From Octopus vulgaris (taxonomy: Eukaryota): 64,000 bases of DNA. Both the position numbers and the translations under genes were made by a program. The number at the start of each line of letters is the position of its first letter. Within the stretch, counting starts at the first letter, position 1. This document shows, in pieces, positions 1 to 64,000 of this stretch. The notes beneath the pieces are model-generated. The model saw only the letters and a program-made list of their open reading frames with translations, made no database searches and had not been told where the DNA came from. Location: the NCBI GenBank assembly GCA_951406725.2, contig OX597823.1:21514001-21578000 (forward strand), written 5' to 3'.

Positions 1-2
1 AA

Positions 3-36
<34 letters not shown>

Positions 37-82
37 AGAAGAAGAAGAAGAAGAAGAAGAAGAAGAAGAAGAAGAAGAAGAA
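1..82. repeat. (GAA)n microsatellite
   Basis: Near-perfect GAA run at the window start. Confidence 0.95.
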
Positions 83-318
83 CCATCTGACATGGAAAAG
101 GAGTGATTGGGAGAAATGGTGATCTTGGTATGAATAGAATTAAGCACCTTCTTCTGACACATCCTCAAAAATACATAGTATAAAGGAAATCAGAGCCAGG
201 GATCAGTAACTGATCTTGTGTTATTGTCTCTAATATCTTCGATTTTGTACTGGATGTTCGTGTAAAAAGAGAGGTTGGGCTGTCAACTGATTACCATTAA
301 GTTGTCTTGCCCAAAAAA

Positions 319-666
319 CAAGGAGTCCTCCTACCATCTGGCATCTACTCCGATCCGCTTTTGCCCGCAGCATTTAACAGCTGAAATAGAGAACGAACTG
401 TCTCAACTTCGTTTCAACGTCTTTTGTTCAGAAAGTTCTCTGAACTTGGATGCATCTCAAGGGCGAGTCCGTTTCGGCCTACATTATAAAATAGGAAGCG
501 TTGGATGATAGGGAGGTCAGGACCAGGTACGCCCAAGGTTAGAGAATTTCCAGAACAAACTAAGAATGTTGAAACGAAAGTGGAGATTCTTCACTTTCTG
601 CTTGAACTGCTAAGTGCTGCGGATGGAATCGGATCGGGTAGTGCCGGATTGCAGGAGGACTCCTTG
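319..666. repeat. Diverged inverted repeat, arms ~319-423 and ~562-666
   Basis: caaggagtcctcct...tcgtttcaac at 319-420 recurs as a reverse complement (gttgaaacga...aggaggactccttg) with many substitutions. Confidence 0.75.
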
Positions 667-1470
667 ATTCTATCAAGAGGTTAAATATGCCATCGGAGGA
701 AAGAAGGAGCCTTACAAAGCTTGGCTTGGAAATAAGTTTTCTTCCTTGGCCTTGCGATAAAAGCAAACACGAAAAGTCGCTGATGAGACTGTAAAGGTCT
801 ACAAGATAAAAACACGAGAAGACTTTGAAGAGAGAGTACTTCACTCATATTTTCAACCCGGTCACAACATCTTCTGAAATATATAAGGCGTATCTAGGTA
901 AAGGGACTGAAGGGTGACTCCTCGTTGCAGCCTCGCCTGAATATGACTTTCAGTTATTTTAACAACTATTGTAATTAGGGAGTCGTACTTCTGGCGTGTT
1001 ACCGCTGCAAAACGGTGAACAAGCAAAACACATACATTAAGTATGTGCGGTCGATAATGTTTACAACTCTAGCGCTGCTTTTAGTTCATAATTGAATTTA
1101 ATCTTATGTATGCATCGTCACTGCATGGCAGTAATAGTTTTTACATTATTCATATATAGTCATAGACTGGCAATTCACTTCGTCTCGGGTTCGATTCAAG
1201 TATATGATGTTGATAAGCCACAAAATTGGCAAAATATCAGTATCCATCACTCCTGAATGGATCTGGGACGTGTTGTCTTCATCTCCAACATAGGTGGAGG
1301 TTGTGGAAGAACAAAGAATACTGCGTTGTTTACCTTGACAAGATTTCTCATACACGTGGTACTTAAGAGCATTCATAACTATATCGTTGACAGAGGAGAA
1401 CCGTTTGCTACTACTGCGCGAACTGCCAGATCACGTGATTTTGGTTTTTATATTACTTCTGTCGCTATTA

Positions 1471-1473
<3 letters not shown>

Positions 1474-1556
<83 letters not shown>

Positions 1557-1578
1557 TATACATACATACACACATACA

Positions 1579-1612
<34 letters not shown>

Positions 1613-1731
1613 CATATATACATACACACACACATACATACAGACATACATACATACATACATACATACATACATACATACATACATACATACATACATA
1701 CATACATACATACATACATACATACATACAT
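1474..1731. repeat. Compound (CA)n(TA)n(CATA)n microsatellite, representative of dozens in the window
   Basis: Directly visible; source of the spurious YI/HT/VC ORFs. Confidence 0.95.
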
Positions 1732-2136
1732 ACTGGCTGCACTTCATAATATAGCTTTAGATTTTAATCGAAAATTATAAATAAACACATGTATAAACGT
1801 CTTTCTCTGCAATGTTTCGACGACAGAGAAAGTGGGTTCATCCGAAATAGTTCCATTAATGCATTTGATTTTATCAGCAACCGTCTTTAACTATCCATGG
1901 AGACACAACTTATAAACTCAGTATTATTAAATGTATTAGTAAATAGGATTGGCCAGTTTGCATGTATGATGTATTCTTGGTCGTTTATGCGATAAATAAA
2001 TTGTTGAAGCATTAACGGCATCTTGTTTCATTGCTATACAATAACAAGATATCTCTAAAGATTTTAAGACAATAGTCTATATTTAGTGAAATGTGAATAC
2101 TGTTGACGCATCAGTAAGCCGTTTGTATGTTTGGTA

Positions 2137-2519
2137 GAGGCGCAATGGCCCAGTGGTTAGGGCAGCGGACTGGCGGTCGTAGGATCGCGGTTTCGATTCC
2201 CAGACCGGGCGTTGTGCGTGTTTATTGAGCGAAAACACCTAAAGCTCCACGAGGCTCCGGCAGGGATGGTGATGATCCCTGCTGTACTCTTTCACCACAA
2301 CTTTCTCTCACTCTTTCCTCCTGTTTCTGTTGTACCTGTATTTCAAAGGGCCGGCCTTGTCACTCTCTGTGTCACACTGAATATCCCCGAGAACTACGTT
2401 AAGGGTACACGTGTCTGTGGAGTGCTCAGCCACTTACACGTTAATTTCACGAGCAGGCTGTTCCGTTGATCGGATCAACCGGAACCCTCATCGTCGTAAC
2501 CGACGGAGTGCTTCCACAC
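2137..2519 (+). mobile_element. tRNA-derived SINE, family 1 (resembles octopus OK/OR-type SINEs), full length
   Basis: tRNA-like head with A box (tggcccagtgg) and B-box-like ggtttcgattccc; 13-bp TSD tgtatgtttggta at 2124-2136 and 2520-2532; further copies at 4776 and 55399. Confidence 0.9.
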
Positions 2520-2532
2520 TGTATGTTTGGTA

Positions 2533-2564
<32 letters not shown>

Positions 2565-4775
2565 GGTGTGTGTGGATCACGAGATCGTGATTTCGGTTCC
2601 CACACTGGCCAATGCGTTGTGTTCGCGTGCAGAGCTCTTTATTTCACATTGCTCTGCAATTATTTCGACATCTGGCGTGTCGCTGGCTTGCGCATCTGGA
2701 GGGAACGAGTTTATGTGAAACAATAACATTTGATCACTATAAACAAGTCATCTGCGCAATTATTCGGCGAGAAATTGCGGAACCCTCGTCCATCGGCTAA
2801 CGACGGCGAAGTCCATAGTATATATATATATATGATAAACGTGAGATTTTGTTTGTGTGGGACCCCTGTATCTCTGTCGACATTTGCTATATACCTTTTC
2901 GGACGCGGGAGGATCTCGGGATTGAAAATCTGCACTTTGGTTCTTGAACATCCAACATTGGGTTCTGATTTAAAAGCATTTGGGCTGCTATTTCTAGCAG
3001 ATAAAGCTTAGTTGTTTCACGCCATCTTGGTTGGCGTTTGTTAGATGATGTCAAGAGATCAAGCGGGAAATAAGTGACATTCGCTTATTTAATTTTACGT
3101 CGAAGCAAGAACTTTGAGACAAATTAGCCAACAGAATTCAGATTGGGACAGGAAAATAGAATGATGGCATTACAGAATTAATTCTCATCCGTCCTTAACC
3201 TCTGATCAAACACCACCAGGGAATATAGCAATTTATAGATGTATTATAGTCATGCTATTTAGCTCTCCCAAGTTTTGGGCCGCAGGCTCAATTAGCCCTT
3301 CGCAGTAAGTCATATGTATGTTTGGTGTATGTCTGTGTATGTGGTGTATGTGTGTGTATGTGGAGAGAGAGGGAGAAAGAGAGAGAAAGAAAGAAAGAAA
3401 GAAGTGAGAGAGAGAAAGAAAAAAGAAAGAAAGAAAGAAAGAAAAGGGAGAGAAAGAAAGAGAGAGAGAAAGAAAGAAAGAAGAGAGATAGAAAGAAAGA
3501 GAGAGGGAGAAGAAAGAGAGAGGGAGACGTGTCTGTGTTTGTGCGTGAGTGTGCGCTGAGAATGTGCATGCGTATGTATGTGTGTGTGTGCGTGCGTGCA
3601 CGACGGTCTTCCACGCAGTTTCGTTCATCAAATTCTGCTGAGAAAGCTTTAGTTGATCGGAACCTATGGTAGATAACACTTGCTCTACATTCCACAGAAG
3701 AGGTCCGCATCAGACCCATGTGTCCTTTTATACTTTACTTCTCATCTTATATGTACTTAGTAATGCCTATAAGAAAACCTTCAGGTTTTTTTCATTCAGT
3801 TCTCATAATAAGATTCAAATTGTGGTGCTCTAGTAGTCTCTCAGCACGCTAAAAATGGAACAATGTTTCTCATATTACACCTTTTGTCTTAAGAAATTAT
3901 ACCTTGGTTAATGTACTCTCATATATCTCTAAGTATATGAAATAGTCAACACTGCAATAAATTTTATTAAATTCTACTTGATCTGGATTGAAATTGGATT
4001 AAGCAAGAACAGCTAAATCCGATTGTTGTTAGTTTATTTACAAAAGAATACAGACAGACTTCACTTGGCAACAGAACAATTCTGACAGATTAGATTTATC
4101 TTATAAAACAGATTTTCAACAACCTATTGCAACGACGAACATGCAAGAAGTAGCTTTAACGAGAAACTAGCATACACACTATGACTGAAACAAAAAGTGG
4201 AATATAGTCTGGCTCAATCAACTCTTTCATATGAGCAAAACCACCAGCATAACAAGGACCTTCTGAACTCTATCAAAACATTTACACATAAATAGAACAA
4301 ACTCTTCAACACTAATAATGCTAAGGTCAACTATTCTTGTCCAGATAATATTGATTCCCAGAGAGCAAAACACAAACGAAGACATAAACTCAGACAACTC
4401 ACTTTCCAACACCCAGCATACAACAGTACAAATTCTCAATTTTCCCTCTTAGAGAATCGTACCGCTTTAAATGCTCTTTCATTCAATAGCATCCGTGATT
4501 TTGAGAGAAATTACGCAGCGCTCAAGGCAAACACCTTTACTAGACGAAACAACCGATGTTAGTCAATTCAAGTCGTTGGAAAAGAGAGCGTCATCCCATA
4601 ACTCTAATATGGAAAAACAAAGAGAGCGAACATCTGAACTTGTTATCAAACCCGACAATGTCGTTGACAGAGTTACTTTGCACGAAAGTCGCCAAAGATA
4701 ACTCCTATTGTGAGAACTGTACATTCAAAATATTCATGAAACTTGCATAGTCGGGACATTATAATCCTTACAGAA

Positions 4776-5164
4776 ATATAGGAGCACTCCGTCGGTTGCG
4801 ACGATGAGGGTCCCAGCTGATACGATCAACGGAACAGCTTGCTCGTGATATTAACGTGCAAGTGGCTGAGCACTCCACAGACACGTGTACCCTTAACGTA
4901 GTTCTCAAGGAGATTCAGCGTGACACACAGAATGTGACAAGGCTGGCCCTTTTAAATACAGGTACAAGAGAAACAGGAAGGAAGAGCGAGAGAAAGTTGT
5001 GGTGAAGGAGTACAGCAGGGTTCACCACCACCTCCTGCCGGAGCCTCGTGGAGCTTTAGGTGTTTTCGCTCAATAAACACTCACAATGCCCGGTCTGGGA
5101 ATCGAAACCGCGATCCTCCGACCGCGAGTCCGCTGCCCTAACCACTGGGCCATTGCGCCTCCAC
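4776..5164 (-). mobile_element. tRNA-derived SINE, family 1, full length
   Basis: Reverse-complement homolog of 2137-2519; 13-bp TSD aatccttacagaa at 4763-4775 and 5165-5177. Confidence 0.92.
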
Positions 5165-5497
5165 AATCCTTACAGAATAACCATTAGAGAGACCCATTGT
5201 CCTGCGCCAATCTAACTAGAGTTGGCAGCAACGGCAAAATCCATCTACAAGTAAGCATCACAAGCTATTACACAACAATTCTCCAGTTCAACAAGTTTCA
5301 TGACAGTGCATATTTTCTTTCCAGTTTCTTTCAGTTAATATGCTTTCATCGATGCGTGAACACGCAGTACGTGGTAGGAAAACTGTAGCAGAGGAGGGGA
5401 CCATCAATACTGATACATAATTAATATAGACTATGGATCATGAATTCAGCAGCTTTTCTTTCATTTGTAAAACGAAAGCATGAAACATCCATAAAAC

Positions 5498-5529
<32 letters not shown>

Positions 5530-5570
5530 GATACAGGACTCTTGACCTGTCCAACAAAGCGTGATGCCTA

Positions 5571-5687
5571 AACCAATCAGCTCAACCAACCAATCAGCTT
5601 AAGTAATTGAGTGATACTACACACTGATTGGTCAGAATACAGTTTGCAAAACCTAGCACTCTGGAGCCTACCCAGCTGTATTTATAG
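5571..5687 (+). promoter_or_regulatory. Putative Pol II promoter in pLTR: three CCAAT boxes plus TATA-like box
   Basis: aaccaatcag at 5571 and ~5588, reverse ctgattgg at 5624-5631, tatttatag at 5679-5687; upstream of ORF1. Confidence 0.6.
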
Positions 5688-5749
5688 CACAGAATCACTC
5701 ATCTTGCTACAGTCAAAAATTGTGAAGCATGACTGTCAACACTACTACA

Positions 5750-5794
5750 TGAACCCGAAGATTGCAGAATTCAATGCATGAAAGTACTAGTTCA
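5750..5794 (+). ncRNA. Minimal type I hammerhead ribozyme variant in upstream pLTR
   Basis: TGAAC-CCGAAGA-TTGCA(gaattcaa)TGCAT-GAAA-GTAC-TA-GTTCA: stem I TGAAC/GTTCA, stem II TGCA/TGCA, palindromic stem III AGTACT; core CCGAAGA versus canonical CUGAnGA. Confidence 0.75.
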
Positions 5795-5999
5795 ATCAGA
5801 ATGAATATTTAACATTCTACTATTTCATTTTATTTTATTCAATTATAATATATTATCTTATAATATATCATTATAAGATTGTAAATAAAACGTGAAAATC
5901 AGACAAGGTTGGAATTCTTTTTATTAATATATTCTTCTATACACAATCACACACACCCATATATATATATATCTATATTCCTATTGTGTATATGCCAAC

Positions 6000-7289
6000 A
6001 TGTCTGGAAAGCAACAAACAAAATTAACAGAATCCGAAAGAATTCTAATGGAAATTTCATCGAAATTATCAACACTCATCACGATGATTGACACACAATC
6101 TTCTATTTTAAAGGAAATAGAAAAACAGTCTACAGACGGAAAACTTGGAAATGAACACATAAACTCTGAAATTAAGAATTTAGCTGAAATGATACCAACA
6201 ATTATAAAATCTACAAGAGAATGCCTACCACAACCTCCTTGGATGTCAGAAATAAACGAAAGAAATCTGGAAAAAGAGGCACACCGAAAAAGAGAAGAGA
6301 TACAGAAGACATGGAAAAAACTCCTTAACATAAGAAAACAAAACTTCTGGAAGGCATATAAATGCGAAAAATATGCTGAAATACATTCGAAATGGATATC
6401 TTTAGCGGCACCCATACTTCCTCGGAAGTACCTAATTAAAGAAATTGCAGGAGAACCAGAGGAAGAAACTAAACTTCGATGGGACCTTAGTTTGATAAAA
6501 TTCAGGACCGACATCTCCATTACCCTGTCTAAACAATCCCGCTACAAAGCCAAATACGAAGCTATCGATGATCAAATCAGAGATGAAATATCCAAACTAA
6601 CGACCGGCAATATAGCAGAAAAAATGCGAGAACTATGGATCAGAGATATCTCAAAAGAAGAAAGCAGATCAAGAAAGTTTTGGCAGCGGAAACAATTATT
6701 TCTCGACAAATATGCTACAAATTACGGTAAAGACACCAGAACTCCGAGAAATAGCATTAAAAGTGGACAACCTCACCAACGCAACATACACCAGAACACG
6801 TGGCAACATGAACACCCGTTTCACCACGAATCGAAGACGAACTACGGTAAGAACTCTTCCCATTTTGTATGCAAACACCCTAATGCACACAACATGAACA
6901 AAAAGCACAAACAAAATAGATATTGTTTTGAACAGACCATTAGCAGTAGAAATAACAGATCATTTTCAAGACCTCAACAGAGATTACCCACAAGAAACTG
7001 GACAAAAAACCGATCTAGATCTAGAAGTAAACCCAGATCATTTCTCCAGGTGGTTAAAAACAATGCTAACAAGAAATTGAAAAGTAGCATACATAATACC
7101 AAAAACAAGACAGAAAACATAACGAAACCAAGTAAAGTACCACAACCAAAACGCAAAATTCATCAAGCAAACATCAACAGGAATATAAATCATAACCAGA
7201 AAAAAATCCATTTTTTTACGTCAGGACAACAAACACCGGAGAAAGAAAAAATCCAAGAGGAAACATACCCCAAACAACTGAACGTATAG
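6000..7289 (+). CDS. PLE ORF1, 429 aa; helical/coiled-coil-like N-terminal half and basic disordered C-terminal half
   Basis: ATG 22 nt after the pLTR; K/E/L-rich N-half, N/K/R/H/Q-rich tail including RSRSRSK; overlaps the ORF2 frame. Confidence 0.8.
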   Translation: MSGKQQTKLTESERILMEISSKLSTLITMIDTQSSILKEIEKQSTDGKLGNEHINSEIKNLAEMIPTIIKSTRECLPQPPWMSEINERNLEKEAHRKREEIQKTWKKLLNIRKQNFWKAYKCEKYAEIHSKWISLAAPILPRKYLIKEIAGEPEEETKLRWDLSLIKFRTDISITLSKQSRYKAKYEAIDDQIRDEISKLTTGNIAEKMRELWIRDISKEESRSRKFWQRKQLFLDKYATNYGKDTRTPRNSIKSGQPHQRNIHQNTWQHEHPFHHESKTNYGKNSSHFVCKHPNAHNMNKKHKQNRYCFEQTISSRNNRSFSRPQQRLPTRNWTKNRSRSRSKPRSFLQVVKNNANKKLKSSIHNTKNKTENITKPSKVPQPKRKIHQANINRNINHNQKKIHFFTSGQQTPEKEKIQEETYPKQLNV

Positions 7290-9523
7290 ATCCTAAAATA
7301 ATTAATTTATCAAAAAGAGATCTTGACAATGATGAAATCCAACTTCTGTCAAAAGGACTGAAATTCACACCTACACCAACAGCCAACCACCAAGAATTAA
7401 AGGAGGATATCCAAAAATTCTGTCGAAAATTACGACTTGTAGAATTCTTCGCTAACAAAAGTAATGAGATTGATGAATCCCTAGTAAGGAATAAATCAAA
7501 TTTCACCCCACCAAAAGGAAGAAATAACTACCTTGACCAATACATTGATATCCTGTCTAAATTTCCCCTTAGACGCAATACCAATGTTAGGCCAAACATT
7601 AGCAAATCAGAGATGTCTGCATGTAAACGTATACAAAACGATCAAACAATAATAATTAAACAAGCAGATAAAGGTGGTGCAATTGTTATTATGGATACCG
7701 AATACTATAAGGATTTGGTTGAAGACCAACTGAAGGATACAACCTTCTATTGTGAAATACCAGCAAATATAGGCCACCACATCATGAAAAAGATCAACAA
7801 CCTGATTTCAACACACCACAACTCACTTACGGATAATGAAAAAGACTACATCACCAATTTTGAACCAAAACCCAGCAACTTCTACGGCTTACCAAAAATA
7901 CACAAATCAAAAAACATTCAACAGGCAGTAAAAGAACAAGAAAGTGAGTACATCAAATTATTACATCCAAAAGACCTAAAACTTAGACCTATTATAGCTG
8001 GTCCAGCATGCCCTACACACCGTCTAAGCAATTTTATTGACATTGTTTTGAAACCACTATGTACTTACATACCAAGTTTCATCAGGGATGACATCGACTT
8101 CCTGTCCCATCTTCCCAAAACAACAGAAACAAATTCAGTTTTGCTAAGTTTTGATGTGGTAAGCCTCTACACCAATATTCCACACGATTTAGGAATAAAG
8201 GCGATTAAATACTGGTTAGAAAAACATAGAGAAGTGATTCCCAGCAGATTCACAGTGCCATTTATATTAGACACAGTCAAACTTATTCTAGAAAATAACA
8301 CATTCTTCTTCAATGGAAAGAATTACATCCAAATTAGAGGCACGGCGATGGGAACGAGGTTTGCTCCCGTTTACGCCAACTCTGTAATGGGATACTTAGA
8401 AGAACAACTCTACCAAGAGGTGGAGGTAAACTATGGCACTGGATTTAGAAAGTATATTGAAAAGGCATGGAAGAGATACCTAGACGACTGTTTCATAATC
8501 TGGACAGAATCTCTAAATACTCTGGAAGAGTTCAATATCCTCCTGAACAACCTACACCCATCTCTCAAATTTACAAAGGAGATGAGTAGTACCAAATTAC
8601 CATTCCTGGATATAATGGTAATTAAAAAAGACACCACTATCACCACAGATATATACTATAAACACACAGACACACATCAATACCTAAATTTTAAGTCGTG
8701 CCATCCACCACATACAAAACGTAACATCCCATACTGCCTAGCCAGAAGAATTTGTACTATTGTAGAAGATGCAAATATCAGGAACAAACGCCTAATAGAA
8801 CTAAGAGAATTTTTGCTCAAACAAAAATACCCATCTCTACTTATAGAAAATGGCATACAGCGGGCTATAAAAATACCTATACAACAACTTAGGACAACCC
8901 AAGGAAGAGGAAAACAAGAACAAGTCATACCATTCATAGTGACACACAACCCATGTCACCAGAATATCTTCAACATTGCCAAAGCAAACCTACCAATCAT
9001 TGCCCAAAGTAATGAATTAAAAGACATAATCAAGGATCGAGCTATGGTGCTTAGTAAAAGACAGCCTAAAAACTTGAAAACATTACTAACAAAGGCAAAA
9101 TTTGACCTCAGCAACAAAGACCAAACATTCACGGTATCTAAATGCAATGATAGCCGATGTGGCACATGCCAATTCATACATACCGGTCAATATATAAACA
9201 CAAAAACCGGGAAAATATTCACAAACGCGAATATGAACTGCAAAAGCAGAAATTTAATTTACTGCATCAAATGCCCAAATTGTGAAGAAATATATGTAGG
9301 TCAGACGGGAAACGCACTATTAGAACGCTCACGTGTACACCGGCAACAGATTAGAGACCCAGAGGTCCGTCAGATACCTTTGAGTAACCACCTAGCAACA
9401 TGTGGTCGGAAAATATATATAATATTTCCATTCTACAAATTACACAGCCCAAGTGAAATCGAGAGGAAAATCAGAGAAAAGAATTTTATTGATAAATTCG
9501 AACCCAAGCTAAATAAGCAATAA
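7196..9523 (+). CDS. PLE reverse transcriptase plus C-terminal GIY-YIG endonuclease; frame open from 7196, first Met at 7613
   Basis: Upstream of Met7613 the frame reads IINLSKRDLDNDEIQLLSKGLKFTPTP (conserved PLE N-terminal motif); then ADKGG, FYGLPKIHK, RPIIAG, SFDVVSLYT, GTAMG, RYLDD, SCHP, Cys linker CNDSRCGTC, LIYCIKCPNC..YVGQT, FEPKLN. Confidence 0.95.
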   Translation, partial: PEKNPFFYVRTTNTGERKNPRGNIPQTTERIDPKIINLSKRDLDNDEIQLLSKGLKFTPTPTANHQELKEDIQKFCRKLRLVEFFANKSNEIDESLVRNKSNFTPPKGRNNYLDQYIDILSKFPLRRNTNVRPNISKSEMSACKRIQNDQTIIIKQADKGGAIVIMDTEYYKDLVEDQLKDTTFYCEIPANIGHHIMKKINNLISTHHNSLTDNEKDYITNFEPKPSNFYGLPKIHKSKNIQQAVKEQESEYIKLLHPKDLKLRPIIAGPACPTHRLSNFIDIVLKPLCTYIPSFIRDDIDFLSHLPKTTETNSVLLSFDVVSLYTNIPHDLGIKAIKYWLEKHREVIPSRFTVPFILDTVKLILENNTFFFNGKNYIQIRGTAMGTRFAPVYANSVMGYLEEQLYQEVEVNYGTGFRKYIEKAWKRYLDDCFIIWTESLNTLEEFNILLNNLHPSLKFTKEMSSTKLPFLDIMVIKKDTTITTDIYYKHTDTHQYLNFKSCHPPHTKRNIPYCLARRICTIVEDANIRNKRLIELREFLLKQKYPSLLIENGIQRAIKIPIQQLRTTQGRGKQEQVIPFIVTHNPCHQNIFNIAKANLPIIAQSNELKDIIKDRAMVLSKRQPKNLKTLLTKAKFDLSNKDQTFTVSKCNDSRCGTCQFIHTGQYINTKTGKIFTNANMNCKSRNLIYCIKCPNCEEIYVGQTGNALLERSRVHRQQIRDPEVRQIPLSNHLATCGRKIYIIFPFYKLHSPSEIERKIREKNFIDKFEPKLNKQ

Positions 9524-9796
9524 TAATAATACTTAGAGGTATTACTTCCACTGCTACGACCATGACCACTAACAACAACAACAATACTAAAGGTGATCAA
9601 GACGAAGATAGCAGGAAAATTATCTTATTTAGGGTTAAAAGTTCTATTGCCACCACCATCACCACTAGCAACAATAATTAAGGTGCTGACAATGATGATG
9701 ATGACAATTGAAATATAAAAATATAAAAATCTCTGACAAAGGATATTTACAACATTTCTAAAAATAACCCAACAATTGCTGCTTCGGCCAGGGTCA

Positions 9797-10246
9797 AGAT
9801 ACAGGACTCTTGACCTGTCCAACAAAGCGTGATGCCTAAACCAATCAGCTCAACCAACCAATCAGCTTAAGTAATTGAGTGATACTACACACTGATTGGT
9901 CAGAATACAGTTTGCAAAACCTAGCACTCTGGAGCCTACCCAGCTGTATTTATAGCACAGAATCACTCATCTTGCTACAGTCAAAAATTGTGAAGCATGA
10001 CTGTCAACACTACTACATGAACCCGAAGATTGCAGAATTCAATGCATGAAAGTACTAGTTCAATCAGAATGAATATTTAACATTCTACTATTTCATTTTA
10101 TTTTATTCAATTATAATATATTATCTTATAATATATCATTATAAGATTGTAAATAAAACGTGAAAATCAGACAAGGTTGGAATTCTTTTTATTAATATAT
10201 TCTTCTATACACAATCACACACACCCATATATATATATATCTATAT
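9797..10246 (+). repeat. Downstream pseudo-LTR of the PLE
   Basis: Copy of 5529-5978; runs into (TA)n. Confidence 0.95.
10018..10062 (+). ncRNA. Second copy of the pLTR hammerhead motif
   Basis: Same sequence as 5750-5794. Confidence 0.75.
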
Positions 10247-10304
10247 ATATATATATATATATATATACATGAATATGTGTATACAAAGAGAAAAGGAGAG
10301 TAAA

Positions 10305-10378
<74 letters not shown>

Positions 10379-10561
10379 GCATACATATACATGTTTGAAT
10401 GTATATAAAGAGGGAGACAAACGGACACAGAGACACACAGAGAAAGAGATACATACAGAGACATAAATACATATCTAATATATATATATATATATATGTA
10501 TTATGTATGCACATATATTTGTGTGTGTACGTATATATGTGTGTGTGTGCGTTCGCGCGCA

Positions 10562-10600
<39 letters not shown>

Positions 10601-11172
10601 CCTGAGGGACAGAGAGATTCTTACGCAGAGCGCTGTTGGATTATATTCATTAATTATATATATATATATATATATATACAGAGAGAGAGAGAGAGAGAGA
10701 GAGATAGAAAGAAAGAAAGAAAGAAAGAAAAAAAGAAAGAAAGAAAGAAAGAGAATGAAAGAAACACACAATATCCATACATATGTATGGATATTCATAG
10801 ATACACAGATATATGTGAGGGAGTTTTCGCGTATGAGGATGTATATATGTGTTTGTGCGTGTGTGTGTGTGTGTGTGTATGTGTGTGTGTGTGTGTGCAT
10901 GTGTGTGCGTGTGTGTGTGTATGTGTGTGTGTGTTTTTTTTATTCGGGTATATATAGTGGCTAATACGCCAATAAAAGATTGGTAAACGCAGTTTACTTT
11001 TTAGATATAAAATGGTGTTTATTTTCATAAACATAGACAGTTTAATTCGTGGAATTTTTTCTTTAATGACAACATTCCGAGTAAAAATGTCCTGAAATGT
11101 TTTCACTCATTTAGTTTATACACACACACACACACATACACACATACACCCCCCACACACACACACTCACAT

Positions 11173-11218
<46 letters not shown>

Positions 11219-11268
11219 TTCATCAACACTTGTCGCTGTTTTCTTTCTTCTTTGACTATTCCTTGCAG

Positions 11269-11331
11269 TGTCGTTTGGGTATTTCTTATTCATTGGAATT
11301 ATAGCAATTATCAGCTCTAAAGATATTGACT
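11269..11331 (+). CDS. Possible 63-nt phase 1-1 host exon encoding a hydrophobic segment (SFGYFLFIGIIAIISSKDID)
   Basis: Strong polypyrimidine acceptor ttttctttcttctttgactattccttgcag, but weak donor gtaata; phase-compatible with exon 21906. Confidence 0.3.
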
Positions 11332-11401
11332 GTAATAATATAATGTAATTTTATCTCAGCTGGAGATAAATAAACTAAATATGTATGTATATATATGTGT
11401 G

Positions 11402-11438
<37 letters not shown>

Positions 11439-11456
11439 GTTGATGGATACATAATT

Positions 11457-11612
11457 AGGCACAGGAGGGGGCTGTGTGCTAAGTAGCTTGCTTACCAACC
11501 ACATGGTTCCAGTTTCGGTCCCCACTGCGTGACACCTTGGGCAAGTGCCTTCTGCTATAGCCGCGGGCCGACCAAAACCTTGTGAGTGGATTTGGTAGAT
11601 GGAAACTGAAAG
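11457..11612 (+). mobile_element. SINE family 2 (internal microsatellite), 5' half
   Basis: Homologous to the 5' part of copies at 17542, 30707 and 31245. Confidence 0.85.
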
Positions 11613-11818
11613 TATTTTCTGTATCACACATCCTGGACATATTTAGAGATTTGTTACCTGTGCATCAGCCTCACTAATAAACTTCTAGCCTGAGTTCGTT
11701 AGTATCTTCCAACCTGATGGGTTGCATTTAGTTTATAGATATGCAAGTTCTATGCTTTATTACTGAGTGAGCTCTGTATCTAGAGTTATCAGTTAAGGTA
11801 CATATCGTATGTATGCAT

Positions 11819-11849
<31 letters not shown>

Positions 11850-11940
11850 GTGTAATAAATAAAATATATGCATACATACAAACATATATGTACGTACCTA
11901 CATCTACATGTATATATACATGCATATATAAATATATATA

Positions 11941-12318
11941 CGTGAGTACAGGACACCACAACTAGACGCAGAACTCAACGAGAAACGAAAACGGAAAAAC
12001 CATTTTTTTACAACAGAAAAACAGAGTACAGGACATACTACACAAGGAAAAATCCCCTTCATCAGCTGTCACTAGTTCGACTCCAGCGTGTTTCGAAGGC
12101 AAGACAGAACACGACTCGCCAAATTACTCCATATCGTAAAATATAATTGACAAATAAATGAGGCGGTCCCGTAGAGGACGATGTTCCTGTTGTTTTTAGG
12201 CCCGGGAGGACATCTCCTCCAGTTGCCTAACGACATACTGTCTGTGCCTAATTAGTATTTGCAATGAAACCCGATTCTGTACAGCTACTGTTTACTTCTT
12301 GCTCAGAGATTTAATATT
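11941..12318. mobile_element. Non-coding PLE/pLTR-like fragments in (TA)n
   Basis: Minus-strand cgaaac and ctgatga motifs at ~12055-12100; 12175-12263 is homologous in reverse to ~60630-60720. Confidence 0.45.
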
Positions 12319-12384
12319 GTATATATATGTGCGTGCCCGCGCGCGTGTGTGTGTGTTTGTTTGTTTGTGTGTGTGTGTGTGTGT

Positions 12385-12596
12385 GTGTCTGTGTGTCTGT
12401 GTCTGTGTTTGTCCCCCACCATCGCTTGACAACCGATGCTGGTGTATGTCTACGTCCCTGTAAACTAGCGGTTCGGCAAAAAAGAACGATAGAATAAGTA
12501 CTAGGCTTACAAAGATTAAGTTCTGGGGTCGATTTGTTTGACTAAAGGTGGTGCTCCAGCATGGCCACAGTCAAATGACTGAAACAGATAAAAAAG
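12385..12596 (+). mobile_element. SINE family 2, 3' half
   Basis: catcgcttgacaaccgatgctgg...ggtgctccagcatggccacagtcaaatgactgaaac shared with other copies. Confidence 0.85.
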
Positions 12597-12828
12597 TTTA
12601 AATATATATATATACACACACACATATATTTATATATATATATATATATATAGATAAGAAAGTTTGTTTGGTAAAGCACGTGGGTGAATATATAAGAAAA
12701 TAGTAAAGTGTGAAAAAACGACAGAAGGCTTAAATATTAAAAAATATATATATTTGTGTCAAAATGTCTGGAGAATATTGGAAACATTTTTTTTCCTTTC
12801 CTTAAAATGACATAATTTTAAAATTTTT

Positions 12829-12869
12829 AAAGAAATTACCTGTTTCGCGTGTAGCTTTTCAAATTTCTT
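12829..12869 (-). ncRNA. Hammerhead-like motif in the 3' tail of the second PLE
   Basis: Minus strand AAGAAAT-TTGAAAA-GC(tacac)GC-GAAAC-AG-GTA-ATTTCTT: stem I, 2-bp stem II, GUA site; non-canonical core. Confidence 0.5.
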
Positions 12870-13005
12870 GTGACGTTATGTTTATATTGCATGGAATTAT
12901 CGTTGTTTTTATTTCCAGGAGATTTCTAAATAAGGGGAGGTAGTGAGTGATTTTTTCCGGTGTAGGGGAGATAATCGCTTAAAAAATTTTTTTCCCATTT
13001 CCTTG

Positions 13006-14646
13006 TTAATTTCTCTGTGTCAGTATGTTCGGATGGTTGAGTCTGGGTTTGTACTTTTCAATGAAGAATGTTTCCTTGTTCAGTCTCATTTGTGTTGATG
13101 ATCCGAAAGCACATTGGTAAAATGGGAAGATTAAAAATTGTGGCAGTAGTTGCTTTGCGCATTTCTCAATGTGCTCACTAAAAGGTATCATTCTATATTC
13201 TGGGAATGCAATCTGTTGTCGATGCAGTGTGCATCTGCGCCTGAGTGATAGTCCCGTGGAACCCACGTAGTCTTGGTGGCAGCCCGAGCATTTAATAACA
13301 TAAATTATGTTTTCAGAGGCACAAGTAAAGTTAGATTTGATCTTAAATTTCTGTCCCTCTTTAAAGAAGAATTCTGATCCTTCCAATAGGTTAGGACATG
13401 TTGCACAGTTCGATCTACCACATTTTTTTACTTTTGCATCCGTAATTTTAGAAGACAATTTTGCCTTTGTGAGAATCTTTTTAAGTGATTTAGGCTGTTT
13501 GTAGCTTTTAATGATTTGGTGTATGTTTAGAATTTCCTTTAATTTTGGGTTTTTATGAAGTATTGGTAAATTCTGGGTGATGATGGTGAAGGCTTCTTTG
13601 TTTCTGGGGTTGTATGTAGATATGTAAGGTAGTATTTTCGGGGAAGGTGTGTTGTTGTGTTGAACTTTTCTTAAAGTTTCTATGTTGATTTCTGTTGCAC
13701 GTCTGATCCCATCCTCTATGAGTTGAGCTGGGTAATGTCTGTCAATTAGGGTGTTTTTGAGTTCTTGCAGTCTAAAGTTCCTGGTATTTTGTTCTGACAC
13801 TATTGTGCATATCCTTCTTGCAAGGTTGAAGGGGATGTTTGTTTTAGTGTGTCTTGGGTGGCATGAATTAAAAAGAAGGTATTGTTTGGCGTCTGTGGCT
13901 TTGTAAAAAATGTCTGTTTCTATTTTAAGGTTAATTTTTTTAATTAGTATATCCAAGAAAGGGAGCTCCTTTTGGTTGTATTCCATTGTGAACTGTATAT
14001 TTGGGTTTATGCTGTTCAATAGGTTTTTAAATTTTAGGAGTTTATCTATGTTTTCATTCCAGAGAATGAAACAATCGTCTAGGAATCGTTTCCAATTCTC
14101 TTTTATGTATTGAGAGAGGGAGTTTCCAAAGATTGATAGAGATTCCTGGTAAATGATTATTTCCATGTATCCCATTGTTAAGTTCGCAATGACTGGTGCT
14201 GCCCTTGTACCCATAGCAATTCCGGATTTTTGACGGTAAAATGTATTGTCAAACATGAAGTGGTTATTGTGTAGGATGAATTCAATTGATTTAGTAATGA
14301 ATTCCTTACTGATCCTTTTTGGTATTTCTTCCGGAAATTGGTCTAACCAGAATTGTATTGCCTCCAGTCCATAATTATGAGGTATACTGGTATACAAGTT
14401 GACTACATCAAATGAAACCAGGATTGTTTCTTCCTTGGTTTCTTTTGGAAGGTGGTTTAACATATCTAAGTCATCTCTGATATGGCTATCGATATGTTTA
14501 AGGAAGGGTTTCAAGAGGATGTCCATAAGTAGACTTAGTCTGTGTGTTTCACAGGTTGGGCCAGCTACAATGGGTCGTAGTTTTAGGTCCCCCGGATTAG
14601 GTGTGTGTATGTATGTCTTTGGTGATTTTTTAATGGTTTCATTTAT
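13006..14646 (-). CDS. Truncated but uninterrupted PLE RT plus GIY-YIG ORF
   Basis: [63 protein letters not shown]; the N-terminal part in the ORF track is microsatellite. Confidence 0.93.
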
Positions 14647-14655
14647 ACATACATG

Positions 14656-14718
<63 letters not shown>

Positions 14719-14751
14719 GTGTGTATGTGTGTGTGTATACATATATATTTA

Positions 14752-14789
<38 letters not shown>

Positions 14790-15914
14790 TATATATATAT
14801 ATTTATGTGAATGGTTTTTTATACGGTATCGTATTTTACAATCCTGTAAATAATAATAATGGTATTTTTATATAAGCTTAAAGCTTATGGCGATCACCGT
14901 GCAATGACTAAGGAAAATAGTCTAATAAAGTTGGTTCTTGCATAAGAACCGGCTCTTTATTGGCAAGAAGTCTCGAAATAAAACTGAATAATGACATATA
15001 TACTGATACGAGGAGATACATACGCCTAATATGTACTTGCTAGTCCGTTTGTGTTCATGGTGTACTTGATTTTTCGGCAGGCTAATGGTTGGTTGCTTGC
15101 TTGCATTTCCACTCAGTAAAATATAATTTCCCCTAAAAAAAAAAATTCACATATCCTGTTACCAGACTCTAAACAAAATTATATAACAAGATATTGATAT
15201 AACATTTTTATATTTTATGTAAGATGTAGGCCTGGGGGACTCTTCTATCTGATTATTTGTTTTTAAGAAGTTTTTTTTTCAGGAACTTCACCATTACTGC
15301 ATATTACGCGCGTTCTATATGCTTATAATGAGAGCTGTTCTTCTATCTATTTGTATCAGCAAAATTGTAATCTCTCACTCAGAATACCCCTGTAGCTTTC
15401 AAGTTGATGTTCTTCCGATGGAGTATCTTTTGCAGTAATTGTGCTTTTAATAGACTCATTTACGATATTTAGCGAACAGAATTCACCGTATGACATATGA
15501 TGTTGTTGTTGTTTTTTTCTTTTTTATAATTAAGTATTTGCTGTATTTTTTTTTTCTTATTCAGACTTATATAATCGAAATAATACTCTGAAAGGTTTTT
15601 CAGACTCTGAGTTCTAAATAGCTTTTCTAAATGTATTCCTTCTTTTGCTTTTTTAATACATTTGTGGATTTGTACATATATATGTGGGGGGGGACCTTTC
15701 CTATACGTGTGTGTATGCGTGTATATATGTATATTAAAAATATACATATATATGTACATGCATTATCATTTATATCAGTATGCATGCATGCATGTATGTA
15801 TGTATGTATGTATGTACAAATATGTATGTATGTATGTATGTACAAATATGTATGTATGCATGTATGTATATATGTACAAATATGTATGTATGTATGTATG
15901 TACAAATATGTATG

Positions 15915-15948
<34 letters not shown>

Positions 15949-16013
15949 TGCATGCATGTACGTATGCATGTACAAATATGTATGTACATATGTATGTATG
16001 TATGTATGTACAA

Positions 16014-16044
<31 letters not shown>

Positions 16045-16666
16045 TGTATGTATGTATGTATGTATGTATGTATGTATGTATAAGTTTAAAGCCTGATTTA
16101 CTGAATATCATTCACTCAAAAATTATAAATTCTTCAAAATTACCCTCTTCCACGGAGAAAGGAAACAAGAATATTTAGTCACTCACAATGGAATTTATTA
16201 AAGGGAGATTATTCAAAGAAATCAAGAATAAATTTCACAAGCTGATTTACATACCTCGGGAATAAAGAGCTCTGATTTTGGTTTGCAGTCAAAGACAGTA
16301 ACATTGATATGCTATGATCAGTTTGACCTCGTAGGCAGAGTACACGTTAACTAGCTTTGCTGATTATTGGATAGACTTTTACGTACACACACACACACAC
16401 ACACACATACACACACATGTACATACAAATATCTCTCTCTATGTATATATGTATATTACACATGCAAGCATAAGTGTGTGAATGTCTGTATTTATCTATG
16501 TCAATGTAAGTGTGTATGAGAGTGAAAGTATATATATGTACATCAGTACGGAAGTAGGTGTGTGTATATCAAGTGTATGTATATATATGTAATTTTATGT
16601 AAATATGCTCTCCATGAAAATGTGTTATGCTTGTGTATGTGGCTATGTGAATTTATCTCGTAGTAT

Positions 16667-16728
<62 letters not shown>

Positions 16729-16793
16729 GACAGACAGACAGACAGACAGACAGAAAGAGAGATAGAGACAGATAGATAGACAGACAGACAGAC

Positions 16794-16870
<77 letters not shown>

Positions 16871-17541
16871 CAAATACATACAACAGCTACATATATCTCT
16901 ACATGCGTGTGTGTGTGTGCGTGTGTATGTCGTATGTATGTATGTATGTATGTATGTATGCATGTATGTATGTATGTATGTATGTATGTATGTATGTATG
17001 TATGTATGTATGTATGCATGCATTTATGTATGTATGTATGTGTGTTTTCAGTCCTGCTATTAATCAACACCAGGCATCAAACTACACATGTTTGCATGTA
17101 TGTAATCATTAAACGAATATCGGCAACACTGCGTCAGATTAATTAATTAATGAAGACAATAAATATATCTATCGACGTCCGTCCGCAATGTCTGCCGTCT
17201 GTATAATATATAACACGCTAGCTATCGGACATTGAGTAAACGACTGGAATAGCTATGACGACACTGCTCTAGCATGACTACAGGCTACTTCTTGAAAGAA
17301 TACAACTGCTATTGATGTCAAACAATATAAAAGCTACATGGCAGTTTGCGGTTGACACTGGATAACAGAGACATCTATTGAGAGACGTACGGAGAGTGTA
17401 TGAACACCACCACGGAGTACGAAAAAGTGCAAACAATTTTTTTTTTATTTTTCACAAAATCATGTTATTCTTTTAATTGGTGGCAGTAATTGAACTGTGG
17501 CCATGTTGGATTAATACTTGCTGGAGTAAATTAGAATACAT

Positions 17542-17958
17542 TACTCTTTTTACTCTTTTTACTTGTTTCAGTCATTTGACTGCGGCTATGCTGGAGCACC
17601 GCCTTTAGTCGAGCAAATCGACCCCGGGACTTATTCTTCTGTAAGCGCAGTACGCATTCTATCGGTCTCTTTTGCCGAACCGCTAAGTGACGGGGAGGTA
17701 AACACACCAGCATCGGTTGTCAAGCAATACTATGGGGACAAACACAGACACACAAACATATATACACACACATACATATATATATACATATATACGACAG
17801 GCTTCTTTCAGTTTCCGTCTACCAAATCCACTCACAAGGCTTTGGTCGGCCCGGGGCTATAGCAGAAGACACTTGCCCAAGATGCCACGCAGTGGGACTG
17901 AACCCGGAACCATGTGGTTGGTAAGCAGGCTACTTACCACACAGCCACTCCTGCGCCT
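17542..17958 (-). mobile_element. SINE family 2, full length
   Basis: Minus-strand head aggcgcaggagtggctgtgtggtaag..ggttccgggttcagtccc, internal CA/TA tract, gtaaaaga-repeat tail. Confidence 0.9.
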
Positions 17959-18412
17959 ATTGATGATTTCTGTGTTAATTTTTTTTTAATTTCGGAAGTG
18001 GGAACGGCGGGTTTAATCTAGCAGTATTTGAGCTCAGAATTTAAAGAGATGCAACCAGATTCCACAATAGATCTAAGCTGGATTTCACCCAGAACGTAAA
18101 TTCATGCTAAGGGCTAAAATAAATTCCACGATGGATCTGTATTTAAACTCAGAACGTAAAAAAAAATGTAATCTAATTAGACAAGGGATCTGGTGAGATT
18201 TGAACTCAGGATGTAATAAAACTCAAATGCCACAATTATTCGACATTTGTTCCGGCTCTTTACATTTGGGTTTCACGTCCCTCCGAGGTCAATTTTGCCT
18301 TTTCTCCTTTACGGAACTGCATCGATGATATCCAGTAATAATTGCTAGCTTTGTGCTTAAACCAGAAGCCAATTAAATGTCCCAATGTATTTTTTCAGTG
18401 CTCTGCCGAATC

Positions 18413-18640
18413 TATTTCTTTACTACCCACAAGGGGCTAAACACAGAGAGGACAAACAAGGACAGACAAACGAATTAAGTCGATTACATCGACCCCAGTG
18501 CGTAACTGGTACTTATTTAATCGACCCCGAAAGGATGAAAGGCAAAGTCGACCTCAGCGGAATTTGAACTCAGAACCTAGCGGCAGACGATATACTGCTA
18601 AGCATTTCGCTCGGCGTGCTAACGATTCTGCCAGCTCGCC
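18413..18640 (-). mobile_element. SINE family 3 (tRNA head, Meta-like core), tail type B
   Basis: Head ggcgagctggcagaatcgttagc..gagttcaaattcc; core gtcgactttgcctttcatcctttcggggtcga; tail ttgtgggtagtaaagaaata; short flanking repeat gccgaatct. Confidence 0.88.
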
Positions 18641-18654
18641 GAATCTGCCACATC

Positions 18655-18787
18655 CAAGTACTCATTTTATCCCAGAAAGATAAAAAAAAGTTGTCATCAA
18701 CGAAATTTGAACTCGGAACGTAAAAGTGGCCGAAATGTTGCAAAGCATTTTCCCCAACGTGCTAACGATTCTGCCAGTTCGCCGCCC
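18655..18787 (-). mobile_element. SINE family 3, degraded 5' part
   Basis: Head homology (gctaacgattctgccagttcgccgcc on +). Confidence 0.7.
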
Positions 18788-18802
18788 TTTCCCACGAATA
18801 TA

Positions 18803-18962
18803 ATATTCTTTTCTACTCTAGGCACAAGACCCGAAATTTTTGGGGAAGAGGTCAGTCGATTAGATCTACCCCGGTACACAACTGGTACTTAATTTATCGA
18901 CACCGAAAGGCAAAATCGACCTCGGCGGAATATGAACTCAGAACGGAAAGAGACAAAATACC
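18803..18962 (-). mobile_element. SINE family 3, tail type A, head cut at GGTATTT
   Basis: Core plus tail A (cctcttccccaaa..ttgtgcctagagtagaaa on minus); begins directly after a tail-B end. Confidence 0.8.
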
Positions 18963-19146
18963 TATTTCTTTACTACCCACAAGGGGCTAAACACAGAGAG
19001 GACAAACAAGGACAGACAATCGGATTAAGTCGATTACATTGACCCCAGTGCGTAACTGGTACTTAATTTATCGACCCCGAAAGGATGAAAGGCAAAGTCG
19101 ACCTCGGCGGGATTTGAACCCAGAACGTAACGGCAAACGAAATACC
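18963..19146 (-). mobile_element. SINE family 3, tail type B, head cut at GGTATTTCG
   Basis: Starts exactly where the LINE 3' end stops. Confidence 0.88.
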
Positions 19147-19980
19147 AATTTCTTTATTGCCCACCGGGGGCCAAACATAGAAATGGACAGAACAACTGAT
19201 GGGATCAGTGAAGCGATACGATTTTACATATAATGTGACTTTAAAAATTTAAATACAATATACAAAAAATCGAATGAAATTAACAATACAGGGACAACAC
19301 AAATGAAGCGACGACCAGGCCACGCTCCGACCCTACAAGCCCCGATCTACCGCTGGTACCTTTCTTTTTTTCTTTTTTTTCCGTCTATTCACACGGTTCC
19401 TTGCACGCACAACACTCGTGCAACATGCTTCCATCTCTTTTGGAACGAACACTCCGACAGACACCTCTTCTCCAGCCACAGCTTCCTTTCCAAATGAAAA
19501 GAAAAAAATGATCGTAAATTGTGGCCAGAGACAAAGTTGCCTGTCTTAATTCCTTTCATCCTAATCTTCCATACTGTCTCTTTCGCTATTGCTACAACCG
19601 TGAGAAAACAATTCTTACCTTCGTTCGTTAGAACTCCCGGTGGGTCAATTTTTATAATTGACTCAGTCGACAGCTGTACTCTTCATTCGCCGGACAACAG
19701 GTGTTCAGCATAAGCCCACATTTCAGTTATCTGCGGACACTAGCGTGAGGGACGGTTTCCCTGTCCCCCCACCGCATCTTGTACTGACGTTTACCATGTC
19801 TTGCGAGCTTATCCCAAACGGGTAAGACACCTCTGTAGCATTGCAAGGTTAAGGATTTTTGGAAGTTGTCCAGCGTTCTCAACCCGAATGTACGGTGACA
19901 CAGGCTGACCAGTTGAATAAATCCGAGACCTAGAGTCCACCCCAGGCCATCGTCTCATTCAGACTCTACCAACCCACTAT
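19147..19980 (-). mobile_element. Tx1/L1-clade LINE 3' fragment (degenerate ORF2 C-terminus plus 3' UTR)
   Basis: Minus translation ..RTFGLRTLDNFQKSLTLQCYRGVLPVWDKLARHG..CPQITEMWAY..AIAKETVWKIR..FQKRW resembles the post-RT zinc-knuckle region of Tx1/L1; ends gtgggcaataaagaaatt. Confidence 0.75.
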
Positions 19981-19984
19981 ATAA

Positions 19985-21012
19985 ATGCAGACGTTAACAT
20001 AAAGCTGAAGATCAGTGAAAAAGAGAAACACCTATGCTGAACTATTGAGAAATCTACAGTTACTCTATCCAGATTACAAGTTCAGGTTTATACCTATAAT
20101 TATTGGGGCCCTGAGATATGTAACACACTGCCTAAATACCAATCTTGAGAAATTAGGCTTCTCAAAAACTGTAAGGAGAAAGCTAATTCAAAGTATGCAG
20201 ATCCAACCCGTCATAGGATCTGTAAAAATCTGTAAAACTTTCCAGAAGTTTATCATTTAAATATATATGTGAGCATATTTAGATATGTAACTAAATACTA
20301 AGAATATATGCATAAAACATACAAATCTGTACATACATACATACATACATACATACATACATACATACATGGTGGCTGCCCCCTCGTTATCGAGTATGGC
20401 CATTGCACGTATCTTAATCAATGTTGTTATTGTGCATTGCCTGTGTAAGAAGATTTTTTTTAAGTGAGGAAAGGCTGTGCACTGAGTCAATCCCATTCAC
20501 TAAGCAACAGCAGCCATAATCCGAAAAGAAGAACAAGTCAACATCATCGGTAACCACTGAGCCGTAGGTTTTATGTCGGAGTTATCCCAGTTACCCGAGT
20601 TACCTTCTCCTAGAAGGGTGCCCTTACAAAGGCTAGGAGTCCTTCACTCCCAATGGTTTAACCGCGCGATCGAGTATTCAGTCCGATTATTTCTATGTCC
20701 ACGCGCATGATACAGCCTTAAAACATTTATTGGATGGCCATTGACTCTCAAGAGTTCCTCCACCCTTTGACGGGTTTTGTTTTTCATCCCGCAGGGTGTC
20801 CAATAAATACCCTCCTCACCAAACAAGCTTGGTGGGGTTGCCGGTTGCAACAGGTTGTACTGAGTTACATGTTACCAGTAGCACTCGAAAGTGACCTGAC
20901 ATAACATACATACAATAATACGCTGTTGTTGATGTTGAAATTCCAATGAAGAAACCGGTTCTTTCTCTATTGGCAAGAAATCGTGAAATAAACTGAAGAA
21001 TGACATACATAC
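19985..21012 (+). mobile_element. R4/Dong-type RLE LINE 3' fragment, 3' UTR interrupted by an insertion
   Basis: ADVNIKLKISEK..YAELLRNLQLLYPDYKFRFIPIIIGAL..GSVKICKTF* resembles a restriction-like endonuclease C-terminus; UTR with (CATA)n and a terminal block shared with 29660-29785 and 14945-15000. Confidence 0.72.
20371..20900. mobile_element. Unclassified insertion in the (CATA)n tract, possibly RTE-related non-coding sequence
   Basis: Splits a UTR that is contiguous at 29540-29785; contains ccttctcctag..aaggctag, which I associate with RTE-type elements. Confidence 0.35.
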
Positions 21013-21905
21013 GTGTATACATACATATTGAAGACACAATTAGAACCTTTATTCGCTCGTTCTTTAGGTTCAGTTTAGAAAAGTAGCATTCCTAAACCTA
21101 TTAATATTTCTAGAGATTCTTGGATTATCTTCTGTTAGTGTTTATTTACTGCCACATTTATAGTGAACACCTGGCATCAAAGGAAAACGATACCGTTAAG
21201 ATATCGTGTATAGTGTATCTCGATTAGCTATTGTGATATCGATAAGGCATCAAAAGAAAACGATATCGATAAGATCAGCATCGCAAGATGTAACATACAA
21301 ACCATTAGCTCAAACATAGTTTCAGTAATTATCAACAGTTCTTAGTTTTTTGCAATATTACTGAATTTTCTGTCTATTTTTCTAGTTTGTATTTTACTGT
21401 TAATAAAGCTTCTGCTGCCAATTCTCTAATTATATTTTTTTATGAAATTCTTTACAGAATGGTATTATTCTCAGCTAGTTTCCTTATTGTTTTATGGTTT
21501 TACAATGACTTCTTGTTACGAATGCTAGTCAACAAACGAGAAAGCGTCGTACGCATTTTCCGATGTTACTTTGAAGCATGAAGCTTATAATTTTTATGTT
21601 TACCTCGAAACGTGTATATGTATATGTGTATGTATTTGATGTGCGTGTGTTTATATTTGATATGTATGTGTGTATGCATGTGTGTGTGTATGTGTATATG
21701 TGTGTGTATGTTTGTGTAACAGTTCCAAGCTTTACTTTGGTTAATTGTATAAACTAGCAACTACTTGAGGATAGAATCGATCATACAACTGATTTCACGA
21801 AATCCTTAAGTACTGCTATGTAATACTATGTTTGTCTCTTTTACATTTATGTCCGTTTGCATATGGCTACATGAATTCATCTCAGTATTCTTTTTGATAT
21901 TTCAG

Positions 21906-22043
21906 ATAACAGCCGTTCGACAGGTCGAGGTTATCAACGACTATGTCAGAAAGATGCAGATACGGACAGAAAATCAGAAACCGAACACAGTACGGAAGAT
22001 TCCGAAGACTCAAATCTAGAAGATGGTTCCGATAGTGAATTTG
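21906..22043 (+). CDS. Putative internal host exon (138 nt, phase 1-1): NSRSTGRGYQRLCQKDADTDRKSETEHSTEDSEDSNLEDGSDSEF
   Basis: Acceptor tttttgatatttcag, consensus donor G|gtaagt, length divisible by 3, open acidic frame in phase with 44082. Confidence 0.7.
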
Positions 22044-22633
22044 GTAAGTATCAGTTCACATTAACGCTATCTACCAACAACAACAACACCCACCCCCACA
22101 CACTAAAGAACCTATAGCAGACAATTAACAGAATTCTAAGGATCTAATTGGCCTGATATATTTTTAAATTTATAAGAGAAAATATTTCATTCATCCACTC
22201 GATATGTTACTGATCTATGACAGTCAAGGTCTAGTAGTCAAGAAGCTCTCTTCGTAATTTGTAGTTCTGGGTTCGACCCAAGCCATGCGCAAACGGAAAT
22301 TGTATAGAAGCCTGTCGGATAGACTACATGTTCTTAAATGTAACACCGAAAAGGTCGTCCGATTTACAACCGCCTTTCCTCGAATGCCTTTAATACACTC
22401 CACTTTATTCGGGACAGGTATCTGATTTGAGGATAACTTCTACCCTCCTCCCTTTTCCACTAGTCTCTAAAACTCCTCTAGATTCTTCTGATTAATCAAT
22501 GAACGCTAGGTCTTTCAACATCAACTGAAATCATCAGTTCAGGCCATACACATACATTTTCCAGTGATTTTATCTTCCTACATCAAACATTCAAAATTTT
22601 TTGCATTTAGTGATTGTATTTCATCTTTACTAG

Positions 22634-22942
22634 GTCGATTAAATCAAGTAGCAGTGAAATATCGAGGTCGATTAAATAAAGTACCAGTGAAATATTGGGT
22701 CGATTAAATAAAGTTCCAGTGAAATAACAGGGTCGATTAAATAAAGTACCAGTGAAATAACAGGGTCGATTAAATAAAGTAGCAGTGAAATATCGGGGTC
22801 GATTAAATAAAGTACCAGTGAAATAACAGTTTCGATTAAATAAAGTATCAGTGAAATAACAGAGTCGATTAGATAAAGTAACAAAGTACCAGTGAAATAT
22901 CGGGATCGATTAAAGTACCAGTGAAATATCGGGGTCGATTTA
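22634..22942 (+). repeat. ~33-bp minisatellite, ~9 units, derived from the SINE family 3 core
   Basis: Unit gtcgattaaataaagtaccagtgaaatatcggg matches the SINE segment gtcgataaa..aagtaccagt..ggggtcgat. Confidence 0.88.
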
Positions 22943-23616
22943 ACTGACCGTACTCTACTCATATCTTTAAAATTTATGGTCTTCTGGAATTATTAGAACT
23001 CATGACATTGGATGACAAAATGTGTCTTGCTTCTGACGTTGTATAATAATGAATCGTAGAATTGAGGCATAATAGGTCGTGCCTTTGGTTACTGGGTAAC
23101 ATAAAAGGTCGCGCCTTTGAGAACTGGATGATAGGTAGGGTTGCTCCTTGGCACATTTAGCTATTATACATCTCGTTAAGAGACTTCCAGTTTTCTTTAC
23201 AGATAATTATTTTATCGCCAATGAATTAGAAGGAACGATTTAATCGACTGTCACACCAACTCAAAATGGCGCCTTGTTGGTGTTAGAAGAATTGTTAGAG
23301 TGCCAGTCAAAACATGTTTTGCTGTATTTGTTACGTATCTTTTCGTTTAGAGTTCAAATCTCTACGATTTTAACTTTCTCTTTCATCGTTCAGGGGTCAA
23401 TAAAATAGAGTGTCCACATAGTCAAATCTTCTTCCTTCAAATTTATGGCTGTGTGCATATTGTTAAAAATTATTGTCATTATCGCATTTCACTATCTTTT
23501 CCATTTCCTTACCCTCGTCTTTTATGTAAACCCCCACACAAATAGTTGGCTGCTCTTGTGATTTACCATTATCTGTGCTTCTGTGGCTGATAAAATAAAT
23601 CCTTATCATCGTCATG

Positions 23617-23689
<73 letters not shown>

Positions 23690-23700
23690 CATCATCATCA

Positions 23701-24060
<360 letters not shown>

Positions 24061-24530
24061 GAGTGAGAGAGCAGTGCATGCCATCAAAGTGACACTGGGG
24101 TAAAATATACGAAGCCCAATATACCCATCATGACTACCCGTCTGATAAGGGTACACCAGGCACATGCATCACAACCACATGTGCGCGACATGGTGATCTC
24201 ATATTAAGATAAACAGCACATGACCTTGCAGGTGGGGCCCAGTTAGAATTTTCTTCAGGTTGAGTAGCCCATCCCGCTCAAAAGGTCCCTGAATAAGGGT
24301 TGTTTAAGGATGTTGAATGAAACACCCATGTTTCCAGAGGTGAATTATTCAAACCCCAAAGAATCCCTCTCAACACATGGCTATGATGCTCCCCCACTAC
24401 TTCTGCTCGTGATCAGAGATGCACATATCGTCAGCCACTAAGGGACATGCTCAACTGGTTACGGTCAAACAACTGACAAGCAAATCTGTGGTATTGAGCA
24501 GAATATTTGCTGTAGCCCATCTTTTATACC
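24061..24530 (-). mobile_element. Non-coding element embedded in (AAT)n, shorter copy
   Basis: Highly similar to 62288-62757; (ATT)n-like tracts on both sides. Orientation is inferred from the shared constant end. Confidence 0.8.
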
Positions 24531-26298
24531 AATATTATCATTATTATTATTATCATTATTATTATTATTCATATTCGACTTATCTCAGGTTTGGTCTTAT
24601 TCTTGGTAGAATTTATGTCGATAATGGATTATTACTTGTAACCTTAGATATCCATAAATTTTCAATAATTTTGCAAGGACTCCGATAATCTTTCTTATTC
24701 CTTAGGAGCAAATTTTCAGTAGAAGCTCTACGGGACATTCCATTTCAATCTCTTTCACTGGAGTTGACTTTCCCCTTCCCACGAAATTACTAGCCTTGTG
24801 CCAAAATATGAAACCATTGTTGTTTTGAAATGTTTGAAATGTGATCCACCTTTGATGTAGATTTTATTTAAAATATAACAAAGTGTCAACCACCGCGTCG
24901 TTGGTCACATGTTTCCAGTGCGTCAGTCTATTCACAAGTTTCACAGGGTTTCTGGTAGAGGAAATGACAAGAGGATGTTTTTAACTTGTAAATAAATATC
25001 TCAAAAAACTTCGATTGTATAGCACAGGTTTTCTGGGGGGTTTTCGATATTCTCGACGCTGATATATAATCGCCAACGATATACACACACGAAGGATGTC
25101 TTTCCAGTTTCTGTGTCATATTCTATTCACAAATTATTGGTCAATCCGATACTATAGTGGAAGACAATTGCCTAAAGAGTTTGTTTAAAGAAATCGAAAT
25201 CAGAATCACGTGATTACAAATCGAACTTCTTAACCACACAGACATGTCTACACTTTCCAGGCCGTCATAGTAATATATGCAATTAAATTTAATATTTTGA
25301 GAACTCTTTGCTGCTAAATCAATAATATATTCCTATAAAAGAACTTAACCTTATTTGACCTCCCAATAATACAGCATCCTTCAACCTTGGAAGAAAAAAT
25401 CAATTACATTTGGCAGTCATGCACCACACACTCACAGAACTTATTCTAAAATATAGCTAGCAACGATTTGGCGTCTGACCAATTACATAGCAAATTGTAG
25501 TCTCAACAGGATCATTGCTTTCTGTTCCTGCCCTAAATATATCCTATAATAAAAGAGCATCTTACGTGGATCGGAGTAAACTATGGCTCCGAAATATATC
25601 AAATATTATTGACAAGAGTGTACAGAAATAGCAGAGGGAGGTTAATATGTTTTAATGCCAAATCTTACTGAGTTAAGCCTGTCTTAAAAGTAGTGTAAGC
25701 AGAAGTGAATATTTCTATTCTGATTATTCTGATTTTCTATATACTAACGAAGCGGGTGGTCAAACAATTTACCTGCCTTTGTTTCTAATAACTGTATTAA
25801 AGAAAATGGAAGGATGACTTCAGTAAGACAAAAAGAAATAAGTTTAATCGCTTTATAGACATCAAAAGTCTGCTCGGCTAATGTCTTGTTCATTGTGGTT
25901 GGTTTGAAGCAGATGACAGAGAAGATTATCCCTTGGATAGAGCGTCAGTGCATAGAATACTAAAATCCGGACCAAACTTCTTAATCTTTTTAAAACATCT
26001 AAATGAACGTGATCGTTTAACCTGACAGAAATAGCAGCTAAAATACTGTACAAGTGACACGCTTCCCACTTAAAACAGAAATATCATCTTGGATAAAATA
26101 ATATGTTTGGAAATAAAAAAAACACAGGCCACGGCTGGAACAGTTTTGATCATTGTCTACGCAATAATGGTTGACCTAGGGTGAAGCAGTAATTAGACAA
26201 GACTCTGAGAGTATCTTGCTTCGTTATCTCTACGATTTGCATTTAAGTCCCCCCACCAACCCCATTTTGTCTTCTATCGTTTTAGAGTTTATTAAATA

Positions 26299-26692
26299 CT
26301 AGCAGTATCGCCCGGCGTTGCTCGGGTTTGTAAGGGAAATAACTATATAAGCATTTTTAGAGATGTAAAGTATAATAGCCATCTCAATATGGCTAACCAC
26401 AAAGGGGGGGGTTACTGTAGCTTTTTACGTTCTGAGATTTAATAATAAATTTTTAGAGAGTTACTTCCCTTATATATGCCAAAAATGCATTAAAAATGGG
26501 AAAAATTGATGGTAATTTTTTTTTAAATCGTAGACTCATCGTAGACGCGCGCTAATACCCAGAGGGGCTCGATAGGAATCACGACTATAAGATACCCGGT
26601 TTTGGTTAAACTGCACCGCAAAATATGGGAGTAGTTAGGAATCTAAATCGTAGGAGACAGACAGCACACAACCTCATTTTTATATATAAAGA
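26299..26692 (-). mobile_element. Non-autonomous Helitron
   Basis: Minus strand A|TC...cccgagcaacgccggg hairpin..CTAG|T, no TSD. Confidence 0.9.
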
Positions 26693-27013
26693 TGAACCTA
26701 GCTTTTGCTGAGTAGTAACGACTTCATTTTATCCTGCATAAGAATTAACCTACAACGTTATTGCATTCTATCTATGAGTACAGATATCTAATGTCTGCTT
26801 AAGGCAAGACTAATACCTCAGATTTCAGGTAGCAAAATCTCAGAAAAATAACGAAGGATATACCTCTGGGCGTTATTAGACTGTGCAAAACTGCAAATAT
26901 TTCGCTAAAATGTGGATATTATCCTTGTGTAGTTGGGCATTGTTGTAATATCAAGCATTTCCAGCGTTTTCTGCGTTTTTCTCAAAATGACATTTCTGAC
27001 TATGAGTAGCAAT

Positions 27014-27240
27014 CTTTTGCCGAACCGCTAAGTTACGGGGACGTAAACACAGTTAGGGGGACAAACATATACACACACATACATATATACGACGAGCTTC
27101 TTTCAGTTTCGTCTACCAAATCCACTCACAAGGCTTTGGTCGGCCCGAGGCTATAGGAGCAGATACTTGCCCAAGGTGCTACGCAGTGGGACGAACCCGA
27201 GACCATGTGGTTAGTAAGCTACTTACCACACAGCCACTGC
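27014..27240 (-). mobile_element. SINE family 2, internally deleted
   Basis: Homology to 17542-17958. Confidence 0.85.
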
Positions 27241-27425
27241 TACGCGTTGGAATATTTTAATCAACTAGCTAATGCCAATCCAAGAAATTTCTGTTTCTGC
27301 AGAGTGTTTATGATTTAAGATACAAACAAGTCTGAACGAGGTTGCTTATTGACTTATTATCCACAAGTTTTGTTGTATAGTTCGTATTTATCAGTAATAG
27401 AATATATTGATGTGATATGAGTGTA

Positions 27426-27481
<56 letters not shown>

Positions 27482-28457
27482 GTGTATCTGAATACACAGA
27501 CCACCATGAGTTTCCTCAGGTCCAACTGTTTACCGTGTGTGTGGGTGTGTGTGTGTGTGTGTATGTGTGTGTGTGTGTGTGTCTGTGTGTGTGTGTTTGT
27601 GTGTGTGTGTGTTTGTGTATCTTTGTAAATAATTTTTACAAAAACAATCGGATAAAGACATATTCGGCATAATGCCACCGACAAGTATGTTTGCTCTCTC
27701 TCTCTCTCTTACTTTCTCTCTCTCTCTCTATCTATCTCTTTTACTTTCTCTCTCTATCTCTCTCTCTATCTATCTATCTATCTACCTATCTATTTATATC
27801 ACTCTGTCTATTTTCATCTTTTTAGCTATTTCTCTCACTTTTCATCATCCATTCCTCCCTGTATCTTTTTGAGTACAAACACACATGCCCATATTTCCGA
27901 TAAATGTGTAATTTTATCATCCCTCTCTCTCTCTCCCTCTCTCTCCTCACACACATATACTCATATATGTGCATATTGATATATTAATAAAATATACATA
28001 TGCCAACAAACATGTATATATATATATAATGTGTGTACACATATATATACATATATATATTATATTACATTATATATATATATATATATATATGCATAAT
28101 ATAATATAATGAGTGTGTGTATATATGTGTGTGTGTGTGTAGGTATGTATGTATATTTTTGCAAACAGAGAACAATTTTCTTTCGAACATGCTTATATTG
28201 AAGACGCAAGTGTATACGACTTTAATCTTTTTCGTTAATGATTTTTCATATATTCGATGTTAGTCCTTTGTGTTTTTGAAACAATAATCTTCCTAAGTCC
28301 ATTAACCTAACTAAACCTTGTTGTTCTCATCTTCTGAATGAAGTCGTCATAGCGACGTGTTGTTATAGCATATTTCGTAGCGATCGGCAACGGATCAGTT
28401 CGTAATAAAATCGACGTGAGAGGATATAAAATTGTTAAACGTTCACTCTAGGTTATT

Positions 28458-28514
<57 letters not shown>

Positions 28515-28684
28515 ATGTATGTACACTCACACACACACATACTAGTATATCGGTAACGTCAAAAATGACGGCGCTTTAAAAGAAATAAGCTGAAACTAAT
28601 AGATAACGAATGCCTAGACATGTTACAACACATTACATACAGTTCATTTTTTTTAAAATGTGTAGTATATTTTGTCAATAATCA

Positions 28685-28741
28685 ATATAGCATGCATTCC
28701 GTCCATATAGCATGCATTCCGTCCATATAGCATGCATTCCG
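28685..28741. repeat. 20-bp tandem repeat, ~3 units
   Basis: atatagcatgcattccgtcc repeated. Confidence 0.9.
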
Positions 28742-28869
28742 ATACATATCATTATATAATATCCTGAACATATAACTGTTACAGAGTCACAGGCATAAAT
28801 CACAACATCGAAGTTATATTCAATGTACTTTTTCTACATAAATTTGCTATGATTAATACCTGTGAAATA

Positions 28870-29087
28870 TTGGGTTTGTGCATAATCATTGCGGCTTTTC
28901 TTTTCGAATAAACTTTATTCAACAAAAACAATAACAAAATGTAGCAAAAGCATCTTTAAATGATTATTCCGGAGCATATTCACCATCGACTTCAATTACT
29001 GCTTCCCATTTGCTTGGCAGACAGTGAGACCTTTTTGTTGAATAAAATTTGTTGAAAATAAGCCGCAATGATTATGCACCGGCCTAA
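28870..29087 (-). mobile_element. Internally deleted mariner (MITE-like)
   Basis: ~55-bp TIRs (ttgggtttgtgcataatcattgcggc) flanked by TA; internal minus-strand LPSKWEAVIEVDGEY resembles a mariner transposase C-terminus. Confidence 0.88.
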
Positions 29088-29544
29088 TATATTGCAATAT
29101 TCAAAATATACTTATATATAATATAAATTTCAAACGTTTCTGATCATAATTTATATATCCTTTCATTTAATATTTTTATGAATATAGTTTGAAAGGCATA
29201 CTACAAGTCTTGATACTACCATGCATAATTAAGCAAATCTTTTATTAATTTCTTTTTTCTGAAAATCTGAGACGAGACAGATTTCTTTCTTTCGATGTGC
29301 AGCTCATAGAATTCTTACGCCTAGCAGAGACATAATGATTACATACATTCAAACATATATACATATATGCATGATCACACACACGCACACAATTATACAT
29401 GCATACAAGTATGTATACTTACATATATACATACTTGCAGACTTGCAGACATACAAACACGCATACATACTTATATACACGTACATACATGCATACATAC
29501 ATGCAGCCATCCATCCATCCATCCATCCATCCCTACATACATAC

Positions 29545-29625
29545 ATACATAAAATAAAACATACAAATATGCACATATACCTACATGCATACATACATAC
29601 ATACATACATACATACATACATACA

Positions 29626-29659
<34 letters not shown>

Positions 29660-29785
29660 CATACATACAAAAATGCCCTGTTGCTGTTGTTGAAATTCCA
29701 ATTAAGTAGCCTTGGATCTAGGTTAGAAACCGGCTCTTTCTCTAGTAGCAAGAAATCTTGAAATAAAGCTGAATAATGACATACA
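29545..29785 (+). mobile_element. 3' UTR end of the R4/Dong-type (CATA)n-associated LINE
   Basis: aaaacatacaaat..(CATA)n..ctgttgttgaaattccaa..gaaaccggctctttctct..aaataaa..gaataatga(CATA)n, homologous to 20310-21012. Confidence 0.7.
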
Positions 29786-29940
29786 TTCATACATACATAC
29801 ATACATACACACATACATACATTCATACATACATACATACATACATGCATACATACATACATGCATACACACACACACATACATACATACATACATACAT
29901 ACATACATACATACATACATACATACATACATACATACAT

Positions 29941-30033
29941 ACTGGTGTACCCTTATGAGACGGGTAGCCATGATGGGTATACTGGAGTATATTTTACCCC
30001 AGCGTCACTTTGATGGCATGCACTGCTCTCTCG
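29941..30033 (+). mobile_element. Terminal fragment of the (AAT)n-associated element
   Basis: Reverse complement of ~24061-24160. Confidence 0.8.
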
Positions 30034-30057
30034 CTAGATAATCATATACATACGTAC

Positions 30058-30580
30058 AACTACGTCATGCTTCTGAGGCATGATATAGTTACAAAGACTA
30101 TTTACAGTGCTACCCGCAGGAAGGATGGCCTCTGACGTATACATCAAAGGCATGTCAGAACCAGCAGGTGTTCACACCTTTAGAATCAAGGAATACTGGT
30201 GGAACAGCCCAATAAAAAACATCAATTTGGTACAAACATAACAGACTTATTATTGTTTTGTGGGGCTGAGAATCAAACGTCATGCACTATTGTAGAGGTC
30301 AGCTGCCCAGCGGATCTGAATGTACAATCGAAAGTCCAGGAAAAAGAGAACATTTATGGTGAATTAAAGTGGAGCTTACAGCTCTTGTACTCTGATTTGG
30401 AACTCACATTTGTATCCATCGTGCATTAGATTATGTACCAACAAATTTGCACATGAACCTAAGAATAATCGGTTTCACGCAGAAAAAGCAAAAAAAAAAT
30501 TGACGCTGATTCTCCAAATTCAATCTGTTAGTAGCACAGTGGAAATTTGTAAGACATTCCCAAAATTATCCTTATTTGAA
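30058..30580 (+). pseudogene. Degenerate R4/Dong-type LINE C-terminus (RHD motif and RLE domain)
   Basis: LRHDIVTKTIY..KEYWWN..CTIVEVSCPADLNVQSKVQEKENIYGEL..LQLLY..TVEICKTF with frameshifts; homologous to 19985-20260. Confidence 0.75.
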
Positions 30581-30706
30581 TATATACACACACTTGGGTG
30601 TATGCATCGACAGTTCAACCAACACACCAATTCACCAACATGTTTACAAACACTAGGGAGTCTCTGAATTCTGAAAGTCTTGCCGCTTTGTTAGCATATG
30701 CATATA

Positions 30707-30869
30707 AGTGCAGGTGTGGCTGTGTAGTAAGAAGCTTGCTTCTCAACCATATGGTTCCAGGTCCAGCCCCACTGCGTGGCACCTTGTACAAGTGTCGCCT
30801 GCTAAAGCTTCGGGCTGATGACGAAAGCCTTGAGTGGATTTGGTATAATGGAACTGAAAGAAGCCCGTC

Positions 30870-30909
<40 letters not shown>

Positions 30910-31137
30910 GTGTTTATGTATGTGTGTGTATATATTAATGTGAATGTGTCTTCGTGTTTGTGTTTGTCTCCCCACCATCGCTTCACAACCGATGTTGGTA
31001 TGTTTACGTCCCAAAAAGTTAGCGATTCGGCAAAAGAGACCGATAGCATAAGTCCTGGTTCGATTTCTTCGACTAAAGGTGGTGCTCCAGCATGGTCGCA
31101 TTCAAATGACTGAAACGTGTGAAAGAGTAAAAGAGTA
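30707..31137 (+). mobile_element. SINE family 2, full length
   Basis: Homology to other copies; possible TSD tatgcatata at 30697-30706 and 31136-31145. Confidence 0.88.
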
Positions 31138-31244
31138 TGCATATATGATACGTATAGGATTCTGCTTAATGCCATATTGAAATTCGCAAACGCAGGAAGG
31201 CTGTGAAGACAGCTTAGAACATTTTTTCCCGTTTTCTAAACGGT

Positions 31245-31465
31245 ATTCTTTCGTTCTTTTTATCCATTTACATGTTTCAGTCATTTGACTGCGGCCATGC
31301 TGGAGCACCGCCTTTAGTCGAGCAAATCGACCCCAGGACTTATTCTTTGTAAGCCGAATAATTATTCTATCGGTTCTTTTGCTGAGCCGCTACGTTACGG
31401 GGACGTAAATACACCAGCATCAGTTGTCAAGCGATGTTGGGAGGGCAAACCTGTACACACGCATT

Positions 31466-31504
<39 letters not shown>

Positions 31505-31752
31505 GTATAAGGGTGAAAAGGAACATATATATATATATATATACATGTATATATATATATATATATACATACATGTATATATATATATATATTCGACGGG
31601 CTTCTTTCAGTTTCCGTCTACCAAATCCACTCACAAGGCTTTGGTCGGTCCGAGGCTATAGTAGAAGACACTTGCCCAAGGTGCCACGCAGTGGAACTGA
31701 ACCTTGAACCATGTGGTTGGTAAGCAAGCTACTTACCACACAGCCACTCCTG
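31245..31752 (-). mobile_element. SINE family 2, full length with expanded internal microsatellite
   Basis: Homology to other copies; tail-to-tail with 30707-31137. Confidence 0.9.
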
Positions 31753-32329
31753 AAAATAGTCATCTATGTATCATACTAAATATAAATTTGTTACATGCAT
31801 TTAACTGATATTTATTCAACCACGCGGCTTTTCACAACAGCAGTTTTTTCAATATTTTCCTCTATATCGAAAAAAACAAACCTCGTCTATGCAGCCGGTG
31901 GTTGCTAGTAGTCACCATTGACAAGACCTAAAGAGGCTGAAATGCTTAAGGGAATAGGAGAGAAAGAAAGTTGGAAGTGAAGGCGGTTGAGAGGAAGAAG
32001 AAGACTAATATTTATAGTGCAGTAGGAAAAAGAACGAAAATAATAGGAAATTTTGAGGTGCAGTCTGTTGTGTTCCAGTTAGCTTTCCTATGTAGTTATA
32101 AATTGAAATCTGTTTCGTGTAAAGTAGAATTAGTTTTATATATATGGAATCATTCAAGCAGGCATGTAAGCACAGTCAAAGAGGTGAAACATGTATTCGA
32201 AAACAAGTCTCATACAAGTCATATTCTATGGTTTGTACTGAAAGGTCACGTCTAGGCTTATTCTAAACACAGCAAGATATTTATTGGTAAATATTGGTCG
32301 TTTTAGTTGAGGAAAGGTTACATTTCGTG

Positions 32330-32384
<55 letters not shown>

Positions 32385-32524
32385 ATGTATGTATGTATGT
32401 ATGTATGTATGTATGTATGTATGTATGTATGTATGTATGTATGTATGTATATGTGTGTATGTATGCATATATGTATACAGGTGTCTATATATGTATATGT
32501 AAATATATACATATATACGTATGC

Positions 32525-32560
<36 letters not shown>

Positions 32561-32621
32561 GCATACATATATGTGTGTATATGTATGTGTGTGTATGTAT
32601 ATATATATATATATATATATA

Positions 32622-32662
<41 letters not shown>

Positions 32663-34196
32663 TATATAATGTGTGTACGTATATATATATATATATATAC
32701 ACACATTTGCAAATATATTTCCATGTACATAAACATACAGGTATCTTCACATATAAGCACATACATATATACAGATGTATACAAGCACATATATGTAAAT
32801 AAAAAAACACACGTTTATATATACGATTACTCATAAACATATGCAGAGACACGAATATGCAAGCATCATACACGTATACACACACACACACGCATACTCT
32901 GAGAATCCGAAATTCAAAACGGCGTCAAAAGCCTATCAATAACAGTACCAAAAATTATATCTTAACTAACTACAAGAATAAAACAATGAACAACAGAAAT
33001 AGCAGCAGCAATTATTATATAGTATTCACATTAAAACCTATTCATCCAACTGAGTAAATACGGCCCTGTAGCTCTTATGGATATTTGCACTTGTTGCTTT
33101 TCCTGTATGCATTGTACTTGATTGACTGCCATCGTCGTTGTGACACTCATCACAATAATGCGTTTTAGTGGTGAATTTTTATTTCTAATTAGGTAAAACA
33201 AGGCAGTTTCAGGCTATGAATATTAAGATGAAAGTTATAAATCAGTGAATGGAAATGGATATGTCAGCTTTCTTTTTTCATAGAAAAGAGACGATGAAAT
33301 TAAATATGGAGTTCGATTACAGTTACATGATAAATCTTTAATATTTCAAAGACAAACGTTAATTAAATTCTTGCAAAATCATGCAGTTTTTCATTTCTAG
33401 CACTGAACAAACCTTCATGATATTCAAAATGAATAATATTATCATACGGAACTTCCTCGTCGTCGCAGTCCATAATTATTGTTACTTTCTGTTACTTTCA
33501 GCATCATTGTTATCTTTCAGATAGTCATCTTCTGTACAACCAATCGAAATTCCACATCTGTTGAATGATTTGTTAATAATATGAACTTTATTCCTTGTTT
33601 ATTCCTATTTTATTCCTTGTATTACTGATTCCTTCGTACTTCTGAGGTAGTAATGAAGTACGCATGCGTGCATTTTCCCATCAAACCACAACATATTGTA
33701 CTTTATCCTTGTCGTAGCCTTAAATGGCAATAGATATCAACATCTAATAGTTGCAGAATACTTGAATGTCAACTTGTGTGCGTTTTGTTATCCTACAGTA
33801 GCAACAACATCCATTAAAAGACGAGACCTAAACTGATCCTATACTGGAACACTATTTTCCTTTCATAATCTACAACGCTCTAAATATCAAATTCCCTTCA
33901 TCTATTTTGTACATCAGCTTTGTTGAAGCTCATTTACAACTCTTTTGTTTGAAATTTTGCCTTTGACATAGATTATTTTTTCTTTTAAAAGTATCCTAGT
34001 TTTAACTAGTACCATTTGCCATATAAGAAAGAAGTCGAGCAAATTTGGTTACGCACACAGCAATTCCCTTTTGCCTGTATCAAAACACGGATACACTTCT
34101 AAACCAATGAACACACAACACGGCTCCTTCCTTCTTTCTTAACTCCCCACCCCGCACACACACATAGGAGTGCATTTCCACCTGACCCCCTAAGCC

Positions 34197-34370
34197 TTGC
34201 ACAGTTCTCTCTCTTCTCAATATCTTTTCTACTTGCACCCTGCTCTTTTACTTTTCCACAGTTCTCTCTCTTCTCAATATCTTTTCTACTTGCACCCTGC
34301 TCTTTTACTTTTCCACAGTTCTCTCTCTTCTCAATATCTTTTCTGCTTGCACCCTGCTCTTTTACTTTTG
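34197..34370 (+). repeat. 57-bp pyrimidine-rich tandem repeat, 3 units, followed by a degenerate HHR-like motif
   Basis: cacagttctctctcttctcaatatcttttctacttgcaccctgctcttttacttttc x3; cttatgaaga..cgaaacatta at ~34384-34415. Confidence 0.85.
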
Positions 34371-34552
34371 ATCTATAGTTTTCTTATGAAGAAAGATTGG
34401 CGTCCGAAACATTATGACTCTTACACTTCCTTTCAAAACATTAAATTATTGGAATATTGGTTACAACTTGTTCTTCACGAGTTGTTTATTTTTCCTTTAT
34501 TTTTCCTCTTTTTGTGTATGTATGTATGTATGTATGTATGTATGTATGTATG

Positions 34553-34594
<42 letters not shown>

Positions 34595-34596
34595 AT

Positions 34597-34781
34597 TTAC
34601 GTACAAGGCCAGATTTGAGAGGATTAGTCGGTACCTGATTGGTTCTTTATTTTTATCGAATCGGATGGATGAAAGGCAAAACTGACTTCGGTGGAATTTG
34701 AATTCAGTAAGCGAAGTGGTTAAATGAATACCGCAACGCAGTTTTCCAACGGTATGTCGATTCTGTCAGATCGCCGCCTTA
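34597..34781 (-). mobile_element. SINE family 3, degraded
   Basis: gatgaaaggcaaa..ggaatttgaattcag..tcgccgcctt on +. Confidence 0.7.
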
Positions 34782-35055
34782 AAATAATCCTGATTCTTGA
34801 TAATATACGGGCTTAAAGCTTCGAAGATCTAAAATGTTAACAAAATCCCTCATATAATCGAATCACATGTCTGCGGTAGACAGGATGCACTTGATACTAT
34901 TACATCAAAAACAAGAAAGTCCATTTGGACAGTGGCATCGTGGTTTACCGGTCCAAAACAGACGCAGCGTTCGATTCTTGTGAGTGACTTTGTCTAGATT
35001 TTCTGATTAAAGAGTTTACACCTTACCTTATGAACCATTATTTGTATCAATATTA

Positions 35056-35258
35056 GGGTGGTGATCTGGCAGAACCGGTAGCCCCTGGGCAAAGCGTTTA
35101 ACGGCATTTCGTCCGTCTTTACGTACCGTCGAAATCGACTTCGCATTTCATCCTTTTGAGGTCAATAAAATAAATACCAGTTCAATACAGGGGTCGATAT
35201 AATCGACTTAGCCCCACTTTCCCTAAATTGCTGGTTTTGTTCTAAAATTTCAAACCAT
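35056..35258 (+). mobile_element. SINE family 3, degraded; similar copies at ~23280-23465, ~36555-36730, ~38400-38572
   Basis: Head, core and tail homology. Confidence 0.75.
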
Positions 35259-35437
35259 TCTTTATGGCTATATTTCTCTTTATGTACTATGTAATAATAC
35301 TTGTTTTTAAATTTTTCAAAATTTCCAAATGCGATAATACATGTGTATATGGGTGTGCGTGTGTGTGTTTATGTGTCTGTGTTTATGTGTGTATGTGTGT
35401 GTGGTGTGTACATGTGTGTGTGGATGTTTATATTGCG

Positions 35438-35494
<57 letters not shown>

Positions 35495-35511
35495 GTAGGT
35501 AGGTAGGTAGG

Positions 35512-35650
<139 letters not shown>

Positions 35651-37229
35651 ACAGACAGACAGACAGATCGATAGACAGACAGACAGACAGACAGACAGAT
35701 AGATTTACAGCTATATGTACGTCTGTGTCTGATTGTGTATCATGTAAGCAGGTGCATTTTAAGAGTTGGCAGATTTCAATAAAAGCACTGATGTAACTTA
35801 CATGAAAGTAAAAAAAAAAATAGTAAGTAATATCAGCTGAGAAATTGGTAATAAACCGAACCGAACCGAACTAACAAGAAGGTCGGCCATGAAATAATGC
35901 TTTAAAATTACATACAAACAGTAATGGCTACCACTGTGAGTTTCGTGACGAATGTTTTGTAAGACTGCTTTTACGACACATTAATGGGAGGCTCCAGGTA
36001 GCTGGACGTAACTATAATGCTTGGCCAGCAGCCATTTTTTTTTCTTTGAAAATATAATCTTACTGATGTTACTTGGTCCTTACTAACTATCAATTCAACT
36101 CAGAACTAGATATGTGGTTCTAGAAAGGCATTTTAATACATTTCTCTACATCTACCTACTTACTGTTGAATACGATCCAACTACATGTCATATTTTTCAC
36201 TTAGTGTTCTTTGTCTTAAGTTTTGTAATTCTTTTTGTCAATGTTGTCGGTGCTGCTGTTGTGCTTTGCCTTCTGCTTTTTGTTATTGCTTTATTTTTGT
36301 TCTTCATGCAGATGGCGGAGGTGATCTATATCTTTTCTTCTTTTTTATTATGATTGTTATTACTCTTATCTTTCTTGTGTGTTTTCACTGCACAACTGAG
36401 TTGGTTGCATACTTGTATAATTTTTGTGTTATTTTATTATATTGAAAGTATTCTGCCTAATGTGTGCTTAATGTCTGGCAGCGCTGCTGTCTTTATGTTG
36501 TGGATATCTATTTCCTAGGGTTTATAATTGTTTACATATATTTCGCATTTCGATGGCAGTGAGCTGGCCGAATCGTTAGCACGTCGGACAGTGTTCAGTG
36601 GCATTTCTTCCAAACTCTGAGTTCAAGTACCTCCGATGTCGACATTGTTTTTTATCGTTCTGAGGTCGATTCAGTCGACTTTCCACCACCTCACTTAAAA
36701 TGGCGACCTCATGCTCAAGTTTGAATTTGTTACTGGTGTTATTTTTACATCGGCAATTCTCTTTGAAAATTCTCCTAAGTTTTGTTCGTTTTAGTTGTAC
36801 TTTAAAAGTCTGTGTTAAGATATTTCTGCTCTGTGTTGTTGCTAAATGGAGCAGGATGCTGAGAAACCTGTTAGTTCGGTTTTGTTTTTCGCCTTCTAGG
36901 AAGAATTATTTCCTCTTTCAGGAACCTAGCGATTTGAAAACAAATCAAAAGATGGTGTCAAAATTTTCGACAGAAACACCAGAGGGAGATGGTGTTGGAA
37001 CAACAACAATGCAACAAAAATTAAGGGTTGGACATTGAAACCGGTACCGCTACTATCGACACTACCATCGTCGCCAAAGCAATAAATAACATTGACAGCA
37101 ACAACAACCACTATCAGGACAATAGACAAAGTAAAGAACAGCAGCAACAACATTGATAATGAGAACTATGAATTCCTATATCACCACCGTCATATATTAC
37201 CGCATGACTGTTATGCTGTAGTTATATCT

Positions 37230-38110
37230 GAACGGAGTGAAGCGTTCGTTCTTCCGCTTCTTCTGAATGGTACCCGTTCCACAAGTCGTACGCTTCCTTT
37301 GCTGTCAACACCCGCTGCATTGAGAACGGGGCATGCTGATGAGCAGAAATGTACTGCGATTGCGGCATTTCCAATACTCCTTAAAAGTGAAAAAGTGTGT
37401 TTGCCGTTTGCCAGGCGCTTTTATTTACAGTTCGTTTCTGTAACAGAGTTGCAATCCTGGATCAAGCAAAAACCGTGACAAATCGTTTGGCACCTGGAAT
37501 GTAGTCAAGTGCTCACAACTCTACCAGACGGGCAATGCAATATGTGGAAATTTAACGTGTCTGGTAGGAATGACAGCGTTCTCGAGGAAACCCTGGGCCT
37601 CGACGAAAATCAACCGGCTGGTTTCCTCCAAAGGACTTTCGGTCCAAGGTCCATGAATAATTTCCAGAAATTTTTGGTGGTGCAGTGCTACGGTGGGGAA
37701 TTACCGGTTCGCAATAAATTCTACAGATTCAGAAGTGCTGTCAGTCGAAGTTGTTCAAGACGTGCGCAAGGAAATGAAATCACTCTACACGCATTGCCCA
37801 TACTCGAGCATTACTGGTTTATGAATTTATGTTAAATACCTACTATCATGTGTAGGATTGTATCAGTTAACAGCTGAGACCACTGTGAATATCCTCATGT
37901 GATTTTCCTTTTGGCGAGAAGGGTAAGTAGTTTATATTTCTGGTAGCTTTTGTGAAAGTCGTTGCACAAAATTGAAAGGGTTTACGACAGGGCTAATGAT
38001 AGAAACCTTTCTATTTCACCATGCCTCAGCCAATTCTTTTAAATTCATGCTTATTCTTTAGTAAGGAGGGGAAGTAGTTTCCGTAACCCTTTACGGGATA
38101 TCTGAGACCG
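37230..38110 (+). pseudogene. Second degenerate Tx1/L1-type ORF2 fragment
   Basis: ORF 37509-37835 TLGLDENQ..RTFGPRSMNNFQKFLVVQCYGGELPVRNK aligns by eye with the 19147-19980 translation; outer boundaries approximate. Confidence 0.65.
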
Positions 38111-38879
38111 ATGATGGGAGAAGTCATCCTCAAACCGGAAAACTGGCTCCAATGCTTTCAACAGAGAGGCCTTTAAAATTACCCACGGTGCTGCATGATG
38201 GTGTGATATCAAGCAACAAAATCAGTCTATTATCCAAATAGGAAAAATAGGTTTTTGTCTCAGATTTTAATCAGCCGGGACAAATACCGCGATGTATCCC
38301 GGTCCTTTTTCACCAATCTACCGACCGACTCCGAAAGGCTGAAATGCAAATTTGGTGTCGACGACATTTGAACTAAGAAATTTCATATCCGATGCCTTGA
38401 ATGCTGAACGGCATTTCGTCCGCCTTTGAGTTCCAAGTTCAAATTCCGTCCTGGCTGAATTTACCTTTCATCCTTTGCGGTGGATAAGTACTGGTCAAGT
38501 GCTGTAGTCGATGTTATCGACATCCCCGTCCTCTAAAAATACTGCTTTTCCAGTACCGAAATCTGAAACCATTATATGTAACATCCTAACAACTCGTTAC
38601 CTGGGAAACTGTTTTACTGTACTGGTTGTATTGTCTATACTTATTAACATCCATTATGCTATAAATATTTTATTGTTATTATTTGTGGTTAGGAACCGCT
38701 CCTCAGCAGTAGAAATGACATCTTTTTTTAAGTTCACAGCTTTTAGTAATTGTTAGCTTTTAGTCTGACGGCTCTCTCTCTCCTCTTTCTTTCCCTCTCT
38801 CTTTCTCTCTCATTCCCTCTCTTTCTCTCCTTCTCACTCCCTCTCTTCTTCCCTTCTTTCTTTCTTTCGCTCTCCTCTC

Positions 38880-38927
<48 letters not shown>

Positions 38928-39049
38928 CCCTCTCATGCGGTATCGTTCTGGGAGTCATCTATTTCTCCATTTCCTTCTCCCCAGTATATTTTGAAATTCT
39001 GCACGGATTTTACTTGTTTTGTATTTATTTATTTTTGCAACTCCTTTCT

Positions 39050-39463
39050 TATTTCTTTATTGCCCACAAGGGGCTAAACATAGAGGGGACAAACAAGGAC
39101 AGACAAACGGATTAAGTCGATTATATCGACCCCAGTGCGTAACTGATACTTATTTAATCGACCCCGAAAGGATGAAAGGCAAAGTCGACCTCGGCGGGAT
39201 TTGAACTCAGAACATAGCGGCAGACGAAATACCTATTTCTTTACTACCCACAAGGGGCTACACACAGAGAGGACAAACAAGGACAGACAAACGGATTAAG
39301 TCGATTACATCGACCCCAGTGCGTAACTGGTACTTAATTTATCGACCCCGAAAGGATGAAAGGCAAAGTCGACCTCGGCGGAATTTGAACTCAGAACGTA
39401 ACGGCAGACGAAATACCGCAAAGCATTTCGCCGGCGTGCTAACATGTCTGCAAGCTCACCAAC
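39050..39463 (-). mobile_element. Dimeric SINE family 3 (tail B twice) within one 21-bp TSD
   Basis: Full monomer followed by a monomer starting at GGTATTTCG (junction 39233/39234); TSD ttatttttgcaactcctttct at 39029-39049 and 39464-39484. Confidence 0.92.
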
Positions 39464-40233
39464 TTATTTTTGCAACTCCTTTCTGTTGATTTGTCCTTGT
39501 CTAATTTTTTTTTTTTTTTTATGTAGTTAGTTTCTAATCTGTACTTAATATAAATAACTCCTTACATAGAAAGAAACTATCTTTTTTTTTTTTTTTTCCT
39601 TTTTTCCTTATTCATGCAACCCTATTACACCAATCACTTACCTTTGCTTGCTTCCAATTGTTTTTGTAGTCCTAATATTGTTATCATGTAGTAATTTTCG
39701 ATTTATATAAGATACCGCTCTTCCTGTGTGTGGGTTAGATATATATTCTGTCTCTGTCAGTTTTTGGCCGGTGGCTTCAGAAGTCTGATAAACATTATAT
39801 TTTTATCTATCTAGGCTCTACAAACTCACTTAACTCCAAGTTAATTATGCTGAAGCCATTATTAGGAAGTGGAATGTTTAGTGTATTTATGTCTTCACCT
39901 TTTTTCTAGCTGATAATTCAATTTTTAATATCAGTTTGAGTTCAATTTAGTGCTCGTCTCTCATTTCCTTCTTCATTTTCTGTGTTTTTTTTATATTTTA
40001 ATTAGCATATTTGCTCCTAGGTATTTGTAATGGTGGCTCTGGTCTAATTCTCTGATTTCGGCATCTCTGTCTAATTTAATATTCTTGTTCTTGTTAATTT
40101 ACCTCTTCTTATTGTAGCTGCGGGACATTGGTCTTATCGTATACTCAGTTTTATGTTTTAGCTGAACTTCTGGGAGATTAGGACATCACTAGAATATTTA
40201 TTACTTTATTTACTTTTTATTTGTATTAATGAA

Positions 40234-40330
<97 letters not shown>

Positions 40331-40331
<1 letters not shown>

Positions 40332-40836
40332 TAGCAGTATCGCCCGGCGTTGCTCGGGTTTGTAAGGGAAATAACTATATAAGCATTTTTAGAGAGTTAC
40401 TTCCCTTATAAATTCGGGTTTTCTTAGCCATTTTTGTTTTGGTGTCTTCAAGCCATGAAGTCGTTGTTCTAAAAGAACGCTGGTTTCCTTCACAACGCAT
40501 TACGACGTTGATTTCTTTACACTCCCTTCCCCACAGCTTCACGAGGGAGGGAAGGGGGAGAAGCAAATAGGTGCAGCTGTGAGCGTGGACGCCAACTCCG
40601 CCGCCATCGACACACGATGCATTTTATGCATTAAAATGGAATAAAAAATGATGTTAAATTATTTTTTAAATCGTAGACTCATCGTTGACGCGCGCTAATA
40701 GTCAGACGGGCTCGATATGAATCACGACTATAAGATACCCGAATTTGGTTAAACTGCACCGCAAAATGTGGGAGGAGTTAGGAATCTAAATCGAAGGGGA
40801 CAGACACTCACACAACTAGAGTTTTATATATATAGA
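40331..40836 (-). mobile_element. Non-autonomous Helitron, same family as 26299, inside (TA)n
   Basis: Same TC start, hairpin and CTAG end; shares blocks with the 26299 copy but has a different middle. Confidence 0.9.
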
Positions 40837-40844
40837 TATATATA

Positions 40845-41378
40845 CAAAAATGGGACAATGACGCAAAACATCCAGACAGTTAGGTGAAAAGAAAACAAAA
40901 TATCCAGACAGACGATACAAGGAAAACAAGGACGGATCATTCGGAGCTTTCTATCCTCAGTCGAGTTCCAGATTATCTTTGCAATTTCGGCTGGTTATAC
41001 TCGAGATTACTCCAATCTAGCCAGCCCTAAGGAAAAATAAGCTAAGAGCATTACATTCCTAGCAAGAAAGCAGCGAATGTATACGAAACAAGGACGGGAA
41101 AAAAAGCAACTGTTACACGAATATAAATAACAGGACATAACAACAGGTGTCTTTCGACTAAGGACGAATTAAATTAAGCTGACGTGTGTGGAAGTAAAAC
41201 CTTACGGCAGGGACATAAGATTTAACAAGCACAGGAAGGAATATAGATGTTGCACGGACAGTAGTCCAACCAAGAAAGAAAGGTCAGGCCTGGCTGAACA
41301 CTGGTCACGTGGGGAGAGAAGAAAGAGAGGTAGAGGCAGAGGGATAGAAGAATTAAGCAGGGTGGGAGAAAAATGAAA
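40845..41378. mobile_element. Unclassified microsatellite-flanked non-coding element, pLTR-like
   Basis: Flanked by TA/CA tracts, strong purine skew, partial ctgagga and gaaa motifs on minus. Confidence 0.35.
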
Positions 41379-41379
41379 G

Positions 41380-41447
<68 letters not shown>

Positions 41448-41503
41448 GTTTGTGTATATGTATATATGTGTTATCATGTGTGTGTCCCATCATCATCATC
41501 ACC

Positions 41504-41534
<31 letters not shown>

Positions 41535-42489
41535 CCATCATCATCATCATCTAACGTTCTTGTCTGGTATGAGATGAATGGTTTAAAAGAATCCGACGTG
41601 TCGTGTTACAATGTTTGCTTTGACATAGCCTTTTCTGTTAGATACTCTACCTAACACCAACTTCTTTATCGAATGTACTGCTTTCTTTTCTTTGTCCGGG
41701 CACCAGTGAGGTCATCATGTAGCTGGCAAGTCTAAGATCGCCTTCTGCTGGGTAGGGCTACAGCTGGGTAGCCTTCTGCTGGATAGGGCTACAGTAGAAA
41801 GTAGGGGTAGCTTTATGTTAAGTGATGAAGTAACAAAGCATGAAAAAAAGGGCCGGAACAGGTCTCATGCTACAGAAGAGATACATGCATCCCCATACAA
41901 GAGAGGGAAAAAATAATCGGAATGTAGCTGGAAAAAAAAATAATGACAGCAGTGAATAGTATCATTGTGTGTCATCTGGACTTTAAATGTTGTTTGATGG
42001 ATTATTCAACCGATCAAAACGAACTGTATAATAAATTTGACTCTACACTTAGTATTGAGTTTCTTACTAGTAAATTTCTGCTTGTATTCTTAAAATTTCT
42101 TTAAAATTATAATCTTAAGTAAACAATAATAAATCTCTGAACGAGGTTTGCAAATACCGATAGGTCACAGAAAGTGTGCCTATAGCCAGCTGGAGATGTT
42201 CTCCTGGGGCTACAAGCTACACTAACATCCATACCTTAGTGGTTAGCCATATTGAGATGGCAAATATACCTCACTTAAGTAAACATTTACATGTGTATGT
42301 ATACATACATAATAATATGCATGTACAAGTTATGTGCTTCTGTGCTGTTATTAGTTGATTAGTTTCATTCCTTGAATGAACAAACCTATGATCAAAAGCA
42401 TTCCAAAACTATTTTAAACGTTTTTTTTTTTTTTCTAGAAGTACATTATCCGATGTGGCTTTCCGTTCTAATGACAGTTGAAAGAGGCA

Positions 42490-42604
<115 letters not shown>

Positions 42605-42825
42605 TTGCAGGACTGTAAGTTTTTATCTCAAAGAGATTTTTATGGCTGTATCTAGCTGGTCGATTGACTCGCAGACTCATCCTACAGGCGCTCTTATGAA
42701 TCAGACAAAAGCTTCTAGGTTGTACAATGATACCTCTGTTAACATAATACATACCGTCCAATGTCCAATATCAGCAGTGAATATCTCCCTTATTAAAAAA
42801 ACACACACATACATACGCTATACAA

Positions 42826-42861
<36 letters not shown>

Positions 42862-42949
42862 CATCGCACTTTGAAGCTCTGTGTGTTTGTGTGTATATGT
42901 ATACACATATATGTATGTATATGTATATAAATATATATATAAACAAATG

Positions 42950-43008
<59 letters not shown>

Positions 43009-43016
43009 TTATATAT

Positions 43017-43067
<51 letters not shown>

Positions 43068-43232
43068 GTATATAGAGAGAGAGAAAAAGGAGGAGAACGA
43101 AAGGTATAGATATACATAGTAATATACATTATACCTATACTGCATGCGCAATTATAATTATGTTCATCTATACACCTATATGTATTGTTGTTGTTATTAT
43201 TATTATTACTATTATTATTATTATTATTATTA

Positions 43233-43304
<72 letters not shown>

Positions 43305-43516
43305 CGGATCTTAGACACCTTTTATTTTCCTTCCTTTTTTTCTTTCTGTAAGTTTGTGTCATAATGAAGCATAATTCGAAGAATTCTTCTGGATATAATA
43401 TTATCAAGTTTCACGCTATAATAAAAAAAAAACGCATTTATTTACTATTTCCTATTATTTCTATGAAATCCATGCAATCTTTTTTGTTATATACATATAT
43501 ATGATTATTATTATTA

Positions 43517-43586
<70 letters not shown>

Positions 43587-43734
43587 ATCGCATTTCTTTG
43601 ATTCTTCTACCGACTTTTCTCATTTTTGTTCTTGGTTGTCTACTTTTTGAAACATTTCCAAATATCTACACCTATTTCTGTATCTATTTATACATACATA
43701 TATACATACATACACACATTCAAATACATATATA

Positions 43735-43776
<42 letters not shown>

Positions 43777-43917
43777 ATATATCATATACATATACATATA
43801 CATATAAATATATATATATATCATAAAAGATATATCTGTGTGTGTATGTATGTGTTTGTGTGTATCTATTTACATTTACACATGTATATATAAATATACA
43901 GATATCATATGTGTATG

Positions 43918-43948
<31 letters not shown>

Positions 43949-44081
43949 TTGTATGTATGTATATATGTTTATATGTACACACATTTTATTTCCTTTCTTT
44001 ACACGAATTAAAACTCTTAGAAATGCTACAATATTGTAAACTAATTTGATAAAAATCTTTGGTTTTTCTCTTTTTATGTAG

Positions 44082-44158
44082 AATGGAGCGGAGAAAATGA
44101 CAGCGAATTCATTACGTCTGATGAGGAAGCGAGCGAAGAGAAAGAAAGTCTTCTTTGA
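44082..44158 (+). CDS. Putative terminal coding exon of host gene: (E)WSGENDSEFITSDEEASEEKESLL*
   Basis: Acceptor tttttctctttttatgtag; phase 1 matches the 22043 donor (G|AA = Glu); same acidic composition; TGA at 44156-44158; aataaa signals downstream. Confidence 0.7.
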
Positions 44159-45464
44159 AAAAGGAAGTAAAGACATTTGAAATACAGGATAAGACACACA
44201 TTCCATACACACACGCACACACACCCGTACACACGCACACATACACACGCGAACACCTATACACCTATACACACAGAGGACAAAATTTTAAAGTTTACAA
44301 AAACAGCAACCAAGTATAAATAATATACGTCGGACTGATAAAAAACGTTGAGTTTTTGCTTATATTTTCAAATTTTTTTTACGTGTTGGTGTTCGTGTGT
44401 GTGTGTGTTTGTGCGTGTGTGTGTGTGAGTGAGAGAGAGAGAGAGAGAAAGAATGTATGTGTATGTGTGAGTGTATGTGTGTGAATATGTATGAAGTTGT
44501 GAGTGTGCGTGAGCGTATGCACGTATTTGTGAAATTATGTGCGTAGGAGCGTGTGTGAATTTATGTGTTTGTGTATACCCTGCGGGTGAAGACAGTATGT
44601 CATAAGATGTGTAAAAAAAAAAACGAGAGCATGAATGAACTGAGATAACTATTGGAAATTTAGTGCAACAAAAACAATAAAACCAACAACAACCACATCA
44701 ACAGCAACCACAACAACAACAAACGAGATATTTATTTTATCTATCCTTTTTTTTCCCTTCAGTCCTGTAGCTGTATTTCACTATTATTATTTTCGCTTGC
44801 CTAATAAACTATTCAATGTATTGTATGCAGAAATCTGTTTCTTTGATTTGATTTGATTTTGTTGTTAATGTTGTTGTTTTATCGATTTATCGACTTTTCT
44901 TTTCTTCTACTATTCGGTGTTCCCCCACCTTTATTTTTTTTCTAATTCATATATATATTTTTTCATTAATTTACTTTCTCCTTCTTGGACATTCTTCACG
45001 ATTTACAAAAGGGATTCGATGTAATTGTTCAAGTTTTCAAGTTCCATTTGTTGAACACCATGAAATAGCTATAAAACGTTTCGAGCCTTTACTATAACTA
45101 TTCCGCTATTTGTAAGTTGTAAAGCGAGAGAAAGCTTCCATAAATAAATAGGAAATAACGAGAACGTACACACATTGGACATTGTATACAAAGCAAACTT
45201 GGGCATTAAATACATTTCCAATATGTTACCGGCTTCGTAGCATTTCCAGTCCGATTATGACCGCATAGCACTGTGCCAAACGATTGAGATATTTTCTTAT
45301 TTATCTTAGAACTGGTTCTTTACATACTGTTACGAATGTAAGAAACGAATTATTTTGTCAGCTGAATTATTGGTGAATTACGTATCGGTGGTAATTCGAT
45401 GGCATACATCATATTTATATTAAATTATACTATATCTGATGTATATAAAGAGAGAGAGAGAGAT

Positions 45465-45967
<503 letters not shown>

Positions 45968-45982
45968 AATATATATATATAT

Positions 45983-46075
<93 letters not shown>

Positions 46076-46083
46076 CAGACAAA

Positions 46084-46114
<31 letters not shown>

Positions 46115-46284
46115 GTTCTTTTAGTCTTTGATTCTTCTACTTGATTAAGTCATTTGACTGTGGCCATGCTGGAGCACCAATTTAGTAGAACAAATCGACC
46201 ACAGGACTTATTTTTGTAAGCCTAATACTTATTCTATTAGTCCCTTTTGCCGAACGTCTAAGATTCGGAGACGTATGTGTGTGC

Positions 46285-46333
<49 letters not shown>

Positions 46334-46493
46334 AAGGGCTTCTTTCAGTTTCTGTCTACCAAATCCATTCACAAGGCTTGGTCGGACCGAGGCTATAGTA
46401 GAAGACACTTGTATAAGGTGCCACGCAGCAGAACTGAACCCAGAACCATGTGTCTGGGAAGCAAGTTTCTTATCACACAGCCATGCCTGTGCC
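46115..46493 (-). mobile_element. SINE family 2
   Basis: Homology to 17542-17958. Confidence 0.87.
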
Positions 46494-46527
46494 TCACACA
46501 TACACACATATAAATAGTGCGAGACGA

Positions 46528-46582
<55 letters not shown>

Positions 46583-46727
46583 AATATAAGAGAGTTACCG
46601 TTAAGTGGTTAACTCTAGTGCTAAAAATAGCTCCTTATTCTGGTATAGCCACCGAAGTTGTTTCCACAAAGAAATAACATTACCTTCAACGTAAGGAAAG
46701 TGAAATACAACGAAAAGATAGATTAAT

Positions 46728-46799
46728 GCTGAACAATTGTTTCTTTATCAATATAATATGCAATTATACTCACATATTTATCTATAAATCATCAGCAGG
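46728..46799 (-). ncRNA. Type I hammerhead ribozyme, left arm
   Basis: Reverse complement of 47500-47571. Confidence 0.78.
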
Positions 46800-47499
46800 A
46801 TTTTTCTTCGATACAATTTATTAGACCCTCACGAGCGTCAAATACCCATGCGGTCCAATCGATTGCATACATAGTTGTGATTTAGGTTCTCCGCCAAAAG
46901 CATGGTAAGACTTAGTGGAAACGAATACTACATATAATATTTACTGCAGTATCATTAAATTTATAAATTCATAAATGAGGGTGAAAAATTAGATATTAAT
47001 TTAATAATACCATCAGTTTAACACCAAGTGGCTTAGCACATAAAAAACCCCCCAGGGAGACAATACAAATTTATACATAAATATAAGAGAGTTACCGTTA
47101 AGTGGTTAACTTTAGTGCTAAAAAGAGCTCCTTATTCTCGTATAGCCACCGAAGTTGTTTCCACAAAGAAATAACATTACCTTCAACAGTTAACCAATTA
47201 ACGGTAACTCTCTTATATTTATGTATAAATTTGTATTGTCTCCCTGGGGGGTTTTTTATGTGCTAAGCCACTTGGTGTTAAACTGATGGTATTATTAAAT
47301 TAATATCTAATTTTTCACCCTCATTTATGAATTTATAAATTTAATGATACTGCAGTAAATATTATATGCAGTATTCGTTTCCACTAAGTCTTACCATGCT
47401 TTTGGCGGGGAACCTAAATCACAACTATGTATGCAATCGATTGGACCGCATGGGTATTTGACGCTCGTGAGGGTCTAATAAATTGTATCGAAGAAAAAT

Positions 47500-47571
47500 C
47501 CTGCTGATGATTTATAGATAAATATGTGAGTATAATTGCATATTATATTGATAAAGAAACAATTGTTCAGC
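47500..47571 (+). ncRNA. Type I hammerhead ribozyme, right arm
   Basis: CTG-CTGATGA-TTTAT..ATAAA-GAAA-CAATTG-TT-CAG: canonical core, palindromic stem III. Confidence 0.78.
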
Positions 47572-47823
47572 ATTAATCTATCTTTTCGTTGTATTTCACT
47601 TTCCTTACGTTGAAGGTAATGTTATTTCTTTGTGGAAACAACTTCGGTGGCTATACCAGAATAAGGAGCTATTTTTAGCACTAGAGTTAACCACTTAACG
47701 GTAACTCTCTTATATTTATGTATAAATTTGTATTGTCTCCCTGGTTTTTTTATGTGCTAAGCCACTTGGTGTTAAACTGATGGTATTATTAAATTAATAT
47801 CTAATTTTCACCCTCATTTATGA

Positions 47824-47897
<74 letters not shown>

Positions 47898-48239
47898 TCG
47901 TCTCCCACTATTTCATTCATCACTGATCCGACTAACACGGTACGCGCAAATGTGGACATTATTACGCTTATCACGAATTGGTGATAACACGGGTCTTCTA
48001 GGACCACAAAAGCGATTGCAACTGACAGTCCACAATGCTCAAGATAACTTGAGAGTCTTGGAACTAAATCTATTTTCTTCGTGTTTTCTTTTTAATCCAT
48101 TTTACTCAATGAGTTTTTTTTAACCCTTGATAAACGAGGATAAATGTATTTTACTTGACAATTTGTGAACGGTAATGTAGGTTGTTTACAAGCCCCCACA
48201 GAAATTTCATTTCTAGTATTATTAGCACCATATTTAAAT

Positions 48240-48690
48240 CGACGAGCTGGCAGAATCGTTAGCACGTCGGGCAAAATGCTTAGCGGCGTTTCGTCCGTCT
48301 TTGCGTCCTGCGTTCAAATTCCGCCGTGGTTGACTTTGCCTTGCATCCATTCGTGGATTGATTTAAAATAAGAACCGGTTGATCACGTGTTTCGATGTAA
48401 TCGATTTATTCCTTCCCCTGAAATTGCTGTCCTCGTGCCAAAATTTGAAATCGCTATTAACACCACATTTAAGGCGGCGAGTTGGCAGAATCGTTTGCAA
48501 GCTGGACGAAATACTTAGCGGTATTTTGCCCGTCGCTACGTTCTGAGTTCAAACTCTGCCGCGGTCGACTTTGTCTTTCATCCTTTCAGGGTCGATAAAA
48601 TAAGTACCAGTTGAACACTGGGCTCGATGTGATCGACTCATCCCCGCTTCTCCCAAGCTACCCTTCTGGGGAAAAAAATTGAAATAATTA
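48240..48690 (+). mobile_element. Two adjacent SINE family 3 copies (~48240-48455 and ~48471-48690)
   Basis: Each has head, core and an A-like tail. Confidence 0.85.
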
Positions 48691-49150
48691 TTAATACCAT
48701 ATTTATCTCTCTACTAATTAAACATTTGACTGTAATTCTTTTTGCAATCTGTTTTGGAATCTCAACGCTCACATAAGAGTATAAACAATAGCATGTTAAT
48801 ATTGGGCTGAAAACCCTCTTTTGGACAAAAAAGGCTGCTGGTAGCGATTGAACCTACATCTCCTGTAGATATGGCAGGCTTTCTATCATTGTATCAAAGC
48901 AACCCTTCGAATTTATCTATCCATTTTAGAAACTTTATTCAAGGGATTGTGACCAGCGGTGAATAACATCCGATAATCTGATAGATACAGTGATGTGCGT
49001 GGGTGAGGGTGAGCAAAATTTGTGAATTACCGAATTCTTAAACCTGCTGGTCTATTGCATTTTGCTGATGAGTATTTATGGAACTAGTTTATACTCTGGC
49101 TCATTAGATAGCTCTGAGTGCTTATTACCTGTCCTTATACACCACATATT

Positions 49151-49230
<80 letters not shown>

Positions 49231-49242
49231 GCATACATACAT

Positions 49243-50628
<1,386 letters not shown>

Positions 50629-50727
50629 ATATGTATATATATATATGTGTGTGTGTGTGTTTAGGAATAAACCACTAGGTGGATGAACAATTTGCTAGAA
50701 GATCACATAGGATCTAACTACAAAGAA

Positions 50728-50943
50728 AAGAATGTTCTCTAGAGAAATTCATCAAACACTAGAGCATAGGTGGGCAAAACAGATAAAAATTATATAAAAA
50801 TCAAGAATTAATCGTATACTGGTTTCGTCTTTTACCGATAAATTACTTACGTAATTTTTCGACCGCAGATTTTTTATATAATTTTCATCTGTCTTGCCCG
50901 CCTATGTTCTGGTGTTTGCTTAATTTCTCTGGAAAACATTCTT
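50728..50943. repeat. ~75-bp imperfect inverted repeat with ~65-bp loop
   Basis: 50728-50802 versus reverse complement of 50868-50943. Confidence 0.85.
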
Positions 50944-51099
50944 ACAAATACTAACAAAATACTAACAAAATACGACCAATCCCATCCCTTAAAAAAACTC
51001 AACGTCGGAGCAGGCGTCTATAGACAACAATTCGATCTGGTGGAGAAGGCCTATGCAAGATGGACCAGCTAAGAAAGCCTTAATGGAGTTTACAGCCAA

Positions 51100-52551
51100 A
51101 TCAGTGACAGACCGTTATCATCTTATCACTTATACTTCTTGTTTCAAAGAGGTGAATTTGGAAGCAAGAAGAATAGCTAACAATCTTAAGATTAGCGATA
51201 GGATAGAATATTATTCCCCGCGACCCGCTTTTATTGCCCTTAAAGACCATAAAGCCAATTTTAATAGAAACCCTAAATGTAGATTGATTCATCCGGCTAA
51301 AACTGAAATAGGCATTATTAGCAAATATATTTTGGACCGTATTTTAACTAAGTTAGATAGTGAATTAGATTTGAGAATTTGGAAGAATAGTAAATCAGTT
51401 ATAGATTGGTTTAAAGGGATTAACTATAGGTATAACTGCAATTATACGCAGTTTGATATTATTGACTTTTACCCGTCAATATCTTAGACTTTACTCCTAA
51501 AAGCATCAGACTTCGCCAAGTAGTATGTCAACATCGATAACTCGGAAATTGATATCATACATGAGAGGCAATCACTTCTTTTTTACGAGGATTCCACCTG
51601 GGTTAAGAAGAGTGAGGATTCTCTTTTCGATGTACCGATGGGGGCATACGACGGGGCTGAGTTATGTATGCTCATAGGAGCTTATGTTCTACACAATCTA
51701 AAAATACAATTCCTGTTTATAAACTCAGGTTTATATAGGGATGACGGCCTTATGGTCACCCATAATTTCAACGGCCATGAATCAGATAAACTTAGGAAGG
51801 ACCTTATTGTTTTCTTCCAAAGGATGGGCTTACGGGTTACAATAGATACTAACCTGGAAAGTGTAGATTTTTTAGATGTAAATTTGGATTTAAGGTCGGA
51901 TAAATTTAAACCTTACCGTAAGCCTAATGATAAGCTATCATATATTAGCAAAGAATCTAATCATCCGCCAGTTATTCTTAGAAACTTAGTCAGTAATGTA
52001 GGTAAACGATTATTGTCAATTTCTTCGGATGAGGCAACAATCCAAAATGCTGCACCCTATTACAATAGCGCATTAAGGAATAGTGGATTCTCTTAGAAGA
52101 TCCAGTATAACCAACTTAATGCTAGCAGTAATGCTACACGTAGGACTAGGACTAGGAAAGTTTTGTGGTTCAACCCAGCTTTAAATTTGGCCGTAAAAAC
52201 AATATAGGTAGAGAATTCTTGAAATTAATATCTAGGCATTTTCAACCTGACCATAAGCTTTATAGAATACTAGCAGTATCGCCCGGCGTTGCGCTTTGTT
52301 TAAACCCTTTAGAATTGGAAGTTTTGAAAAATAAAAATTTGGCAGTATGTAGCTTATTATTCTTTTTAAGTGAAATACACCGAAAAATGGCGACACAGCA
52401 GTCAAAACATCGTAAAAAATAGGGATTTTCATAGAAAAAAGGCACCTTTTTGATGTAAATAATTTTTGGTGTTAACATGGTCCGATTTGAATTTTTTCTT
52501 CTACGGAAGGAAGAGTTAGCCTTCTTCTATCATACTCTCATATATATATGA

Positions 52552-52586
<35 letters not shown>

Positions 52587-53522
52587 TACGAAAAACCCTT
52601 CAGGCTACATCCCGAAAATTCATTTCTTTGTCGAATTTCTACAATGTTTACGGCGATTCGTCTTTATATCTTGATTTTTTATTTTTCATGCAATTTACGC
52701 ATGCTTGCACGCGTGGTGAACACAGTTCACGTCAAACAGCTAACTGAGTAAAGTTCACTATTCAATGCATGGGATAAGGCCTAAACAAACACATTATCGA
52801 TTTTTGCACTTGCGAGATGAATTTCGGAACAGAAATAGCGCAGTTCAATTTTCATTCGCCTAAAATTTAAGTGACCCATTTTTGGTGGTTCTACGATTTG
52901 TTGGCTAGGAGGAGATGTGCCGGGAAGTTAAACACACAGACACACAAGTTGAGTTTTATATAGAGAGATTTAGTAGAAGAACGCTTAAGATCAGCTATTC
53001 TTGCTGTAGAATGTTCGCCTCTTTTGTTAACCAACACAACAGTAGGATAATTACTAATAACCATAGTGCCGATTCTCTTAAAAATTGTAATTTCAAAGAT
53101 GGGTCCTCCTGTCCTTTGGAAGGGAAATGTCTGGAGGAAGGGATCGTATATAGAGCCAAGGTGTAGATAGAAGGCTCACGCGAATATAGAACTTATACAG
53201 GGGCTTCTGAAAATTCTATTCGCATAAAAATTCCTTTAGATACCCCGAAAACAGGACCAAGACCAGCCTGGCGAAATATGTCTGGGAATTAAAAGAAAAA
53301 GAAGCCCGACCTTTCAGCGTGACATGGAGTATTTTGGATAGAGCTGCGCCATACAGGCACGGTGCTCATAAAAGAACGACCAAGTGCGATTTATGTTTGC
53401 TGGAAAAATATTTTATTTTATTCCAGGACACTAATTCTTTAAATCAAAGAAGCGAACTCTTGAATTCATACAGACACGCAGCTAAATTTAAAATGTCAAC
53501 TAGCAATATCCCATATGGATAG
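51100..53522 (+). pseudogene. Degenerate Penelope-like RT-EN ORF, Hydra-clade-like, split by a Helitron
   Basis: LKDHKANF..CRLIHPAKTEIG, QFDIIDFYPSI, MGAYDGAELC, GLYRDDGL, PYRKPN..SNHPP, KISYSC, CPLEGKCL..GIVY, WSIL, CDLCLLEK, LNQRSEL..YRHAAKF; several TAG stops and frameshifts. Confidence 0.85.
52270..52968 (-). mobile_element. Non-autonomous Helitron inserted in the PLE ORF
   Basis: Same termini as other copies; removing it restores HKLYRI|FSRRTLKISYSC in frame at an A|T site. Confidence 0.92.
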
Positions 53523-54748
53523 CGTTTTTGATCACACTGTTGGATTTGTTTTGTATTATGCATTATTTATTCCGCATCGTTTTTGTATATATTTAGACAT
53601 ATTTCTTAAGGAAAACCTTCGACTGTTATATACAAATATTATTTTTTCTTGTTTAGGATTCTGCTTTTAATTTATTTCATTTTATTGTATTTTATAAACC
53701 CATTTTAATCGTTTAATTCATAGATAATTAGATATAGGGTGTTCTATTTTGCATGTCTTTTATCTAAATTTTATTTATGTACTCAGCAATTTTTAAAAAT
53801 AATGTTGTTTGTATATACGTAAGGACCTAGACATGTTTGTATGTGAATATTTGTATTGTTGGCATGCATATGTATTCGTATGTATGCGCCTATGTATAGT
53901 AAGCGTGTATGTTTATACATATGCACATACATACATACATGGATGTATATGTATGCATGTATTCACTTGCATTTGTGTGGATATGTATTTACGTACTTAT
54001 CTCTATATATCTATATATGTGTTCTTATATGTGTATTTACTGCTAATATACACTTTTATATATACATATATACGTAATTTTATTTTGTGAACGCTCGCCC
54101 CTCCCCTTCCCTTACTCACTTCTTTAGCTATCTGTTACTTATAAGATCGTTACCTTTTTTTCTTTTTCCTCCCCACTCTGCGTTTTGCTTCTTGTCTATA
54201 TGTATACACCTAGTGATTTTTGCATGCGGGCAAGATTGCGTATACATATGTATATGTGTATTTGTGTGTATATTTACGTCTTGCCTATATATGTCTGCAT
54301 ATGTATGTGGTCTGAGTACATCTATATGTGTATTTTGCTGTATATATGTATATTGATGGTTTAGTATGCGTATATACTGTTGTGAAATATTTTAATTTTT
54401 AATGTATTAATTGTATTAATCGAATTATATTTCATATATAATTAATGACAATGTGTATTTTGAATCCGCTCTACGATTTAAGGTTTTTTCCTCGAATTTT
54501 ATAATTTATAATTTATATTGAATGATTTTTTTGTTTATTTTGTTTATCGCATGCTTAAGACCGTTATTTGAAAGGACCAATGAAACAAATCCATTTTTAA
54601 AGGTGTATCCTTTAAGGTGTATCTTCTAAAGGTGTATCTTTGAACATATTGTTATTTCTGCTCTATTCTAGCAAAACTATCCGACGAACGGGAACGTGAA
54701 ACTCTGAGTAACAGCTTTTGTTATATTTCTGCTGCTTTTAAATAAAGC

Positions 54749-54830
<82 letters not shown>

Positions 54831-54842
54831 GGACGGATGGAC

Positions 54843-54928
<86 letters not shown>

Positions 54929-54929
54929 G

Positions 54930-54971
<42 letters not shown>

Positions 54972-55398
54972 TCCAAATATACACATGCATAAGTGTGCAC
55001 GTGTGGGTGCGCATGTGCATCTGTATACAATATGGAAAACAATAGTGTCCATAACTTTCAATGACATCTCAATTAAGAACTCATCATGCTTCCTTATTTA
55101 TTTACATTGTAAGTTCAACTTCAAATATCTCAGATTGATTGATATTTGAAGAGCTTTGCTGTCTTCAGCAGCTACAAGTGTTAAATAGATGTCATTAATG
55201 CTATTATGCAGTAATCCTGGATCTTGAATCTTGCCAATATTGTTGATTGTATATTTTTCATTATTTAAAACTAGACCTTTAATTATTTGATCCTTGATAT
55301 CATGTATTCTTTTGAATATATATGAACAGAATCGTCGAGTGTCGTATCCTGTTGTGAGTGTGGTAGGTGTTATAAACTTGCCTGTTCTACATAATTGA

Positions 55399-55750
55399 TG
55401 TGGAGCCGCAATGGCCCAGTGGTCGTAGGATCGCGGTTTCGATTCCCAGACTGGGCATTATGAGTGTTTATTGAGCGAAAACACCTAAAGCTCCACGACG
55501 GGGTGGTGGTGGCGAACCCTGCCGTACTCTTTCAACACAACTTTCTCTCACTCTTTCTTCTTTCTCTTATACCTGTATTTCAAAGGGCCAGCCTTGTCAC
55601 GCTCTGTGTCACGCTGAATCTCCCCGTGAACTACGTTAAGGGTACACGTGTCTGTGGAGTGTTCAGCCACTTGCACGTTAATTTCACGAGCAGGCTGTTC
55701 CGTTGATTGGATCAACTGGAACCCTTGTTGTTGCAACCGAAAGAGTGCCA
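55399..55750 (+). mobile_element. SINE family 1, slightly deleted
   Basis: Homology to 2137-2519. Confidence 0.9.
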
Positions 55751-57320
55751 CATATTTGATATAAAAATTGAACCGTTTTAGTGCAATATTTCTCTGTACG
55801 TTTGTAACTGTTTGTCTATTAGCTGATTACTTTCAATTGATTCCTTGTACTTCTTATATGAGACTATACAGTATTCGTATTTAGTGTGTAGAACATAGGC
55901 GCTTTCTCTCAATAATATCGTTGGTGTTTTTATTTGTTGAATTAAATATTTAACTAAAGTATTAGCATTCTTAACTCTTATTTCTATGTTTTGGTTCGTT
56001 CTTTTTTCTATTTGTGCTGTATTTATGCCCCTCTGATATGAACTTTAATGTTACAAGTCACTAAATATCATGAATACGAGAGGAAGCTTACACACGGCTG
56101 TCCAGCCTACCAGAAAGGCAACCAAATCTCTCTCAGATCAAACGTTACCGTCTTCTAAAGGACACATCGGACAATGTTGTCTTGATACACAAAATGTCTG
56201 TATGATCACAGTTAGACCGCCATTGATCATAAATCTGTTCAATCGATAATGATTTAGGGTTAGACAACCATAACAACGACAACTCAATGTTAATATTTAA
56301 TAATTTGGCCATTGTTCTTAGGTTTATTTCAATAGTATTTAAACGGTTTCGCCCTGGTGTCTCTTTTGTAGTTATTGTGAGTGTGCTCTAGTCATCTGTT
56401 GTTGGCTTTATTATCATACAAGCAATATGCAAGGGCTTGTCACAAGCCACTATTTTTAATAATAATCACAACCAGTCAGAAAAACAGATGACGAAATATG
56501 ACGTTATCTTATGCTAATAATCGTAAAGTGAGAGGCGTATTTCATTCTCTTTATTTCTTTATTAATTCTGTAATAGTGAACGTACTTGACCTAGGAATTA
56601 GGATGCTTGGTTCATGAACACAGAGCCGTAAGTTCAAATCATCAACCGAGTGTTCCAATTTATTCTACTGTAATGAGTACCATCTGGGTACTAGTACAGT
56701 GCTTTCTTCCCCCAGCATTTACATCCGAGGTGTTCCCTTTGAGTGAAAGGAGACAATGCCGATAGGCTATCTATGTCTGCTCGCGGCTACATAATTGACA
56801 AAAATTTAGTGAAAGCATGGTGCATGTTACAAAGCCATACTTGCTAATTGCACATAATATTGGATACATTGTCAATCATCGTCACAAAAATTCCAGTAAT
56901 TTTAGTAAAGATTATATAAAAGGGTTATGGTGGTCCTGTGTTTATAAAACACTTTACATTAATGAAATTGACATTATATATGAATAATAAATTATACTCT
57001 CTTGCTACGCTATTTATACATTATCTACAAAAAATATTTTTCATTTTAAAATGAATTTAAACACCAGACTTGAAGTAATCAAATTATTTACAATTTTTTT
57101 TTAAATTGAATGTCGATAGATGTGAAGAATAATTTTTCTGTGTCTAAGTGGAATACTTCAATTCGATAAACCAAAGTTTTGATTGAAGGGCGTTATTTTT
57201 CTTTATTAATGGTTTCCTTTCGATTGCACAAAACCAAATGAAACTAAAATAGAACATTAGCTAATAAAACAACATATATATATATATATATATGCATTTA
57301 TGTATATATATATATATAGG

Positions 57321-57380
<60 letters not shown>

Positions 57381-57519
57381 AAATATGTATATACAGATAT
57401 ATAGTTATATATATATATACATATATGTATACATATATATGTGTGTATATATATACATATATATACATACACACACATACACACACACGCACACATGCAC
57501 AAACACACACACACATACA

Positions 57520-57565
<46 letters not shown>

Positions 57566-57669
57566 CACATACATACCACCACCTGACAAATATGTTGCTT
57601 TAGATACACGGTTTTTTACGACTGGATACACATGATCATACCGACAGAGGATTGTTTCTCAATATTTAG

Positions 57670-57872
57670 CATTCGTTAGGCTGGTTGAATGCTTAGCACG
57701 CTTAGTGGTATTTCATCTGTCTTTAAGTTCAGTTCAAATCCCGCCCAGGTCGATTTTGCCTTTCATCCTCTTGGTGTAGAGAAAATAAGTACCAGATGAG
57801 GACTGGTGTCGATGTAATCAACTATTCACCACCCCCAAATTTGCTGGCCTTGTGCCAAAAATTTGGAATCAA
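57670..57872 (+). mobile_element. SINE family 3, degraded
   Basis: Core gtcgattttgcctttcatcc and A-like tail. Confidence 0.75.
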
Positions 57873-58944
57873 TATTTAGCGGTCGATACTGTAGCTAATG
57901 TAAATTATAGGAGCTCTGCATAATTATCAAGATACATAACAACGAACGCCACAAAGCTTCAACAGGTTACCTCTATTTCGTTATGCGTTTGTAACTCACA
58001 TGCTGGTTTCGCAGGAGATCATGCATTATGACCTTCGTACAGCCTTTTTGAACACGTGATTTATGTTTCATTTGTTTTTGATGCCTTTGTTTATTCGTAA
58101 TCCCATAAACTATTGCTCTTCTAAATGCAATCTTTTCTTTAAAACTCATCTTATTTATTGCAGAAAAAAAAAGTGAAAACAGAAACCAACAAAAATGAGC
58201 GTAAACTAAATAAATAGTTAAATCTATGCTGCAAGGCAAAATATTAACAACAACAACAACAACAGTAATAATAGCACATATAAAACAAAGAGCAATTTTA
58301 ATTGAAACAATGATTGTTATGCGAAGAGAAGTGGTATTTAGCACTAACTACAACATTGATTAAACGAAGCGACTGTCCATTTTTTAAAAAAGTTTATCGA
58401 TTATATAAAAGTCTTTAGAAAATTTACACGTTCACTATTCTTATAAATATAGCTGCATAAAAGCTATATTATAACATAAAATCGAATTACAGTTTCACTT
58501 TATTATTTTGATTTTTATATATATATATCTCCCCATCAACGCAAATCTCTATTGAACCTCTCTTAAACCACACTTCATGGTTGTTGTTCATTAATCGGCT
58601 TTTAAGAGATAATTATTATAGTTTTTTTCGCCATTATTTATTTAAATTTCCTTGGTGTTATAGCTAAATTAACTTTCAATATATGACGAACTATTGTTCA
58701 TCACGGTCTTTATAACCGCCATTAACCTGCGAAACGAAAGCATGCGAATACCGCCATTTTCTATTGTTGGGTCTCCTACTGTTTCTCTGCGGTTATTTCC
58801 TTTGTAGCTGTTCATATTAATAGATTTCGATGTTGTTTTAATATTCTTATTTTATTTGTAATATTTCGTTCTACTTCGCTGTTCACTGATTTCCAGTCGA
58901 GGGTACTTCATAGCAGTGTATTTTCGGAGTATGACTATGAGGAT

Positions 58945-59388
58945 TATAATGATGCCGTTGATGACGATGATGATATGGTGATGATAATGATGATGAGGAG
59001 GAGGAGGAGGAAGTGGTACTGGTGCTGTTGCTACCGGTAGTTGTAACGATGATGATTACGATGATTACGATGATAACATCGATGATGGTAACTACGACGA
59101 TGATGACGATAATGAAAATGACGATGACGACTACAACAACGACGACGACAAGGATGGTTATAGTAACGGTGGTGGTGGCGGTGGTGGTGGCGGTGGTAGT
59201 GGTGGTGGTGGTGGTGGTGGTGGAGGCGGCGGGGGCGGCGGCGGCGGCGGTAGCGGCGGTAGCGGCGGTAGCGGCGGTAGCGGCGGTAGCGGCGGTAGCG
59301 GCGGTAGCGGCGGTAGTGGGGGCGGCGGTGGCGGTGGTGGCAGTGGTGGTGGTAGTGGTGGTGGTGGTAGGTGGTGGTGGTGGTGCCG
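58945..59388. repeat. Compound trinucleotide tract (GAT/GAC, GGT, GGC) with a (GCGGCGGTA)n array
   Basis: Directly visible. Confidence 0.9.
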
Positions 59389-59845
59389 ATTGACAGTGCT
59401 GGAACTGGTTGTGCTGGTGACCTTTGGAAGTTATCAATTATCAAACTCAAGATAGCGGAACTAATGCAGCTAGTAAAAAGCCAGAGATGCTTTATTTCGC
59501 TTCTTTCTTTTTTTTTTCTTTAATGGATAAATCAGAAGATAAAAAAATAAGCGACGGCCATAACCGTTTACCGCATATTTGAGGTTGGTGGGTGGAAAGG
59601 AAGACGTTATCATCAAATCAGAGACTGGTCCTAACGTTTACAACACTGGCTGACTTCACTCAATCCACCCAAGGGGAAGGTGGCGCTGCTGAAACGGAAA
59701 TGGATTAAATCTAACAAAAAACAAGAGCATCCATCAAGTTTCTGCTTCCAAATTACTCTTAAATGTCATTGGTCAAGAGAAAGTTTTGGTAGAAGGTAAT
59801 GACACCACACACACACATATATATATATGTATATATGTATATATA

Positions 59846-59920
<75 letters not shown>

Positions 59921-59921
<1 letters not shown>

Positions 59922-60120
59922 GTAAATCCCCAAAAAGAACGAACAAACGCACGAAAAGCAACAACACGAGAACGTGTTACGTATAAAGTACTAGCAGATG
60001 CACAGGAAAGGAAAGAAAGGTGGTTTAACGTTTCGAGCAAAGCTCTTCATAAGAGACAGAGTAAAGTCCAATAGAAAAGGAGGATGGCGGGGAAAAACCA
60101 AAACGATTCACATGTGGCTA
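59921..60120 (-). mobile_element. Short non-autonomous element with minimal HHR-like motif (60020-60056) in (TA)n
   Basis: Minus: CTTATGAA-GAGC-ttt-GCTC-GAAACGTTA; core deviates from CUGAUGA. Confidence 0.6.
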
Positions 60121-60170
60121 CATTTTGAAAATGTATACATATATACATACATTTGACCCATTTTGTATTT

Positions 60171-60228
<58 letters not shown>

Positions 60229-60253
60229 GTATATATATGTATATATATGTATA

Positions 60254-60298
<45 letters not shown>

Positions 60299-60361
60299 AT
60301 ATAAACATATATATATATATATATATATATAGATAGATAGATAGATACATAGATAGAGAAC

Positions 60362-60414
<53 letters not shown>

Positions 60415-60421
60415 GTGTGTA

Positions 60422-60760
60422 TATCTTGCTCAGATATTTAATATAACATTCCCTCTCTTCTACGAGATCAGCGACAGTGAGTCGCTAGAAAAATATATAG
60501 TAATTTGCGAGTAGAATGAGCTTCCGTCACTAGCCGGTGGCTAACACACACTGACGATGGGTAACCAACCAGTAACTCGAGTCCGTGTGTATCACGTAAG
60601 GCTAGAGATGGGAGCGATGACCTCCCTTCGCAAATATTAATCGGACATAGAATGTGTGTCGTTAGTCAGCTGGAGGAGATGTTTTCCTGGCACTATAAAC
60701 TTCAGTAGCACTGTCCTGTATAGGACACCACACTTAGTTGGCAAATTTTTCACACATAAA
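60422..60760. mobile_element. Non-coding (TA)n-flanked element with decayed HHR-like motif
   Basis: acaca-CTGACGA..actcga-gtc-cgtgtgt at ~60545-60590; shares sequence with 12175-12318. Confidence 0.55.
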
Positions 60761-60818
60761 ATTTTATATAGATGTATATATAAATATACATATATATATA
60801 TATATATATTGTCTCTAA

Positions 60819-60860
<42 letters not shown>

Positions 60861-60956
60861 AATATAAAATTATATATATATAAAATATATATATATATAT
60901 ATAAGTATATATATATATATGTATATATATAAATATAAAATTATATATATATAAAA

Positions 60957-61009
<53 letters not shown>

Positions 61010-61071
61010 CTATATACAGATGTTTATAATTATATGTGTGTGCATGTATATTTGTGTGTTTACACATATAT

Positions 61072-61303
61072 ATTTCTTTACTACCCACAAGGGGCCAAAC
61101 ACAGAGGGGACAAACAAGGACAGACAAAGGGATCAAGTCGATTACATCGACCCCAGTGCGTAACTGGTACTTAATTTATCGACCCCGAAAGGTTGAAAGG
61201 CAAAGTCGACCTCGTCGGAATTTGAACTCGGAACGTAACGGCAGACGAAATACGGCTACGCATTTCGCCCGGCGTGCTAACGTTTCTGCCAGCTCGCCGC
61301 CAA
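61072..61303 (-). mobile_element. SINE family 3, tail type B, full length
   Basis: 17-bp TSD tgtgtttacacatatat at 61055-61071 and 61304-61320. Confidence 0.92.
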
Positions 61304-61358
61304 TGTGTTTACACATATATGCACCCATATATGTATGTGTGTGTCTTTGCGCGCGCGC

Positions 61359-61394
<36 letters not shown>

Positions 61395-62108
61395 ATATAA
61401 TGACTCTTAAAAACTAGACCTGTTTCCTTCACTTGGGAATTCACCGATGCATATTTGTGTAAGGGAAAATTCAATGTAATATATATGTGATTGGGTCGGG
61501 TTTGGAAAGAGAGGTACTGGTTGTCCGTTGTTCTACAAGTGGTCTCTCAGTTGACTGGTCACAAGGCGTTGAATTACAAAAAAAAGTAATGAAGATGGGA
61601 TGATTAAAGAGAGTGGTAGTGTAGACATGAATAGGGCGGGTTTAGTGTCAAGAGAGAGGGATAGAGATAGAGAGTCACAGCGGGGAGAAGTTATTTGCCT
61701 AAGATGAGATGCGTAGAGAGATTTGTGAAAGCCATTGAATTAGGACAAACACTCTATCTCCATATAAGGAAATAGCAGAGAGAAGGTAGGTGTTTAAGCT
61801 TCAGAGACAACAAAATATTTAGCATAAATAATAAGTAGAAGAATGGGCTGTTCTTCAAGCTAACGACCAGCAGCAGCAGCAGCAGGAATTTGTGAGAAAT
61901 ACTGAAGCGTTAACTTGCGTATAAATGCATAATTTAAATTCAATAAAAATTAAGCCGTGTATAAAGTTTTATGTAGAAAAATCATATTAAACACTTAAGT
62001 CATGAATAAATAAATAGATAAGTGGTAAGAATAAATATATGACAGAATGAATCGTTGTGGATTTAATGATTACTATTAGAAGTAATAACTTATTTATTAT
62101 TATTATTA

Positions 62109-62235
<127 letters not shown>

Positions 62236-62287
62236 CATTATTATTATTATTATTATTATTATCATCATTATTATTATTATTATTATT

Positions 62288-62865
62288 GAGTGAGAGAGCA
62301 GTGCATGCCATCAAAGTGACACTGGGGTAAAATATATGAAGCCCAATATACCCATCATGACTACCCGTCTGATAAAGATACACCAGGCACATGCATCACA
62401 ACCATATGTGCGCGACATGGTGATCTCATATCAAGATAAACAGCGCATGACCTTGCAGGTGGGGCCCAGTTAGAATTTTCTTCAGGTTGAGTAGCCCATC
62501 CCGCTCAAAAGGACCCTGAATAAGGGTTGTTTAAGGATGTTGAAAGAACCACCCATGTTTCCAGAGGTGAATTATTCAAACCCCCAAGGATCCCTCTCAA
62601 CACATGGCTATGATGCTCCCCCACTACTTCTGCTCGTGATCAGAGATGCACATATCGTCAGCCACTAAGGGACATGCTCAACTGGTTAAGGTCAAACAAC
62701 TGACAAGCAAATCTGTGGCATTGAGCAGAATATTTGCTGTAGCCCATCTTTTATACCAAGACAAAACAATGTACATGATAACACTTCCAATCAGTTAAGA
62801 TCAGAAGCCATTAGAGCCACTGCCTGGTACTGCATCAGGGCATCTGCCTGGTACTGCATCAGGGC

Positions 62866-62867
<2 letters not shown>
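62288..62867 (-). mobile_element. Longest copy of the (AAT)n-embedded non-coding element
   Basis: (ATT)n on both sides; 24-nt duplication ctgcctggtactgcatcagggcat at one end; another terminal fragment at 62945-62992. Confidence 0.85.
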
Positions 62868-62944
<77 letters not shown>

Positions 62945-62997
62945 GAGTGAGAGAGCAGCGCATGCCATCAACGTCACAATGGGGTAAAATATTTCTA

Positions 62998-63372
62998 TTA
63001 TTACTTCCGCCTTAGAGAAAGCGGAAGTATTATTTTCAGTCGTGTTTGTTTGTTTGTTTGTTTGGTTGGTTGGTTGTCCGTGGACAAGATTCGGATGAAA
63101 CTTTCGGGGATGTTTGGTCTCGTGACTGGCACGAAGTGATTAGATCTTGAGATCGATCCGATACCAGACACGGATTCTGAATTATTTTCCTTTTTTTTTT
63201 TGTTTTTTTTTTACTTAATTTTGGGGAGCGATCAGATTCATTTTTAGTATTCTTGTTTATGAGAGAAATCAAGTTTATTTCAGATATTCTCATTTCAAAA
63301 ATCATCCCTGACTAATCATTGAGAGGACGTTGGTGTTGCCTGGCGAAGGTTTGCGCCCTCTGAATGCTCTTA
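62998..63372 (+). mobile_element. Helentron-associated non-autonomous element (HINE/DINE-1-like)
   Basis: 5' hairpin tacttccgc..gcggaagta, internal (GTTT)n, 3' subterminal ggcgaaggt followed by a short imperfect hairpin, T-rich flanks. Confidence 0.65.
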
Positions 63373-63391
63373 TTATTATTATTATTATTAA

Positions 63392-63448
<57 letters not shown>

Positions 63449-63465
63449 CATCATCATCATCATCA

Positions 63466-63517
<52 letters not shown>

Positions 63518-63597
63518 CATCATCATCATCATCATCATCATCAACATCATCAACATCAGCATCATCATCATCATCATCAACATCAGCATCATCATCA

Positions 63598-63808
63598 CGG
63601 CGGTGAGCTGGTATCATCGTTTAAACGTTAGGAAAAGTGCTTAATGGTATATCATCCGTCTTTGAATTCTGAGTTCAGATTCCGCCGAAGTCGACTTTGC
63701 TTTTCATCTTTTGGGGATAAATAAGATAAGTACCAGTTGAGTATTGGGGTCGATTTAATCGACTATCCCACCCCAAAATTGCTTACCTTGTGCCAAAATT
63801 TGAAACTA
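63598..63808 (+). mobile_element. SINE family 3, tail type A-like
   Basis: Head, core and tail homology. Confidence 0.85.
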
Positions 63809-64000
63809 TTATTATTTATCTTTTCCTTCTTTCTTCAAATTTTCTTCCGTTTCTCGTCGAGTGTTTTCAGTATACCTAGGGCACAGAAGCTCATTGTATG
63901 CATTCCCAGATTACACACGCAAATTCACAGGTAAAATATGTATTTAAAAATTAATAAATAAATAAATTCATGAATGAATAAATAAATAATAATTAATAAT

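Follow-up and report, generated by a model that had tools for sequence, protein, structure and literature searches.

The element described here lies at 46577–47825 of the window, by which we mean the whole 64,000-nt stretch of Octopus vulgaris DNA that was analysed. It consists of two arms of a non-coding repeat arranged head to head between a left (46530–46576) and a right (47829–47895) (TA)n target tract. An earlier note, written from the letters alone, had described a 1.25-kb near-palindrome of a 497-bp unit with (TA)n flanks and no open reading frame (ORF), and these points are confirmed: 46575–47111 pairs with 47188–47724 over 537 nt with 3 mismatches, the direct-repeat spacing is 497 in each arm, and the longest stop-free frame is 54 amino acids. 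Arm 1 (46577–47187, minus strand) measures 611 nt, or approximately 1.23 units, and has its 3′ end at a short fixed site adjoining the (TA)n tract. Arm 2 (47188–47825, plus strand), the long-end arm, measures 638 nt, or approximately 1.28 units, and contains one full 497-bp unit (47188–47684, plus strand). As the note had also seen, both arms slightly exceed one unit (1.2–1.3 units each) and differ in their 5′ starts, at approximately unit positions 422 and 1. The short-end arm outreaches the long-end arm by 76 nt, and the unpaired 76-nt centre (47112–47187, minus strand) belongs to the second round of the unit in arm 1 and has 3 derived differences. Three features had been overlooked, one of them a C-C mismatch in stem I of both ribozymes, described below. 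The arms stop at different fixed 3′ ends, and a one-sided “tail” of approximately 103 nt (47723–47825, plus strand) extends from the short to the long fixed 3′ end, both ends being followed directly by a TATAAA word in the unit. The unique right flank (47896–47913, plus strand) is furthermore matched at 17 of 18 positions by an inverted copy at 46512–46529 (minus strand), of which it is the presumed source.

Each arm carries one type I hammerhead, a call that rests on a pattern scan and on covariation in the family, and the two face outward. That of arm 2 (47497–47574, plus strand) has its core at 47504–47510 and 47556–47559 (CUGAUGA at 47504, GAAA at 47556), its palindromic stem III at 47559–47566 and a predicted cut at a GUU site (47567/47568), and that of arm 1 (46725–46802, minus strand), with CUGAUGA at 46795, is predicted to be cut between 46732 and 46731. 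Both have a long stem II, a stem III of 2 bp within an 8-nt palindrome (palindromic loop), the GUU site, and a C-C mismatch in stem I (47500/47571 in arm 2) at a position where 76 of 90 family copies have G-C. Among these 90 copies two-sided, compensatory changes occur at 3 of the 7 stem I pairs; 74 have kept GAAA and stem III intact together with a CUGAUGA or CCGAUGA core, a count whose 3′ half is biased by the exact search motif used to collect the copies; and stem II is closed by a C-A mismatch in 37. Compared with Rfam, 44000–50500 had no match to a hammerhead family at E ≤ 1, and the hits that did appear were noise from TA repeats. Folded alone, the 96-nt motif forms stems I and II and does not form the core (z = −1.6). 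The cut-to-cut monomer, folded as a circle, scores z = −4.8 relative to 60 shuffles. A CCAAT-like (47440) and a TATA-like (47476) motif lie upstream of the ribozyme (47440–47483, plus strand) and may have a promoter role. On visual inspection, similar boxes also precede the hammerhead of a coding family. The locus has one ribozyme per strand and not the two by which a preprint defines an “active” copy, and two whole ribozymes on one strand were found at 4 of 129 family loci. With one stem-I-mismatched predicted ribozyme per strand, the copy at 46577–47825 is expected to be unable to excise a monomer by itself, and it is likely a dead end.

A dispersed family and the ends of its arms

Exact motifs of 21–22 nt taken from the ribozyme and from the end of the unit have 87 and 114 matches, respectively, in the 2.8-Gb genome and none in reversed controls. 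All 87 ribozyme-motif matches, the first 100 of the 114 end-motif matches and most of 40 scored BLAST candidates were assembled into 129 distinct loci, in which long, well-kept copies are over-represented by the choice of best BLAST scores and exact motifs. These comprise 67 head-to-head, 58 single-arm and 4 complex loci. The consensus unit has 492 bp and 32.5% GC with no ORF, and 36 of 176 arms are longer than one unit, reaching 911 nt, with unit following unit directly and no ORF between them. The tandems are partial only, at most 1.85 units; the longest arm has 911 nt, and among the 87 exact matches arrays never contain more than two ribozymes, although larger arrays could be absent from the assembly. 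The reading of a non-coding, hammerhead-bearing dispersed family of PLE (Penelope-like element) type, or retrozyme-like, which the earlier note had put forward, is supported. Its description as young was overstated: among the first 87 loci long arms differ from the consensus by a median of 3.7% and from their nearest neighbour by a median of 2.6%, and the closest pair differs by 1.1%, against 0.2% between copies of a coding family, so that the family is moderately aged and not brand new. No direct target-site duplication above 10 bp was found in 85 loci, where (TA)n would hide short ones. Contigs of three sequencing runs, which we guess to be of RNA, contain pieces of the family and leave the unique right flank uncovered, a result that bears on neither expression nor circles nor dsRNA. 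Runs labelled as organisms B–D contain 0.34–0.43 of the sequence words. No paper on this family or on the number of start sites per arm was found in the mostly open-access literature searched, and the family may be catalogued already, in Repbase/Dfam or elsewhere.

A survey of permuted endpoints in other copies, which had been proposed as a check, gives scattered 5′ ends and two fixed 3′ ends. On the sense strand the 3′ ends fall at two fixed sites separated by approximately 103 nt, with a TATAAA word directly after each site; 175 of 184 ends run into (TA)4 or longer. Both ends could be classified at 54 of the 67 inverted loci, the other 13 being set aside for one unclassifiable end each, and of these 52 combine a short with a long end, 2 are short+short and none is long+long. 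The pairing held at 36 of 38 loci in the first sample (p = 3e-9) and at 16 of 16 in a second, independently chosen one. Both ends are also used by single arms (21 short, 34 long, 3 unclear). By analogy with Penelope insertions, we interpret the 52 of 54 as the “tail”, i.e., as two RT start sites, and in the accessible part of PMC11167929 a PLE RT starts in vitro at two internal sites whose distance equals the tail, while the enzyme, a predicted dimer, nicks and extends both target strands. At many long 3′ ends the unit is separated from (TA)n by GT or GTGT (for example at 47826–47828), which resembles the last bases of the short site and possibly reflects a brief start at that site, or slippage. 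A count of junction microhomology was not used, since exact extension halts at nearby variants and scores the locus at 46577–47825 as −10. The 5′ ends are spread over the whole unit, only 1 of 192 lies within 5 nt of the ribozyme cut, and a fixed 5′ end at a transcription start was rejected, as no sharp peak is present.

Repeated copying of one unit

Alleles were compared at 30 subfamily sites. Of 232 comparisons between the two arms of a locus, 4 are discordant, where 89 would be expected for unrelated arms; of 169 comparisons between the tandem rounds within one arm, 9 are discordant (66 expected). A minor allele is shared by both rounds in 50 cases and confined to one round in 5, and six locus-private alleles are present in both rounds. 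Because subfamily alleles are common to the tandem rounds, it follows that one unit was copied repeatedly. The earlier note had attributed the greater-than-unit length to reverse transcription of a circular RNA of approximately 497 nt; the repeated copying stands, whereas the circle itself fits without being proven, as an end-to-end template jump or a homogenised source array would give the same alleles. If tandem units were inherited linearly, their registers could drift apart, which suggests that a monomer step must recur often. A circular template has been proposed for PLEs, according to the available text of PMC4209133, and circular RNA has been shown for coral, mussel and axolotl retrozymes, according to that of PMC7229834. 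The lack of a 5′ pile-up at the cut, the lack of indels across it (0 of 45) and the fold of the monomer favour the circle here. Divergence is slightly higher in off-register copies (152/4764) than in same-register copies (121/4784), an excess not predicted by a pure single-circle origin. A triplet test on register gave 15/28 (p = 0.02), and 12/25 (p = 0.09) without the locus at 46577–47825. The data do not support strong arm-to-arm conversion across the family, as divergence is 2.6% in same-register and 3.1% in off-register comparisons (p = 0.2).

The alternative that survives best keeps the same two-site priming and dispenses with a covalent circle: RT would jump from the 5′ to the 3′ end of a cut monomer, or read a linear multimer of a very young or homogenised tandem source. 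Allele sharing shows re-use of a unit and not a covalent bond, the excess divergence of off-register copies points the same way, and in the part of PMC11167929 available the main in vitro substrate of Poseidon_Ac (PAc) is unprocessed RNA. Jumps might, however, leave traces as 5′ ends or indels at the cut, where 1 of 192 and 0 of 45 were counted, and neither longer arms nor larger arrays than the limits given above were seen, subject to the same caveat on the assembly. We consider a linear template unlikely, while still giving it some weight.

On balance we think it probable that 46577–47825 is one head-to-head insertion into (TA)n of a non-coding hammerhead repeat, mobilised in trans by a Penelope-like RT-endonuclease, with the two arms primed separately. 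The explanation rests on the dispersed family, the two fixed 3′ ends, the random 5′ ends, the TA targets, the covarying hammerhead, and the subfamily alleles common to arms and rounds. Read-through RNA from the few tandem loci with two ribozymes would be cut to a monomer of approximately 492–497 nt and probably ligated into a circle. A PLE protein, probably a dimer, would then cut both (TA)n strands, and each target 3′ end would pair with the UAUA word at one of the two start sites approximately 103 nt apart. The primed ends would be extended round the template, often beyond one full unit, and the two cDNAs would stop at random and be joined head to head. The last and weakest step is that the stem at 46577–47825 was probably evened out later, and 18 bp of the right flank copied leftward, by a template switch or by conversion between the arms. 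Several observations weigh against this explanation: a PLE ORF adjoins the element in 0 of 129 loci; the tail is approximately 103 nt, compared with 30–40 nt in papers; off-register copies are the more diverged, if slightly, and the loci with two whole ribozymes on one strand are only four; the cleavage site is GUU and stem II is often closed by C-A; and PAc insertion in vitro did not need hammerhead cleavage, as stated in the available part of PMC11167929.

More tentatively, and with somewhat less than even confidence, we suggest that the Penelope cycle has left a genetic record in the alleles of the family, a cycle in which one ribozyme-made RNA circle, two RT active sites and priming from both (TA)n strands at two fixed UAUA sites would explain tail, partial tandem and inversion in one event. 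If true, it should hold for coding PLEs with their 4.27-kb units as well, and the 497-nt unit would be the minimal substrate to prove it.

Coding Penelope-like elements and retrozymes

The window itself contains a near-intact and very young coding PLE at approximately 5530–10250 (plus strand), with RT and GIY-YIG at 7295–9520 in a 4271-bp unit, which was assigned to the Neptune-type clade by the CxxxxCxxC motif before GIY-YIG, following PMC8557442 as far as that text was available. It has a minimal hammerhead with a GTAC palindrome, and its end motif has 975 exact matches in the genome. Among the first 30 of these, all five head-to-head pairs are short+long, with a tail of approximately 30 nt. 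Its 4271-bp units form arrays of up to approximately 2.5 units, which differ by 0.06% within and 0.22% between loci, and array-private alleles are found in all copies 13 times and in some copies 10 times, in a sample of nine arrays on one contig and the window copy where unequal crossing-over could also yield such arrays. Since this coding control behaves alike, the features at 46577–47825 are general PLE behaviour in this genome. Length beyond one unit is not special to retrozymes, as the 4.27-kb coding family has it too. Another coding PLE (RT-GIY-YIG), truncated at its 5′ end, lies at 13036–14646 (minus strand) and is 47–58% identical to two sampled families. A second abundant coding family (L133–L139) has many open 781-aa frames and repeated CCAAT-like boxes in its 3′ region, and the pattern scan found no type I hammerhead in it.

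It could be argued that the loci are no separately replicating family and are 5′-truncated pLTRs of a coding PLE, a possibility that the earlier note had named as fatal to its own reading. The layout is indeed the standard PLE footprint, and coding PLEs are abundant in the genome with their diversity sampled in part. The unit has no ORF, however; it follows itself directly, as described above for the 36 arms of up to 911 nt; and flanking coding sequence was found at none of the 129 loci. A coding partner was looked for: the unit shows no similarity to 48 GIY-YIG loci, no local alignment above shuffles to 11 coding 3′ regions, and no tblastn match to 4 local PLE proteins, in a thin search where 150 of 6136 GIY-YIG candidates were scored. 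That the loci are stumps of this kind seems to us quite improbable.

The preferred reading, separately primed insertion of a non-coding repeat, can be compared with published systems. EN+ PLE insertions, as described in the available parts of PMC8557442 and PMC3846280, share the partial tandem (36 of 176 arms here), the adjacent inverted 5′-truncated copy (67 of 129 loci), the tail on one end only (52 of 54), the AT-rich or microsatellite target (175 of 184 3′ ends in (TA)n), the hammerhead in the repeated part and the variable 5′ truncation. The octopus unit differs in that it has no RT-EN ORF, is wholly pLTR-like, has the longer tail, and has no homologous coding element that we found. Every layout feature tested is therefore that of an EN+ PLE insertion, and the element works like one; the RT + GIY-YIG ORF of an autonomous PLE is lacking, and it is not an autonomous PLE. 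Non-LTR retrozymes, proposed to be non-autonomous derivatives of PLE pLTRs in the text available of PMC7229834 and 10.64898/2026.07.22.740005, are alike in the non-coding, low-GC unit, the predicted strongly self-paired monomer, and the type I hammerhead with a 2-bp stem III and tetraloop. The unit of 492–497 bp is larger than the 150–450 bp given in PMC7229834 and falls inside the 51–972 bp of 10.64898/2026.07.22.740005, to judge from the same available text. The octopus family differs in having only partial tandems (up to 1.85 units) and in that half of its loci are inverted. The element at 46577–47825 is retrozyme-like, with cleavage and circularity as predictions.

In PAc, too, RT starts at two internal sites that lie downstream of the hammerhead and define the tail, and the target is AT-rich, with both strands cut and extended. 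It differs in that its sites lie within the ORF, close together, and are described as non-homologous to the target, whereas both octopus sites fall at a TATA word matching (TA)n; one site per arm is not among the features reported in the available part of PMC11167929. The circular-template proposal of PMC4209133 likewise invokes greater-than-unit reverse transcription of a ribozyme-made circle and, in its available text, comes without an allele-level test. Chlamys MRC1, described in the available part of PMC8557442, is a non-autonomous, pLTR-forming PLE as well, and differs in being algal and reported without canonical hammerheads. The layout, the idea of a circle, and animal retrozymes as non-autonomous PLE derivatives are thus already in print, and what is added are the counts of 3′ ends, 5′ offsets and allele sharing, which we did not find in the literature searched. 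The element is ordinary in kind, and its value is that of a natural experiment on PLE tandem and inverted insertion and on the role of the hammerhead, which papers call unresolved. It ties retrozymes to PLE enzymes by integration footprint and not by sequence, and a 497-nt RNA with two mapped start sites could easily serve as substrate in the in vitro PLE assay that already exists.

The fold-back question and neighbouring elements

The earlier note had proposed that the inversion arose by fold-back synthesis, in which RT rounds the circle and the cDNA or antisense RNA then folds back and copies itself into the second arm. The near-perfect palindrome at 46577–47825 and the inverted 18-bp flank copy, which looks like a template switch, would suit this, and self-priming involving junction palindromes has been proposed for rotifer Penelopes (PMC3846280, in the part available), a case that the octopus hammerhead family does not look like. 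A copied arm should start near the 5′ end of the other arm without outrunning it. The median 5′ offset between arms is, however, 204 nt, and the two 5′ ends come within 30 nt of each other at only 3 of 52 loci. Neither arm is consistently the longer: at 29 of the 52 loci it is the short-end arm that extends further, here by 76 nt. A copied arm would also not end at a second fixed site that single arms use independently. The 5′ ends of the arms are independent, and a strand copied by fold-back could not extend beyond its own template or terminate at another site used throughout the family. Separate priming on the two sides of the cut, followed by joining of the truncated ends, would fit the data. 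Fold-back is already largely refuted by the end counts, and we regard it as very improbable. One start site per arm, together with allele sharing between rounds, favours dual priming on a re-used unit over self-priming.

The flank copy is peculiar to this locus. Its 18-mer occurs in the genome only at 46512 and 47896, so that it was rejected as the end of another repeat, and an inverted flank other than TA was found at 1 of 85 family loci. The stem shows 3 differences in 516 columns, compared with 3 derived differences in the 76-nt loop (p = 0.03, in a test picked with the data already in view). The low stem divergence and the flank copy would both result if, once the element had inserted, a template switch or conversion took place across the hairpin. 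An assembly artefact from a chimeric fold-back read, to which the most similar arms among the long overlaps (3/516), the unique flank copy and the lack of any read or contig seen to span 46577–47825 might point, is extremely improbable given that the arms are asymmetric in the short+long manner of the family and carry 3 differences, that the head-to-head layout recurs at 67 of 129 loci, and that the flank copy has one mismatch.

Further elements of this kind were seen nearby and elsewhere. A sequence-distinct non-coding head-to-head element in (TA)n lies at 49242–50445, and its unit measures approximately 462 bp. One arm, of 855 nt, carries two hammerhead-like cores in tandem (49964 and 49511, minus strand), the inverted arm has 300 nt, and a short additional piece is present; both cores appear to have G at the cleavage position, and a relative adjoins a coding PLE in L134. 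Beside another coding PLE end, L111:121–560 is a perfect head-to-head hammerhead mini-element of other sequence. A third family is represented at 45586–45925 by one arm of 340 bp flanked by TA tracts. This arm contains a degenerate type I hammerhead (45913, minus strand) and, at its TA end, a 12-nt word identical to the short end of the element at 46577–47825.
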